A stretch of DNA of 64,000 nt from Nitrososphaeraceae archaeon (GTDB taxonomy: Archaea > Thermoproteota > Nitrososphaeria > Nitrososphaerales > Nitrososphaeraceae): assembly GCA_035250685.1 (NCBI GenBank), contig DATFEX010000054.1:3056-67055 (forward strand), written 5' to 3'. This document shows, piece after piece, positions 1 to 64,000 of the stretch (position 1 is its first letter; each line of letters starts with the position of its first letter). The notes under the pieces are model-generated. The model did not search any database, had not been told where the DNA came from, and was given only the letters and a program-made list of their open reading frames with translations. The position numbers were made by a program, and so were the translations under genes.

Positions 1-1
1 T

Positions 2-553
2 CATATTTATATTTCTTCAACGACCAAAACTAATTTGGATTCGACATTCAAACTCACTTATGTTGCGAATAAAAATATACCTAATATTGGCAAGCATGAT
101 GTATTTGAAGTAATTAGTGAATTCGATAATAAGCCAGGTGAACAATCTGAGACTGGAAATGGGCAAATTACTAATTGGACATTGCCGAAAAAAATAGCAA
201 TTAATGAACCAACTGCAATATACGTTGCTTTTTTTGGCAGCGTCAATCTAGGCTATTTGAGCCTTAGAATTAGAGATAGCTCAGATAAGGATTACTGGTT
301 TGCCGACCCAAGGAGTATCTCGCCAATGCAGGATAAAGGAATATTATCATTTAGGAATCAAGTATATACTAATAATTGGTCTTTCATTCCGGATTCTAAA
401 ATCAAACCAGGTGAAGGAGTTGCTGAAATTGATATGTATGAAGTAAAGGATGAAAAAGGTAACGATGGAACGAATATCAGACTTCGTCCACAAATAGCAT
501 CGAAACATCAAAAAATTATTTTATACAAAGACATAAATGCAAATGTAAACTAA
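2..553 (+). CDS. Hypothetical protein, C-terminal part (frame open to the left window edge)
   Basis: ORF track 35..553; no in-frame stop from position 2, so the gene probably starts before the window. No family recognised. Confidence 0.6.
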   Translation, partial: HIYISSTTKTNLDSTFKLTYVANKNIPNIGKHDVFEVISEFDNKPGEQSETGNGQITNWTLPKKIAINEPTAIYVAFFGSVNLGYLSLRIRDSSDKDYWFADPRSISPMQDKGILSFRNQVYTNNWSFIPDSKIKPGEGVAEIDMYEVKDEKGNDGTNIRLRPQIASKHQKIILYKDINANVN

Positions 554-763
554 AATGAAAAACTATAGTTGTTTATATTTTCTTAATATAGAAGATAATA
601 CTTTCGTTAAGATAGTGACGAGTGAACATACAGATTTTGATAAAATGAACCCTCTTAGTAGATGGGACCAAGCAGATATGAATCCAAAAACAGACATTTT
701 GTTTGCGTGTACGTAAATGCAATTGAATTGCTTTGAGATAAATCTGTAAGGGCTGAATTGTCT

Positions 764-1211
764 TCATTTAATAACTAATACAGGGCAATCCGAATATGTT
801 ACTACTCCGCTTGCGACACTACCTACCAAGAGCTTTTTAAATCCGGTGATTCCTCTACTTCCGATAACAATCAAGTTAACCTTGTTAAATTTTGCATAGT
901 CGACAATTCCTTTCGTGATTGATGCAACACCATTAATAACATCCGTCTTGACATTTACATTTTTCTCGACTGCGTTCTCCTTGACAATATCTACAATTTT
1001 TTCACCTACTTCGATCACTTTTATTGTTAATTCTTTAAGTCTTCCTGGTCTCGGTGAAAGTGCGTTCTCAATTTCCTTGTATCGCGGATCGATAATGTAC
1101 AAGACAATCAATTCTGCCTCAAATCTCTCGGCCAAGTCAATAGCATATTGCGGCAGCTCTCGAGGATGGGTTAGACCCATCTACTGGTACCAGTATTTTT
1201 TTTATTGACAT
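764..1211 (-). pseudogene. Universal stress protein (UspA family), +1 frameshift near 1150
   Basis: ATG at 1211 reads MSIKKILVPVDGSNPSSRAA, then stops in that frame; QYAIDLAERFEA...GSRG...GSVASGVVTYSDCPVLVIK continues in another frame. 448 nt = 149 codons + 1 nt. Confidence 0.8.
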
Positions 1212-1813
1212 TAAGGATTCATCATCGTTAATATTTTATTAATTTTTCTTCTTACTCTGAATCACAATATTTCAAATATATAGATTGTTACTACATGTTT
1301 CTATTCGGGATACAAATACGGTCTTATATTTGGAATGACTAGATTAGTGTATATTCAGATCTGTTTCTCGGAGTAATCTGTCTTATGTTAATCCTATTTA
1401 TACACTCTAATTCAGTTTACTTCTAGGTTTCACTTTTATTACTCTAGTATCGCTTATTTTATTAAATATTCTCTGTCTTTTGCCACTTGGTAAAAATCTT
1501 ACCCAGAATTACATCTATGGAAAGTAAGAATAATTTTCCAAGGCTTTCTAGTAAAGTATTTTTGAAAGCAATATCATTTAACGTTTATGAACTTTATTTT
1601 CAAGGAACTCTTCACAATTCATTTTCCGATTGTTTGCTCACAATAAGTCCAATATTTGAATTAAATACTGCCAGATAAAACATAGTGAGTTCCAAAGCTC
1701 CTGTGCTGTTACTTTAGGGGTATACATACGTAATCCTGAAATATGGGTCACGTGTTGCATATACTTTGTAGTTATGAGCTGGAATAATTTCCAAGAAGGG
1801 GTTAATCCGAGTA

Positions 1814-2527
1814 ATGAATGACGATGAGAGTGATAAGGTAATATCTATAATGACTACTTCTCCACTAGAAACTGCTAGCCTTTCTGACAGTATTGATACT
1901 ATTATAAGGACTATGACACTGAAAAATAAGAGTTCGATAGTTATTTTAGATGAACTTGAACATCCCGAAGGAATTATCACCGAAAGAGATATCGTAAGAA
2001 GGCTAGTTTTCAAGTCTAAGGATGCGAAACTTACCACTGCCTCAGAAATTATGTCTTCTCCTTTGATCTCGCTAAATGACGACGCCTATATTTACGATGC
2101 AGCATTAGTCATGTCCAAGTACTCAATTCGACGCCTTCCTATAATGAAAGACAATGTGTTGTTGGGAATAGTGACAGCAACGGACCTAGCGCGCAGACTG
2201 TACGAGGAAAACAGTAATGATCCACGTTTGCACGTAATTTCGCGAGCTAGTTCAGATAGAGATAAGAAGTTTCTAATTTGGAATTTCATGAAAGAACTGT
2301 TCGATAAGTATGTCCAAACAACAAGAAATAGTTCTTCAACAATATTTAAGATAAGCGATTTCAAATCAACCAAATTGCCAATCATATTACTCGGCGAAAA
2401 GAACGTATTTGATACACTTAGAGAATACGAAAAAGCCCGCGGATATATTAGCATACAAAATGATACCGTCACGCTGACATCAAAGGGCCTGCTTAAGGCC
2501 AGAGAAACCCGGAAGGATTGGGATTGA
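1814..2527 (+). CDS. CBS-domain pair protein with C-terminal extension (possibly winged-helix)
   Basis: GIITERDIV, IMSSPLISL, IRRLPIM, GIVTATDL CBS motifs; about 90 extra C-terminal residues ending VTLTSKGLLKARE. Confidence 0.8.
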   Translation: MNDDESDKVISIMTTSPLETASLSDSIDTIIRTMTLKNKSSIVILDELEHPEGIITERDIVRRLVFKSKDAKLTTASEIMSSPLISLNDDAYIYDAALVMSKYSIRRLPIMKDNVLLGIVTATDLARRLYEENSNDPRLHVISRASSDRDKKFLIWNFMKELFDKYVQTTRNSSSTIFKISDFKSTKLPIILLGEKNVFDTLREYEKARGYISIQNDTVTLTSKGLLKARETRKDWD

Positions 2528-2588
2528 AGTTAATCTTTAAGGGAAGAAGGGATGAAGACTTAAGTATGTAATTTATTTTAAAACCTGT

Positions 2589-2771
2589 ATGTATACAATT
2601 TCGTGTAGAGATGTTGGAAGGGATTGTGACTGTGTTGTTCAAGGCGAAACAGAAGAAGAGATTATGAAGAACGCAGCAGAACATGCCGTCAAAGACCATG
2701 GTTACAAAGAAGAAGAAATAATGAGTCCTGAAATGAAGGAGAAAATTAGATCATATATGCACAAATCCTAG
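2589..2771 (+). CDS. DUF1059-family small protein
   Basis: ISCRDVGRDCDCVVQGETEEEIMKNAAEHAVKDHG matches the DUF1059 pattern (Cys/His metal ligands). Confidence 0.8.
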   Translation: MYTISCRDVGRDCDCVVQGETEEEIMKNAAEHAVKDHGYKEEEIMSPEMKEKIRSYMHKS

Positions 2772-2957
2772 TTATCATGATTATTAGGATGAATAAATTT
2801 CGAAAAAGTTAATTCTACCTTGTATGTTTTGCCAGATCAACTGCAAAAGGGTTAGCATATAAGGACTATTTGGAACATCCAAGTGAAACTTATTTTCTCA
2901 AAGTAGATTTGTATTGCATTTGAAATGATGAATAGACAAAATTGACACTATCGTCAA

Positions 2958-3789
2958 TTATCTGTTCATATTATAATAGATTTTTTTGCCTTTGCTATCA
3001 TAGAACGTGTATTGAAATTCTTTTGCAAATTCACCAAAATTCAATTCTATGAATCCATAGTCTTCGTCATTACACCATGCATTTATGTCCGTTGAACATT
3101 CACGATGAGACGCCCCACCTGCACCGCTTATAAACACGTTAGAATCCATGGGACCCATAGCATAAGCCATAATATGGATGTGTCCAGATACAAAGGATAT
3201 CGGTATCCCAACAGGGACAATTTCCAGCAGCTCCCTGCAGAAATCTAATACGTCGTCCGAGTCAGCTTTAATTGCGGATGGTTCATGCGTCACTATCAAT
3301 ATATTCGAAACGTCATGGGCTAACTCTTCATTGTTAAGTATTTTTCTTGCTTCTTCAAGTTGTTCTATTAGGTTGCCATATATTAAATCCTAAAAAGAGA
3401 ACATCATGTTCTTTCAGAAACCAATTATCGCCGCACAATTCTCTTGCTTCTGCCTCGAGTCGTTTACTACCATCGACTGAGGAATCATGGTTTCCTAAAA
3501 CACATTTAAGATTGTGGGAAAATTCAGTTCCATAGGTACTCTTAAACCATGATAAACCCTTGTCATGAGTCATATCTCCCAATCCTATAAAACGACTAGG
3601 TTGCCTCTCTTTGATCGTCTTAAAAACTGAGTCACTATTATCATTACCAGAAAAATCTCCGGCCATGATAACTGTGTATCCATATATACTGTGTAGCGAG
3701 ACCAGACTTACTAAGAAAAGAGATGAAAGGACAAACAATCCCAGTGCAATAAATTTAGTGCTTTGTATTGCTATCATCCCCATATCCAT
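2958..3789 (-). pseudogene. Secreted calcineurin-like metallophosphoesterase, frameshifted near 3380
   Basis: Motifs AGD, GLGD and GNHD in 3355..3789; THE and SGHIH in 2958..3299. The second frame is open back through YGNLIEQLEEARKIL to about 3380, so a single-base indel joins the two ORFs. Confidence 0.8.
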
Positions 3790-4059
3790 AACGGACCTTG
3801 AATCCCTGCTTCTCTTAAAAAGTTATAATATGAAGTAAGATATTGCATCTTATTGGACAGTGAAAAAGAAAATTGCAACATATGTAAACACTCAAGGCAA
3901 GATCACATTTTTGATGACAAGCAAGATTACGGATATTGTTTACGGTGCACCTGCAATCGGTATGAAGAAAAATGAATATTTGCTTCGTTTTTTAACATTC
4001 GATTGTTAGGTTCACACAAATTATTGTTCTAAAGTCAAACCAATGGACAAACAAACAAC

Positions 4060-4485
4060 TTATCTTATTATCATAACAGCGCAGGAGGAATGATGTAGAA
4101 CCTTGCTTGATACACTGCCTAGAACTAGTTCCTTAAATTTTCCAATTCCCCGACTTCCCATAACTATTGCGTCATATTTGCCTTTTTCACAGAATTCGAG
4201 TATTGATGAGCTGGCATTTCCTTGAAGGAGTTTCGTATTTATAGATAATCCTTTTCTTGTAGCTATTTCAGAACACCTAGACAAAATGAGCTGGCTTTCT
4301 TTCTTGAAATCATCAACAAGTTTTCTTAGCAATTTTTCAGACTCGATATGCAATACGGGAATGTCTTCCATAACATGAATTGCGGTCACCTCCGAACCTA
4401 TCTTTTCCGAGAGTATTAATGCCCCATCCAATGCTCGCATTGAATTATCGGAACCATCAACAGGTACCAGAATTTTTGAGAACAA
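4060..4485 (-). CDS. Universal stress protein (UspA family)
   Basis: KILVPVDGS...VMGSRGIGKFKELVLGSVSSKVLHHSSCAVMIIR. Confidence 0.93.
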   Translation of the reverse strand: MFSKILVPVDGSDNSMRALDGALILSEKIGSEVTAIHVMEDIPVLHIESEKLLRKLVDDFKKESQLILSRCSEIATRKGLSINTKLLQGNASSSILEFCEKGKYDAIVMGSRGIGKFKELVLGSVSSKVLHHSSCAVMIIR

Positions 4486-4583
4486 CGAGTATTTTTAATT
4501 AATAGATACATATTATATACTTTATACCGACATTGTCATTAAAATTCTAAATACCTGTCGCCGTATAGTAAATAGCTCTTCAA

Positions 4584-5930
4584 TTGTCTGGAAAAGAACA
4601 GGATAATTCGGATTCAGAGTCAAATATCCCATCTAGTAAATTGAGTCTCAAATTTTCACAAATTATGAGAGCTTTGGGTCCGGGTCTAATTACTGGAGCG
4701 GCTGATGATGATCCTTCGGGTATAGCGACTTACTCCCAGGCCGGTGCAAAATTTGGTCTTGGTATGTTATGGACGACCGTTTTTTTGTTACCCACTATGA
4801 TTGTAATACAGGAGATGTGTGCACGTATTGGTCTGCTTAGTGGTAATGGACTTGCTGCTTTGATAAAGAAGAAATATTCAGCAAAAGCAGTTTATCCTAT
4901 ATCGAGCCTTCTTGTAATTGCAAATACGATTAATATTGGCGCTGATCTTGGAGCAATGTCGGCATCGGTTAATATTATATTCCCTGAGGTGCCATTTTTG
5001 GTAACAACAATATTATTTTCTGTGTTCATAATAGTAGCGGAGATTTTCATTCCATATGACAAATATGTCAGGGTTCTAAAGTATCTAGTACTCTCCCTTT
5101 TTGCTTACGTCTTAACCGCAATAATAGTGGGCGGTAATATAGAGAAAATATTATTTACGATAATACCCTCGATAACTTTTAGCTCCGAGTACGCCATTAT
5201 GTTTGTGGCAGTGATTGGCACGACAATCTCGCCTTATCTTCTATTTTGGCAAACATCTGAAGAAGCAGAAGAAGACGTTGCAAAACATAAGATAAAAGAA
5301 ATTGGAGAAGGTAAACCGAAGGTATCTCCACGGGAAATAATGCTAATGAAAGAAGACATCGGTATAGGGATGTTTTTTTCCCAGTTTATTATGTGGAGTA
5401 TAATAATAACAAGTGCAGGAAGTCTTTATTTTGGTGGAATGACTGATATTCAAACAGCGGATCAAGCGGCAAGCTCCCTAGAACCGTTGGTCAAGAGTTT
5501 TCCCAATTCCGGACAAATTGCAAAGTTGATATTTGCTTTTGGTATCATTGGTACGGGATTACTTGCAATACCCGTTCTATCTGCATCCTCTGCTTTTGCT
5601 TTATCTGATACCTTTGGTTGGAAAGAAGGACTGGAGAAAAAATTTAGCCAAGCAAAAGCATTTTACTCCGTGATAGCAGTCTCAACTTTAATTGGAGTTT
5701 GGATCACCTTTTCACAAATTAATCCAATACAGGTCCTGATATTGGCGGCGGTAATCAATGCGGTTGTTACTATTCCTATTCTTTTTATTGTAATGAGACT
5801 TGCCAATGATAAAAAAATACTTAAAGATAAAATCAACACCCGCTTTTCAAATATAACTGGATGGTTTACTTTTTCGCTCATGACCATTTCAGTTATCGTT
5901 ATGTTTGTTTCATATTTTATTTGGTCATAG
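4584..5930 (+). CDS. NRAMP-family divalent metal (Mn/Fe) transporter, MntH-like
   Basis: GLITGAADDDPSGIATYSQAGA, GTTISPY motifs; about 11 hydrophobic segments. Confidence 0.9.
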   Translation: MSGKEQDNSDSESNIPSSKLSLKFSQIMRALGPGLITGAADDDPSGIATYSQAGAKFGLGMLWTTVFLLPTMIVIQEMCARIGLLSGNGLAALIKKKYSAKAVYPISSLLVIANTINIGADLGAMSASVNIIFPEVPFLVTTILFSVFIIVAEIFIPYDKYVRVLKYLVLSLFAYVLTAIIVGGNIEKILFTIIPSITFSSEYAIMFVAVIGTTISPYLLFWQTSEEAEEDVAKHKIKEIGEGKPKVSPREIMLMKEDIGIGMFFSQFIMWSIIITSAGSLYFGGMTDIQTADQAASSLEPLVKSFPNSGQIAKLIFAFGIIGTGLLAIPVLSASSAFALSDTFGWKEGLEKKFSQAKAFYSVIAVSTLIGVWITFSQINPIQVLILAAVINAVVTIPILFIVMRLANDKKILKDKINTRFSNITGWFTFSLMTISVIVMFVSYFIWS

Positions 5931-5951
5931 GGTTTCAGTTATAATACTAAA

Positions 5952-6407
5952 TTATTTAATAACAAGTACAGGACAATCTGCATATGTTACTACTCCGCTG
6001 GCTACACTGCCCAAGAGCATTTTCTTAATTCCTGAGAGACCCCTACTTCCAACAACTATCATGTTTATCTCGTTTTTATGAGCATATTCTATTATTTCCT
6101 TTACTACAGATGAGATACCGACAACTACATCAGTTTTTATTTTGATATTACTTTGTTTAGCCATTTGCCTTACAACATCCACATTCTTCTCACCCCTTTG
6201 CATAGATATCATTAGGATTTCTTTGAATGCCTTGGACATCTTCGGAGTTAAAGCATCTTCTGGGTAGTTGTACCTCGTATCCGGAGAGATAACATATAGA
6301 GCATTTAATTCTGCATCAAGTTTTTTTGCTATGTCTATAGCTTGAGCGCTGGCATGAATTGAAGCTTTAGAACCATCTACTGCCACAAGTATCTTGCTAA
6401 ATGTCAA
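5952..6407 (-). CDS. Universal stress protein (UspA family)
   Basis: KILVAVDGS...VGSRGLSGIKKMLLGSVASGVVTYADCPVLVIK. Confidence 0.93.
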   Translation of the reverse strand: MTFSKILVAVDGSKASIHASAQAIDIAKKLDAELNALYVISPDTRYNYPEDALTPKMSKAFKEILMISMQRGEKNVDVVRQMAKQSNIKIKTDVVVGISSVVKEIIEYAHKNEINMIVVGSRGLSGIKKMLLGSVASGVVTYADCPVLVIK

Positions 6408-6553
6408 TAATGTCGTTTGAGATTATTCTTATATAGGTATTTTGTAATTTAACGAAAGATTTACTTAAACAATTATTCAATTTGGACATATTCTAGCTTG
6501 AATTTACGTGCAAAAGAAATTAAGGTTCTTCCTACTACTAAAACTGGAGAGAT

Positions 6554-6976
6554 ATGTACAACGACATCAAAATAGCTAAAATAATGGTTGCTGTGGATGG
6601 ATCAGAAAATTCAAAGCGAGCAGGAGATTATGCCATTAAAATGGGTCTAGAGCTTCACGCTGAAGTCGCGGCACTACATGTTGTACCTGTTGGTAAACCA
6701 TTTCCGGAAGAGAATCTAGAAAAGGGAACTAAACATGATTATGCCTACCTTGACAAGATAGGAGAAGAATCCATTTCCGCCGGAGTTGACCTTGAAATAG
6801 AAATACTCAGGGCGGAATCCCCTGTTGTAAATGAAATAGTTGAATATGCGAACAAGAAAAATATAGATCTTATTGTCATCGGTATAAGAAGCGTTTCAGA
6901 ATTCCGTTTCATGCTTGGCAGCACTGCGACAGGAGTTGTAGAGACCGCTCGGTGTCCTGTATTAGTTGTTAAATAA
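6554..6976 (+). CDS. Universal stress protein (UspA family)
   Basis: KIMVAVDGS...MLGSTATGVVETARCPVLVVK. Confidence 0.92.
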   Translation: MYNDIKIAKIMVAVDGSENSKRAGDYAIKMGLELHAEVAALHVVPVGKPFPEENLEKGTKHDYAYLDKIGEESISAGVDLEIEILRAESPVVNEIVEYANKKNIDLIVIGIRSVSEFRFMLGSTATGVVETARCPVLVVK

Positions 6977-7381
6977 TATTAACTCTGGGAGAGCACTTCA
7001 TAAATTACTATTCAAGGGGAACGTGATAGTAAACACTAAAAGCTTTTTAGAAAAAACACAAGCTCCTTTTATTTTTAAACTTTAATTATGAATATTCCAT
7101 GAAGGAGTAAGTAAGTTGACTGCCTGCGGTCTACAAAGACGGTTATGACAGCAAATCAACGTTAACAGAACCTATATTCAATAATCAAATGTAGGTTTTG
7201 TGGCAAGGAAATCGTAAAAAATTATTACTATGTGTATTTATGATCTGTTCATCCATAATAGCTAAATCAAAATAAGTTTTCTCTGGGCAGGTAAACCTTT
7301 TCTAGCGATCGCCACTTAATAGTGAGATTTTAGCTGAGTAATTGTTATTACTTCATATATTACAGCGATTAAATAGTAATT

Positions 7382-8404
7382 GTGGTAACGAAGATTGCAA
7401 TAAATGGCTTTGGGAGAATAGGGAGATGTTTCTTGAGAGCCGCAATGGCAGACAAGGAATTTGGTAATATTGTGAAAATAACTGCTATAAACGATTTAAG
7501 CGATGCAAAGACACTTGCCCATCTGTTCAAATATGACTCAACGTTTGGCAAGTACGAAGGCATTGTTGAGGTCAAAGATGGTGAAATTATCGTGGATGGA
7601 CACCGATTGAAAGTTATTGCTGAAAAAGATCCTTTGAAACTACCATGGAAAGAATTGAAAATAGATATCGTTATCGAATCTACGGGTAAATTTAATGATG
7701 CGTCTGAAGCAGCAAAGCATTTGACTGCGGGTGCCAAAAAGGTAATAATTTCAGCTCCAGCAAAGGATCCAGATGCAACCGTCTTGATCGGAATCAATGA
7801 CTCATTATATGATAACACAAAACATAACATCATTTCCATGGCTTCTTGTACTACAAATTGCCTTGCTCCAGTTCTGAAGACAATTAATGATAAGTTTGGA
7901 ATAAAAAGCGGATACATGACAACATGCCACGCATATACTAACGATCAGCGAATTCTTGATCTGCCCCACAAAGATCTAAGAAGAGCTCGTGCCGCAATGA
8001 TGTCCATTATACCAACCAGCACTGGTGCTGCTAAGGCAATAGGAACAGTAATACCCGCTTTGAATGGAAAAATGGATGGAATGGCCCTGCGCGTTCCGGT
8101 TAGTAACGGCTCTATTGTTGACGTAGTATTAACATTACAAAAAGAAGTAACAAAAGAACAAGTAAATCAGGCCCTAAAAGATTCGTCAGATAGTGAACTA
8201 AAAGGGATCATGGCATATACTGAAGAACCGCTTGTATCATCGGATATTATCGGAGAATCGCATTCGTCCATAGTTGATGGTTTGAGCACTATGGTGCTTG
8301 GCTCAAAAGGAAATCTTGTTAAGATTTTATCATGGTACGATAATGAATGGAGTTTTGCCTGCAGACTTATCGATTTAGTAAAGTTTGTAATTAGAAAAAT
8401 GTAA
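7382..8404 (+). CDS. gap: Glyceraldehyde-3-phosphate dehydrogenase, class I
   Basis: IAINGFGRIGR, active site ASCTTNCLAP, STGAAKA, SWYDNEW. Confidence 0.97.
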   Translation: MVTKIAINGFGRIGRCFLRAAMADKEFGNIVKITAINDLSDAKTLAHLFKYDSTFGKYEGIVEVKDGEIIVDGHRLKVIAEKDPLKLPWKELKIDIVIESTGKFNDASEAAKHLTAGAKKVIISAPAKDPDATVLIGINDSLYDNTKHNIISMASCTTNCLAPVLKTINDKFGIKSGYMTTCHAYTNDQRILDLPHKDLRRARAAMMSIIPTSTGAAKAIGTVIPALNGKMDGMALRVPVSNGSIVDVVLTLQKEVTKEQVNQALKDSSDSELKGIMAYTEEPLVSSDIIGESHSSIVDGLSTMVLGSKGNLVKILSWYDNEWSFACRLIDLVKFVIRKM

Positions 8405-8415
8405 ATTTTTAGGAT

Positions 8416-10044
8416 TTATTTAACTTCGTTAGCTAAATCCATCTTACCCTCATTGAAAAGTCTTTCATCCATCTGCCTCGGAGAGGCGGCGATAAGTGGA
8501 CGAAACTCCATCTTGGACAGAATATCCCTGTCAATATCAACACCAGGTGAAACCTCTTCAAGTGTCAGTCCTTTTTGAGTTAATTTGAACACAGCCCTTT
8601 CTGTTACATATAGAATTTCTTTTTCGTATTTCAGAGCTTCATTCGCACTGAAAATAATCTTGTATACGTTATCCATGAATTTCGGATAACCATCACGAAC
8701 AATAGACAATCTGTTATTTACTATTTCAATTACTTTTGGTCCTGCGGTAAATGCTCCTGCGAAATAGGTTTTGGGAGCTCCACCAGCGATCACTGGAAAT
8801 CCGCCTGGACCAAAGATTTTATCAGATAATATAGAAGGATTAACGTTTCCATATTTATCAACTTGAAGAAAACCTAGGGATGCCACATCAATTATCCCAC
8901 CTTCGAAATTAGAGAACATGTCGGGAATGGTTGAAAGTGCAAAAGGGCTAATTGCCTGCCCAAAATCCGCTCCAGATAATGCAATACCGCCCCAAGGACC
9001 AGATTCAATTACAGTTATAATGAAATCCGTTAGATTCTCCTCTGCTGCAACCGATGATACTAAGGCCGGGATACCAATTCCCAAGTTTACAAGCACAGGA
9101 GAACCTTTAATTTTGAAGAGCTTTATTAGTTCGATAAGAATTCTTCTGGCTATGGCCCTTTCATATTTAGCAATTGGTTTGGTGTTGATTTCGGCTACTA
9201 ATTTTTCGGTTATAGGTGGTATAGTTCGGTAAGAGATGCGAGGATCATATTCTATGGATGCAGATTGCCAGTGATACTGTTGGGGGGAAATGATAACGTA
9301 ATCCACAAGAGGACCGGGGACATCAACATCTCGGGGATTAATAGTGAACGTCTTGGCTAGCCCTCTAGTTTGGGCAACAACAATACCTTGGTTTGGTCTG
9401 GCCTTTGTAGCTTGAGCAATAGCAAGTACGGTCCCCCTGATACCTTCATCCTCCATGGACAAGTTACCACTTTCATCTGCTGTTGTTGCTCTAATTAATG
9501 CATAATCAGGTTTGGGAGCTTGATAGAGCAAGTATTCCTGATTCTCGATGTTTAATATGTTAATTTTGCAGGACATCCTGCTGCTTGCCATTTCATTTAA
9601 GGCTCCACATTCTTTTCTCGGATCTAAGAATGTACCGATGCCTATTTTTGTTATCAACCCTGGTCGTCCTGATGCAACTTCTCTGAACCAGTAAGCTGTT
9701 ATCCCAATCGGCCAACCATAGAATTCTATCCTATCGTCAGTAACAAGCTTTTGGAGCCACGGTGAAAATCCCAGAAAGGGCATTAACATGCCTCGTAAAA
9801 ATTTCTGATTTTCGTCTTTGTATATTTTTTCTGCTATCGTGTCCAGGGCCCTGTTAGGTGCTGCAGGGAGTGCGTCTGATACTATGAAAATATTCTTTGG
9901 ATGACCAAAAACATTGTAATTTTTATATAATTCAAGTATCAGAAATTCTGGGGTAGTGGACAAGTTAAAACCGGAAATTGCAACAACACTATTGTCCTTA
10001 ATTTGTGAAAAAAGCGAGATAGATTTAGTAACCTTACTTATCAT
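8416..10044 (-). CDS. Family I acyl-CoA:acetate/3-ketoacid CoA-transferase, fused alpha-beta (Pct/YdiF-like)
   Basis: VNLGIGIP, catalytic IESGPWGG, LGFLQVDKYGNVN, GPGGFPVI, YVTERAVF. Confidence 0.9.
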   Translation of the reverse strand: MISKVTKSISLFSQIKDNSVVAISGFNLSTTPEFLILELYKNYNVFGHPKNIFIVSDALPAAPNRALDTIAEKIYKDENQKFLRGMLMPFLGFSPWLQKLVTDDRIEFYGWPIGITAYWFREVASGRPGLITKIGIGTFLDPRKECGALNEMASSRMSCKINILNIENQEYLLYQAPKPDYALIRATTADESGNLSMEDEGIRGTVLAIAQATKARPNQGIVVAQTRGLAKTFTINPRDVDVPGPLVDYVIISPQQYHWQSASIEYDPRISYRTIPPITEKLVAEINTKPIAKYERAIARRILIELIKLFKIKGSPVLVNLGIGIPALVSSVAAEENLTDFIITVIESGPWGGIALSGADFGQAISPFALSTIPDMFSNFEGGIIDVASLGFLQVDKYGNVNPSILSDKIFGPGGFPVIAGGAPKTYFAGAFTAGPKVIEIVNNRLSIVRDGYPKFMDNVYKIIFSANEALKYEKEILYVTERAVFKLTQKGLTLEEVSPGVDIDRDILSKMEFRPLIAASPRQMDERLFNEGKMDLANEVK

Positions 10045-10254
10045 GGATGGATCAGATTCGATAGTGTACGAACAAATATTTTAAGATCTGGGAATATAAT
10101 GGCAAATCTGGGTAATTGGATAGTACGGCGGAAATTCATTGTACCGTAAATAGTAATACCATATTCATATTATTTTAAAAACAAGAATTACTCGCTGCTC
10201 AATTCCAAGCTAAATCAATCAAAATAAATATCACAATTCGGAAGATAACATCAA

Positions 10255-10770
10255 ATGACTTCGGAAACGACATCTGTTTCAAGTCTAATGAAAAGGAAAG
10301 TGCAAACTGATTTCGAAGATCAAAATATTATGAGTGCGTGCAATCTAATGCAAGCGAATAATATTGGATGCGTAATAATTGTAACTCGAAATGCTAACGA
10401 AGTTCCTGTGGGAATAATTACTGAACGGGATATTGTAAGAATTTTAGGTAAACTAAATCCCGAACTACTACAGGCTCCGCTTAGAACACTCATGAGCAAG
10501 CCTGTAATTACAATAGAGGAATCTGCTTCGATAAAAGACGCCTGCAAACTCATGAACGTGAAGAAAATTCGTAGACTAGTCGGAGTAGACAAACAAAACA
10601 AGATGACTGGAATTTTGACCCAGAAGGATATTTTCGGTGCAATTTATAAAAATCCTGGTTTATTTTCAGAATTCTATGGCGATAACATCCCTTCTAATTT
10701 CAAAGCCATCTTTGAAAAATTCAATCAATATAGATTAGAGAATTTGATGCCAGAGTTCAAAGAGTACTAG
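10255..10770 (+). CDS. CBS-domain protein
   Basis: GIITERDIV, MSKPVITI, IRRLVGVD, GILTQKDI. Confidence 0.9.
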   Translation: MTSETTSVSSLMKRKVQTDFEDQNIMSACNLMQANNIGCVIIVTRNANEVPVGIITERDIVRILGKLNPELLQAPLRTLMSKPVITIEESASIKDACKLMNVKKIRRLVGVDKQNKMTGILTQKDIFGAIYKNPGLFSEFYGDNIPSNFKAIFEKFNQYRLENLMPEFKEY

Positions 10771-10845
10771 ACCTAGAATTCAATTGTTACGTGTAAACCC
10801 ATTCGGTATATCCATCTTATTCATTAGTTTGGATTTTGGCTCTGA

Positions 10846-12121
10846 TCAATTTTTTCTTTTTGTTAAAATTATGCACAAAATTGCGATGCAGGTTAAAGGT
10901 ACGATTGTAGAAAGGAGCACATGAGTATTAAGGTGAATGATAGTAACAATTGCCATCACCAAACCAAGTACAGGCAATACGGGCAACTTTTTAACACTAA
11001 GTGGAGACATAAAGGGTCTTTTTAGTCCGGGGCGTCTCAACCGAAGCATAATTACAGACAAATTGACAAATGCAAATACTACCAATATACTAAATACAGA
11101 AACACTCGCAATTTCGGAGAGTTTACCAGAATATAGAATAATGGTAACTAAAGTAAAAGCAGTAGTAAATATTATTGCTAACCATGGAGTCTTTCTAGAG
11201 CGATGTACTTCAGCAAGTATACCAGGAATGGCGTCGTCATATTTTGCGATTCCAAAAATTATTCTAGATCCGGAGATAAGCATCATGAGAACTGTATTGG
11301 TGGTGGCAAACAGGGCAAGAATAGCTAGGACTATTGTTCCGTTACTGCCCAATGCTTTTGACGCTGCTAGTGCAAGAGGAGCATTTGAATTGGACAATTC
11401 CTTCCAGTCTACTAACCCAACAACAGAAACCGCTACTAAGATATAGATTGTTGTGGTTATGAGGACAGAAAAAAGCAACGCTTTCGGAATTGTCTTAGTT
11501 GGATTTTTGGTTTCTTCAGAAATATTGGAAATATTTTCAAATCCGTAATATGCAAAAAATACGAGCACAATGGAAGTGAGAATTGTAGAGAAAATGGCAG
11601 TTTGAGAAGAGTATGCTTTGCTTGGCATTTCAAAATAATTGGTCTCAGTAACTGATCCCATGGAAAATGCCACTGCTATGATTATTAGGAGTCCAGAAAC
11701 TTCGATTAATGTAAATATGGTGTTTACCCAGATCGATTCTCTAATTCCAAAGTAATTCAAAAATGATAGCACTAATACTAGACCTATCGCATAGAAAATA
11801 ACCGGAAATTCTGGTATGAGAATTGCCATGTAACCTGAAAATCCAATTGCTACCGTTGCTGCGGAAGTTATCGCTACAAAAATTGTTAGACCCCCAATGA
11901 ACAAGGCCAAAAAAATTGTTGCCAAATCCTTCTTTCACGTAGACATACTCCGCAGCACTCTTGGGGAAGATAGACGATAATTCGGCATAGCTTAATCCGG
12001 TCAGGGATGCTATTACTGCGGCCAACAGGAACGAAATCCAAATTGCATTACCTGCAATTGCTGCTACGTCTCCAATCAACACGTAAATTCCTGCGCCTAA
12101 AATTAGTCCTGTACCATACAA
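10846..12121 (-). pseudogene. APC-family amino acid permease, +1 frameshift in a homopolymer (A7 at 11909-11915)
   Basis: N-terminal GLILGAGIY...LSYAELSS...EYVYVKEGFGNN in one frame; LALFIGGL...FAYYGFENISNISEETKNP in the other. Removing one base of the run restores the frame. The true start may lie slightly further upstream. Confidence 0.85.
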
Positions 12122-12297
12122 TATCGCCTGAAGTAGTGTAACACTTCGTCTTAGGTCATGACCTGAATCAATGTGACGCTATAAGGGACATTACACTAGT
12201 TATTATCTAAACTATTGGAACATATCATGTGTGAAATAAGGCAGATATTTTCTCGTATTACACCAACTGTTTAAAAGAAGTTCAAGAATCTAATGTT

Positions 12298-12984
12298 ATG
12301 AAATATTCTGTAGAAAACTTTGTGTATGGCGCAATAGATGGTGCTGTGACCACTTTTGCGATAGTGACTGGAGTCTTAGGAGCATCACTTTCACCATCAA
12401 TCATAATAATATTGGGATTTGCAAATCTACTAGCTGACGGGTTTTCTATGGCTATTGGAAATTACCTGGCGGTAAAAACACAGAATGAATTTATTCAGAA
12501 AGAAAGAAAAAGAGAAGAATGGGAAATTGACAATCGGATTGAAGAAGAAAAACAAGAAATTCGGGAGATATATAGTAAAAAAGGTTTCAAAAATGAACTT
12601 TTAGATGAAATTGTAAGAATAATTACTTCGAGAAAGAAAGTATGGATAGACACAATGATGAGAGAAGAGCTAGGATTAATTGAAGGAAAACATAGTCCAA
12701 TAGCAAGTGCTGTAAATACTTTTGTAGGCTTCAATGCAATAGGTGTAATCCCATTGATCCCTTTCATATTCGCATACTTTTGGGGTTCAAGTATAACAAT
12801 TAGTAACGCTTTTTTTTATTCTGTTTTGGCCACCGCAAGTTCATTTTTCTTAATAGGGAGTATTAGAGGTAAGGTTGTACGCAAACCAGTGATGATTTCT
12901 GGATTCAATACTCTCTTAATAGGTGGGGTAGCTGCCGTGGTATCCTATTGTATTGGATACGCCTTAAGTATAATTATTGGCTAA
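12298..12984 (+). CDS. VIT1/CCC1-family Fe/Mn transporter
   Basis: FVYGAIDGAVTTFAIV, ANLLADGFSMAIGNYL, acidic loop EREEWEI...MMREELG. Confidence 0.92.
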   Translation: MKYSVENFVYGAIDGAVTTFAIVTGVLGASLSPSIIIILGFANLLADGFSMAIGNYLAVKTQNEFIQKERKREEWEIDNRIEEEKQEIREIYSKKGFKNELLDEIVRIITSRKKVWIDTMMREELGLIEGKHSPIASAVNTFVGFNAIGVIPLIPFIFAYFWGSSITISNAFFYSVLATASSFFLIGSIRGKVVRKPVMISGFNTLLIGGVAAVVSYCIGYALSIIIG

Positions 12985-13040
12985 CAGCACATCAAAGACT
13001 ATCTTCGCGGTCAGGCCGCCACTCTTAATCTGGAGAACAT

Positions 13041-13514
13041 TTGCTAAGTATTATTGGAAATAATTATAACGGATTGTTAATTAAGATAATTCGTATGAAG
13101 CGCAAACAGATGTCCTCGATACTTGTCGCCATTGATGGATCTAAATATGCAGATAAGGCCTTTGAAAATGCATGCGAATTATCAATAATGAAAAATATCC
13201 CACTAATAATTATAAATGTAGTTGAGGAGTATGCCACTATAGGAAACTCGATATTGAGGGAATTGAAAAAGTCGAGTACTAATATTCTCCATGAATATAA
13301 AGGCAGAGCTGAATCCTTAGGCATTCAAAAGTCAAGGACAATTAGTCGTGTAGGGAATGCGGCTGAAGAGATATTGAAAATTGCCAACCGGAAAAATATT
13401 GATACACTAGTCATAGGAACTAGAGGAAAGTATGGGACCTCAGAGGATATGCTAGGTGGGACGTCATACAAGCTTATTCATTATTGTAAATGTACAGTAA
13501 CGGTTGTAAAATAG
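13041..13514 (+). CDS. Universal stress protein (UspA family)
   Basis: ILVAIDGS...IGTRG...LGGTSYKLIHYCKCTVTVVK. The real start is probably a downstream Met. Confidence 0.88.
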   Translation: MLSIIGNNYNGLLIKIIRMKRKQMSSILVAIDGSKYADKAFENACELSIMKNIPLIIINVVEEYATIGNSILRELKKSSTNILHEYKGRAESLGIQKSRTISRVGNAAEEILKIANRKNIDTLVIGTRGKYGTSEDMLGGTSYKLIHYCKCTVTVVK

Positions 13515-13526
13515 TCCTCAAATTTT

Positions 13527-14327
13527 TTAAATTCCTACATCCTTATTTAAATCAATTCTGCCAAACTTAATCGCTTCTTTGATTATTGTGAATTCAACTT
13601 GTTCGGCCATCTTGGCCAACTTCCCTACATCCTCACGATAGTCGTCAAAAGAAGTATGTTCCTTAGTACCGAGAAATATTTCTTTAATCTGGTAACCCGC
13701 CATAGCAGCTTCAATCAAAAACCAGACGTCAATTCCCCATCCATCGGGTGGATTTTGATCCAACAGTCTTTTCCAGACATCAATCCTTGCGCATACCTCG
13801 CCACTTAATGGTTGTTCAATATTGGATAGCTCTGGAAAGAAGACTCTTAGCATTGGTTTTGCTATAAGTTTTGTTACTGGGGCATCTCGGGCGTGCCTTT
13901 GATAATAACCTCTTACCATGTCACAATTGATAGATCCTTCTACAAGATTGTCTATCCATTCTGGAGTTAGATTCTTTATGTCTGCATCTAAGAAAAGGAC
14001 GATATTCGCATCACGGGTTATCGCTTCACTGATTCCTTTTTTCATTGCAATTCCTTTTGCGGGAAACATTCTGGTATCTTGTTCAGTTACTCTTGCTCCG
14101 GCGCTCTGGGCATTGCTGACCGTCTTATCTGAGGAGTATGCGTCTACCACTATTACTTCCGGATCGCAATGGCTTTTTTTTGCAGTTATAACAACATGTT
14201 CTATGGTATCTTCTTCGTTTTTAGCTGGAAATATAACAACCGTTTTAGTCCTTTTTTCCATTACAGATGATATTCTTGATTGATATTTAAAATTCTCGCA
14301 AGTCCACGAAGTCTGGTTTATTTTCAC
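13527..14327 (-). CDS. GT-A glycosyltransferase, glucosyl/mannosyl-3-phosphoglycerate synthase (GpgS/GT81)-like
   Basis: PAKNEEDTI, FLDAD, VTKLIAKPMLRVFFPELSNIEQPLSGE and GWGIDV resemble GpgS segments. Confidence 0.65.
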   Translation of the reverse strand: MKINQTSWTCENFKYQSRISSVMEKRTKTVVIFPAKNEEDTIEHVVITAKKSHCDPEVIVVDAYSSDKTVSNAQSAGARVTEQDTRMFPAKGIAMKKGISEAITRDANIVLFLDADIKNLTPEWIDNLVEGSINCDMVRGYYQRHARDAPVTKLIAKPMLRVFFPELSNIEQPLSGEVCARIDVWKRLLDQNPPDGWGIDVWFLIEAAMAGYQIKEIFLGTKEHTSFDDYREDVGKLAKMAEQVEFTIIKEAIKFGRIDLNKDVGI

Positions 14328-14367
14328 AGATAAGCATATTTAAAAGTCGCGCTTTGTATAAAATTTC

Positions 14368-14817
14368 ATGTCTGTATGTGTGAGAGATTTAATGAGGAAA
14401 AATGTGATAACCATAAGGGAATCAGATTCTATTCAAGACACAGCAAGACTAATGAGCGATAAAAAAATAAGTGCGTTACTAATTACGGATATTAATGATA
14501 ATCCAGTGGGCTTAGTAACTGAACGTGATTTAGCAAGAAAAGTTTGTGTTAATGATATTCAACCAAGTCGGGTTACAAACAAGGAAGTTATGTCATCACC
14601 TTTGATTAGCATAGATTCCAAATCATCGCCGACAACAGCTATTGACTTGATGCTAAAAAACAATGTTCGACATCTACTTGTTGTTGATGATGATTTGTCA
14701 AACAGTAGGAAACAGCTCGGAATTATAACTCCTCTTGATCTGATGAGATATGAAGACTATCCACGTGAAAAGGAGCATGCTGATGTTATTGAAATGATTT
14801 TGGAATATTATGTTTAA
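14368..14817 (+). CDS. CBS-domain protein
   Basis: GLVTERDL, VMSSPLISI, VRHLLVVD, GIITPLDL. Confidence 0.9.
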   Translation: MSVCVRDLMRKNVITIRESDSIQDTARLMSDKKISALLITDINDNPVGLVTERDLARKVCVNDIQPSRVTNKEVMSSPLISIDSKSSPTTAIDLMLKNNVRHLLVVDDDLSNSRKQLGIITPLDLMRYEDYPREKEHADVIEMILEYYV

Positions 14818-14896
14818 CTGGAAATAGTGATATCTCCAGTCAAATACTTTGAATTAGTAAATGGCACTTACTGATCCAATAAGGGTAACAATTGAT

Positions 14897-15463
14897 TCAC
14901 TTCATCATTTGCCCTCCTTGCATCATTCCATGTCCCATCATCATTCCATGTCCCATCATCATTCCATTATTCATCATTCCATGTCCCATCATCATTCCAT
15001 GATGAATCATCATCAATTCCATTTCTGAAAGTTCTCGTGATAACAAGATGGTGCCATTTGCTGGATCAATTATTATTTTATGTAGTTTGCCATTGGCATC
15101 AAGAACACAAACACTGTAAACAAGGTATCCATTTTCTTCACCAATATTTGCCACAACTGCATGAGAGTCGTCACTAACATGTTTCTCGGCACTACTTGCG
15201 GCTTCACTTAAAGAAACGTTCACTTGCGACGCTATCGCATTTGTAATAGTCGACATGAGATTAATGGATCCGGAAACATTTTCTCCCTTGAGAAAGGGCA
15301 TCATATCAGGGTTAATCATTTCAGTGGTATTCCTATCGGTCATATTCGGATTGGTCATCATTTGCGCTGATGTTAATTGCAAACCGGAATAGTAGAATCC
15401 TCCTGATGACCCTAGTATTAATAGAGCAAGGGATAGACATAACGTAATTCCAATTCTTTCCAT
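14897..15463 (-). CDS. Secreted PepSY-like protein with His/Met-rich C-terminal repeat tail
   Basis: Signal-like N-terminus; VSLSEAASSAE...GYLVYSV...IIIDPANGTIL PepSY pattern; tail HHGMMMGHGMMNNGMMMGHGMMMGHGMMQ. Confidence 0.75.
   Translation of the reverse strand: MERIGITLCLSLALLILGSSGGFYYSGLQLTSAQMMTNPNMTDRNTTEMINPDMMPFLKGENVSGSINLMSTITNAIASQVNVSLSEAASSAEKHVSDDSHAVVANIGEENGYLVYSVCVLDANGKLHKIIIDPANGTILLSRELSEMELMMIHHGMMMGHGMMNNGMMMGHGMMMGHGMMQGGQMMK
14921..15004 (-). repeat. In-frame 18-nt tandem repeat encoding GHGMMM units
   Basis: catcattccatgtcccat at 14921, 14939 and 14972, with partial units at 14957 and 14990. Confidence 0.9.
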
Positions 15464-15640
15464 GTCATAACATTATCCTAATAATATTTATGTTAATCAC
15501 TCCTTTTGTTGATTGGTTTGCTTTTATTATATCCACCATTATTGTAAATTAATGTTCTTTTTATAACAAAAATAAGTCTAGAAACTGGAGTTAATCAATT
15601 TTACTACAAATTAATATATTTGTTGTATGGATAAAGACAG

Positions 15641-15940
15641 GTGAGCTTTCAGAATATCGCCATATGGAAATTGGCGATAATTTTCGTTGTAACGGGGGCA
15701 GTTATCATACTTGCGTTGTTAGGCTCCTCTACTAAAAACTTGTTTAGCGGCCCCATAACAGAGCAGGTGCCTGTTATGTTAAAGAAAGATACTGATTGTA
15801 TTGTAGAACCCTCAGACGGGATACCAAGGATAATTACAAACTGCCAGTTCTCTGTCGGAGATAATTTGTCGGTGGCGTATAAACCTAAGCAGCCCACGCT
15901 TGAAAAATATGATCTCATAAACACATCGGGATCCCAATGA
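15641..15940 (+). CDS. Hypothetical membrane-anchored protein, paralog of 31687..31989
   Basis: N-terminal TM segment; near-identical DCIVEPSDGIPR.ITNCQFSVGDNLSVAYKPKQP in both copies. Confidence 0.8.
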   Translation: MSFQNIAIWKLAIIFVVTGAVIILALLGSSTKNLFSGPITEQVPVMLKKDTDCIVEPSDGIPRIITNCQFSVGDNLSVAYKPKQPTLEKYDLINTSGSQ

Positions 15941-16124
15941 AGTATCGATATTATTATTTTATCAAAGTTTCTTTTCTATAAATTATTTTCAAGCAAATAG
16001 GTCGATTTAGAAGTAACAGTTTGCCATCTTCAAAATTAAATAAAGGCGTGACGAGAAGTTCTAATTGATATAACATTTTTTTGAGAAACTATCCGTGATT
16101 TGTTCTTCCACTAACTCTCATTGT

Positions 16125-16757
16125 CTACCTTTTTGACATTTTCTTCAACATTATGACGAGTGTTGCGATTGCGGTTGCAGGGAGTAATATCGCTAGTATT
16201 TTACTTATCAGGACGCCCAAGTCATCATTACTCCTTCCTGGGGATGACGGGAATGGATCCAAGATACTCGGAGGTGATTGATGAGGAACAAAAACATTGA
16301 ATGATGCGGGAATCTTCAAATCGTTGTCCTTATCGAGTCGCAGTAAAACTTGGTGAGTTCCATCATCGGGAAATATATACTTCACCGAAAAATGACCGGC
16401 AGGGATACTTATATTTTCAAATTTAAATAATCTCTGACCGTTTGTGACGACAACCCTTGCTGTGAGATTCTCTACGTGTTCTCCAGTCGATAAAGTTTGA
16501 ATATTGAATTTTAGTTCTGTGAACGTATCGATAATGGGCATTTGTGGCACATAGGCGAATTGAATTAGTAAATCATCTTCTTTATTTTGCCACTCTTGCA
16601 CGTTTTGAACAACAAAATCAGCCTGTGAAAAATGAAGCAAGATTCCCGGAAAGCTAATGGTGTAAAATGATACAAGAGAGAAAAGTAACGTTATAACAGG
16701 TAGCGACGTAGGTTGCATTGAGGGCCTGCACATTTGTTTGAATTTTGTTGTAGACAA
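16125..16757 (-). CDS. Hypothetical exported protein with YtkA-like Ig domain and C-terminal membrane anchor
   Basis: GHFSVKYIFPDDGTHQVLLRL beta-rich segment; C-terminal hydrophobic helix followed by KKMSKR. Confidence 0.6.
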   Translation of the reverse strand: MSTTKFKQMCRPSMQPTSLPVITLLFSLVSFYTISFPGILLHFSQADFVVQNVQEWQNKEDDLLIQFAYVPQMPIIDTFTELKFNIQTLSTGEHVENLTARVVVTNGQRLFKFENISIPAGHFSVKYIFPDDGTHQVLLRLDKDNDLKIPASFNVFVPHQSPPSILDPFPSSPGRSNDDLGVLISKILAILLPATAIATLVIMLKKMSKR

Positions 16758-16895
16758 CTATATAATAACTTCATGTGATATTTAGTTTCATTACTTGGTA
16801 TACTCCCAAACCTGCAGACAAGGACCTATTGTTTACAAAGAGTTATTTGAAACCAAAGTATTGAATGGACAAAACTGTCAATTAATTTAATTATC

Positions 16896-17315
16896 ATGTA
16901 TTCACTTCTTAATTACATGAGTGAACGACTGCCGATAGATATGAATACACTTACGGAACTTATGAGAAGGCCGGTTATTATACGGATCGTAAGTATTCTG
17001 GATATCACAGACATGTCGATTCTAGAGCTTCTTGAATACGGATTAACACTAAAGGACATTAATTATTCTATGGCTAACGGGATTATACGATATGACAAAA
17101 TATCCAGACCATTGAATAATGAAGACTATGAGGCGTTGGGAATCCATATGACTGGAGATTCCTATTATAATCACTTGAATAGTAAGGTAAAATTGACTGA
17201 AGTAGGTCTCTACATTTTAGAATCTATTAAAAGCAATCCAAATGGAAGCAAATTCTCGTCTGTATCCTCTGTTGGTCCAGATCCTCATCACGTTTCTGAT
17301 TTAGGATCTCTCTAA
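16896..17315 (+). CDS. Hypothetical protein, possible degenerate winged-helix
   Basis: 139-aa ORF; VKLTEVGLYILE resembles a wHTH wing and helix. Confidence 0.55.
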   Translation: MYSLLNYMSERLPIDMNTLTELMRRPVIIRIVSILDITDMSILELLEYGLTLKDINYSMANGIIRYDKISRPLNNEDYEALGIHMTGDSYYNHLNSKVKLTEVGLYILESIKSNPNGSKFSSVSSVGPDPHHVSDLGSL

Positions 17316-17532
17316 GAAACTCAAGTTTTTTCTTATCAAAAATAAAAACTTGATATCATATCGCTAATGTTTTACTATTTAGTAACAATGTAAATTAAAG
17401 TTGGAAATTATATTTTTTAAATGATATTCCATTGATGCCATGGAATTAAGATAATTTTTGAATACGAACATTATAGTACAAGATAATAAAAAAAGGATTA
17501 AGTCTAACTGAGACTAATTTTATTTTAAATTC

Positions 17533-17763
17533 CTATTCGTTCTCTTCTGAAGCAACACCGATTGCTTCCTCTGCTAATTCAAGTTGGTTCAATGCTTCCT
17601 CTGTGGTTCCGTTTTGAAGTGCCGCTTTTGCATTCTTTATATGTTCGGATACAAAATTCGTGGGACATCCTGTGGCAAAGCTTTGTTGTTGGATTGCAAT
17701 TATTGATACTGCTACAGAGACTGCAATTATGCCGAAGGTTAGAATATATTTCATATTTATCAT
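17533..17763 (-). CDS. Small secreted hypothetical protein
   Basis: Signal-like N-terminus followed by a helical EHIKNAKAALQNGTTEEALNQLELAEEA segment. Confidence 0.65.
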   Translation of the reverse strand: MINMKYILTFGIIAVSVAVSIIAIQQQSFATGCPTNFVSEHIKNAKAALQNGTTEEALNQLELAEEAIGVASEENE

Positions 17764-17828
17764 TCTTTTACATTTTAATCAATAGTATACTAATACTATA
17801 GTAACATAGTTATCATAAGCGCTCACAT

Positions 17829-18378
17829 GTCCTCACCGTCCACCAATACTATTCATAACTAACATTATAGTAACAAAGGTCAAGAAAACTACAATAAGAA
17901 GAAAAATCCGTCTATATGCATTGAGTCCTTTTTTCTTCTTTGAATGATGATCAGAATTCTCTTTTGATTTATTTTTGGATAATTTTTTGAAATAAAGTTG
18001 ACTTGGTTTTGAGTTTTTTGGAATTGAGTATCGGTGTCTTCTTTACGATAGACCCGTCTAAACGATTTCTTCTTATTTCATATAAAATGACCGGTGTTCC
18101 TTCTTTAGATATTTTATTAAACGTGGAAAGGGCAGGATTATATCCTTTAAATTCCTGATTGGAATAATTAGATTCAACAGCCCAGCTTGTTACTATATGC
18201 TCTGAATTATTATCACTTTTCAAATACTGCCATATAGTTATCGTTTTAATTAATATAAAATTCTTGGCCTCTTTTTTTTGTTTTTTGATATTAATTCTTA
18301 TTTATAGGATTAAGATAGTTCAGTTTTGTGTAATGAAAATATGATTAATTTTTGCGCCTATATACGTTATCCAAGGGC
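17829..18378. repeat. About 550-bp direct repeat, copy 1 (gene plus upstream region)
   Basis: Aligns by eye with 20604..21154, including the non-coding upstream sequence up to caagggc. Confidence 0.85.
17833..18223 (-). pseudogene. Frameshifted paralog of 20608..20997
   Basis: T5 at 17972-17976 versus T4 in the intact copy gives a premature TAA. The C-terminal TM coding sequence persists to the stop at 17833; 391 nt = 390 + 1. Confidence 0.85.
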
Positions 18379-18436
18379 CAGTCATGATGAAAATGTGTTA
18401 ATAAATGACGGGAGGTAAACCAGTCAATGCCCTGAC

Positions 18437-19177
18437 TTATTTTGGCGTTCTCTTGTCGGCATTTTCTTTAGATTTCAAAGCATAATTTTCGATATCATTA
18501 TTTTCTAAAAATTTAATTCTCTTTGTTTTCGTATCAATTTGGGCCATCCTTAGGTTACTAGTTCCTGTTTTCTCTTCACTCATTAAATTTATTGAATCCA
18601 GCGCTAGAATGCTTGCTTCATCCATGCTTAAATTACCGTCATATTTTTTTTCTAGGAATTCATTTACTTTATCGCTGTTGTTACCAATGGCTACTGCATC
18701 ATATGCAATATAAGTTCCGCTGGGATCAGTTTGAAAAAGCCATGCACCGGTCTTGTCAACTCCTGCTAGAATCAATGCAACAGCATAAGGTCTTGCTCCA
18801 GCAAACTGGGTAAATTGCTGTGCCATGTCTGCGAGATTCTTTGCAACTCCTTCAACGTCTACTGGTTCATCATAAATTAGTCTATTGCTTTGAGCGAAAA
18901 ATCTTGCATGATCAACTTGAACTCTAGCATCAGGAATATATCCTGCTGCCGCAACTCCTATGTGATCGTCAATTTGAAAAATTTTTCGATTAGAATCAGA
19001 AACCTGAAGTTTTCTGGCTTTTTCCTCTGCAGCCAATATGACACTATCTTTACTTTTAATTCCGACGGCCAAGCTTCCCCTTCTTACCGTTTCAATTGCA
19101 TACTCTACTTGGTACAATCTACCATCAGGAGAGAATAAGGTTGTTGCCCTATCATAACCGGCAGCTGCAGGTAACAT
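18437..19177 (-). CDS. psmA: Proteasome subunit alpha
   Basis: GYDRATTLFSPDGRLYQVEYA, IFQIDDHIG, TDPSGTY. Confidence 0.96.
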   Translation of the reverse strand: MLPAAAGYDRATTLFSPDGRLYQVEYAIETVRRGSLAVGIKSKDSVILAAEEKARKLQVSDSNRKIFQIDDHIGVAAAGYIPDARVQVDHARFFAQSNRLIYDEPVDVEGVAKNLADMAQQFTQFAGARPYAVALILAGVDKTGAWLFQTDPSGTYIAYDAVAIGNNSDKVNEFLEKKYDGNLSMDEASILALDSINLMSEEKTGTSNLRMAQIDTKTKRIKFLENNDIENYALKSKENADKRTPK

Positions 19178-19530
19178 ATTGTGTTTAAATTTGTCGGTTT
19201 TCTTTATTTAAGTGTAACTCGATCTATTCTAGAAATTGATACATAAAATTCACAACAACTCAAGATAAGATCCTTTATTATGGCACTTACAGGCGATTAC
19301 TCTAGGCAAAGATGTCTATGTCTGTGTAAATCTTCTGTCTAAATTTTCGACAGTGCTTGGGATTACTAGCTTGGAAATCATTTAGTTGGAGTTTTTACAT
19401 TTTAAGTTCTTATGTAGAGTATCTTTCTGACCTTAAAATAGATATATGTAAGAATGATACTAACTCAAAGACTATCTAGTTTGATTCGAATGACATGAGT
19501 TTGAAAATATAGCCTTGTTTGTTTATTTTT

Positions 19531-19830
19531 CTAAATTATTTCTTCCTGCGGATTTGCGATTGTATTATTTTTGGGTTGATTGTCAAAAATCGTGACATTA
19601 GCAGAACTTGAGTTAGTTGTTTTGCATGGTTCATCATTCACACAAATTGTGGTTGTACAATTTTGGTTATGACATGTAGTGGTAACATTGCGTTGGATGG
19701 CATGGCTAGGAAAATTTGAAAATTGTGTCATAATGAAGACAAACAAGGCACTTAAAATTAACAATAAGACAATACTTGTTGTTCTGATTACCAATTTAAC
19801 TTCATAAATTCGCACAAACGTTATAAACAA
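19531..19830 (-). CDS. Secreted or membrane hypothetical protein with Cys/Thr-rich segment
   Basis: N-terminal TM segment, then TTTCHNQNCTTTICVNDEPCKTT. Confidence 0.6.
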   Translation of the reverse strand: MFITFVRIYEVKLVIRTTSIVLLLILSALFVFIMTQFSNFPSHAIQRNVTTTCHNQNCTTTICVNDEPCKTTNSSSANVTIFDNQPKNNTIANPQEEII

Positions 19831-19901
19831 TTTACTTTTCTATATTCGTAAAAGAATAAAGGCATACGGATTTTATTGAAGTATAACGGCTGTATACAAA
19901 A

Positions 19902-20051
19902 ATGAGGTCCAGAATAAAGAATTACCTACCTGTAGATTCAGAATCCATCCTAACTTCAGGGCCCCGTCCAAAATGCCGTCTATGTGATGCATGGCTTTCA
20001 AAAGGACTCTGTCAAAATCCTGAATGTCATAATTTCAGAAAAGGTTGGTAA
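19902..20051 (+). CDS. 49-aa putative zinc-finger microprotein (not in ORF track)
   Basis: Manual translation MRSRIKNYLPVDSESILTSGPRPKCRLCDAWLSKGLCQNPECHNFRKGW: CxxC plus CxxxxC. Confidence 0.55.
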   Translation: MRSRIKNYLPVDSESILTSGPRPKCRLCDAWLSKGLCQNPECHNFRKGW

Positions 20052-20268
20052 TTATACTCTTTTGGCCTGTGTATTCTTTATGCAAACTCCATTTTTTAAT
20101 AGTACGTATCCACTTTTGATTTATAATATTATTCCAATTAGGTCAATTTATCGGTGTACACCAAAAAAAGGTTGAATCAGGAAAAATTAATGGATCCCCA
20201 AGGCTTGGACTAGGATTAGAAAAGTGAAATAGAAAATATTTATTTGATTATGAGTATATTGATAGAAA

Positions 20269-20499
20269 TTGTCTGACATTTCAGATGTCTCGAAAATTGG
20301 CAAACTTTACAAATGTAGTAACTGTGGAGAAGAGAAAATTATTGATAGTGAAGAATTCAGTGAAAAGTCCAATATACATAGCCATTATTGTGAAGAGTGT
20401 ACTAATCTCCTAAACCAGGACATCCAGTGTAAGTTCTGTAACAAGGAGATTATTCGAAAGAATCTACCAAAACATGTTTCTGATTATCACGTTGACTAG
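20269..20499 (+). CDS. Small multi-zinc-finger protein
   Basis: CSNC, CEEC and a C2H2-like CKFC...KHVSDYH. Confidence 0.7.
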   Translation: MSDISDVSKIGKLYKCSNCGEEKIIDSEEFSEKSNIHSHYCEECTNLLNQDIQCKFCNKEIIRKNLPKHVSDYHVD

Positions 20500-20603
20500 T
20501 CCATTTTGCAAAGTACTAATTCATAGCAACATAGATGAAATAACGAAATTGACTATATCTCTAAAGTGGTATTCAGCTTGGACTTTCTAGTCACAGCTCG
20601 TAA

Positions 20604-21154
20604 GTCCTCATCGTCCACCAATATTATTCATAACTAATATTATAGTAACAAAGGCTAAGAAAACTGCTATAAGAAGAAATATCCGTTTATATGCATTGAG
20701 TCCTTTTTTCGTCTTTGAATCATTATCAGAATTCTCTTTTGATTTATTTTGGATAATTTTTCGAAATAAAGGCGGCTTGGTTTTGAATTTTTTGGAATTG
20801 AGTATTGGAGTTTTCTTTACGGCAGACCCATCCGAACTATTTCTTCTTATTTCATATAAAATGACCTGTGTTCCTTCTTTAGATATTTTGTTAAATAAGG
20901 AAAGGGCAGGAGAATATTCTGGAAATTCCTGATTTGATAACTTAGATTCGACGGCCCAGCTTGTAACAACATCTTCGGAATTATTATTGCTTTTCAAATC
21001 ATGCCATATACTTATGCGTCCTAGTTAATATAAAATGCTTCGCTTCTGCCTTCTGATTACTGATATTAGTTCTTTACTTATAAGACAGAAATAGATCAGT
21101 TTTTGTAAATAAAATATGAGTAATCTTTTGCTCTGTATGATGTCATGCAAGGGC
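20604..21154. repeat. About 550-bp direct repeat, copy 2
   Basis: Aligns with 17829..18378. Confidence 0.85.
20608..20997 (-). CDS. Hypothetical protein with C-terminal TM helix (intact copy)
   Basis: 129 aa; paralog of the frameshifted 17833..18223. Confidence 0.75.
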   Translation of the reverse strand: MKSNNNSEDVVTSWAVESKLSNQEFPEYSPALSLFNKISKEGTQVILYEIRRNSSDGSAVKKTPILNSKKFKTKPPLFRKIIQNKSKENSDNDSKTKKGLNAYKRIFLLIAVFLAFVTIILVMNNIGGR

Positions 21155-21372
21155 AAACCCCAATAACGAGTTTAATAGATAGTCGAAGTAAAAACTTGAT
21201 GGTGTGATTTATTATTGTGTATTCTTGCAGACATTTTCTTTACATTTTGAAGCATAGTTCGCACAGTTTAAGTTGAAATTGCAATATTAGTCACTTTTTC
21301 TGGACTTAGAATATTTTTAATGCGTCTGCCTATGGTCTCCTGCTTCAACCTATTAAATGCCCCTCACTGCAA

Positions 21373-21825
21373 TCATTGTCCGACTTGAGCAGGATAATGA
21401 ATTAGGTTGAAAATACAGTCAAAGAGAAATTGCTTGCTATTTAGCGAATCAATAAAGATATTTTTATGAATACTAAACTTTGGGAATCTAGTGTCGCAAT
21501 GAAAACCCATCGAGAATGCCATTTTTCTAATATCACGGTAGAATTGTTGCTTCTTGGTATCATCCTTTAAGGCTTGAATTGAGGTGGCAAATTCTCTATC
21601 TAGACTAAATTCCATTCCTAATGAAAAATTATCTTTAAATTTTTTACCAAATGTTATGTTAATAATTATTTTATCTTTGTTAGGGTAAATTATGTTTGCA
21701 GCAAACTGAATCTCAGAACTTAAATCAAGATTCCTTGTTTTTACTTCCACACCAAAGTGATTTTCCTTTAGCCATTCTATAATCTTATTAAAGGCAGCCT
21801 CCTTGCTTTCTAATTCGCTATGCAT
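21373..21825 (-). CDS. Hypothetical protein, DUF2299-like
   Basis: KIIEWLKE N-terminus and an alpha/beta layout reminiscent of archaeal DUF2299; family call tentative. Confidence 0.45.
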   Translation of the reverse strand: MHSELESKEAAFNKIIEWLKENHFGVEVKTRNLDLSSEIQFAANIIYPNKDKIIINITFGKKFKDNFSLGMEFSLDREFATSIQALKDDTKKQQFYRDIRKMAFSMGFHCDTRFPKFSIHKNIFIDSLNSKQFLFDCIFNLIHYPAQVGQ

Positions 21826-21925
21826 TATCTCCTCAAGGGTCGCTCATAGATTAAATAAATTGCTCATTGATCTTCTATCTTTGTTGATCTCATTCCACAA
21901 AATATATTAGATCCGTTTAGATTTA

Positions 21926-23230
21926 TTGTTTGATTCCGTGATTCCTATAATAGCCCATTTGTCGATTTATTTTCTCGTCTTTATATGTTTGTTAACTTAT
22001 CTTCATGTGTGGGCCCAGGATGAGTTTGCGGAAACTGAATTTACTGAAGAGGGAGAACCGAAAATTTTTGATTCTAATTTAAGGATAAATACGGTTGCAG
22101 AAGGATTGACTGCCCCTACTACTATGGCCTTCATTGGACCAGATGACATTTTAGTCCTTGAGAAGGATACTGGCAATGTGAAAAGAATAGTAAATGGCAA
22201 AATTGTTGATAAACCTGTTCTGGATCTTAATGTAGCCAATTCCGTAGAAAGATGCCTGTGTGGAATTGCAGTGTCTAAAAACGATTCCACAACATACGTC
22301 TTTCTTTACTATACTGAAATTGAAGGACCTGACGGCGGGGATAAAAAAGGAGTTCAGCCCATCGGAAACAGAGTTTATCGATATGAATTATCAAATGATG
22401 CATTGATTAATCCGTTAATTTTAATGGATCTCCCGGCCAACCCTGGACCACGTCATAACGGGGGTGATATTACTATTGGTCCTGATAATAACCTCTATGT
22501 AACCATAGGTGACGTAGATGGTTCGTTTAAGGGATCAAGTACTGAAACTAAGACTCAAAATTATGACGACGGTGCTGATCCCGACGGTAGAGCGGGCATA
22601 TTAAGGATAACCCAAGATGGTCAACCGGTTGAAGGTATTCTAGGAGACGATATCCCAGAGCGTATATACTACGCGTATGGAATTTGAAACAGCTTTGGGA
22701 TGGATTTTGATCCTGTTTCTGGTAATTTGTGGGACACTGAGAATGGGCCCGGAAACGGCGATGAATTAAATTTGGTTCTTCCGGGATTTAATAGCGGATG
22801 GCAAGAGGTGCAGGGATTGGCATCAATGGAAGATTCATTCTCAGAATCCGATCTAGTTGACTTTGGTGGAAAGGGCCATTATGGCGACCCCAAGTTAGTT
22901 TGGATAAACACCGCCGGACCAACAGCGGTAAAGTTTTTGGAGTCAACAACACTTGGTGATAAGTACGAGAACAATATGTTCGTAGGAGACGTGCATAACG
23001 GAAGAATCTATTACTTTAATCTTACCTCCGATAGGATGGATCTTGTTCTGCCGCCAGAACTTTCGTCACGAGTAATTGAAAAACCCGATTCGGCTGGTGT
23101 AAATAATATAATATTCGGGGATGGATTTGGTGGAATCACTGACCTTGAAGTAGGTCCTGACGGTAATTTGTATGTGGTATCAATCGGGCTAGGAACAATA
23201 TTTCAAATCAGCCCAACTTCACAGAATTGA
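21926..23230 (+). pseudogene. PQQ-dependent sugar dehydrogenase (GSDH family) interrupted by in-frame TGA at 22685-22687
   Basis: YYAYGI*NSFGMDFDP; paralogs in the window have YYAYGIKNSFG or YYAYGIRNSYG. The two ORF-track pieces are in the same frame. Confidence 0.88.
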
Positions 23231-23347
23231 TCGTTCGTTAATCCTTATAATGCGAGGCAATCCCTGACAAGAATCAAGACTTGAGATCACAACCGAAGTA
23301 GAAATTTTTTTCAATTTTAAATAGTCGTCTGACTCTGATAAATTGTA

Positions 23348-23458
23348 ATGGATAAAATGAGTAAGGCAATTTTGATTCTTAGCGTCGGTATAATACTAGT
23401 TTCAGCATGGTTAATATTCGCCGTATCACTTCTTGTCAAAAGTAATACCGGTTCGTGA
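23348..23458 (+). CDS. 36-aa single-TM microprotein (not in ORF track)
   Basis: MDKMSKAILILSVGIILVSAWLIFAVSLLVKSNTGS. Confidence 0.4.
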   Translation: MDKMSKAILILSVGIILVSAWLIFAVSLLVKSNTGS

Positions 23459-23615
23459 CGCTATTTCCCTTGGTAGAAGATCTAATTCCATGATTATTGT
23501 TCTCCTACAATTGTGAAAAAGACACAATTTCATGAATTATTTTCCTCCTATCTATCCTAATTTGTTATCTAATAATTGAATTTTTTGCCATTCTGCGGGG
23601 AGCCCATACAAATAA

Positions 23616-23801
23616 ATGCACTCAACTATAGAAGAGAATCTGACTGGAGCTACTGCAATTAAGGATCAACTGGAGATTCTCCTTAATGGTTTAGACGACG
23701 TAGCAGAAGAATCAACCTCTCTAACTTTTACAATAAAGATGGACACAGAATGGAAGCCTGCAAGCACCGATTGTTTATTTACAATACGTCTACTAAGATA
23801 G
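23616..23801 (+). CDS. Short hypothetical protein
   Basis: 61-aa ORF in an otherwise empty interval; no family recognised. Confidence 0.3.
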   Translation: MHSTIEENLTGATAIKDQLEILLNGLDDVAEESTSLTFTIKMDTEWKPASTDCLFTIRLLR

Positions 23802-23891
23802 AAACACTAATTGAATATTGTATCAGGATATCTGATATAGCCGGTTCGTCCAATCAGAATATGCGCAGTATTATACTGTAATTAATGAAAT

Positions 23892-24728
23892 CTATCTAGC
23901 GACTATGTTGTGTACACGAAATGTATGCGATGTAACTCTATGTTCACATTCTGTTCCTTCGGGAGGATTTAATTCGTTAGCCGATACGCAGGCAAAAAAC
24001 ATATCGCCCTGTTGAATTGGACCGATCGTGGGAACCTTGTTAAATACTATTGGTAAAATTATGGTGTTGTCTTTGGATTTTTCTAGCAACTCTTGAGCAT
24101 TGATTGTCCTCGATTGAAATTCTCCTTTAATCATAGTAACAACTTGAAGTTGCTTTACATCCTTTCTATCTGAAAGCGGAATCTTTACATTGATGGTAGG
24201 ATTGATTATTTCACCGCCGCAGACAGTTTGAAATGAACCCGTTGACAAAGTCTTTTTAGCGCCTGAGCCAATGCTTATTTTATTTTTACCATCGGATTTA
24301 TCGATGTTTCCCTCAACACATGAATAGGATTGCATTTGATTTGTTACAGGATCCAAGGCATATGCGCAAACAAAATACTCGTCTCTGCTTCCGACAGTGA
24401 CGATGTCGTTCTTTTCTTCAAATTTAAATGAAATAGAAGCCGTGTCGGAATTCAAATCAATATCAGTTAAATACTTAGTATCAATCTCTCCGTTTGCAGA
24501 AGCGACAACTTTCAATTTATCCGGATAATCAAGACTATTTAGATCTATTTTTGCCTCTATTGAAAAATTTTTAATAGCAAATATATGATTGGATTGGCTA
24601 AAAAGCGATGACCCTAGAACCGCGATTATCAGTAACGAAATTGGAATTGATGTTACCATTCTCATAAAGTACGCCATTTCCTTATTTTGGAATGAACTTT
24701 TAGTATATAATTTGAGTGCAAATTTCAT
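23892..24728 (-). CDS. Secreted hypothetical protein, paralog of 39582..40373
   Basis: Shared EYFVCAY, YSCVEGN and FFACVSANELNPPEGTECEHR. Confidence 0.8.
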   Translation of the reverse strand: MKFALKLYTKSSFQNKEMAYFMRMVTSIPISLLIIAVLGSSLFSQSNHIFAIKNFSIEAKIDLNSLDYPDKLKVVASANGEIDTKYLTDIDLNSDTASISFKFEEKNDIVTVGSRDEYFVCAYALDPVTNQMQSYSCVEGNIDKSDGKNKISIGSGAKKTLSTGSFQTVCGGEIINPTINVKIPLSDRKDVKQLQVVTMIKGEFQSRTINAQELLEKSKDNTIILPIVFNKVPTIGPIQQGDMFFACVSANELNPPEGTECEHRVTSHTFRVHNIVAR

Positions 24729-25128
24729 TTAGAAGTAATTTCTCTAAATTAGTTAGTGAGTCGATGCATTGTACTTCAAAAATCACCGGGCCATTCTCAA
24801 TTCTAAGATTGACTAATTATATCTAAACCTGATGGGAGCTGTTTGGAAGCCAAAGCAGGCATTTCTCCCATCAAGTTGAATAGTTTCGTAAAGACATATC
24901 ATTAAAACTTCAATAAAAAGTCTATGGAATGGGGAATGACGGATAGTAGTTTTGTAATTAAGCGCTCACACGTTATTCCTCGCCGACCACTAATCCCTAA
25001 GTTACTGTGAATGGCAACGTTTGAAAACTACACCAAGTATATTTAATAATTAGAAATGGGATTTGGTTAATGTTGTAGTTTAGTTTCTTAATTACATTTT
25101 ACATCATCATCAAGGTAGTTCATAAGCT

Positions 25129-25527
25129 CTATCTATCGATCCAATCAGCTATTACATCTTCTATCGTTTTCTCATTGCCATGACCGCGATTAACAAGCTG
25201 GTTTAAGCGTATAGTAAACCCAACATGCGCGCACTCATCAGATTTACAAAAGTCACAGAACAATACCCCGTCTATCAATTTAACTAGTACTGGCATTAAC
25301 ATGCCTGTATCATAAAGCACTGTATTGTTGCCATTTACAATTTTAATTAATACTATTGGATTTTCTGAAGTTAGCGACTTCTTATCAGAGGAGCTCATCC
25401 ATTTCAGAAAAGCTGCCGTTCCGTCTTCTAGCGTATCACATTTATTTTGATTGCTCTCATTATTTGAAAAAGTGTTATGGTCTGAATTTTGGTCCTGATG
25501 GTTTTTGTGATCTTTGGATGGCAACAA
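25129..25527 (-). CDS. Hypothetical protein with CDFC...CAH metal-binding motif
   Basis: 132 aa, immediately downstream of the SPFH gene on the same strand. Confidence 0.6.
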   Translation of the reverse strand: MLPSKDHKNHQDQNSDHNTFSNNESNQNKCDTLEDGTAAFLKWMSSSDKKSLTSENPIVLIKIVNGNNTVLYDTGMLMPVLVKLIDGVLFCDFCKSDECAHVGFTIRLNQLVNRGHGNEKTIEDVIADWIDR

Positions 25528-25544
25528 GATGATTTTAACTAGAA

Positions 25545-26423
25545 TTACTTAGTTTGATTTTGCAGAGTGGGTGAAGGTAGTTGGAAGAAGGGAACTCCGC
25601 TGCTACCCAATGCATAGGGCATTTGTCCATTCCATTTTGTAATTGCCTGCCACTCTAAATATTCCGGACTTTCTCTTAATTGCAGAGTGATAATCTTTAT
25701 TGCTTCAGATTCACCACTTGCCCTGGCAGCATTTGCTCTTGCCGCTCCTTCAGCTTGTGCTACGGTCTGATTTGCTACAACTTCTATTGCCCTTAGATTA
25801 TTTTGTTCAGTAAGGAATTTTTGAAATGCCACTACTTTTTGTTCTATCTGAGTAGAAAATGCGCTTGAAAATTTAAAGTCTGTTATAAACACATTCTGTA
25901 CCTGAACGTTATTTGAGGCAAGTGTACTTCTTATTGCATCAGCAATAACACTTTTTGCAGTTTCTCTCTTTGTAATTAGTTCTTCTGCATTAAATTTTGC
26001 CACGCTGGCTTTGACTGATTCTTGGATGGTTGGTGATATTACACGGTCTGCGTAGTTCACACCTAATACTTGGTAGACCGTATTTGCTAGCTGAGGATCA
26101 ATTCTGTAATTTAATGCAATGACTGTCTGTACTTCTTGTAAATCGTTTGATGCCGCAGTTGCCTCTGCTTGGAATTTTTGTGTTCTTACCTCCATTTGGA
26201 CTACTTGTTCTGCAAAAGGCAAAATGAAGTGCACACCCTCTCCTAATACCCTATTTTCAACTGCTCCTAGGTAAAGTACAACACCTCTATGACCTGCTTC
26301 AACAATTGCGATTGACTCAGCTAATACAACTATGATTATAATTGCGGTTATAACTGCTGCAGCAATTTTTAGCTTACTAGTAGCCGGAAAACGTGGGTAA
26401 CGTGGGGCTTTATACTGTGACAT
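25545..26423 (-). CDS. SPFH/band-7 (prohibitin-like) membrane protein
   Basis: N-terminal TM, VEAGHRGVV, EGVHFILPF, FNAEELITKR, ITDFKFS, AITKWNGQMP. Confidence 0.92.
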   Translation of the reverse strand: MSQYKAPRYPRFPATSKLKIAAAVITAIIIIVVLAESIAIVEAGHRGVVLYLGAVENRVLGEGVHFILPFAEQVVQMEVRTQKFQAEATAASNDLQEVQTVIALNYRIDPQLANTVYQVLGVNYADRVISPTIQESVKASVAKFNAEELITKRETAKSVIADAIRSTLASNNVQVQNVFITDFKFSSAFSTQIEQKVVAFQKFLTEQNNLRAIEVVANQTVAQAEGAARANAARASGESEAIKIITLQLRESPEYLEWQAITKWNGQMPYALGSSGVPFFQLPSPTLQNQTK

Positions 26424-26440
26424 CCTTAGACATGCTTTAA

Positions 26441-26497
26441 CAAATTACTTATATTAAGGATTTGTATACACTGTCTTACTTTCTAAACTTGATTCTA
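26441..26497. repeat. 57-bp inverted repeat, left arm (contains TATA-like box for the SPFH gene)
   Basis: 53/57 identical to the reverse complement of 27743..27799; TTAATATA on the minus strand about 30 nt upstream of the ATG at 26423. Confidence 0.9.
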
Positions 26498-26678
26498 CGA
26501 AACTGTATTCTTCTTGTTCCATACTGTTTACTATAAATGATTATTTGAATTCATAGATTTTAAATTACGATTTTAATGCAAATTAATATCCTGTATCGTG
26601 CTATCAATGAATGATTTCATCTTGGATTAAAGAAACAAAAGTAGTATAAGGTAAGATGACATTCATGATATAGAAAAT

Positions 26679-26765
26679 ATGAAAAAATCGAAAATAAAAG
26701 CAGTTTTGTTTTATATCGCCATAACACTTCTTGCGATCGTACTGCTGGGACGTTTCTACAAATAA
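26679..26765 (+). CDS. 28-aa single-TM microprotein (not in ORF track)
   Basis: MKKSKIKAVLFYIAITLLAIVLLGRFYK: basic N-terminus plus hydrophobic helix. Confidence 0.4.
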   Translation: MKKSKIKAVLFYIAITLLAIVLLGRFYK

Positions 26766-26831
26766 ATGAACTTTGTTTACCAAAAGATGTTACATTCAGT
26801 AGTAGGTTCGTGAGTTAATATTATGAACATC

Positions 26832-27401
26832 TCAACTAGCAGTATCGTTCTGAGAAGGAATAACAATTGATATTGTTGACTTGGTTGTTTTAATACTTAT
26901 ATCATCATCAAAGCTATCGCGATACAATACCGACAAGAGAGCTTTTATATATAAAGACCAATTCCCCCCGAGATCATGTCTAATCATAAAGTAATAGTTA
27001 CCTTCTTTTAATTCTAAAACATGTTGCATCCATGAAACTGATAGCCAACTACGCAATATTTTAATAAATTCCTTCTTACTATGCTCCCGTTTCATAAAGA
27101 TTATAATATTTTTGAAATAGTCTTTCTCGTTTTTTTCCGCAAGGTTCACAATTTCATTTTCCGTCATTTTTGCGACAGCATTTTCCAGAAATACTTTAGT
27201 CATTGGTAATAATCCGACTTTTCTCTCATATTTTTCCCAAGATATGTGATCAGAGAAAATTCTGATTGCAAGGGAATTAACACTAACTTTTTCGAATTCA
27301 GCATCATTCTTTAAGCTTTTAACTATAGAAAGCGGTAGACGAAAGGTCATTGTTTCAGTTTTTTCTGGCGGTTCAGAAAGCAAATAGATTCTATTTGTCA
27401 T
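26832..27401 (-). CDS. Putative DNA-binding protein with N-terminal ribbon-helix-helix
   Basis: TETMTFRLPLSIVKSLKNDAEFEKVSVNSLAIRIF fits the RHH beta-strand and two-helix pattern; C-terminal domain unassigned. Confidence 0.6.
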   Translation of the reverse strand: MTNRIYLLSEPPEKTETMTFRLPLSIVKSLKNDAEFEKVSVNSLAIRIFSDHISWEKYERKVGLLPMTKVFLENAVAKMTENEIVNLAEKNEKDYFKNIIIFMKREHSKKEFIKILRSWLSVSWMQHVLELKEGNYYFMIRHDLGGNWSLYIKALLSVLYRDSFDDDISIKTTKSTISIVIPSQNDTAS

Positions 27402-27742
27402 TAAACAATCCTACCTAAAAGAATTTTGAATAAATTGGCATGGATGTCATACGAGACCCATACTTAGCAAGCAACGCCTAGATCATATTATGCTGATGTC
27501 AAAGTAAGATTCCACGGTTTTTGAATATCCTCTATAACCTTTGCCAAATATTAAATTTTGAGTGTTCTATAACTCTTCCATGTTTCGTTCGGGTAATATG
27601 GAAATTTGTCATCTGCGGTGATTCAAGAATAATTGTCTAAAGGAATGCTTCGAACAAGATTGGTATACCTCCAGTAGGTACATTTCCTAATTGCTTGGCT
27701 TATTGAAACCTTCGTCTATTAGCAGAAAAGTATACTGTCTTT

Positions 27743-27799
27743 TAGAAACAAGTTTAGAAAGTAAGACACTGTATACATATCCTTAATATAATTAATTTG
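27743..27799. repeat. 57-bp inverted repeat, right arm
   Basis: See left arm; TTAATATA at 27783-27790 faces the rightward genes. Confidence 0.9.
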
Positions 27800-27861
27800 C
27801 CTTCTGTACTGCATGAACTCTATCAAAGGAATAGTTTCGAAGTTGTGGGAAAAATAATGAC

Positions 27862-28110
27862 ATGAATATTACAGATTCTGAAGAGTCGAACGAAATCACA
27901 GCGAAAACTTGTGTATGCAAGGAGAATAGAAAGGTAACATATTGTTTTGTAGACTCATATCATATTCTCTTTAAGGACAAGAAGGACGTAATATTGTCGG
28001 AGATTCGCGCCTGTGAAATGTTGAAGAAATACGCACGAGACGAACTCGATGCAAAAACGATAGAAATGGAAATAGCGGATCTACACATGATATTGGATTT
28101 GTTACCCTAA
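27862..28110 (+). CDS. Hypothetical protein
   Basis: 82-aa ORF with CVC...C motif, first of a + strand run. Confidence 0.6.
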   Translation: MNITDSEESNEITAKTCVCKENRKVTYCFVDSYHILFKDKKDVILSEIRACEMLKKYARDELDAKTIEMEIADLHMILDLLP

Positions 28111-28129
28111 GGAAGGCTGATTATACATT

Positions 28130-28348
28130 TTGCCTAGATATTTCCTCTTATGCAATTCTTGTTACTGGTGCGCATCTTTTTTTTGCCAATCATCTTTGTA
28201 CAGTAAGTGTCCGCTCTGCACAATCGGAAATGTAGAATACATACCAATTGGGTCTCTCGAAAGCTATGATTTTAATTATGATTTGAAGAAGGGCGTTGAA
28301 CTCAAATTCCATTCAAATCACTTGTCAGAATATGAAAGGTTGGTCTAA
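28130..28348 (+). CDS. Small Cys-rich zinc-ribbon-like protein
   Basis: LCNSCYWCAS...KCPLC. Confidence 0.65.
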   Translation: MPRYFLLCNSCYWCASFFCQSSLYSKCPLCTIGNVEYIPIGSLESYDFNYDLKKGVELKFHSNHLSEYERLV

Positions 28349-28375
28349 AATATGTTCAAGGAAAAATTTCATTGA

Positions 28376-28858
28376 GTGATTGGGCCGATGTTTAAAAAAA
28401 TCCTTGTTCCCTATGATGGTTCTAAACATGCAGAAATTGCCCTTAATGAGGCGATATATTTAGCCAAACTGATAAAGGGCTCGGAGGTAGTTATACTAAC
28501 AGTGCTCGAAGAAGTCTATACTCCCGCATTAGTATTTGATAGAAAAGTCCGCAATTATAAGACCGGAGAAGCTACGACATTGTCAAGTTATATGCGAGAT
28601 CTTCAAAAAGATACGCGAAATAAAATGACTAAGAGGCTGGATGAGCTAAGACAGCGATATGATAGTTTAGTTCATATTAGAACACTAGTTTCTATCGGCA
28701 GACCCGAAGACAAAATTATAGAGTGTGCCAATAATCAACATGCAGACATTATTGTAATGGGAAGTAGGGGTCTAAAGGGGATCTCCAAATTACTAATGGG
28801 CAGCGTTTCAAGGAAGGTATCTGAAAGAGTAAATTGTACCGTAATGATTGCGAGGTAA
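28376..28858 (+). CDS. Universal stress protein (UspA family)
   Basis: KKILVPYDGS...VMGSRGLKGISKLLMGSVSRKVSERVNCTVMIAR. Confidence 0.93.
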   Translation: MIGPMFKKILVPYDGSKHAEIALNEAIYLAKLIKGSEVVILTVLEEVYTPALVFDRKVRNYKTGEATTLSSYMRDLQKDTRNKMTKRLDELRQRYDSLVHIRTLVSIGRPEDKIIECANNQHADIIVMGSRGLKGISKLLMGSVSRKVSERVNCTVMIAR

Positions 28859-29046
28859 AATAAACTGACAGCAATAAAACAATCTATACAATCCGAGGGT
28901 CTAAGAAGTCTAATTGGGTGAGACCGATTGTTACCTTATTTGGAACGAGAGGAAGAATGGAGAATTGTAGACGTACTTTACATGAGATATGTAATGATAG
29001 ACAGTAAGCAAGATTTATTTCACTCAAAGGATATTAAAAATATTAA

Positions 29047-29481
29047 TTGTATCCAAATATAATAGCGCCAGTAGATGGGTCTGAAATTTCTTATAAAGCA
29101 CTAGACGCAGCATTATTTTTTTCAGAAAAATTAGGTTCAAATATTACTGCAATTCACGTCATGGAAGATATACCTGTTACTAATATTGAATCACAAAAAC
29201 TATTAAACGATATGTTGGAAATATCAGCTGTTTGTAAGCAGCAGGGTGAAAATATACTTTCTAAATGCTCGGAGATTGCAAAGAATAAAGGCTTGAATGT
29301 TAATACAGTTCTTCTTAAGGGTAATCCTGCCTCGATAATTCTAGATTTTTGCAGGAATGGGAAGTGTGATCTCATCATTATGGGAAATCGAGGAATTGGA
29401 AAAGTTAAGGAGATTATACTAGGCAGTGTATCAAGCAAGATTCTCCACAGTTCGACATGTCCAGTTCTCTTAATAAAATAA
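29047..29481 (+). CDS. Universal stress protein (UspA family), close paralog of 4060..4485
   Basis: IIAPVDGS...IMGNRGIGKVKEIILGSVSSKILHSSTCPVLLIK. Confidence 0.93.
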   Translation: MYPNIIAPVDGSEISYKALDAALFFSEKLGSNITAIHVMEDIPVTNIESQKLLNDMLEISAVCKQQGENILSKCSEIAKNKGLNVNTVLLKGNPASIILDFCRNGKCDLIIMGNRGIGKVKEIILGSVSSKILHSSTCPVLLIK

Positions 29482-29593
29482 TACTATTTAGGTTAACTAT
29501 AACTCCGGAAGTTAATCATGATGAGATTTCTTTAATAATATGAGCTCTAATTTGTTTCAAATTTATAACATAGGTAATATTACATAATCGGAG

Positions 29594-30817
29594 ATGGCAA
29601 CAGAACAGGAAGCAATTATTCATGTGTTAATTTCTCTTGCTATCCTTCTTTTTGCTGCGAAGATATTTGCAGAGATTTTCAATAAATTAAAACTTCCCGC
29701 CGTTTTGGGAGAGTTAATAGCGGGTATAATTGTGGGTCCTTTCGCGTTGGGTTCAATTCCGATATTTGATGGTAAACCCCTTGTGATCTTAAATGAAACA
29801 GTGCATCAGATAGGCGAAATAGCAGGATTAGTTATACTATTCATAGCGGGACTTCACATCACTCCAAGAGAATTCTTGCGGGGAGGTGCTTCGTCATTTA
29901 CGATCGGAGCATTGGGGGTTGTTGTTCCATTTTTCTTGGGTTACTATGTATTTACGATTTTTGGCCTAGAAGGATTGCAGGCTATCATGATAGCGACAGC
30001 TCTTACAGCTACTAGTATCGCAATATCTGTTAGCGTGCTAGGCGAATTGGGTAAGATGCAAACAAAAGAAGCAAAAATGATACTGGGGGCGGCTATAGTA
30101 GATGATATACTCGCTATTGCCGTCTTGTCTGTTGTCGTATCTATGGTTCAAACTGGCAATTTGTCGCCCAACGTTGTTGATGTTATATTTCTCATCTTAA
30201 AAATACTGGCAATATTCGCAGCTTTACTTATCGGCGCGATAGTGGTAGTCCCTAGAATATTACATGCGGAAAGGTTGTGGAAGGCCAAAGGTAGCATAGA
30301 AGGTATAGTAACTGCCTCATTCTTTGGCGCTTCAGCAATAGCCGCAACAGTAGGTTTGTCACCAATAGTAGGAGCATTTTCTGTAGGAATGGCTGTAGCC
30401 AGTACAAAATTAATCAAGCGAGTTGAAGAATATGTCGACAAATTGGAGATTATATTTGCTCCATTATTTTTTGCTATAATTGGAGCACAGGTAAACCTTA
30501 CCGGTGTAAATTTGGAAGTATTGTTTCTCTCTGCAATAATGATTATTGTCGCTATCGTCAGTAAATTATCAGGATGTGGGTTGCCAGCATTACTGTTTTT
30601 GAGAAATAAGTCAAAAGCTATGAAAGTAGGTATTGGTATGATTTCAAGAGGTGAGGTAGGGCTTATTGTAGCAGGAATTGGAGTTACCTCTGGTGCTTTG
30701 TCACCAAACATTTACACCACAGTAATAATCATGGTTGCTATAACCACATTGATCACTCCTATTTGGTTGAAGAAAGCATATAGTAAGGAGGAGCAACATA
30801 GTCTACATAATCCTTAA
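29594..30817 (+). CDS. Cation:proton antiporter (CPA2, NapA-like)
   Basis: LPAVLGELIAG, TATSIAISV, AAIVDDIL, GMISRGEVGL. Confidence 0.93.
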   Translation: MATEQEAIIHVLISLAILLFAAKIFAEIFNKLKLPAVLGELIAGIIVGPFALGSIPIFDGKPLVILNETVHQIGEIAGLVILFIAGLHITPREFLRGGASSFTIGALGVVVPFFLGYYVFTIFGLEGLQAIMIATALTATSIAISVSVLGELGKMQTKEAKMILGAAIVDDILAIAVLSVVVSMVQTGNLSPNVVDVIFLILKILAIFAALLIGAIVVVPRILHAERLWKAKGSIEGIVTASFFGASAIAATVGLSPIVGAFSVGMAVASTKLIKRVEEYVDKLEIIFAPLFFAIIGAQVNLTGVNLEVLFLSAIMIIVAIVSKLSGCGLPALLFLRNKSKAMKVGIGMISRGEVGLIVAGIGVTSGALSPNIYTTVIIMVAITTLITPIWLKKAYSKEEQHSLHNP

Positions 30818-30920
30818 CCCAGGGCAGAAGCTTATTAACTTATTAAACATCCCAAATATATAACTAAACTTGTCTTGTATTTTTAAGCAATCATCCAATG
30901 ATTAGAGAAGGCTAGACTTT

Positions 30921-31280
30921 TCATGTTTCGTAATAATATCCTAAGATGTTGTCGACTGATTCTGATAAGCTTATGTTACTTTTTACAAGAACTATTACAG
31001 TTTGGTGCTTTTCATAGATTATGAGTAATCTTATTCGATCTGTTTCATGGACGCTCCATTTCAAATGCCCTACTAGATTAGTATTTTCTTCTACCATACC
31101 TCCAAAATTTTCTTTAAAGGAAACGAAAATCTTTTCGACAAAGTCCTCTGTAATCTTGGCACTTTGCGCAATTGACAAGTTTTCCATTTGAGAATTTTCC
31201 AAACTAACTGTAAATACAGCAAAAATATCATCGTCCACGTCGACTAAATGTTTTATCTTATTATAGTTGACATCTGACAT
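30921..31280 (-). CDS. Hypothetical protein
   Basis: 119-aa ATG ORF; no family assigned. Confidence 0.6.
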   Translation of the reverse strand: MSDVNYNKIKHLVDVDDDIFAVFTVSLENSQMENLSIAQSAKITEDFVEKIFVSFKENFGGMVEENTNLVGHLKWSVHETDRIRLLIIYEKHQTVIVLVKSNISLSESVDNILGYYYET

Positions 31281-31686
31281 CGTGTTCGCTTTAATAGAGG
31301 ATAGTTATAGTACAAAAGCATTTGGTAACTCATCTGTGGGAGATAAGTACTGATGGAATGAAATAGTTTTTAGTGCTTAAATCCGACACTTACTGACGGA
31401 ATTTTTGCCATAGTTATGACATTATTGGTGCTTGAGATATTAGATAGACATTAAACTGCTTATCCACATAATGATAACGATATCGGATCTTCTTAAATAG
31501 TAATTACAAAAAAACCATCTATTAAATCCATTTACTAAGCGGCACCTTATCTGAAACGCTATCTAATGGCTTATCAAGAAAACAGGAAATTCAAATGAAA
31601 AAGGTTACCTTCTTTACTTGTTGTCATATGTACTGCTGTATTTCGATATTTTTGCAATATCTACAAAATGAGAGTTCTACGAATTG

Positions 31687-31989
31687 CTACCTCACTAAGC
31701 TTGATGAATTTAATAACTCATACTTTTCGAGCGCCGGCTGCTTAGGTTTGTAAGCCACCGACAAATTATCTCCAACAGAGAACTGACAATTTGTAATCAT
31801 CCTTGGTATCCCGTCTGAAGGTTCTACAATACAATCACTATCTTTCTTTAACACAACTGATACTTGTTCAGTTATGGCGTCGCTAAACAAATTTCTTGCA
31901 GAAGAACCCAGAAGTGCTAGTATTATAACTACCCCAGTAACAACGAAAATTATTGCCAGCTTCCACAATGCAATGTTTTGAAAGCTCAC
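31687..31989 (-). CDS. Hypothetical membrane-anchored protein, paralog of 15641..15940
   Basis: Near-identical protein in the opposite orientation. Confidence 0.8.
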   Translation of the reverse strand: MSFQNIALWKLAIIFVVTGVVIILALLGSSARNLFSDAITEQVSVVLKKDSDCIVEPSDGIPRMITNCQFSVGDNLSVAYKPKQPALEKYELLNSSSLVR

Positions 31990-32342
31990 TTCTCATCATA
32001 TAACTGTCAAATATATTAAATTGCACCCATCACTAGGTTCGAAAAGTTATAAACCCCGAAATTACGTATAATACATCTAAAGAAGATAAATATGCTTCGA
32101 AGTTATGACATATTTTTCTCGTGTAGTAGTTCTATGTATTTGGTTATTATCGACTTTGAGACTAATCATTAGAAACGCCTAGGTAAAAAATACTAAAAAA
32201 TTGTTATTTGTACTGGGCAGAAAATTAGATTAAAACCTACTATTTTTTGTCGGCAAATCTTATGATTCCGTTGTTAATTATTAATATTTTTGTGTGAAAT
32301 CACTGAATCATTATATCTCTTTAACTTCGGCAATAGTTAATC

Positions 32343-33164
32343 TTAGATCGCCAATTGCAATTCAAAGGCTTTTTGCAAATTGGGATGAATTTGCCCATGT
32401 ACCAAGCCCATCAAGTTACTCGGGGGTTCTCTATTATTTATTGCGTTCCTTAGCTTTTCAAGTCCACCAAGAGCCTCCTGTGCCGCTGAAACGTTTTCCG
32501 AGTTGTTCTTTAATTCCGAATTAAATCTATCAATCGCGATCTCTACAAGTTCTAACGCACGGTAATATGCTTGGATGTCGTTTGGAACTTCCCCGTTAAT
32601 TTCTTTATTAGGCGTTGTATTTTTTTTCATTGTCATGTTCATGTCAAATTGTGTAACACTGTTATTGTATGCAGAGATATATTGAGCGAAAACTTTGTCT
32701 ACGTTTTCTGCGACGGCCAAAGCCTGAATAGTGGTATTTTTCAATTGCTCGTCTTCTACTCTTGCATCAATCGTCTCAGATAGAAGATCCTGAAGACGAG
32801 AAATGTTACTATTCAATTCATCTCCAGTTAAATTATGAATAGATTCGAAAGCTCTTGGTAACTCTTCAGCGAGTCTTTGATTTTTCTCTTGAATTTCTTC
32901 CACCATGGTGTCGTTAAGAAGGGCTCGGGAGTATCCAATCTGTTCTATAATAATCTCAGCATTAGAAGAATTGTTTTTACTTATTACATTTAACGTCGAC
33001 TTAATCTCATCAATTAAGGAAATAAAAGATGCACTCTCGTTGCTGGAAAAAATATGAGCATGTATTAGAGGAAATGGTAATAAAAATACAAGTAGTATGG
33101 CTATAAAAGTAATTATTATACAGCTTGAAACAGAAGCAATCATCAATGACTTACTCGTAGTCAT
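32343..33164 (-). CDS. Secreted helical hypothetical protein
   Basis: Signal/TM segment followed by HAHIFSSNESASF...LVHGQIHPNL. Confidence 0.7.
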   Translation of the reverse strand: MTTSKSLMIASVSSCIIITFIAILLVFLLPFPLIHAHIFSSNESASFISLIDEIKSTLNVISKNNSSNAEIIIEQIGYSRALLNDTMVEEIQEKNQRLAEELPRAFESIHNLTGDELNSNISRLQDLLSETIDARVEDEQLKNTTIQALAVAENVDKVFAQYISAYNNSVTQFDMNMTMKKNTTPNKEINGEVPNDIQAYYRALELVEIAIDRFNSELKNNSENVSAAQEALGGLEKLRNAINNREPPSNLMGLVHGQIHPNLQKAFELQLAI

Positions 33165-33818
33165 GTTATAATATCATTATAGTACATCAATCGAACGGAT
33201 TTTCAGGAGATTTGCTTTTATTTCACACTGTTCTGTCAAATATAATAGACTCGGATTATAGAGCGGGGGTCTTGAATACGACGTTTTCCAATACATTTGA
33301 ATTTATCTTTGGGGTTCATTATCGCTAAATATAGTGTTTGGTGGAGTAATGGGTTTCTGCGCAAGACTGGCTATAGCTGAGGGAAGCACTATACCTGATT
33401 GAGTCACTTTGATAATGGTTCAACAGAAGTTATCAACTTTTTATGAGATTTAAAAAGTAACTGGATCCACCCAGCACTAAATTTTACTACCCCTATTACT
33501 GTCTATTCCCTCTTGTTTATTTACTCATATTAAGTGATCTAAGTCTAGTGCATGATTAACTATCATCTTTATTCCCCTCAGATAGAAACTAGGCGCCAAT
33601 ACAGTCTTATCAATGACATCCTGACGTGTGATGTTACTATCCTGTCCTGGTGTTAGCATTACTTCTAATGTGAAGACGTAGTTTCTGTTTTTATGAATCG
33701 TCCGAATCCCACCAAACCCGATGTTTTGATACCAAAGTTAGTAAATAATTGCAATTTTTTAAAAGATTAATCGTATAACGTTATTACAAATTCAGCTTGC
33801 TTTTGCTGGTGTTGCAAA

Positions 33819-35723
33819 TTAGTGTCCTTGTGAATTATTCTTTTCTTTGTTATTATTTATTACATTATTACTAAAATCGATATTTAGACTTGAATGATTC
33901 TTTAATTTCATTATCTTATCAACTTCGTTATCGTACAATTTTACTAAATCAGAGATCGTTATAATTCCTATGACTTTATTATCATCTGATAAGACAGGCA
34001 TTTCCTGAAGATCATTTGAAGAAAGTTTAACTAGCGCGTTGTGCAGGGAATCAGACATGTAAGCAAAAAGAGGATCCTTTATCATAATGCTTTCTAATAC
34101 AACGGATTTGCGATATTCTTCAGGAAACTCGTATAACTTGTGTTTGTATACGACCCCATCAAGTCTATCATTTTCGTTTACTACAAGAATCATTTTAATG
34201 TTGGTACTATTCATTATTTGAAGAGCTTCTTCGATTGACACATTTTTGGACATCTTGTTACCGGCATTTTTCATTGCATCTTTTACATGGTGGTCGCCTA
34301 GAATTACTCTTTGATATTCCCTTCTGTGGGCGGGTGATTCAGATCTACTTAATACTTGACTTCTGAATATAGAATTATGTTGTCCGGACATGATGTATGC
34401 AACGAATGTGGCCAACATCATAGGCGCCAAGAGAGCATAACCTCCTGTTAGCTCACTTCCCATAATAATTGAGGAAATTGGAGTTTTTGCAGTAGCCCCG
34501 AAGAATGATACCATTCCCACAATGATTACAGAAGATACATCTATCCACGTAAATAATCCCAATAAGTGAAATGCTGTACCAATAAACGCACCAAGTAGTC
34601 CTCCTATTACCATGGAAGGTCCGAAGACACCTGCACTACCGCCAGAACCTATTGTCAGTGATGTTGCCAAGACCTTAAACACGATTACAGCACCTAGAAT
34701 GTACAAGGGCATTAAGGTGTAATTCTGGTTAATTGCTATCTGCAGCCATCCATATGAAGTGCCCAGAACTTGAGGAAATGCGATGCCAATCATTCCTACT
34801 AAAATACCACCTATAGCTGGCTTCAGATATCTTGGAAGTCGAATTTTGCTAAAATAATCAGATATTGAATAGAAAGTCTTTACCCATCCTACACTAACTA
34901 CGGCCGAGATAAGTCCCACAATGGCATATAGTACGAGTGAAGCTGGATTGGTATATTTCACGAGATCAAAAGGAATTGAGAATAGGCGATCCCAACCAAA
35001 GACGAATCCAAATACAGTATAACCTGTTACAGACGCAACTAGTCCAGGTATTAATGCTCTAATTTCGAAATCTCTTCTGTATAAAACTTCAGCGCTAAAT
35101 ACCGCGCCTCCTAGTGGAATCTTGAATATACTTCCTATGCCTGCACCAAGACCCGCAGCAACGGCAATCCTTCGTTCATCCTCATCAAGTTTGAATAGTT
35201 TGCCGATTATTGATCCAAATCCTCCTGCAATTTGTCCGGCGGGCCCTTCGGTTCCTCCACTCCCACCACTGCCTATAGTGATAGACGAAGCAACGGCCTT
35301 GACAAGAGGAACTCGACCTCGTATATTACCACTTTTGTGATGATATGCATCGATCACAGCATCTGTGCCATGTCCTTCGGATTCAGGCGAGAACCTAGTT
35401 GTGATCAAGCCTACTAACAAACCTCCAAACCCTGCTATAACTGGGAATAACCAAGGTCTCTCGATAAATAGATCATAGCCGTAGTTGTCTTGAAAACCTC
35501 CTGCTAAAGGCGGTGAATATCCTGTTCCTAATTGAAGAAATAAACCTGTGAAAAATTCAACGGAAAGAAAAAATCCTATTGCTCCTAGGCCAGCTACGAC
35601 ACCCAGAAGAAAGCCTATGAGTATCCACTTTCTGAAATAAGTAAAATCCAAATTCCATTTCATTCCTCTCAGTGTTCCTATTATAGATACTATTTGAGAA
35701 TAGTAAGGCACATCGGTTTTCAA
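33819..35723 (-). CDS. ClC-family chloride channel or Cl-/H+ antiporter with C-terminal CBS pair
   Basis: GHGTDAVI, GSGGTEGP (gating Glu retained), GSAGVFGP; CBS motifs at the C-terminus. Confidence 0.92.
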   Translation of the reverse strand: MKTDVPYYSQIVSIIGTLRGMKWNLDFTYFRKWILIGFLLGVVAGLGAIGFFLSVEFFTGLFLQLGTGYSPPLAGGFQDNYGYDLFIERPWLFPVIAGFGGLLVGLITTRFSPESEGHGTDAVIDAYHHKSGNIRGRVPLVKAVASSITIGSGGSGGTEGPAGQIAGGFGSIIGKLFKLDEDERRIAVAAGLGAGIGSIFKIPLGGAVFSAEVLYRRDFEIRALIPGLVASVTGYTVFGFVFGWDRLFSIPFDLVKYTNPASLVLYAIVGLISAVVSVGWVKTFYSISDYFSKIRLPRYLKPAIGGILVGMIGIAFPQVLGTSYGWLQIAINQNYTLMPLYILGAVIVFKVLATSLTIGSGGSAGVFGPSMVIGGLLGAFIGTAFHLLGLFTWIDVSSVIIVGMVSFFGATAKTPISSIIMGSELTGGYALLAPMMLATFVAYIMSGQHNSIFRSQVLSRSESPAHRREYQRVILGDHHVKDAMKNAGNKMSKNVSIEEALQIMNSTNIKMILVVNENDRLDGVVYKHKLYEFPEEYRKSVVLESIMIKDPLFAYMSDSLHNALVKLSSNDLQEMPVLSDDNKVIGIITISDLVKLYDNEVDKIMKLKNHSSLNIDFSNNVINNNKEKNNSQGH

Positions 35724-36482
35724 TTATTGAAAATTCATCTTCAATATTAAACGCTGATACTCCTTTTAATAACTGTTTTACAATATTCTATTCTTTGACC
35801 AGTATTGTTCTACACATTTTTATATAACAAGGCGAAACAAAACTCAATTGTTATGAAGTACATCATATCAAAATTATCTAGAAATACTATAATCTCCTTA
35901 GAAACTCAATGATATCGGTATTCTCACTAGAATATTCTAATCTACTTGAACCATTCATCGTCCTTTTACTTATTGGTATTGTAACACATAGCCTAGAACG
36001 CCGATACCTAAACGGATAAAGAAGAAAGCAATAACTATAGTGAGGACATTGATTTAGATTTTGCTCCTGAACATTACTATAACCTGTTATCCGATAATAA
36101 TGGACACAATTTTCGATCCTGTAAATGGTTTTCCTGAATAAACAGGCACAAGGAAACATCAATCGACAACTATCAAAATGTTCCGTCTGAAGCCACAATA
36201 AGAAAACAGTGCGATGTGGTCACTGTCGCTGTTATAGGTACAAGCATGGTCCATACTATTACGGTTTAGGATTTGTCGTAAATTGACAAATTAGACCACA
36301 AAAAGCACCAAAAATTACTAAAAAGGCATTACATACTAAGGCATAACAAGGATTTTTTTGAATTACATTGTTATCAGCCAGGTTCTACAATACGAGGATC
36401 ACATGGCAATTACCTACCTGCTTTATATGGTAATTGCGGAAACCCTTTATATCTCTGAAATTTGAAATTATGATTATTACAC

Positions 36483-37799
36483 TTGGGTGGCGAAATCTTG
36501 ATAACCAATTGTGTTATTGCAGTGTCGTTAAGTGCCATCATATTATGCTTTATTCACGGCGACGATTCACTTATTTATGGTGCCCGGCCTAATGTAACGT
36601 CTTCGAATCCAGTCGCAAATGATCCTAATCTAAGAATTGATCTACATTCTAAAGGACTTAAGAGACCGACTTCTATGAGTTTTATCGGCCCAGATGATAT
36701 TCTTGTTACTCAAAAAAATGAGGGTACCGTTGAAAGGATCGTCAATGGTATTAAGATTCCTCAACCACTTCTAACGGTTCCGGTTGCTAGTAAAGATGAA
36801 CGTGGTTTACTAGGTATGGTAATTTCAAAGGATCCAGTTAGTAAAAAATCTTATGTTTTCCTATATTATACTGAAAAAGGTCCAAGTAAGGGAGAAGCAC
36901 TTGGAAATAGAGTTTACAAATATGAGTTAAATAACGATTCGACTAAATTATTGAATCCCCAACTTCTGTTAAGTCTCCCATGGGAACCGGGGCCAGGACA
37001 TAATGGTGGTGTGTTGAAGATTGGTCCGGATAATAATATCTATGTAACGATAGGTGATATTATGAGGACAGGTGAAAACGAAAGCCAATCATACGAAACC
37101 CAAGCGCAGAATGTACAAGATGGTAAAGAGCCCGATGGAAGAGGAGGTATTCTTAGGATAACTCAAGACGGCAAACCTGTAGACAATGGCATCATTGGCA
37201 GTACTTCGCCCCTGAATTATTACTACGCATATGGAATAAAGAACAGCTTTGGAATGGATTTTGATCCGATCACCGGACACCTATGGGATACAGAAAACGG
37301 TCCTGATTATGGTGACGAAGTAAATCTAGTTCTACCAGGTTTTAATAGTGGTTGGAACAAAATAAATGGAATCTGGACAGTTGATTCAACATTCAATAAA
37401 GCAGGAGTCGCGCCCATTGATCCTAAAGACCTAGTAGATTTTAACGGGATCGGGATATACAGTCCGCCTGAATTTACTTGGGATCGTTCAGTTGCTCCAA
37501 CGGCCCTAAAATTCATGAACACGAGCATGCTTGGTTCACAGTACCAAAATGAAATATTAGTGGGAGATATAAAATATGGTAACATCTATCTTTTCACCTT
37601 AACTAAAGATAGAAATTCACTGGCTCTGGAGGGATCTTTGAAAGACAAAATTGCAGACAAGAAAGAAGAAATATCAAATATTGTATTTGCTAGTGGGTTT
37701 GGAGGCATAACCGATCTTGAGATTGGGCCTGACGGTTACCTCTATGTTCTCGTATACGATAAACAAGACGGAAGACTATATCGAATATTGCCGAAATAA
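36483..37799 (+). CDS. PQQ-dependent sugar dehydrogenase (GSDH family)
   Basis: DERGLLG, GHNGG, YYAYGIKNSFG, WDTENGP, ITDLEIGPDGYLY. Confidence 0.9.
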   Translation: MGGEILITNCVIAVSLSAIILCFIHGDDSLIYGARPNVTSSNPVANDPNLRIDLHSKGLKRPTSMSFIGPDDILVTQKNEGTVERIVNGIKIPQPLLTVPVASKDERGLLGMVISKDPVSKKSYVFLYYTEKGPSKGEALGNRVYKYELNNDSTKLLNPQLLLSLPWEPGPGHNGGVLKIGPDNNIYVTIGDIMRTGENESQSYETQAQNVQDGKEPDGRGGILRITQDGKPVDNGIIGSTSPLNYYYAYGIKNSFGMDFDPITGHLWDTENGPDYGDEVNLVLPGFNSGWNKINGIWTVDSTFNKAGVAPIDPKDLVDFNGIGIYSPPEFTWDRSVAPTALKFMNTSMLGSQYQNEILVGDIKYGNIYLFTLTKDRNSLALEGSLKDKIADKKEEISNIVFASGFGGITDLEIGPDGYLYVLVYDKQDGRLYRILPK

Positions 37800-37854
37800 A
37801 GTCCATAATGTGAAGCCTTTAATGGTATTTGGATTGTTTTGCCATAATACTTGT

Positions 37855-39237
37855 CTAGTTCCGTGTTATTCTGTATATTGCCCCTTGATCCGTTCCCCTA
37901 CTTCCTGAGACAACGTATAGATAACCATCAGGCCCTACTTTTATATCAGTCACTATTCCAAAGTTCTCGCCAAATATGATTTCAGAAGTGTCATCTTTTT
38001 TATCAAGTACTAAATCTGCAAGTCCGCCTTTTAGCGACAGTGATTTTCTTTCCTCATCCAGATCAAAATGATAAATTATGCCTTTCTTTACTGAACCTAC
38101 GAAAATATCATTTTCGTACTCGTTACCCAATTTGTCAGAATCAAGAAATACCAGAGCCGTAGGCCCCACTGGCGTATCCCATACAAATTCTGGATCACTA
38201 TACTTTCCTTTACCATCAAAATCTACAAGTCTTATATCTTCATCTCTATCGTCTTCATGAATTTCGGCTCTTCCCCTTGTTTCGTTTAGATTCCAAATTC
38301 CCTGAATCTTTTCCCAACCACTATTAAACCCCGGTTCGACCAGATTTATTTCATCTCCAAATTGGGGTCCGTTTTCCGTATCCCACAAACTTCCAGTAAC
38401 AGGATCTATATCTATACCGAAACTGTTCTTTATTCCGTATGCATAATATAGATTAATCGGATATTCTGTTCCGATTATTCCATTATCAATAGGCTCTCCA
38501 TTCTTATCAATTTTAAGTATTGCTGCCCGACCATCTGGAAGGGTTCCATTCATAATATTCTGTGCCTTGGTATCATAACCCGTTTGGTTTCTGTTAAATT
38601 TAGTTGATTGCAAATCTCCTGTTGTAACATATAGATTCTGATCATCATCCAGTAACAGAATACCTCCATTGTGACTAGGTCCTGGTAATGCGGGTAAAGT
38701 CAAAACTAATATGGGTTCAATGAGTTTATTATTTTCACTATCAAATTTATACCTGTATACAAAATTGCCGCATTCATTTGATTTAATCTTCTCATCAGTT
38801 TTTACCTTGGGGCAATATGTATGGTATAGAAACACATCTCGATTTTCATTGGTTGAATCAGCATCTCCTGATATTGCTATTCCCAATAATCCTCTTTCAT
38901 CCTTGTATGACACATTCAATCGAATAATCTGCGCTGTGATATTTCCATCAACTATTCTGTACACCTTCCCTGTGTTCTTTTCAAGTAGTAAAATATCTTT
39001 ATCATTCAAAAAAGCAATGCTTGTTGGGAAGTCCAATCCACTGACGATAGTTTCTACTTTGATATCGGGATCCGTCATGTAGGGAATATTTTCTTGATTT
39101 GTAATATTATTGGATAGAGTTTGTCTCTGATATTGACCCATTACCATTTCATCAAACGTTATCAAACGGGCAAAAAAGACAATCAAAATAATTAATATAA
39201 TAAATTTCCAATGAATGTTAACGTTATTTATCCCCAT
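37855..39237 (-). CDS. PQQ-dependent sugar dehydrogenase (GSDH family)
   Basis: DERGLLG, SHNGG, YYAYGIKNSFG, WDTENGP, VGPDGYLY. Confidence 0.9.
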   Translation of the reverse strand: MGINNVNIHWKFIILIILIVFFARLITFDEMVMGQYQRQTLSNNITNQENIPYMTDPDIKVETIVSGLDFPTSIAFLNDKDILLLEKNTGKVYRIVDGNITAQIIRLNVSYKDERGLLGIAISGDADSTNENRDVFLYHTYCPKVKTDEKIKSNECGNFVYRYKFDSENNKLIEPILVLTLPALPGPSHNGGILLLDDDQNLYVTTGDLQSTKFNRNQTGYDTKAQNIMNGTLPDGRAAILKIDKNGEPIDNGIIGTEYPINLYYAYGIKNSFGIDIDPVTGSLWDTENGPQFGDEINLVEPGFNSGWEKIQGIWNLNETRGRAEIHEDDRDEDIRLVDFDGKGKYSDPEFVWDTPVGPTALVFLDSDKLGNEYENDIFVGSVKKGIIYHFDLDEERKSLSLKGGLADLVLDKKDDTSEIIFGENFGIVTDIKVGPDGYLYVVSGSRGTDQGAIYRITRN

Positions 39238-39581
39238 TGATAGTTTCCCAATTTTCTTCTTAAGTATGTTTTAAAAGGCACTCTTGCCATAATCATATAT
39301 TTAGACATGCAATACAATTTCATTAAAATCACTAGTATAAATCTGTAAAGCGAAGATTTAGTAATTTTCGATTCTTGGTTTCTTTTTACGCTATTTGTCT
39401 GACAAAAATTGAATTCGTTCAATCGGCCATTCTTGTTCAGGATTATTTGAATAAAACAAAAGCAGAAAAAAGTTGCATAATTGTTAGCCAGATTCTGACA
39501 TTCTAACTAATTAAGATAAGAAAGTTACGATTGGAAGTTTCATCCATGTTATATACGTGAAATTCTTTTTAATATGAGAAA

Positions 39582-40373
39582 ATGAGAGACTACGAAATGA
39601 AAAATCAAATCATAATCTCAGTGTCTTTCATGTTGATGATTTTTACAATTACTGCCCCTAGTTTCATCCTGCTCAATCAAGCATTTGCAGAAGGTAAATT
39701 TTCAGTCGATGCTAAAATAAATCTGGATAAACTGAACCATCCTAATAAACTGAAGGTTGTTGCATCTTCAAATGGAGAGAACGAAACAAAATACTTGACA
39801 GGTAATGATCTACATTCAGATGTTGTTACAGTTTCCTTTGAATTCAACCAAAAAAATAACATTGTTTCCGTCGGTAACGGGGATGAATATTTTGTATGCG
39901 CGTACTCGCTTGATTCAATTACAGATCGAATGATATCTTATTCTTGTGTCGAAGGCAATATTGAAGAGCCAAGCGGGAAAAATAAAATAAGTTTAGGATC
40001 AGGCAGCATGAAGACCTTAACAACTGGCTCATTCCAAGCGGTCAGCGGTGGGCAAATTGAGAACCCGACCATTAAAATCTGGATACCACTTTCTGACAGG
40101 AAGGATGTAAAGGAACTCAAAGTAGTTACGATGATTAAAGGTGAATTTGAGACACAGATAATAGATGCAAAAGAGTTATTGAAAAAATCTGACGACAATA
40201 CATTGATGATTCCGTTGGTGTATGATAAAATTCCTGAAATCGGTTCTATTCAGCAGGGCGATTTATTTTTCGCCTGTGTATCTGCTAATGAATTAAATCC
40301 TCCTGAAGGAACAGAATGTGAACATAGAGAAACATCTCACGCTTTTAGCACACATAACATAGTGGCAAGATAG
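39582..40373 (+). CDS. Secreted hypothetical protein, paralog of 23892..24728
   Basis: Same Cys-containing motifs. Confidence 0.8.
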   Translation: MRDYEMKNQIIISVSFMLMIFTITAPSFILLNQAFAEGKFSVDAKINLDKLNHPNKLKVVASSNGENETKYLTGNDLHSDVVTVSFEFNQKNNIVSVGNGDEYFVCAYSLDSITDRMISYSCVEGNIEEPSGKNKISLGSGSMKTLTTGSFQAVSGGQIENPTIKIWIPLSDRKDVKELKVVTMIKGEFETQIIDAKELLKKSDDNTLMIPLVYDKIPEIGSIQQGDLFFACVSANELNPPEGTECEHRETSHAFSTHNIVAR

Positions 40374-40464
40374 AATGAATGATTTGCGAAGCCCCAAACT
40401 ATTCAATGCTATTAAACTCCACTAAGCATAAATATTGCCCTCGCTTGTTTTTGGATGATCCGGT

Positions 40465-41955
40465 GTGGAACGCTATTTCGCATTAATTGAAAGTTTGTTC
40501 ATACCATTATTATTAGTTAGTTCAGGAATATCCTATCCCCCTACTAATTACGTTGAGGGTACTTCTGATCCTAAAAACAACCCCTGTATGGAATACAATG
40601 CAGCTCAAAAACTTATTCACATCAAATGCGGCTCTATGAACCTTACAGAAATCCACAATTTCCTAAATGATCCGACAGTCCTAAAGGTAGAAGAGAGCAC
40701 CGATCAGAAACAAGAAAACATATGGATTTTGAACGCCGGAATAGAGGTCGGAAAGGATGCCAGTCTGATAATTGATCCAAACGACACTTCTTGGTTGAAA
40801 ATAGTTCCAACCCCCACCATACAGGTAAAGAAACCAGTGAATGTTACTGAAGATACGAATTATTCTGATGACACTTTAACAATCGTCAATTCTACGAATA
40901 AGCCAAATTCTACTAAAACTTTTGACGATACCAAAATTGAAAGCGGCACCATAACTGTTAGTAAGAATAACGGAGACAATCCAAACGGTGTACATGTTCA
41001 CGGTTCACTGAAAATTGACTCCGTAAAAATAACCTCGTGGGATCCTGAAAAAAACGATGTAATTAGATTTAATTTGGGAAAGAGATTGGGCGAAGAACAT
41101 ACAAAGTCTGATTATGACACAGCGGAACCTAGGGCATTCATAAGAGTGTCTAAAGATGCGACGGGAACAACTAATATTACTAATTCGGAGGTCGCTTATC
41201 TAGGATATTCATGTAGTAGATGCGCTGGCATTTCATATTATGGAGGTGAAGGATCACAAATAAAAAACAATGATATACATCATCTGTTAAAAGGATTCTA
41301 TTCCAAAAATGTAGCGTATATTACCATAGACAATAACACTTTTCATAATAATTACTTGTATGGAATAGATCCGCATACAGGATCACATGACTTGAATATC
41401 ACAAATAATTTAGTTTACAACAACAATGCATCCGGTATAATCTGCTCAAAGGATTGCTATAACATAATTATAGATGGTAATGAGGTATATAATAATTCTG
41501 GCGCAGCAAGGGGCATTGCATTTAGTATCAATACCACAAATTCGGTCGCTAAAAATAATTATGTGCATGAACAACCTAGATGTATTTCATTCAATAGAGA
41601 ATCTAATAATAATCAGGTTTACAATAATACAATTTCAAATTGTAGAGTTGGAGTATATCTCTCTGGTACTTCTGAGAATTCAATTTTTGACAACAAAATA
41701 TCTAATACAGACAGCGGAATTAGTTTTAAAAATTTTAATAACCTGATATATGGTAATATCATTTCTAATGCAGAGAACGGGATAGCATATACTGCTAGCA
41801 ATATGCTAAATGATACAAGCAATAGTACCAACGTCTCCATGATTGAAGCGAATCATGAAATTGTTAGAAAAATTGCAGCAAATAATACTATGTCCAACAC
41901 GGAGAACGATATTAGAGTGAAATCTGATTCTCTCAAACCAACATCCGAAAATTAA
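40465..41955 (+). CDS. Secreted right-handed beta-helix (NosD/CASH) protein, AlgG epimerase-like
   Basis: SEVAYLGY, YGIDPHTGSHDLNITNNLVYNN...GIICSKDC and Asn-ladder repeats. Confidence 0.75.
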   Translation: MERYFALIESLFIPLLLVSSGISYPPTNYVEGTSDPKNNPCMEYNAAQKLIHIKCGSMNLTEIHNFLNDPTVLKVEESTDQKQENIWILNAGIEVGKDASLIIDPNDTSWLKIVPTPTIQVKKPVNVTEDTNYSDDTLTIVNSTNKPNSTKTFDDTKIESGTITVSKNNGDNPNGVHVHGSLKIDSVKITSWDPEKNDVIRFNLGKRLGEEHTKSDYDTAEPRAFIRVSKDATGTTNITNSEVAYLGYSCSRCAGISYYGGEGSQIKNNDIHHLLKGFYSKNVAYITIDNNTFHNNYLYGIDPHTGSHDLNITNNLVYNNNASGIICSKDCYNIIIDGNEVYNNSGAARGIAFSINTTNSVAKNNYVHEQPRCISFNRESNNNQVYNNTISNCRVGVYLSGTSENSIFDNKISNTDSGISFKNFNNLIYGNIISNAENGIAYTASNMLNDTSNSTNVSMIEANHEIVRKIAANNTMSNTENDIRVKSDSLKPTSEN

Positions 41956-42194
41956 ATACTAGTCGAATCCGAATAGCTTAGTCATTTCTTAAATCTCCCC
42001 TTAGAAACTCTTGTACAAGACAATTTTGAAAATTTCAATATGAATAATAATAAGAAAAACCAAATTCAAATCTCATCTTAAATTTGTTTGAAAGAATAGG
42101 AAATAAATATTGTAATACATTCGACGAATGCACTACCAAAAGCTTAGATAGTAATATTTGCGGTAACAAACTATTGTTTCTTGACTAGGTGCAG

Positions 42195-42224
42195 AAAACT
42201 GGGTAAAACTGTGTAAAACTGGGA
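42195..42224. repeat. 10-bp triple direct repeat
   Basis: aaaactgggt aaaactgtgt aaaactggga. Confidence 0.7.
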
Positions 42225-42813
42225 TATCCATCTAATTTATTGGTACACTCCATGAATGAACCATAAAATATTTTAAAAATACTAACCTAACAAAAACAAG
42301 TGTGCTGGCTATCCATTCAAGTACACCTAAGTCGAGACACAGAATCTATGTCGGCCAAGAACCGCCTTGTTCGGCATATAATTTTGTCTTTTAGCACAAC
42401 AAATCTGTTATTTGAAAGATTATGCTAATTCTCCTAGATACGATGAGTTACTAAAAATGGACACATAACTACGCGGAATACGAATGATGTAAGGGTCATT
42501 GGAACAGTAACTGGAAAATCCAGTATTGGAAGCCAATTTAATGGTACATTCTACGAATGAAGCAATAGATACTTTATGTTAGTATTAAGATCCCTAAATA
42601 AAATACCAATTGAGATTGCGTCAACATTATTCTGAATTAGCGCATAGAAACGTTTGGCAGGTATACAAAAAGAATTAAACTTACAAAAATAGTTTTCAGT
42701 ACAAAAATGACATCTCGTAATATATGGCTTTACCAATACCGGTACTCTGTTTTCTTCAACATTTATTAACAAATTGATCTAAAGGATTATTAAATGTAAA
42801 ATTAAGATAGATA

Positions 42814-43620
42814 TTGATGAGCAAGTTCCAAACTTATCTTCTCATTTCATTTCTGATCTTTTCAATCATGTTGCTAAATCATCAAAACATTACTCTGGGA
42901 ACTCGAGCCCAATCAATAAACAACTCGACAGCCGAGTCAGTATTTAACAATGAGTCGCTAATTTTACCTCGAGATACAGGTTCGTTCATTATGCTTATTC
43001 CAAATGAGGCCCACGAAAGTTGGCTAGATGAAAGACACAAGCTACTGACCGTTAAAAACCCATATTTCCTTCCTGCACAATTGGTTATGCCGAATGGCGC
43101 CTCCATTTCATTCATAAATGCGGATGCCCCGTGGGATACCCCGCATCCTCATACCATTAATTTGGAGGACAGTTCAGGAAAGATGGTATATTCAACTGAT
43201 ACTATGGAATACGGCGAATCGTCAGAACCAGAGAATCTAACTCCAGGTAATTACTCGATTGTAGATACCAAATATGATTGGATGAAAGGCAGCATAACAA
43301 TAATGAATCAGAACTCTACTGGAAATAAGATAGTGGGCGGATTCTATACCCCGACAAAACAAGTGGAAAATAATCAGGATAATGATGGCGTGACTCATCC
43401 AGGATCACTTGATTACTATCGAGATGAGTTCTCAAAAAACGGGTTTGTTGTTCTGAGCGAGTATAATTTCAGTTATAATGCATGTGATTACTGTGATGGG
43501 CAGTATTGGCCCGATAATAAGACTGGGAATCACACTTTAATTATTTTTAGTACCAGCCAACCCCTATCGGATGCCCTAGAAATACTAGAGAAATTGGTAG
43601 TGGATAATGTGTATGTATGA
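42814..43620 (+). CDS. Secreted protein with cupredoxin-like segment lacking the type-1 Cys
   Basis: YFLPAQLVMPNGASISFINAD...HPHTI...GNYSIVDTKYDWMKGSITI follows plastocyanin-like spacing. Confidence 0.55.
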   Translation: MMSKFQTYLLISFLIFSIMLLNHQNITLGTRAQSINNSTAESVFNNESLILPRDTGSFIMLIPNEAHESWLDERHKLLTVKNPYFLPAQLVMPNGASISFINADAPWDTPHPHTINLEDSSGKMVYSTDTMEYGESSEPENLTPGNYSIVDTKYDWMKGSITIMNQNSTGNKIVGGFYTPTKQVENNQDNDGVTHPGSLDYYRDEFSKNGFVVLSEYNFSYNACDYCDGQYWPDNKTGNHTLIIFSTSQPLSDALEILEKLVVDNVYV

Positions 43621-43850
43621 ATTTACTCAAGATATTTAGTAATATCGTAATTTATTCGACTTCAACAGTTCAGTTAAATATTTCAATTATTGTCAAAACA
43701 ACAGCTAAAACAACAGCTAAATAGAAGTTAACTGAACCCTACTATATGAAGGACTCAAATCCCCTTGGGCCCATTATTATTAAGATGTTGAATCTCGATT
43801 CACCAAGATTGGTTAAGATAAAATAAGATTAAGTATGTAATATCATATTA

Positions 43851-44834
43851 ATGACAAGTCATTTGTGCTTATTACTAGTATCAATCTTTTTCTTTCCAAT
43901 TTTTCAGGATGTCGCATTTGCACAGACTGATACTAATCCTTTAATAAAAGAATTCCAAGTCCCATCAGGTTCGCATCCACATGACGTGGCCCCTGCGAAG
44001 AATGGGTCGATTTGGTACACTGCACAGAGATTAGGTGCATTAGGTATACTAGATCCAATCTCTGGCAGGACACATCATATTGATTTAGGGGAAGGCTCAG
44101 CACCGCATGGAGTTATTGTTGGCCCAGACGAAGCTCCATGGATTACTGACGGCGGACTTAACGCTATTGTAAGAGTTGATCCTATAACTAGTAACGTTAC
44201 TGTCTATTCATTGCCTGAAAATACTGGAAATGCAAACCTAAACACTGCTAGCTTTGATCACATGGGAATTCTGTGGTTTACTGGCCAATCGGGAATTTAT
44301 GGAAAACTAGATCCAAATACTGGAAAAATGGAAGTTTTCGAAGCCCCAAGAGGTAATGGTCCATATGGTATTTCCACTACCCCCGACGGACATGTATACT
44401 TTGTGTCGTTGGCGGGTAGCTACCTTGCTCAAATAAATTTGGAGACTGGGAACCTAACTATCATCGACCCACCAACAGCCGATCAAGGGGCTAGACGTGT
44501 CTGGTCTGACTCTACAGGTAATCTCTGGATAACCGAATGGAATGCAGGCAATTTGGGTAAGTATGATCCTGTTACCAACAAATGGAAAGAATGGAAATTG
44601 CCAGGTCAGAACCCTCAACCTTATGCAGTGTTTGTTGATGATAAAGATATAGTTTGGATCAGTGATTTTGGTTCAAATGCCATGATAAGATTCGACCCAT
44701 CGATTGAAGAATTTCAATCGTTCCCACTGCCTAGTCAAGATGCGAAAGTACGCCAATTGTTAGGGAGAACTGGAGAAATTGTTGGTGCAGAGTCTGCCAC
44801 TGACAAGATAGTGATAATTCACACCACAAAATAA
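43851..44834 (+). CDS. Virginiamycin B lyase (Vgb)-like beta-propeller with signal peptide
   Basis: SHPHDVAP...IWYT, SAPHGVIVGPD..PWIT, GPYGISTTPDG repeats. Confidence 0.8.
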   Translation: MTSHLCLLLVSIFFFPIFQDVAFAQTDTNPLIKEFQVPSGSHPHDVAPAKNGSIWYTAQRLGALGILDPISGRTHHIDLGEGSAPHGVIVGPDEAPWITDGGLNAIVRVDPITSNVTVYSLPENTGNANLNTASFDHMGILWFTGQSGIYGKLDPNTGKMEVFEAPRGNGPYGISTTPDGHVYFVSLAGSYLAQINLETGNLTIIDPPTADQGARRVWSDSTGNLWITEWNAGNLGKYDPVTNKWKEWKLPGQNPQPYAVFVDDKDIVWISDFGSNAMIRFDPSIEEFQSFPLPSQDAKVRQLLGRTGEIVGAESATDKIVIIHTTK

Positions 44835-44976
44835 GCATGTATCCAATTGTATCTTTACGTATATTAGAGATCAAGGTAGGAGCAACATCTTCGTACTACC
44901 TCTTGTATCGAAAGAAACAGATAACCACGTCATAAAATTAATCCTGTTTATACAATTTATTACATTTCTTAGAAGG

Positions 44977-45387
44977 TTGAATAATCTTGTGGCAATAAGA
45001 CATAAATCACTTTCTGGTTCTAATTTATCAAGAGGGAATAAATCTATAAAAAAACAGAATAGACGATTTTTCAAAATTCGAGTTGCATTGGCACTGGGAA
45101 TATCGATTTTGGCTGATATTCTTGATTATTTGGCAGCACCAATATTTGGAATACCCATACTAGGTGATATTTTTGATGTCGTTGTGACAGGTTTATTGTA
45201 TCTGATAACCAAAAGTAAAGTTTCAGTAGTAATGAATCTGGCTGAATTCATTCCATTCCTTGGAGATTTCCTACCTGTTTATACTGTGTCTACAATATTG
45301 TGGGTAGCTAGAGATAATGAATTTGATAAATTATTGATAATCAGGAAAATAATCAATCTATTTTCAAATAAGCAGAGCAATGTCTAA
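44977..45387 (+). CDS. Small membrane protein
   Basis: ILADILDY...IPILGDIFD...FIPFLGDFLP repeated motif and hydrophobic segments. Confidence 0.6.
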   Translation: MNNLVAIRHKSLSGSNLSRGNKSIKKQNRRFFKIRVALALGISILADILDYLAAPIFGIPILGDIFDVVVTGLLYLITKSKVSVVMNLAEFIPFLGDFLPVYTVSTILWVARDNEFDKLLIIRKIINLFSNKQSNV

Positions 45388-46006
45388 TTGCGCCTGAGAT
45401 TTACATAAAATATCCATAATCTTGTTAATTCAATTTAACTTAGCGAAGTATAGTAACAATCAGAGAACTCAATATCAGTAACATTAAAGTATAAATGTTT
45501 ACATACTGTCGAAAGTTTCTACATCGAATTTACCAATCAAATATAATATTTGCACAAACTATCATGTCAGGGATCAAAACAGTGAGAAGGACTTTTGCCA
45601 ACAAAAGTCACAAATCATCTCATTTTTCCACAATTACATGGAGCCAAATAGAATAAATAACAGTAATTTTCCGATAAACTTAGTCCTAAATAAAGAACAA
45701 CTGATGGGAAGAGTTGGTATGATTGAATGATGAACAAGAAACAATCAAACACCCCATCAGTTGTTTCTGGTTGCGTTAACTAGAGCTTGTACAACAAAGT
45801 ATAAAAAAGTTGAAGATAAAATGTTCTATAAAATTCAGTTTTAATAATAGTATTCGAGAATAGTCGTTGTATGACTCACGTTATTTGCCTCACGATTTAC
45901 ACTCAAGATGAGGTATACATGGTTAAATTGCTATCGAACACAATGTAACACTATATAGTACTTTGTAATCCCACCTTTCTTATATTATTCCAGGGTAGTT
46001 GTAGAT

Positions 46007-46171
46007 ATGAAAAGTGGTAGATTTTGTGATTTGTGTAGAAAAGAACTTACAATAAACAATATGATACCAATGGAAATTCAAGGAGAGAACTATGTCTTTG
46101 ATAGTTATGATTGTATCCGAATATTTCACAAGTTAAACGCCGTTTATGGGAATATATTGATTGGAGAGTAA
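46007..46171 (+). CDS. 54-aa TRASH/YHS-like metal-binding microprotein (not in ORF track)
   Basis: MKSGRFCDLCRKE...IQGENYVFDSYDCIRIF: CxxC...YxFxSxxC. Its stop overlaps the next ATG (TAATG). Confidence 0.65.
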   Translation: MKSGRFCDLCRKELTINNMIPMEIQGENYVFDSYDCIRIFHKLNAVYGNILIGE

Positions 46172-46731
46172 TGATATTGATAGGAGTAACGACATCAAAA
46201 TTGAATATCTCAAATTCGATTGATGAGAACATCGTGCTTTTGACTGCATTAGTAGTTTCAGCTACGCTATTGACTGTTCTTTCCCTCCAAACAGCTCCGG
46301 CATATGCTTCAGTGGTCGAGTCTCTAAATACGAAAGTTAACTGGTATGACAAGGCTCTGGCTGTAAATCAAAATAATGTTCCTGCATTAGTTCAGAAAGG
46401 AACAGATCTCGTGAGCCAAGGAAAGGGTGAACAGGCTATTGCATGGCTAGATAAAGCCTTGGGTATAGATCCTACCAATCTAATGGCCTTGATAAGCAAG
46501 GGAGCTGCACTCAGAGAGCTCGGACAATATCCAGAAGCACTAATGATGTATGACAGAGTTCTTGCCATAGATCCACATGATCCGTATGCCATAGGAGGGA
46601 AGGCAGACTCTTTGTTTGGTGCAGGTGATCATCAACAAGCTGTTGCCTGGATAGACAAGGCCTTGGAATTAGATCCAAACAATGGAAGAATTCTTCAAGT
46701 AAAAGAAACAATACAGCAGGCCGTTAACTAA
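46171..46731 (+). CDS. TPR-repeat protein with N-terminal signal or TM segment
   Basis: WYDKALAVN, WLDKALGIDP, YDRVLAIDP, WIDKALELDP repeats. ATG at 46171 preferred over the TTG/GTG-type start at 46111. Confidence 0.85.
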   Translation: MILIGVTTSKLNISNSIDENIVLLTALVVSATLLTVLSLQTAPAYASVVESLNTKVNWYDKALAVNQNNVPALVQKGTDLVSQGKGEQAIAWLDKALGIDPTNLMALISKGAALRELGQYPEALMMYDRVLAIDPHDPYAIGGKADSLFGAGDHQQAVAWIDKALELDPNNGRILQVKETIQQAVN

Positions 46732-46792
46732 TTTATTTTTTGCATCATCATTTTTTTTCTAGTTTTTAATAATTCAGGCTAGTCCACTTCTA

Positions 46793-47080
46793 CTATAGAA
46801 TATGTTCAACAGCCTTTTGTACATCTCCTGCATCTATAATGTCTCCATTAATCATCGCTTCAAGTAGTCGAAGTACAATTAACTCCCCTGTTGCACCAGC
46901 AATTGTTTGCGGTACTATCACACATACATCATCTACGATAACGGTCACCTCATCATCAGATGCCCCACTCCAATCTTTGGGGATACTAATGTAAAAATTG
47001 TCAGAATCAGCATTATCATGCGGATTCTGGTATAGGATTCTTACCAACACAGAGGTTTTACAATAGTTCCTTAAAATCAT
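46793..47080 (-). CDS. Hypothetical protein
   Basis: 95-aa ORF; YISIPKDW segment is AbrB/SpoVT-like but weak. Confidence 0.5.
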   Translation of the reverse strand: MILRNYCKTSVLVRILYQNPHDNADSDNFYISIPKDWSGASDDEVTVIVDDVCVIVPQTIAGATGELIVLRLLEAMINGDIIDAGDVQKAVEHIL

Positions 47081-47909
47081 TGTTGCTTGAATTTACTGAA
47101 CTTTTCAGAAGTTGAAATACAATAGAAGAAAATGTTTGAAGGTTTGGACCCTTTGGAGATTATTTTAGGCCCAAAGCCCATCTCACAATCCAGACATAAA
47201 CTCACATTAACTTGAACAATATTTAATACTTGATTGATTGGTGCCGATGAAAGAAAAAGTTGGCACCAATCTTCATCCGTGCAAGTCAGATGGAAAATAA
47301 ATCCCGTAGAAACATTATAAATAAATTGCTTATTCTCTAGTAAGTTTTCTTATGACCGAATTTCAATTCTCATACTTGATGAAAAGGTTAAATCTTCTAC
47401 AAGATATCGGATAAGTGAAACTGCCATCTGATTATAGTCCCTGGTATTCTGGTATAATCGCTATAAGGCAATAGTTTTATTTAATCTATATTAGAGTCGC
47501 TATTGTAATTTCACTTTGCTTGGGAATACAAAATTTTCAAATGCCTCATTAGAAATTGTTCCACTTCTCGCACTTGGTGCTGTTGGAGGAGGTTCTTATT
47601 CATGTACGTGCTGAATGGCTCGACTCAAAGAGTACGTAGACCACTATCCCATCAGCTTGATATAACTCGATAAACGATAATAATTGATTGGTGCCATGAA
47701 GTGTGCCCAGTGCACCAACCAATGCCTAACGCTGTCGAGATCGCAGATAGGCAAATTATAACGTACAATTTTTTTGATAAAAGGACTTTTCCCAAATCTC
47801 TACCAATTTAGACCCCTAAATTACCATACTACCTTTAGACCCCGATAACTTCCCAGAACTATATTTACATAGGCTTTTATAATAGCTACCTACAACTTTT
47901 TTTTGCACG

Positions 47910-48059
47910 ATGAAAAATCAACGAAGAATGGGTGAAATAATTACTATTTGCTCTGGAATTGGTTTGGCAATTGTTGGATTAGTTGTTAGTGTCCCACCTG
48001 TATCATATGGTGGATTATGCATTATGGGTCTTGGGGTAATCTCTGTGTTCTGGCGATAA
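47910..48059 (+). CDS. 49-aa two-TM microprotein (not in ORF track)
   Basis: MKNQRRMGEIITICSGIGLAIVGLVVSVPPVSYGGLCIMGLGVISVFWR. Confidence 0.45.
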   Translation: MKNQRRMGEIITICSGIGLAIVGLVVSVPPVSYGGLCIMGLGVISVFWR

Positions 48060-48241
48060 GAACATCACTATAAACAACATTGAATTGGCAGAAATTATCT
48101 GACGGATCAGACTGAGGGCGATCAAAGCATTCGATACAAAAAGGGGTGAATTAATGAAAATTACAATTCTTATTTCAATCAATTATGAATTAAAATATCG
48201 TTATTTAACCAGAATATTAAAATGAAAAAAACCAAATAATA

Positions 48242-49204
48242 CTAAACTTTAGTAGTAACCGTTGACGTTACCAAGTTTTGTAGATCTTTTTTCAGATTAC
48301 TCTTTGGAGCAAATTGTAATATCGCCTTGGCCTTAGTTATATCGGCGTAACTAGCCTTAATGTCAGCTTTATTATCTGTTTTTTGGTAAATAGGCTGCAG
48401 GTCCAATCCAGAGAGTCTTATCATTTCTTCACAAAGATCTTTTATGGTAGTACCTACACCAGTACCTATATTGAATACGCAATTAGAGTTTGATAGAAAA
48501 ATTTTACTACTCTCTTCCATTGCTCTAATTGATAGCAAAATTGCATTAATAACGTCTTTTATAGAAACAAAATCACGAATCTGCATCCCGTCTCCATAAA
48601 TTATGGGTGGTAGACCTTTTGAAAGTTTTCTTGCAAATTTTGCCATAACACTAAGATTTCCTACTTGACCTTCCCCATATGCATTAAAAATCCTGAGTGA
48701 AATAGCCTTCCGAATTTTTTTCGCTCTCATATATGACGAAACATGTTGTTCTGCAATTAATTTACTAGTGCCATAAGGAGAAATGGGTTTTAATTCATGT
48801 TCCTCGGAAATTGGCAACCTCCTAGGATGTCCGTATACGGCGGCAGAAGATGCAAAAATGAAATTTTCTACTTTATTTTGCACACATGCGTCCAGTACGT
48901 TCAAAGTTCCATTAACATTTACCATCATCGTTCTGTCTGGATACTTTATCGAGTCCTCAACGCTTACTTCTGCTGCCAGATGAATACAAATATCTATTTT
49001 CTCATGATTAAATATATCAAAGACAGCGGCACGGTCTCCTACATCGAGTTTAGACAGTCTTGGAGGATTGATACTATATTTAGGATATTTAAATAGGTTG
49101 GATTTATCAGTAAGAATAAGCTCGAAATCTTCATGATTCAATAAGGCTTGTACAAGATTTTTCGCGATGAAACCGCTGGCTCCCGTTATCAAAATATTTT
49201 TCAT
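48242..49204 (-). CDS. NAD-dependent nucleotide-sugar epimerase/dehydratase (GalE-like extended SDR)
   Basis: ITGASGFIA, HLAA, FASSAAVYG, YGTSK, LRIFNAYG, RDFVSIKD. Confidence 0.93.
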   Translation of the reverse strand: MKNILITGASGFIAKNLVQALLNHEDFELILTDKSNLFKYPKYSINPPRLSKLDVGDRAAVFDIFNHEKIDICIHLAAEVSVEDSIKYPDRTMMVNVNGTLNVLDACVQNKVENFIFASSAAVYGHPRRLPISEEHELKPISPYGTSKLIAEQHVSSYMRAKKIRKAISLRIFNAYGEGQVGNLSVMAKFARKLSKGLPPIIYGDGMQIRDFVSIKDVINAILLSIRAMEESSKIFLSNSNCVFNIGTGVGTTIKDLCEEMIRLSGLDLQPIYQKTDNKADIKASYADITKAKAILQFAPKSNLKKDLQNLVTSTVTTKV

Positions 49205-49401
49205 GTATTTACGATTGTGTATAGAGCCGCTGTATATAGCCTATACTAAATAGCACGAATAACATTCAAGATTCAGAAAATCATAACTTCGAAATTTGGC
49301 AGCTGTTGTCCGACAATCTTCATTTTTTGATAAATTGCCAGAAATGAGATCCAGAAAATTTCTATCGATGATAGAAAGAGTTGACAATTCTATGTATATT
49401 T

Positions 49402-52400
49402 TTAGTGGGATTCGTTGTAATTAAGATTCATTCTTCTGTGAAACAGGATGGCAACTATTGTTGCCATACTAATGACAATAATGATGGCCAAATTAACAAC
49501 ATTGGTCAGTATACTACTTATCGGTACACCCATCCCGCGTCTGTCTATATCATCTGAAATGTGGCCAGGAAGTTCTAACTGTAGTTTTGTCTGATTTCTT
49601 TGTCCCTCAATGTTCAATGAGTCTATATAAGTTAGATAACCGGTCTTGGTACCCTCCCTGAATGTATCTTTATAATCCTCCACAAAATCAAACTTTACAT
49701 CCACCTTACCATTTACATTAAGCGGAATATAATCATCTATTTCTTGCCCGTAAAAATTAGTTTTGTCAAATAGCGCATTGCCATTTACCTTTAATTCCGG
49801 ATTTTTCAACAACATTAGAATATTTCTTGATATATTAGATTTGGGACTAATACTATAGAGGTCAATTTTTGATTCATTTCCTATTTGTATTATGTTATTT
49901 GTCAAATTACTATTGTTAGTAAGGATAGTCAAATGACTATCTGTTCCTAGAAGCTTAATTGTCATGTTAAATTCGTTGGGTAATGATACACCCAGGTAGT
50001 TACCTTTGGAGTTAATCGATGGTAACGTTATTTTACCTGTTGTGTTGATTAGATGTTCGTATTGACCAAAGGTCTTAATATCAAGTAGAGACAAGTTTTC
50101 ATGCTGTATTTTGAGGTTTCCGTGCTTGTCTGAAACTGATATGTTCTTAATAGAGGACACTGAAGAGTCCAGCGAACTTTTATCAAAGTAAACTGATGAA
50201 CTATTCAGCGTTATCTTTCCTACTACCGTCAAATCTCCAATGAAACGTCTAATGGGTTCCGATCCGCTCTCGTTACCTCTTGGTTTATCTTTCACATGTC
50301 CAATTTCAAATATGTCAGAAAAGTCTACAAGAGATGGAAAATTGTGTTTGGGGTTGGCATATATCGCGTTAAAATATCCAAACGCATTAATGTATGTAAT
50401 TCTTCCATTATCTGATACATTCTTCTCAATTACAAACGGAGCAATGGCCTCATTGTCATTGTTTTTATAGGATGCGATTACTTTAATATCAGACGAAGGT
50501 TTCACTCTGGAATCTTTTATTTTTCCGGTAACATCCAAAACAAATCCGTTTTTATCATCGCTTGTAATCCGTTTGAATTGTCGAGTTTCATTAACCATTG
50601 GTTCGCTCAAGAATAGTTTATCAAATTTCCCCTCAAATTTATCACTTGGGTTGATTATGAACAGCTTCCCGCCAGACCTTGCGTAGTTTAAAAGGTTATT
50701 GAACATTTCATCGCTCAGATCGTTCATATTATTTGGTAAAATAACTGCCTCGTTCGAGAAAATAGAGTAATCATTTTCAAGGTAAGAACTGTATTCCATC
50801 TCAGACATTGCAAGCGATGTAAGTGTGTAATAGTAGCTGTAATCCTTGACGTTATAATTTTCCTGCTTAATTTTTCCTATCCCTAGATATTCGAATTGTA
50901 CAACACTGTTCTCCGAATTTATGCCTACGCTTGTAACTTGCGGATCATTTTCTTGCAGGTCTCTGGGGACATTAATTCTTAGAATACTATCTACGTATAC
51001 ACTAATTGAGTTATTATGTGTTAGAACATTCAATACTTGCCACATACCAAGATTATTTCTTACTTGGGAATTTTGGCCCAGTACTAGATCTCTTTTGCCC
51101 TTTCCAATCTCTTCTCTTAGTTGTATACCCTTATCTGATAGTGAAACAAAGAAAGTACGGTTCCCATCTTTCCATTTTAGACCTGAAATTCCCTTTCCGA
51201 TTTTGGTTTCATCAATTGTCCTCAGATTCAATTCTATGTAATTGATACCTTGCTCATTGAAATTATTAGACCAAATTGTCTTACCGCCATTCTTTTTCAG
51301 ACCATTTAAGATAACTTTTTCCGCTTGATTCGATTTTTGGATTTGGATGAATTCTGCTGTATCCTTTTCATAATTAAAAGTTTGGTTGTTAACCTCCAAC
51401 TTTTTCTTACTCTCAATTATTGGTGACAATGAGTTATCAATTTCATTTAATATTCCGAGCTTATGTTCCGAGTTTGTGGACGGTCCGTTCAACGAAGGAA
51501 CCTTGAGTACGACGTAACTATCGTTTTTTAATATTTGCTCGAAATTGGTAATTGCAAATCGGACAGGATAAGACAGTGTGAATTGATCGGTGCTATTAGT
51601 TGGTATCATCATATATCCAGTATTGCTTAATTCTATTAAGCGATAAAATGAATCTAAATTGGAAGAGTTCAATATGTATTGTGTTTGTATGGATTTTCTC
51701 AACGGCAGTCCTGAAAATGCATGAAGTTTGGAAATGAGATCGCCTTCTCGAAAATTGTATTCATTTGGAAAGGTTGCTACATTATAGTTATTGGAACCAC
51801 CTTGTATTTCACTACGCATCGAATCCAGCAATGCCATCTCATTTGGTGAAGGAAAATTCCTACGTCCCAAGGCATGAGAATAGTCCTGAGACTGTATTAC
51901 CAATGCGTTATAGCCAATATACATCAATGTTGAGATACTTGCAGCTATGACTATGGCTGATATTATAACGCCATTTAGAATTAATTTCTTATTTCTTACG
52001 AAATCTATTAGTTTAAAAATCATTAATGATGCAAAGCCTATCATGCCCACCATTACATATTTGCTGAATCTGTGTTCGTTGTAGTACGGACCGGCAAAAA
52101 GAGCAATTATGGCAATTATTCCAAAAATGAATACCTCTCGCTCATACCTTTTAAATAAATATGAAAGTACGAAAGCGGTACCAAATAGACCAACGATCCC
52201 CATTCTCATTGGGTACAAATACCACGGAGTATTATAGCCCTGAGTATGAACATCAATATAATTTGCAGGAAGTTGAATCCAAACAAGAAAGCAAAGTGCA
52301 AATAAATATACTATGCTAGAAACAAATAGTATCTTTGGTATATATCCGTCTTTTGATATTATTTTAGTCAGCTTTGTGTTTGGTTGCAACTTTCTAATCG

Positions 52401-54045
52401 AAATACGTGCAAAAAATTTATTCCAGTTCTGCCTGAGAAGGTACAAAGCAAGCGTTCCTATTATAAAGATCGCACTTATCTCAATAACTGATAGTCCAAG
52501 TATACTATTTGATGTAAAATAGTTTACAGGAAGTAAACTGTCTATACTATATACTAATGCCAAAGCAATAAGAAGGGCAAAATAAACAATTGTTTTTTTT
52601 CTCATGTTGTAGGCAAGCACCAAAAGAGATGAAGCTACAACAAAAATGTAAAATTCATCATGAAACAGAATTCCTACAATAGCGATCAGAGAAAGTATTA
52701 ATAAATGTCTGACTTTACTAGGAAGTTCAATCTTGATTAAGGATAGCAAAATAAAACCCGCAGGCAGGGACACAAGTGTAAGACTAGTGTTAAAGTCCGG
52801 AAATGCTGCAATCATGAAATTTGCAGATAGCCTTATGTCACTCTCTCTTATTTTTTCTTGAACAAAATATGATATGGCGTTGGCCTGCGAGTCAATTGAT
52901 TCTAACTCCGTAAGATAAAGCACATACATCCAGCCAAATCCAGCAGCTAGTACAAAAAGAGAGGACGCAAATAGGGAAGCCATTTTCAAGTTGGAAGGAA
53001 GCCATGTTCGACAGAAATAATAAAACGCAAATACTGCTGTCATATTTAGTAACGCTATAGAGACATACGCATTTACCAATGGAACTCCAGAAATAGAAGT
53101 TAAACCTGCAAGTAAGGATGAGAGTAACGGTGTATAATTTTGATCTCCATTGGTCGTTATGGATTCTTTGAAATTTCCATGCATGAAGAGTAAGGCTCTA
53201 TTCTGATGGTACCACTGATCGCCTATTGTTACTCCGTCATAGAGATAATAAGTTGATGTAATCATTAAGGCTGAAAGACTTGCAAATACGATAAGTACGG
53301 GCAAATTCCGTTTTAGATCCGACAATAAATTAGTACCTATTACAGTAATCATATGATGAGGTATACTGCGAAGGTTAAAATCAGTCGCAAAAGTAATTTT
53401 GTGGATTTGATGGTAAGCTGCGTATACTATCAGTATGACAAGATATATCGCAAGAAGAATAAACTTATCTTCATATATGTTACTATCGAAAAGTATTGAT
53501 GAGAAGTAAACTGTCAAGCCTGTAATCAACATACTGATAAGATATCCTAACAAAATTTTCAAGAGTCCATTCGTTCTATAATTTTTAGTCACAACAGATA
53601 TTGCGGCATAGCCGGGGAAGATAAAACAAAGTAAAATGCCAACAGAAGCTGCCAGCAAATCGGATAGATTGACATAATTCCAACTTGTGAATACGACATC
53701 TAATCGCGGTATTGAAAAAAATGCACACACAGCGAGCAAAACCGAATATATAAACGAAAATGTGGTTTTTGAGATCCAATTTTGAATAATTCTTTGACTA
53801 TCTGATGAAGAATCCTTCACAGTAGTATCAAAATTGTCACTGTAGTGATAGACACGAGTATCTTCCCGTTGCAATGAATAATATCTTGTCAACCAGAAAC
53901 AGAGTATTGCCATAGAAATGCAAATTGGTAAAACAAATTTCATTTCTACTAGCAAGTATGAAAGTATAAAATAGACGCTAATTCCAGCTAACAGAGGAGC
54001 AGAGATTAGAGAAAAGATAATCTTTGTATCTACTGCTAGATTCAA
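49402..54045 (-). CDS. 1547-aa polytopic membrane protein, GT-C-like N-terminal half plus large extracellular domain and C-terminal TM
   Basis: Many TM segments in the first ~720 aa with GDQWYH loop motif; N-x-S/T-rich soluble region; final hydrophobic helix followed by HRR. Confidence 0.7.
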   Translation of the reverse strand: MNLAVDTKIIFSLISAPLLAGISVYFILSYLLVEMKFVLPICISMAILCFWLTRYYSLQREDTRVYHYSDNFDTTVKDSSSDSQRIIQNWISKTTFSFIYSVLLAVCAFFSIPRLDVVFTSWNYVNLSDLLAASVGILLCFIFPGYAAISVVTKNYRTNGLLKILLGYLISMLITGLTVYFSSILFDSNIYEDKFILLAIYLVILIVYAAYHQIHKITFATDFNLRSIPHHMITVIGTNLLSDLKRNLPVLIVFASLSALMITSTYYLYDGVTIGDQWYHQNRALLFMHGNFKESITTNGDQNYTPLLSSLLAGLTSISGVPLVNAYVSIALLNMTAVFAFYYFCRTWLPSNLKMASLFASSLFVLAAGFGWMYVLYLTELESIDSQANAISYFVQEKIRESDIRLSANFMIAAFPDFNTSLTLVSLPAGFILLSLIKIELPSKVRHLLILSLIAIVGILFHDEFYIFVVASSLLVLAYNMRKKTIVYFALLIALALVYSIDSLLPVNYFTSNSILGLSVIEISAIFIIGTLALYLLRQNWNKFFARISIRKLQPNTKLTKIISKDGYIPKILFVSSIVYLFALCFLVWIQLPANYIDVHTQGYNTPWYLYPMRMGIVGLFGTAFVLSYLFKRYEREVFIFGIIAIIALFAGPYYNEHRFSKYVMVGMIGFASLMIFKLIDFVRNKKLILNGVIISAIVIAASISTLMYIGYNALVIQSQDYSHALGRRNFPSPNEMALLDSMRSEIQGGSNNYNVATFPNEYNFREGDLISKLHAFSGLPLRKSIQTQYILNSSNLDSFYRLIELSNTGYMMIPTNSTDQFTLSYPVRFAITNFEQILKNDSYVVLKVPSLNGPSTNSEHKLGILNEIDNSLSPIIESKKKLEVNNQTFNYEKDTAEFIQIQKSNQAEKVILNGLKKNGGKTIWSNNFNEQGINYIELNLRTIDETKIGKGISGLKWKDGNRTFFVSLSDKGIQLREEIGKGKRDLVLGQNSQVRNNLGMWQVLNVLTHNNSISVYVDSILRINVPRDLQENDPQVTSVGINSENSVVQFEYLGIGKIKQENYNVKDYSYYYTLTSLAMSEMEYSSYLENDYSIFSNEAVILPNNMNDLSDEMFNNLLNYARSGGKLFIINPSDKFEGKFDKLFLSEPMVNETRQFKRITSDDKNGFVLDVTGKIKDSRVKPSSDIKVIASYKNNDNEAIAPFVIEKNVSDNGRITYINAFGYFNAIYANPKHNFPSLVDFSDIFEIGHVKDKPRGNESGSEPIRRFIGDLTVVGKITLNSSSVYFDKSSLDSSVSSIKNISVSDKHGNLKIQHENLSLLDIKTFGQYEHLINTTGKITLPSINSKGNYLGVSLPNEFNMTIKLLGTDSHLTILTNNSNLTNNIIQIGNESKIDLYSISPKSNISRNILMLLKNPELKVNGNALFDKTNFYGQEIDDYIPLNVNGKVDVKFDFVEDYKDTFREGTKTGYLTYIDSLNIEGQRNQTKLQLELPGHISDDIDRRGMGVPISSILTNVVNLAIIIVISMATIVAILFHRRMNLNYNESH

Positions 54046-54280
54046 TTAAAGTTAACTTTTACCACTTGGTTATATAAATTGACTTTTATTGCCTTCAAAG
54101 TAAAAATATCCTAATATCAATTAGATTTGGCTGGCCAAAACATTTGCATAAACAAGATAACAAAGTATTGATCATTAATTGACTGTAATATCACCGGTAC
54201 CTAATGCACCGGTACTAGACTCACCTTCATGATTCGATGCAGAATGCCTCTCATATTATTGAAAATTTTGTTACACCATA

Positions 54281-55867
54281 ATGTATAGATTATTAAGTCT
54301 GTACTTAAATTTATTCATGATTCTGATGCCAATTAAAAAAGATATATCCTCATTTGGATTTCTATCCTTAACGTTATTGATTTGTGGGGTATCTGTGGTC
54401 ACTGGTATGCTATTTACTATAACAGGAATTTGGAATGACAACACTTTTGTCACTGCTGCCTCAACTACCGAGAAAGATATGTTACCTGATATACTGGACG
54501 AAGGAATAGAAGCAACAGTAGTCGTAGAGGGATTAGAGCGTCCTACAAGTATGGCCTTCTTGGGTCCAAATGATTTTATAGTTCTAGAGAAAAAATCTGG
54601 TATAGTGAAGAGGATCGTTAATGGAAATATCTTGGAACCACCATTGCTGGATGTAAAAGTTGCCAACGAAAAGGAAAGAGGTTTACTAGGTGTTGCTATA
54701 TCAAAAATGGTTACTCAAACTGTGGGTAATTCCCAGAGTGACAACAAAGAGCCTTCGAACCCTCACTCCACTCGTGTTTTTTTGTACTACACAGAGTCGT
54801 CCGGAGAAGACGGAATTGACGATTGTCCTACGATAAATTATTGCGCAGAGGGTACAGAACCGAAAGGCAACAGATTATACAGATATGATCTGGAACAAGA
54901 CAGGTTAGTGAATCCAAAACTATTGTTGGATTTACCCGCAAATCCTGGAGCAGATCATTTAGGAGGTTCTTTAATTATAGGACCTGATAGCAATCTTTAT
55001 CTTACCACAGGTGATGGTCATAGCTGCAGCTACAATAGCTGCGACGAGGGGTTCGAGGAAACTGTTCTGAATTCTCAATCCGCAAATGTAGATGATGGAC
55101 ATGTTCCCGACGGAAGAGGAGGAATATTGAGAGTTACCCAAGACGGTGAACAAGTAACAGAAGGTAATAAGCGATGGGTCCTTGGTGATGTTGGTATTCT
55201 AGACAAATACTATGCCTACGGGATACGCAACAGCTACGGAATAGATTTTGATTACCTGAGCGGAAAATTGTGGGATACAGAAAATGGTCCTTCATTTGGT
55301 GATGAAATAAATCTGGTAGAACCTGGGTTCAACAGTGGATGGCTAAAAATCCAAGGAATATGGCCAATCTACAATCACACTCTACTATATCCACAAGGAC
55401 TTACTCCTCCTTATAGGGGTTACTTTGAAAGTGGCGATAGCAAGTTTATTAATAGCAGTAAAGTTGATCTGGAAGATTTAGTGGATTTTCAAGGTCGAGG
55501 AAAATACAGCGATCCTGAATTCATATGGAATATGACCGTAGGCCTTACCGCACTTAAATTTTTTGATTCTGATAAATTAGGAGAAGAATACAAAGATGAT
55601 TTATTCGTCGCAGACTCTAATCATGGTAATTTATATCATTTCGACCTGAGTGTCGATAGAACCACACTGGAATTTGGTAACAGAATAACCGATAGGATAG
55701 TGCATTCCTTAGATAAGGAGGAACTCGGCTCCATTCTCTTTGGCCACGGATTTGATTCAATAACCGACCTAGAGGTTGGACCTGATGGGTACCTATACGT
55801 GGTATCACATAAACAGGGAAAAATATTCAAGATAGTTCCTGATGATGTTAAAGAAAGTCCAACATAG
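54281..55867 (+). CDS. PQQ-dependent sugar dehydrogenase (GSDH family)
   Basis: KERGLLG, DHLGG, YYAYGIRNSYG, WDTENGP, ITDLEVGPDGYLY. Confidence 0.9.
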   Translation: MYRLLSLYLNLFMILMPIKKDISSFGFLSLTLLICGVSVVTGMLFTITGIWNDNTFVTAASTTEKDMLPDILDEGIEATVVVEGLERPTSMAFLGPNDFIVLEKKSGIVKRIVNGNILEPPLLDVKVANEKERGLLGVAISKMVTQTVGNSQSDNKEPSNPHSTRVFLYYTESSGEDGIDDCPTINYCAEGTEPKGNRLYRYDLEQDRLVNPKLLLDLPANPGADHLGGSLIIGPDSNLYLTTGDGHSCSYNSCDEGFEETVLNSQSANVDDGHVPDGRGGILRVTQDGEQVTEGNKRWVLGDVGILDKYYAYGIRNSYGIDFDYLSGKLWDTENGPSFGDEINLVEPGFNSGWLKIQGIWPIYNHTLLYPQGLTPPYRGYFESGDSKFINSSKVDLEDLVDFQGRGKYSDPEFIWNMTVGLTALKFFDSDKLGEEYKDDLFVADSNHGNLYHFDLSVDRTTLEFGNRITDRIVHSLDKEELGSILFGHGFDSITDLEVGPDGYLYVVSHKQGKIFKIVPDDVKESPT

Positions 55868-56146
55868 ATACAACAATTAGGGACAGAAAATATCGGCCGC
55901 ATTGAAAATTAATGTTTTTACCAACTTATAGTTCTACCATACTTGAGACTTTTATGGGGTAACAAATAATTTCAAAGATCTTTTAGGTCGGAAAGGATGT
56001 GCATCGATGAACCTAAAGCGAGATATGATTCTAAAATATTGAGAGTTCATATTTCATTTTACGATCACATCCAATCCAACTAAGATTCTATCGTGGTCAA
56101 GTTTACTTTACTCACTTAATTTACTCTATTACTATCCGCAAGCTTG

Positions 56147-57145
56147 TCAGTGGGGAACATGAAATATTTCGACTTCTCCACCAATTTCATACCATGTTTT
56201 GCCTCCCACGACATATATTTTATCATCATTAGCAACTGCCTTTAGTCCGAGACGGGGCGTTGGTAATGGATCTTCAATCGTCCAAGTATTTTTTATAGTA
56301 TCATACTTTTCATTATTTTCAAATGTCCCTTTTACTTTTTCTCCCCCAAAAACATAAATATCATTTCCAATCGAGGCAGAGGCTAGCCCACTTCTTTTAC
56401 TAGGCATCGGTTCTAGCTTGGTCCATGAATCCTTTACTGGGTCGTACATTTCATTAACATCAAAATTTGATAGCGCCTTAGCAATAGGTTCTGGAATTCC
56501 ATCTCCATATATTCGGCCTCCAATAGCATAGAGCTTTCCATTGACTACTGAGGATGTCAGGTGGTGCCTCGCAGTAGGCATTGGGGCTTTTTCTGTCCAA
56601 GTGTCTGTGAGGGGATCATAGACGTAATTCGTCCCAACGACATTGTGAACATCATCGACGCCTCCTACTGCATATAACTTACCATCGATAAAATTTGCAG
56701 TTAGAGCTGTCCGAGCGCCCGGCATAGGTTTGCCTTCTGTCCACTTATTCTTTAAGGGGTCGTAAATCAACAGTTTATTAGAATAGCCATACTTGTGAGT
56801 GCCACCCACAACATAAATTTTCCCGTCGTAACTCGCCATTCCCAGGTGGTCAAGTGGCTCTGGCAGGGGAGGTCCTTGGGCCCATTTATCGGATTTTATA
56901 TCATACACCTCCATGATTTTATCTTTTTTTATCTTCGCCCCTTGTCCTCCAACAACGTAGATCTTGTCATCCAATAGAGCAGCAGACATAGCAGATCTTG
57001 GTGTCGGCATCTTACTTCCGTTTGTCCAGTAAATCTCTGACTGGGGTGCTTGAGAGGAAACAGCTGAAATAGAAGTCGCTAACAGCGCGCAGGCAAATGC
57101 AACGAGAATTATGACAATAAACAAGGAATGCTTTACCAGAGTCAA
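56147..57145 (-). CDS. Secreted Kelch-repeat beta-propeller
   Basis: Repeated KIYVVGG...YDP...W....PMP..R units. Confidence 0.92.
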   Translation of the reverse strand: MTLVKHSLFIVIILVAFACALLATSISAVSSQAPQSEIYWTNGSKMPTPRSAMSAALLDDKIYVVGGQGAKIKKDKIMEVYDIKSDKWAQGPPLPEPLDHLGMASYDGKIYVVGGTHKYGYSNKLLIYDPLKNKWTEGKPMPGARTALTANFIDGKLYAVGGVDDVHNVVGTNYVYDPLTDTWTEKAPMPTARHHLTSSVVNGKLYAIGGRIYGDGIPEPIAKALSNFDVNEMYDPVKDSWTKLEPMPSKRSGLASASIGNDIYVFGGEKVKGTFENNEKYDTIKNTWTIEDPLPTPRLGLKAVANDDKIYVVGGKTWYEIGGEVEIFHVPH

Positions 57146-57212
57146 TTGTTCGGATCAAAGAATGCAGGACGCTTATATGTATATTTCAGAGACTGTATTT
57201 CAAATTTCATTT

Positions 57213-59213
57213 CTATGCATCAGTTAGGGCATATTGAAACAGTAGGCTATCAAAGAATCTCAGGAACCGCTCATTTTCAAATAACTTGTTGACAGTCCAA
57301 ATGCCAAGTGTTAGGACCGTTCCTTTCTTATATTCCAGTGCATATGTTGCAATAATGAATTCTTCATCTGATTTAGCTGCCGTGGCATTATAATCAAGCA
57401 AAATTTTTGCTTTGGGATTTGTAACGTGGTGTTCTTCGTTGTGTGTTATTCCGAATGGATCGTTATGAAATACGAACTCCCAAGCAAAGCAGCACTTGTA
57501 GTTCCCGCCTGTCCATTCAGAAGTCTCGTCCATCCACCTTTCTTTGACACTCCTCCATGCCGATTGACCATTAAAAGCAAAATTATGACCTTTTACGAAC
57601 TTGATTGTGTTGTTCTTTTCATTATATTCTACTTCACCATAAAAAACGTTTCCAGTAAGTAGGAAAAGTATTCCTCCATTGGACACAAAATTTTTTAGAT
57701 TATCATATTCCTGCTGACTCACATACTCTTGATGTTGAAGCATTATCACATCATACAAGTTTTCTCCATTTGGACTGATTATAGAAGAACGGTTATGAAC
57801 ATCTTGATCGCCCAACACATCTATGGATGATTTTGGGACTAACCATTTCAAGTGGTTTACAATCTGATACGTTCCGGACCAATTTCCAGTGTTGTCGGGA
57901 ACTCTGCTAGATAGTAGACTAGTATAGTTCGTAAAATTAATTGTATCTTTTCCAATAATCTCTTCATCGTAAATCTCATAAAACATGTAAAACGACTTGT
58001 CGTATGCCGCCTGGGTAAACGTTGGCTCTACAATTGCAACATTTATAGATTTCTCCGAAAGGTTTTGGTTATTCCTAATACCATCTGAATTTATCGATTT
58101 GCCTGTGAAATTTGAGGAAATACAATTCTTAACCTGTGCATCGTTTCTGAGAATTATCTCTTCGTTCCCGGTAGCATTATTAGTCCACACAACATGAACA
58201 CCACCTTCCTCTGAAACAGCGATCTGCGGATCAACTGCCCACCCTGAATAATTGCTTAAATTGACAATGTCTCCAAAACTCTCCCCGTTATCCGTACTCC
58301 TGGTAAAGAGAACATCACTAATAAATGCACTAACCCTAGCATGTTGAACAACCCTCCCGCTCTGCCATAGTAGATAGACATTATTGTCCCCGGCGCCTGC
58401 AACTAATTTTGGAGTAAGCACAGTAGTATTTACGTGACTTTCCTGTCCTTTATAGACTAAAAATGGCTTAGCAAAACTCTCCCCGTTATCCGTACTCCTG
58501 GTGAAAAATATCTGTCCATATTTTTCCTGAGCGTTATCAGTCCATGCAACATAGACATTATTTGCGGTTGCGGCAACCTGCGGAAACCCGTTGAAACCCG
58601 TATTATTACCCAGATTTTTCACTTTCTCAAAACTTGCTCCATTATCAGTACTCCTCAAAAAAACAATGCCATCAGTAGCGTCATGCCATGTAGCAAACAC
58701 ATTGTTTCCTGATGAAGCTAGTTGCGGAAACCCGTTGAAACCCGTATTATTACCCAGATTTTTCACTTTCTCAAAACTTGCTCCATTATCCGAACTTCTA
58801 GTCCAGTATATCATACCATTATTCTCAGGTGTATACTCCCATATTACATTGACATAGTTACCAGAAACAACCATTTTTGGATCCAAAGATCCCCCCTTTC
58901 CAACACCCAAATCCATTGTAGGGCCGAACGTACAACCGTTATCTGAACTTTTTTTGAAATAAATATTGCGACTGCCCGAACTGTCATCAATCCAGAGCAT
59001 GTAAATGTTACTACCATTTTTTATGATTTGTGGTTCTTCAGAATGTCCTGTATTGTTACTAATGTAGAATATTTTATCGTTATAGCCGGCAGTACTTTTA
59101 GTGTTGTTAAGAGTAACAATTTCTTCAGAATGTGCCTTACTGCTGAAACCTACAGCGAAAAGCATTAGGACAACTATAAACTGAATTACGAGAGAGAAGG
59201 CGACATATGCCAA
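57213..59213 (-). CDS. Secreted BNR/Asp-box (sialidase-like) repeat protein with C-terminal N,N-dimethylformamidase-beta-like domain
   Basis: Five S.DNG.SF-type Asp boxes; C-terminal EPTFTQAAY...HQEYVSQQEYDNL...GNVFYGEV. Confidence 0.7.
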   Translation of the reverse strand: MAYVAFSLVIQFIVVLMLFAVGFSSKAHSEEIVTLNNTKSTAGYNDKIFYISNNTGHSEEPQIIKNGSNIYMLWIDDSSGSRNIYFKKSSDNGCTFGPTMDLGVGKGGSLDPKMVVSGNYVNVIWEYTPENNGMIYWTRSSDNGASFEKVKNLGNNTGFNGFPQLASSGNNVFATWHDATDGIVFLRSTDNGASFEKVKNLGNNTGFNGFPQVAATANNVYVAWTDNAQEKYGQIFFTRSTDNGESFAKPFLVYKGQESHVNTTVLTPKLVAGAGDNNVYLLWQSGRVVQHARVSAFISDVLFTRSTDNGESFGDIVNLSNYSGWAVDPQIAVSEEGGVHVVWTNNATGNEEIILRNDAQVKNCISSNFTGKSINSDGIRNNQNLSEKSINVAIVEPTFTQAAYDKSFYMFYEIYDEEIIGKDTINFTNYTSLLSSRVPDNTGNWSGTYQIVNHLKWLVPKSSIDVLGDQDVHNRSSIISPNGENLYDVIMLQHQEYVSQQEYDNLKNFVSNGGILFLLTGNVFYGEVEYNEKNNTIKFVKGHNFAFNGQSAWRSVKERWMDETSEWTGGNYKCCFAWEFVFHNDPFGITHNEEHHVTNPKAKILLDYNATAAKSDEEFIIATYALEYKKGTVLTLGIWTVNKLFENERFLRFFDSLLFQYALTDA
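58579..58790. repeat. Perfect 68-bp intragenic direct repeat (58579-58646 and 58723-58790)
   Basis: Identical tgcggaaacccgttgaaacccg...gctccattatc, offset 144 nt (48 codons). Confidence 0.92.
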
Positions 59214-59356
59214 AATTTACCATATTGAAATGATTATCCATTATATGAATGATCGATAAAATTCGTCTATCTCGTTCCACAGCAAGGATTTACTATTCGA
59301 TAGATTGTATCTCATCGTTTATGATATAGATTTCCGGAGGACGACTTCCGCTATTG

Positions 59357-60508
59357 TTATCTACTCTTCGATCGAGTCCACCGAACATCGGTATTTCCTG
59401 TTAGCAGCCAAATAAGGGCTATTGTTGTAAAAAGTTGAGTGTAAAAAAAAGTCAGTATCACCTTTCTAAGAATAAAACCTGTGACTATTGATAGACATCC
59501 TAGTAATATAGCTCCATTTATCCCTGCATATTCTATAAACTCGAATGAAGATGGAATGGCCAGTCCTATCAGCACAAATGACAAGGTTGGAGATATAAGA
59601 TAGACAAAAAATCTATACGGGAATATTAGCATACCAAAATAACCGTATTTACGGTTAAAAAACAACCCCTTGAATCGCAATGTTTCTATTAATCCGCCCA
59701 GAGCTCTTCTTGATTTGATATTGACATAATCAGAAAATTGTGTAGGTGATCTTTCGGTAAAGTATGCCTTTTCATTTACTACGCTTCTGTACCCCTTGGA
59801 AATTACTTGTAAGGCAATATTTGAATCGTCCGCCAAGGTATCTTCATTTATTTTAGTTACAATCTTGTTTCTGAAAGCGCATGCCTCACCGGATAGCCAA
59901 GAAGTAGAATGAACTCTACTTTCTAATATCCTGATTTGATCTTTCTGCAACCAAAATTTGTGCTCAGAAGAAGATACATGACTATCCTCAATGTTGGGCA
60001 CACGATACAAAGCCGAAACAGCCCCAATTGAAGTATCCTTAAACGAATTCACCATCTCTAAAATAGTGTCCCCATCATAGAGCGCAGTTCCATCAGTAAG
60101 TATGACAATTTCTCCCTTGCATATCTCTAATCCTAAATTGATGGCGTGCGCCTTGCCTTTTCTTTCTTCCTCAGTAATTAGAGTTACCATATTTTGGAAA
60201 TTTGATTTGATTTCTGACCGGGTCTTGTCGACAGATCCAGAGTCTATGACAACCACTTGTAGTTTATTTTTCGGATATGTGCTATCAAATATGTTAGTAA
60301 TCCTTCGTACTATTACAGATTCTTCGTTATAGACGGGAATGAGAATTGAAACGATCGGTAGATCGTAATGTGAATTGGTGTTGGTCGCCTTTTTCGTCCG
60401 TGACAAGTTATTCTGTATCTGGGCAGTTCTTTTTAACAGAGGAAGATAGAGAAAGTGGATTCCGAAAACTATCAAAAAAATAGAGGCCAATAATGCGAAG
60501 GCAATCAT
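59357..60508 (-). CDS. GT2 glycosyltransferase with N- and C-terminal TM segments (CesA/PgaC-like)
   Basis: IPVYNEE, DSGSVD, GKAHAIN, LADD acceptor motif, KSRRALGG in the QxxRW position. Confidence 0.88.
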   Translation of the reverse strand: MIAFALLASIFLIVFGIHFLYLPLLKRTAQIQNNLSRTKKATNTNSHYDLPIVSILIPVYNEESVIVRRITNIFDSTYPKNKLQVVVIDSGSVDKTRSEIKSNFQNMVTLITEEERKGKAHAINLGLEICKGEIVILTDGTALYDGDTILEMVNSFKDTSIGAVSALYRVPNIEDSHVSSSEHKFWLQKDQIRILESRVHSTSWLSGEACAFRNKIVTKINEDTLADDSNIALQVISKGYRSVVNEKAYFTERSPTQFSDYVNIKSRRALGGLIETLRFKGLFFNRKYGYFGMLIFPYRFFVYLISPTLSFVLIGLAIPSSFEFIEYAGINGAILLGCLSIVTGFILRKVILTFFYTQLFTTIALIWLLTGNTDVRWTRSKSR

Positions 60509-60737
60509 CTGGACAGAGAAATACTCTCGCAGATAACAATTTAAATATTTATAAACGAGATACCATTCATCAGTTCGTAAATTGGATAACTAATGAACCA
60601 CATAGTCTTACAGTATCTGTAGCAATATTATCTACAATTTCCCCCAAGATGACTAGCAGTTAAAACTCAAAGTCAAATCATATAAATCTCAAATTTATAA
60701 AATTATATAGATCTGCGCCTGTGAAAAATTACCTCCA

Positions 60738-61943
60738 ATGGAATTAAAACACGAGCAAAACTCGAGTGGGTCCAAGCCTGTGAAAATTATAGTTTGCATA
60801 CCTGCATATAATGAGGAAAAAAACATAGGCAATGTAGTGCGTAAGGCACGAAATCATGCAGATGAAGTCATCGTTTGTAATGATGGTTCTACTGATAACA
60901 CTGCCAAAATTGCACAAGATCAAGGAGCATCAGTAATCAATCATCCTAAAAACTACGGATATGGAAAATCTATTCGTACCCTTTTTGAAAAAGCACTTGA
61001 AAGAAAGGCCGATATTATAGTAACCATTGACTCAGATGGACAGCATGACCCTGCGCAGATTCCGGACATCATCGAACCTATACTCAAAAATGGATTCGAC
61101 ATCGTCATAGGTTCCAGATTCATAGGAAACAAGCCTGCAGTTAGAATTCCATTTTACCGTACTCTGGGAATTAAGACCATAACAAAGTTCACAAAACATG
61201 CTTCATATAAGAATCTGACGGACGCACAAAGCGGTTTTAGAGGGTATAGCAGACATGCCCTACAAATGATGAACCTCCTGGAAGATGGCATGCAGATATC
61301 TACAGAGATACTGTTAAGAGCCGGTTCTAATAGATTATCGATAACTGAAGTTCCAGTAACGATAAGTTATGATGTCGAAAACTCTTCAACTCATAATTTT
61401 TTATCACATGGCATCAGGGTACTATTTAGTGTAATTCAATTCATTTCCTTACGACATCCTTTACTTTTTTACGGAGTGCCTGGTGTTACCTTAATTGCCG
61501 TATCCGGATATTTCGCCTACAACGCCTTGGAATTGTTCTCTCAAACGAGATTTATTTCTATAAATATGATATTGTTATCAATAACAGCTACAATTATCGG
61601 AATTATTTTGCTTACTACTGGGAGTATATTGTTCACTATTTCCTTGATGTTGACAAAAGGGACGAGGGTCACTTTGGCATCTCGGATAATAGAGTTCGTT
61701 TCATTGCGCCATCCACTAGTATTTTATGGACTGCCTGGAATCACTTTTCTGGCTGTATCTGGATATTTTGCGTACAATGCGTTAGAGTACTTTGCTTCCT
61801 ATAGATATGTAACTGTACTGCTTACGAACAGATTATTTGTTATGGTCGCTGCCGCAATTATTGGCATAGTTCTGCTAACAACTGGAAGCTTATTCTATTC
61901 TATCGCTGCAATGTTGAAAGGCAAAATAAGATTCGACCTATAA
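60738..61943 (+). CDS. GT2 glycosyltransferase (Dol-P-sugar synthase/GtrB-like) with duplicated C-terminal TM module
   Basis: IPAYNEE, NDGSTD, IDSDGQHDP, GSRF, DAQSGFR; SLRHPL.FYG.PG....VSGYFAYNALE occurs twice, 85 aa apart. Confidence 0.9.
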   Translation: MELKHEQNSSGSKPVKIIVCIPAYNEEKNIGNVVRKARNHADEVIVCNDGSTDNTAKIAQDQGASVINHPKNYGYGKSIRTLFEKALERKADIIVTIDSDGQHDPAQIPDIIEPILKNGFDIVIGSRFIGNKPAVRIPFYRTLGIKTITKFTKHASYKNLTDAQSGFRGYSRHALQMMNLLEDGMQISTEILLRAGSNRLSITEVPVTISYDVENSSTHNFLSHGIRVLFSVIQFISLRHPLLFYGVPGVTLIAVSGYFAYNALELFSQTRFISINMILLSITATIIGIILLTTGSILFTISLMLTKGTRVTLASRIIEFVSLRHPLVFYGLPGITFLAVSGYFAYNALEYFASYRYVTVLLTNRLFVMVAAAIIGIVLLTTGSLFYSIAAMLKGKIRFDL

Positions 61944-62254
61944 AAATTAACTGCAAATACAAACGACATTTATTAACAACCATAACTTGATACCGACAGC
62001 AAAGTATTCTTATTGATAGTTTTATGAAGGCAAATTGAAATTACCAAATAATAGTATTGATGAGAAGTCTCTATTATGCAAGCCCATCAGGATGGCAGCG
62101 TTCTGCTGTTGTTACATAATATTCTTCTATAAAATTATTATCATATTTCGATCCTGTGATTTTCAAATTAGACGTACGGTAATCAAATGAGTGTCTCGTT
62201 CGTCATGATGAAACAATATATTGTAACGCTTTGAGGGAAGAATGTAGAGTTAAG

Positions 62255-62265
62255 TTTAAATAAAT
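62255..62265 (+). promoter_or_regulatory. Archaeal TATA box of peptide gene copy 1
   Basis: TTTAAATAAAT starts 32 nt before the ATG at 62287. Confidence 0.65.
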
Positions 62266-62286
62266 CAGGAGTTAATCACGGTTGAT

Positions 62287-62382
62287 ATGAATAAGAAAAG
62301 CTTGGATCTAAGCATTGTCGACCTAACCACGAAAAAGTCAAAGCGTGAAATAGGCGGCGGAAGTTCTAGTAGCGGCGATTAA
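62287..62382 (+). CDS. 31-aa peptide, copy 1 (candidate RiPP precursor): MNKKSLDLSIVDLTTKKSKREIGGGSSSSGD
   Basis: Manual translation; duplicated at 62534; own TATA box and terminator-like end. Confidence 0.7.
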   Translation: MNKKSLDLSIVDLTTKKSKREIGGGSSSSGD

Positions 62383-62408
62383 GTCGCTACTTTTTTTTGA
62401 TTTTTTTT
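62369..62408 (+). terminator. Hairpin plus oligo-T terminator-like element, copy 1
   Basis: gtagcggc-gattaa-gtcgctac (8 bp with one G-U pair) followed by T8-ga-T8. Confidence 0.7.
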
Positions 62409-62501
62409 GAAATTCACATAATCTGGTTTTTAGTTATGGCTTGAACATGATAATGCTTTAACTTATAGCATTACCATGTGATAGAAAAATCTAAAGTTAG
62501 G

Positions 62502-62512
62502 TTTATATAAAT
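62502..62512 (+). promoter_or_regulatory. Archaeal TATA box of peptide gene copy 2
   Basis: TTTATATAAAT starts 32 nt before the ATG at 62534. Confidence 0.65.
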
Positions 62513-62533
62513 TGGTATTTAATCAGAACTGAA

Positions 62534-62629
62534 ATGAATAAGAAAAGCTTGGATCTAAGCATTGTCGACCTAACCACGAAAAAGTCAAAGCGTGAAATAG
62601 GCGGCGGAAGTTCTAGTAGCGGCAATTAG
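62534..62629 (+). CDS. 31-aa peptide, copy 2 (candidate RiPP precursor): MNKKSLDLSIVDLTTKKSKREIGGGSSSSGN
   Basis: Identical DNA to copy 1 except GAT>AAT (D>N) and TAA>TAG. Confidence 0.7.
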   Translation: MNKKSLDLSIVDLTTKKSKREIGGGSSSSGN

Positions 62630-62654
62630 GTCGCTACTTTTTTTTATTTTTTTT
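62616..62654 (+). terminator. Hairpin plus oligo-T terminator-like element, copy 2
   Basis: gtagcggc-aattag-gtcgctac followed by T8-a-T8. Confidence 0.7.
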
Positions 62655-62861
62655 CGAAATTCACATAAGTTGGTTTTTAGTTTTGGTTTATCGTGAACAT
62701 GATACTTTAACCTTATAACATTACACTCGCATTATGACCGTTAGAAATCTCGATGCCTGCCTGATTTTATTGCATGAGAAATTGCCCTTGCACGCACTGC
62801 AAATTATTATTCCAGTATTAATTTATACAATTCATACTTGTTACTTTTTTGGTAAATATGT

Positions 62862-64000
62862 CTAATAGTATTTCTCTATTGTACTCCTCTTGCACATGCT
62901 ATCTTCTATGAGTGAAGTAATAGTGAACAAATTATCAACTGCTTCGTGGCTAAATTGTGAAGATTGATTCAATATCTGTTGCACTTTATCATGTGACAAG
63001 ACATTTGTTATTTCTTTACAGTCCTGTAATTGAGTTCTTATGCACTGAATTATTTTTGAATCAGTTTCATAGCTGTATGCTCTCTTGTCATAAATTTTTT
63101 TTATGAATCTTCTTAACTTTGGATACTTAAAAGAAAGGAACAAAACGTATTGCAGTATTTTGAACTTCTTTGAGCTGATTGAGCATCCCCAATTGGAAAT
63201 CTTAATTTCTGCGCTTGCTGGAGATAGAGCAATAAAGAATTCTCTGTATAAAGCTAATTTTTCTTTGCTTTTATCTGAACAATTAAAAATATAATCGAAA
63301 AAAGGGACAGAGTAAAACGGAGCAACAGTCCAAAAGTATAGTCTATTTACATCTTCTATTTCAAAACTAAATTTCACGTTATTCTCAAAAAAGAGGAAAT
63401 GTGCCAACTTAAAACTGGGATTCCGTTCAGGATATGATCTCAGAATATTTCTTATTTCCTGTATCAATTCGGGTTTACTTACTTTGGTAACGTCCGAGAT
63501 GATATTGAGCGGAAAACGACCTTTTACATGTATGATCCCCCTAGCACAACTTTCAATGTCCTGGACATCGAACAAAAGATTGGTGAAAGATACGTCGCCA
63601 CCATGACCCGTAAAAAAATTGACAGGAGATGATCCGTACTTTGACTTTAGTACTTCCAGAAATCTGGGCAAGAAACTATGTGCGAGATAAATTAGACCAC
63701 TCTTGGTTCTTAGTAGAGTAAGTAAGTTTTGAGCCGTTGGCAACATAGTATGATAATTCTCCCACTCAACATTCAATTCGTGTGCCAATTTTTCAGCAAT
63801 CTCCGACTCCGATGAATTACCTACAACTGGAGTCCAGTTAGGTTCAGGTGACGTTACAGCTGAGTAGGAGATTTTATTTTCATTCAATCCTGCCGCGACT
63901 GCCCTTGAATCAAGGCCGCCACTTAGAGAGATAACATTCTTTGAGTCTGGGTCTGCTCTATTCTTACACGCTTCAAGAAATAATTTAACTAGTTCTTGTG
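62862..64000 (-). CDS. Asparagine-synthetase-like ATP pyrophosphatase (AsnB C-terminal domain family), 5' end outside the window
   Basis: Frame open to the window edge: ...KNVISLSGGLDSRAVAAGL (PP-loop), FFTGHGGD, VAPFYS. Confidence 0.85.
   Translation of the reverse strand, partial: QELVKLFLEACKNRADPDSKNVISLSGGLDSRAVAAGLNENKISYSAVTSPEPNWTPVVGNSSESEIAEKLAHELNVEWENYHTMLPTAQNLLTLLRTKSGLIYLAHSFLPRFLEVLKSKYGSSPVNFFTGHGGDVSFTNLLFDVQDIESCARGIIHVKGRFPLNIISDVTKVSKPELIQEIRNILRSYPERNPSFKLAHFLFFENNVKFSFEIEDVNRLYFWTVAPFYSVPFFDYIFNCSDKSKEKLALYREFFIALSPASAEIKISNWGCSISSKKFKILQYVLFLSFKYPKLRRFIKKIYDKRAYSYETDSKIIQCIRTQLQDCKEITNVLSHDKVQQILNQSSQFSHEAVDNLFTITSLIEDSMCKRSTIEKYY

What the first reader, a model, noticed from the sequence alone, without database searches (positions are those of the whole stretch)
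62255..62725. Two tandem, separately promoted 31-aa peptide genes: candidate archaeal RiPP precursors
Seen in sequence: two 96-nt ORFs (62287-62382, 62534-62629) encode MNKKSLDLSIVDLTTKKSKREIGGGSSSSG(D/N). They are below the ORF-track cutoff. Each has a TATA-like box starting exactly 32 nt before the ATG (consistent with leaderless archaeal transcripts) and ends in a hairpin plus oligo-T. The only two nucleotide differences are D>N in the last codon and TAA>TAG, so the stop is kept, while the flanks have diverged with indels. Inference: the layout (basic, hydrophobic-patterned leader with LDLSI, a GG motif, a short Gly/Ser-rich core, multiple near-identical copies varying at the core end) is typical of RiPP precursor genes. 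It does not match any RiPP class I can name.
Basis: partly seen in the sequence, partly recalled or inferred. Interest (0 to 1): 0.85.

Follow-up and report, generated by a model that had tools for sequence, protein, structure and literature searches.

The report
Azole-peptide precursor genes in Nitrososphaeraceae
Two tiny duplicated genes in a soil ammonia-oxidising archaeon most likely encode precursors of a thiazole/oxazole-type modified peptide (microcin B17-like), and their unannotated family usually sits next to an unusual asparagine-synthetase-like enzyme, which points to an undescribed archaeal natural product.

Summary
Two 96-nt ORFs differ at 2 of 96 positions and lie in a 247-nt tandem duplication whose flanks have diverged (122/165 identical columns).

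They are real protein-coding genes. About 20 distinct homologues occur in soil Nitrososphaeraceae MAGs and metagenomes. They keep the frame (pN/pS 0.14, in-frame indels), a BRE/TATA box 32±1 nt before the ATG in most copies, and an oligo-T tail. No RNA structure is conserved.

The leader, M..[FLM]xLxIVDLTTKKSKREIGGG, is conserved. It is always followed by 2-4 consecutive Ser/Cys/Thr and a variable Gly-rich end.

The RiPP class can be named: TOMM/linear azole peptide. Homologues lie beside a SagB dehydrogenase and a fused E1-like/YcaO cyclodehydratase (L009, L030) or about 9 kb from them (L038). A near-identical MAG of the window's species carries both enzymes, and metagenomes holding the window contain related genes at matching depth. 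By synteny they should lie just past the window's right end.

It is adjacent in 11 of 16 distinct loci and contiguous with SagB-YcaO in others. The family has Pro in place of the glutaminase cysteine and keeps the PP-loop, so it probably activates the peptide's C-terminal carboxylate.

No chemistry or firm expression data exist.

The parts
62217..62725 (+). Tandem duplication (two units of about 247 nt), each a complete mini-gene cassette: promoter, 31-codon ORF, terminator
   Evidence: also present in MAG contig L011 and in metagenome contigs
62248..62262 (+). BRE-like AGTTAAG plus TATA box TTTAAATA of copy 1. The TATA box starts 32 nt before the ATG, which predicts a leaderless mRNA
   Evidence: the exact 17-nt GTTAAGTTTAAATAAAT motif recurs in 7 of the 36 loci then held and close variants precede most other cassettes; TSS position is inferred from the usual archaeal TATA-to-TSS spacing
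62287..62382 (+). Precursor peptide gene 1: MNKKSLDLSIVDLTTKKSKREIGGG|SSSSGD (leader|core split is inferred)
62368..62408 (+). Lineage-specific 9-bp hairpin (62368-62391), then T8 (62391-62398) and T8 (62401-62408): terminator of copy 1
   Evidence: the hairpin is not conserved in homologues, the oligo-T is
62495..62509 (+). BRE-like AGTTAGG plus TATA box TTTATATA of copy 2, also starting 32 nt before the ATG
62534..62629 (+). Precursor peptide gene 2: MNKKSLDLSIVDLTTKKSKREIGGG|SSSSGN
62615..62654 (+). Hairpin (62615-62638), then T8 (62638-62645) and T8 (62647-62654): terminator of copy 2
62862..64000 (-). 3' two-thirds of an asparagine-synthetase-like gene, convergent with the peptide genes. 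The frame stays open to the window end and the PP-loop SLSGGLDS is present. Full-length relatives are about 620 aa and start MPG[ILV]S, so the Cys1 nucleophile is replaced by Pro
60738..61943 (+). GT2 glycosyltransferase with C-terminal membrane segments. It is the conserved upstream neighbour of the peptide cassette. Its role in the peptide pathway is unknown

Best explanation
The two ORFs are paralogous precursor genes of a thiazole/oxazole-modified (TOMM / linear azole-containing) peptide of soil Nitrososphaeraceae.

Shown:
- Each cassette has its own BRE/TATA promoter placed so that transcription should start at or within about 2 nt of the ATG, and it ends at oligo-T.
- Residues 1-25 are conserved across the family (...[FLM]xLxIVDLTTKKSKREIGGG). 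After GGG there are always 2-4 consecutive Ser/Cys/Thr, then a short variable Gly-rich end.

Inferred mechanism:
- The conserved part acts as a leader bound by the E1-like / leader-binding N-terminal half of a fused cyclodehydratase.
- The YcaO half converts the Ser/Cys/Thr run to azolines, and a SagB-type flavoprotein oxidises them to azoles. The product would be a small contiguous poly-azole peptide resembling a minimal microcin B17.
- In the window's lineage the maturase genes are not next to the precursors. By synteny with L038 and L037 they lie about 9-12 kb beyond the AsnB-like gene, just past the right end of the window.
- The convergent asparagine-synthetase-like enzyme cannot hydrolyse glutamine (Pro replaces Cys1) but keeps the ATP pyrophosphatase loop. 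It most likely adenylates the only carboxylate shared by all cores, the C-terminal one, to cap it (amide) or close it (lactam).
For: Coding: pN/pS 0.14, variable columns by codon position 5/5/16, and in-frame length changes among 17 distinct sequences. No conserved RNA structure and no Rfam hit.

Promoter and terminator: conserved across the cassettes.

Physical links to TOMM enzymes:
- L009: the peptide lies about 430 nt from SagB (TIGR03605, 156.6 bits, cutoff 78.4), followed by the leader-binding cyclodehydratase component (TIGR03882, 55 bits, cutoff 36.9).
- L030: SagB, fused E1-like/YcaO (TIGR03604 296.7 bits, cutoff 219), two tandem peptides, then convergent AsnB-like.
- L038: YcaO about 9 kb from AsnB-peptide on one contig.
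- P0197 contigs: SagB, YcaO and AsnB-like are contiguous and co-directional, followed by a 512-nt uncalled gap and GT2.

Same genome: both GTDB MAGs that carry the peptide also carry SagB and the fused YcaO (L012, L013). Metagenomes X1/X2 hold the window at 100% identity at depths 20-22x and 7-9x. They also hold a SagB+YcaO contig at 22.3x and 10.2x. X3/X4 hold L013 at 99% or more.

Orphan maturases: nine SagB-YcaO loci have no recognisable cis precursor, so they need precursors encoded elsewhere.

The YcaO proteins end in the PxPxP-type motif (...APHPLP).

AsnB-like: adjacent in 11 of 16 distinct peptide loci over 43-100% AsnB identity. 29 of 30 sampled relatives begin MPG[ILV]S (two of them after a short N-terminal extension in the gene call) and all keep SGGxDS.

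Precedents: AS-like enzymes modify RiPP C-termini (TsrC, ScdTA, PesC; PMC13060819), and precursors can be encoded away from the cyclodehydratase (heterocycloanthracin; PMC4603692).
Against: - No maturase gene lies inside the 64-kb window. Its position beyond the window end is inferred from synteny and depth, not read.
- Only two loci have the peptide directly beside SagB/YcaO.
- There is no chemical evidence for azoles.
- Expression evidence is weak: sparse soil metatranscriptome contigs, highest over the peptide region but unstranded and possibly containing DNA.
- The AsnB-like/GT2/GT2 block also exists without a peptide (L001-L006), so the AsnB-like enzyme might serve the surrounding glycan genes.
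- No leader protease or exporter was identified.
- The leader/core boundary is a guess.
Confidence: 0.7

Rival explanations
1. The peptide is the substrate of the AsnB-like enzyme alone, giving a lasso-like or head-to-tail macrolactam or a C-terminally amidated peptide. The SagB/YcaO genes would serve another, unidentified substrate.
For: AsnB-like is the most frequent neighbour (11 of 16 loci), whereas SagB/YcaO is adjacent in only 2. From the first Gly of GGG to the C-terminus the cores are 7-12 residues long, most often 9. This resembles lasso ring sizes, which I recall from the literature. The glutaminase nucleophile is lost, as in lactam-forming family members.
Against: The core invariably contains a Ser/Cys/Thr run after Gly, the hallmark of a YcaO substrate. 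Nine SagB-YcaO loci have no other candidate precursor. In L030 and the P0197 contigs all the genes form one cluster. No lasso B protease or RRE is present, Asp/Glu is not conserved, and there is no tail. The score against the lasso cyclase model is 51 bits against a cutoff of 525.
Confidence: 0.1
2. The ORFs encode an unmodified small protein (regulatory or structural micro-protein). The link to RiPP enzymes reflects inheritance of a conserved gene neighbourhood, not function.
For: Most loci come from one family of archaea with strongly conserved synteny (GT2, peptide, AsnB, GSDH and so on), so adjacency could be phylogenetic inertia. There is no direct modification evidence.
Against: A leader under strong constraint next to a hypervariable Gly/Ser/Cys end, recurrent tandem duplication with C-terminal variation (window, L017/L024, L026, L030), and cassettes next to SagB or YcaO in two different arrangements (L009, L030) are all typical of RiPP precursors and hard to explain for a 31-aa folded protein.
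Confidence: 0.1
3. Glycocin-like peptide: the Ser/Cys run is O-/S-glycosylated by the neighbouring GT2 enzymes.
For: A GT2 gene is the conserved upstream neighbour. Ser and Cys interchange in the core, and S/O-glycosyltransferases tolerate that (from my own knowledge).
Against: The GT2/GT2 pair with membrane segments is conserved without a peptide in L001-L006 and sits among flippase, PMT_2 and GT4 genes typical of envelope glycan synthesis. In L030 the peptides have no GT2 neighbour.
Confidence: 0.05
4. A non-coding RNA or repeated regulatory element that happens to contain an open frame.
For: Very short; a strong local hairpin in the window copies.
Against: Substitutions favour third codon positions, pN/pS is 0.14, and indels are in frame. 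The consensus structure energy is -1 kcal/mol with 3 pairs. No Rfam family matches.
Confidence: 0.02

Closest known systems
Microcin B17 system (McbA precursor; McbB/C/D synthetase), the archetypal linear azole-containing peptide
   Same: A leader of about 25 residues is followed by a Gly/Ser/Cys-rich core in which Ser/Cys follow Gly. The enzyme set is an E1-like component, a YcaO cyclodehydratase and a SagB/McbC-type flavin dehydrogenase.
   Different: Here the precursor is 25-35 aa with a core of only 4-9 residues after GGG. The C and D components are fused into one protein of about 820 aa. The precursors are stand-alone leaderless mini-genes, often kilobases from the maturases. An AS-like enzyme is part of the neighbourhood. 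The host is an archaeon. No immunity or export genes were seen.
Heterocycloanthracin (Bacillus cereus group TOMM)
   Same: A fused cyclodehydratase plus dehydrogenase, with precursor genes often encoded outside the local context of the cyclodehydratase (PMC4603692).
   Different: The precursor family is different (TIGR03601-type, long Cys-rich repeats). That system has a separate F-protein for leader binding and no AS-like partner.
Haloazolisin and thermoacidophisin (predicted archaeal TOMM families, Cox et al. 2015, PMC4603692)
   Same: Archaeal TOMM clusters. Haloazolisin precursors have Ser-rich cores and a fused cyclodehydratase. None has been characterised chemically.
   Different: Those are in Halobacteria and Sulfolobus. 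The haloazolisin cyclodehydratase is N-terminally truncated with a barely recognisable C domain, whereas here the leader-binding model TIGR03882 scores above its cutoff. Nitrososphaerota are not mentioned in that survey.
AS-like RiPP tailoring enzymes acting on the peptide C-terminus: TsrC (thiostrepton), ScdTA, PesC (nitrilobacillin) (PMC13060819)
   Same: A PF00733-type enzyme in a RiPP locus. The C-terminal alpha-carboxylate is the only carboxylate common to all cores here. TsrC acts in thiostrepton maturation; thiostrepton-type thiopeptide clusters also use a fused YcaO cyclodehydratase (PMC4603692).
   Different: For PesC the paper proposes glutamine-derived ammonia. The family here has Pro at the Cys1 position, only remote similarity to any AS (best PDB E-value 2e-6), and a distinctive Cys-rich C-terminal region. 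Its activity is untested.
Lasso peptide cyclases (McjC-type AS-like macrolactam synthetases)
   Same: An AS-like fold with an inactive glutaminase domain. NF033535 is the second-best NCBIfam hit for two of the three relatives tested and third for the L030 protein. The core length from GGG to the end is most often 9 residues, similar to lasso rings.
   Different: The score is 45-51 bits against a cutoff of 525. There is no B protease or RRE, no conserved Asp/Glu acceptor and no tail to thread.

Membership tests
TOMM / linear azole-containing peptide (LAP) precursor | Short precursor with a conserved N-terminal leader and a C-terminal core rich in heterocyclisable Cys/Ser/Thr (often after Gly) | tested here: met
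   About 20 distinct peptides share the leader ...IVDLTTKKSKREIGGG followed by 2-4 consecutive S/C/T (SSSS, CCS, SST, CCT, SCS, CT, SSS)
TOMM / linear azole-containing peptide (LAP) precursor | YcaO cyclodehydratase with an E1-like / leader-binding partner encoded with the precursor family | tested here: met
   Fused protein: TIGR03604 280-297 bits (cutoff 219), TIGR03882 53-64 bits (cutoff 36.9), PF02624 228 bits. It is adjacent to peptides in L030 and lies about 9 kb away on the same contig in L038. In L009 the leader-binding half (TIGR03882) sits beyond SagB next to the peptide; the contig ends before the YcaO half
TOMM / linear azole-containing peptide (LAP) precursor | The same maturases are present in the genome that carries this window | tested here: inconclusive
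   Not in the 64-kb window. Present on another contig of the 99.3%-identical MAG JAICFW01 (L013). Present at matching depth, but only about 83% nucleotide identity to L013, in metagenomes that hold the window at 100% identity. Physical linkage was not read
TOMM / linear azole-containing peptide (LAP) precursor | SagB-type FMN dehydrogenase (azoline to azole) | tested here: met
   TIGR03605 156.6 bits (cutoff 78.4) next to the peptide in L009. Also in L012, L013, L028 and L030
TOMM / linear azole-containing peptide (LAP) precursor | Azol(in)e heterocycles in the mature product; leader-dependent processing | not testable with these tools
   Needs expression and mass spectrometry
Lasso peptide | AS-like cyclase of the lasso family | tested here: not met
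   NF033535 45-51 bits against a cutoff of 525; NF033561 15-30 bits against 300
Lasso peptide | B protein (transglutaminase-like leader protease) and PqqD-like RRE in the cluster | tested here: not met
   None among the neighbours in the window or in the loci with gene tables
Lasso peptide | Core with Asp/Glu at position 7-9 followed by a C-terminal tail | tested here: not met
   Asp is present in only 2 of about 20 cores (window copy 1, L026) and Glu in one (P0021). No tail
Glutamine-dependent asparagine synthetase / amidotransferase (AsnB, TIGR01536; EPS-locus TIGR03108) | N-terminal Cys1 nucleophile and a score above the family cutoff | tested here: not met
   29 of 30 relatives begin MPG[ILV]S (two after a short extension in the gene call), so Pro replaces Cys. 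TIGR01536 55-77 bits against 267; TIGR03108 36-58 bits against 817. The N-terminus of the window's own copy lies outside the window
Asn_synthase superfamily (PF00733) adenylating enzyme | PP-loop SGGxDS ATP-pyrophosphatase motif | tested here: met
   SLSGGLDS in the window fragment. Invariant in alignments A3 and A6 and in 30 relatives
Double-glycine-leader bacteriocin | C39 peptidase-ABC exporter nearby and the LSxxELxxIxGG consensus | tested here: not met
   No C39 or ABC gene among the 18 large ORFs searched between about 29.6 kb and the right end of the window or in the related loci. Only the I-x-G-G end of the consensus fits

The most novel reading that the evidence does not exclude
The glutaminase-dead AS-like enzyme is a dedicated tailoring or cyclising enzyme of this TOMM family. 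It would adenylate the C-terminal alpha-carboxylate of the azole peptide. It would then close it onto the new N-terminus, giving a head-to-tail poly-azole macrolactam of about 7-12 residues made by a lasso-cyclase-like enzyme. Alternatively it would cap the carboxylate using free ammonia, the growth substrate of these archaea. Either outcome would define a new RiPP subclass and the first natural product pathway described for ammonia-oxidising archaea.
Probability: 0.3. Interest if true: 0.8.

Novelty: new variant of a known kind. Interest (0 to 1): 0.62.

Why it matters
Ammonia-oxidising Nitrososphaeraceae are among the most abundant soil archaea, yet my literature searches found no natural product from them. 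No paper in the library combines Nitrososphaera, YcaO and RiPP. The 2015 TOMM survey and a 2025 archaeal RiPP study do not mention this phylum.

This finding supplies the missing substrates for a widespread set of orphan SagB/YcaO clusters: about 90 SagB clusters at 48% identity or more. It predicts small, synthesisable products: Gly3, then 2-4 azoles, then Gly-X. It also identifies a family of at least 222 AS-like proteins with a dead glutaminase site, a candidate for new peptide C-terminal chemistry.

The genes are about 100 nt long, are rarely called by gene finders and carry no annotation where they are. This also shows how such precursors are missed.

Tried and rejected
An exact-sequence look-up found nothing. 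The representative-library phmmer search and degenerate DNA patterns worked instead.

2. Lasso peptide reading: rejected on four features (see the membership test).

3. Non-coding RNA reading: rejected.

4. An AlphaFold model of the AS-like protein from an 18-sequence alignment was poor (mean pLDDT 51). I therefore did not run a fold search. A profile search of PDB sequences gave only remote asparagine synthetase hits (E = 2e-6).

5. I looked for a cis precursor near nine SagB-YcaO loci, by tblastn in all and by a Gly/Ser/Cys-tail small-ORF scan in most. None was found. A 41-aa ORF between SagB and YcaO in L034-L036 has no Cys/Ser-rich core.

6. Metatranscriptome contigs (X25-X28) are too sparse and unstranded to prove transcription.

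7. L008 shows two frameshifts in the peptide ORF. Its AsnB gene is also fragmented, and so is the AsnB gene in the sister assembly L007. I therefore attribute the frameshifts to assembly indels, not to a pseudogene.

8. PQQ- or mycofactocin-type cofactor precursors were considered because of the many GSDH paralogues. They were rejected because the cores lack the conserved Glu/Tyr or Val-Tyr ends of those precursors.
Full report
**Observation.**
The window is 36% GC. At 62287-62382 and 62534-62629 on the + strand it has two 96-nt ORFs encoding MNKKSLDLSIVDLTTKKSKREIGGGSSSSG(D/N). They belong to a two-copy direct repeat with a 247-nt period (62217-62442 and 62464-62689, 86% identical). Within the ORF 94 of 96 positions are identical. 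In the aligned flanks 122 columns agree and 43 differ, including indels (Fisher p = 1e-7).

Each ORF is preceded by AGTTA(A/G)G + TTTA(A/T)ATA, starting exactly 32 nt before the ATG. Each is followed by a 9-bp hairpin and two T8 runs. Independent metagenome assemblies and a MAG contig carry the same duplication: L011, Nitrososphaeraceae archaeon bin_OS2.4, is 99.3% identical over 1304 nt.

**Are they genes?**
A phmmer search of 1.8 billion representative proteins found two relatives, P0020 and P0021. Degenerate DNA patterns then found two GTDB genomes and 14 metagenome contigs. Loci reached through neighbouring genes added more: L007, L008, L030, L037 and L038. This gives about 20 distinct peptides.

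- Over the 17 codons from two residues before the (V/I/E)DLT motif through GGG in 17 distinct sequences, variable columns by codon position are 5/5/16.
- Mean pS is 0.54 against pN 0.08, so pN/pS is 0.14. Length differences are whole codons.
- An RNAalifold consensus of 14 transcripts has only 3 pairs and -1 kcal/mol. Rfam finds nothing.
- The window's terminal hairpin is absent from, for example, L015.

The promoter motif (G)TTAAGTTTAAATAAAT recurs at 32±1 nt from the start codon in most cassettes (L010, L019/L020/L027 and L037/L038 deviate by a few nucleotides). It is otherwise rare in the window. An oligo-T run follows every copy whose downstream sequence is held. Given the usual archaeal spacing between TATA box and transcription start (established knowledge, not measured here), the mRNAs should be leaderless and about 110-125 nt long.

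**Anatomy of the peptide family.**
The N-terminal part is conserved: M-N-(x)-K-K-x-[FLM]-[DN]-L-[ST]-I-[VI]-D-L-T-T-[KR]-K-[SAP]-[KR]-[RK]-E-I-G-G-G. A more distant form in L030 reads MNKKQNIDLTIEDLHASAKNKSVVAGGG.

After GGG there are always 2-4 consecutive Ser/Cys/Thr, followed by a variable short Gly-rich end. The ends seen are SSSSGD, SSSSGN, CCSGGSGGG, SSSSQSS, SSSSG, SSTGN, SSTGGK/R, CCTGGK, SCSAGT, CTGGG, SSSSGGGSS, SSSSGDSK, SSSSGT, SSSG, SSSGSG, SSSGN and CCSGGGKE.

Tandem pairs that differ only at the C-terminal end recur in the window, L017/L024, L026 and L030.

**Which enzymes?**
- The gene convergent with the peptides (62862 to the window end, - strand) is an asparagine-synthetase-like protein. 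Its frame runs off the window, and it contains the PP-loop SLSGGLDS.
- In L009 a peptide 86% identical over the leader lies about 430 nt from a SagB family peptide dehydrogenase (156.6 bits, cutoff 78.4). That gene is followed by a TOMM leader-peptide-binding / SagC-type component.
- Both MAGs with the peptide carry SagB plus a protein of about 820 aa that fuses an E1-like domain to YcaO, on other contigs. The fusion scores TIGR03604 280 bits (cutoff 219), TIGR03882 64 bits (cutoff 36.9) and PF02624 228 bits, and ends ...APHPLP.
- In L030 (Nitrososphaeraceae SMAG_U6754) everything is together: SagB, YcaO fusion, peptide, peptide, then the convergent AsnB-like gene.
- In two JGI contigs SagB, the YcaO fusion and AsnB-like are contiguous and co-directional. 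A 512-nt uncalled gap and the GT2 pair follow. No DNA was available for these contigs.
- In L038 the YcaO gene is about 9 kb from AsnB-peptide on one contig. A block of BNR-like, PMT_2, GT4, GSDH, flippase-like and GSDH genes separates them. L037 continues with GT2, GT2 and Kelch, exactly as in the window. By this synteny the window's maturases should lie about 9-12 kb past its right end.
- Metagenomes X1/X2 hold the window at 100% identity (depths 20.5-22.6x and 6.9-9.1x). They also contain a contig with SagB and YcaO at 22.3x and 10.2x, although it is only about 83% identical to L013. X3/X4 hold L013 at 99% or more, at the depth of their window-like contigs.
- Nine SagB-YcaO loci (L012, L013, L028, L031-L036) have no recognisable precursor nearby.

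The simplest reading is that the orphan maturases and the orphan peptides belong together. This is the arrangement known for heterocycloanthracin (PMC4603692).

**The AsnB-like partner.**
Counting distinct loci with enough flank, the AsnB-like gene is adjacent in 11 of 16. It is adjacent in window/L011, L007, L008, L010, L014, L016, L017/L024, L023, L026, L030 and L037/L038. It is not adjacent in L009, L015, L019 group, L021 and the P0021 contig. AsnB identity among these loci ranges from 43% to 100%.

A profile search shows a family of at least 222 proteins of about 620-645 aa, almost all from soil metagenomes.
- 29 of 30 sampled members begin MPG[ILV]S where AsnB has MCGI, two of them after a short N-terminal extension in the gene call. 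The Ntn nucleophile is therefore replaced by Pro.
- All keep SGGxDS.
- Scores against AsnB, lasso-cyclase and EPS-amidotransferase models are far below their cutoffs. The best PDB sequence match is E = 2e-6.

The enzyme can therefore adenylate a carboxylate but cannot draw ammonia from glutamine. The only carboxylate common to all cores is the C-terminal one. AS-like enzymes that modify RiPP C-termini are known: TsrC, ScdTA and PesC (PMC13060819). From established knowledge, family members without the glutaminase cysteine (lasso cyclases, beta-lactam synthetase) form intramolecular amides.

I therefore infer C-terminal capping or ring closure. This step is inference. The same AsnB-like/GT2/GT2 block exists without a peptide in L001-L006, so a role in the surrounding glycan genes cannot be excluded.

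**Comparison with known systems.**
The system works like microcin B17 and other linear azole peptides and meets the sequence-testable membership criteria for TOMMs. It fails those for lasso peptides, glutamine-dependent AsnB and double-glycine bacteriocins.

Differences from described TOMMs:
- very short precursors;
- stand-alone leaderless cassettes that duplicate and relocate. An example is the indel polymorphism between L009 and L012, whose SagB proteins are 96% identical;
- distance from the maturases;
- the AS-like partner;
- the host phylum.

Literature searches found archaeal TOMM predictions only for haloarchaea and Sulfolobus, and nothing for Nitrososphaerota.

**Limits.**
- There is no chemical or translational evidence.
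- Soil metatranscriptome contigs cover the peptide region at the highest depth within 10 kb for X25 and X26. The single hit of run X28 falls on copy 2. The data are sparse, unstranded and may include DNA.
- The maturase position beyond the window is inferred.
- The leader/core boundary, the protease, export and biological activity are unknown.

**Verdict.**
This is a real, conserved and essentially unannotated family of TOMM-type precursor genes in ammonia-oxidising archaea. The class is nameable. The AS-like step is the potentially new chemistry.

Noticed in passing
L009 2242-2888 versus L012 (reverse complement of about 1054-1232): Two contigs whose SagB proteins are 96% identical differ by replacement of the SagB-orf261 intergenic region. 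L009 has 647 nt containing the peptide cassette; L012 has 182 nt without it. The cassette therefore behaves as a presence/absence unit.
   Followed up: partly
L018 1106-1204 (compare L016 1931-2029): The peptide cassette is identical to L016's, but the sequence diverges right after the terminator. It overlaps an ORF with a bacterial-type lipoprotein signal (MKSVLLTLIIIALLTSCSN). This is either a chimeric metagenome contig or a relocated cassette.
   Followed up: no
AsnB-like family (alignments A3/A6; window 62862-64000, - strand): The C-terminal region of about 250 residues, unlike canonical AsnB, has several invariant cysteines and an invariant NSNWGC motif in alignments A3 and A6; it relaxes in more distant relatives. 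This could be a metal site or a peptide-binding site. One 37,950-nt contig length is reported for three paralogues (P0238, P0243, P0246), so they may share a contig.
   Followed up: no
window 49402-54045 (-): A 1547-aa protein has no Pfam or NCBIfam hit. It is conserved in position (1545 aa) in the related loci L001, L002 and L004.
   Followed up: no
window 36483-39237 and 54281-55867; also L001, L007, L026, L031, L037: Glucose/sorbosone dehydrogenase (GSDH, PQQ-type beta-propeller) paralogues are unusually dense. They are interleaved with BNR, Kelch, PMT_2, GT4, GT2 and flippase genes. The peptide, AsnB-like and TOMM genes sit inside this variable cell-envelope region.
   Followed up: partly
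window 43851-44834 (+): A 327-aa protein matches the virginiamycin B lyase family (PF24684, 132.8 bits, cutoff 50).
   Followed up: no
L007 and L008 (ENA ERZ250395xx assemblies): Many genes, including AsnB-like and the L008 peptide ORF, are split by frameshifts. This is most likely indel error in these assemblies, so they should not be used to call pseudogenes.
   Followed up: partly
L013 versus X1/X2 contigs: The peptide locus is 99-100% identical between the window, MAG bin_OS2.4 and metagenomes X1/X2. The SagB/YcaO region of X1/X2 is only about 83% identical to the MAG's L013. Either the maturase locus is hypervariable or L013 was binned from a related population.
   Followed up: partly
P0021 contig (JGI 3300041965, no DNA) and L031 14221-15282: A GNAT (Acetyltransf_9) protein of about 341-353 aa is convergent with a peptide gene in one contig and with the fused YcaO gene in another. 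It could be a further tailoring enzyme.
   Followed up: no
window 62503-62625 (-): A 40-aa antisense ORF overlaps peptide gene 2. It is a by-product of the codon composition; copy 1 shows no antisense ORF of 25 aa or more.
   Followed up: yes
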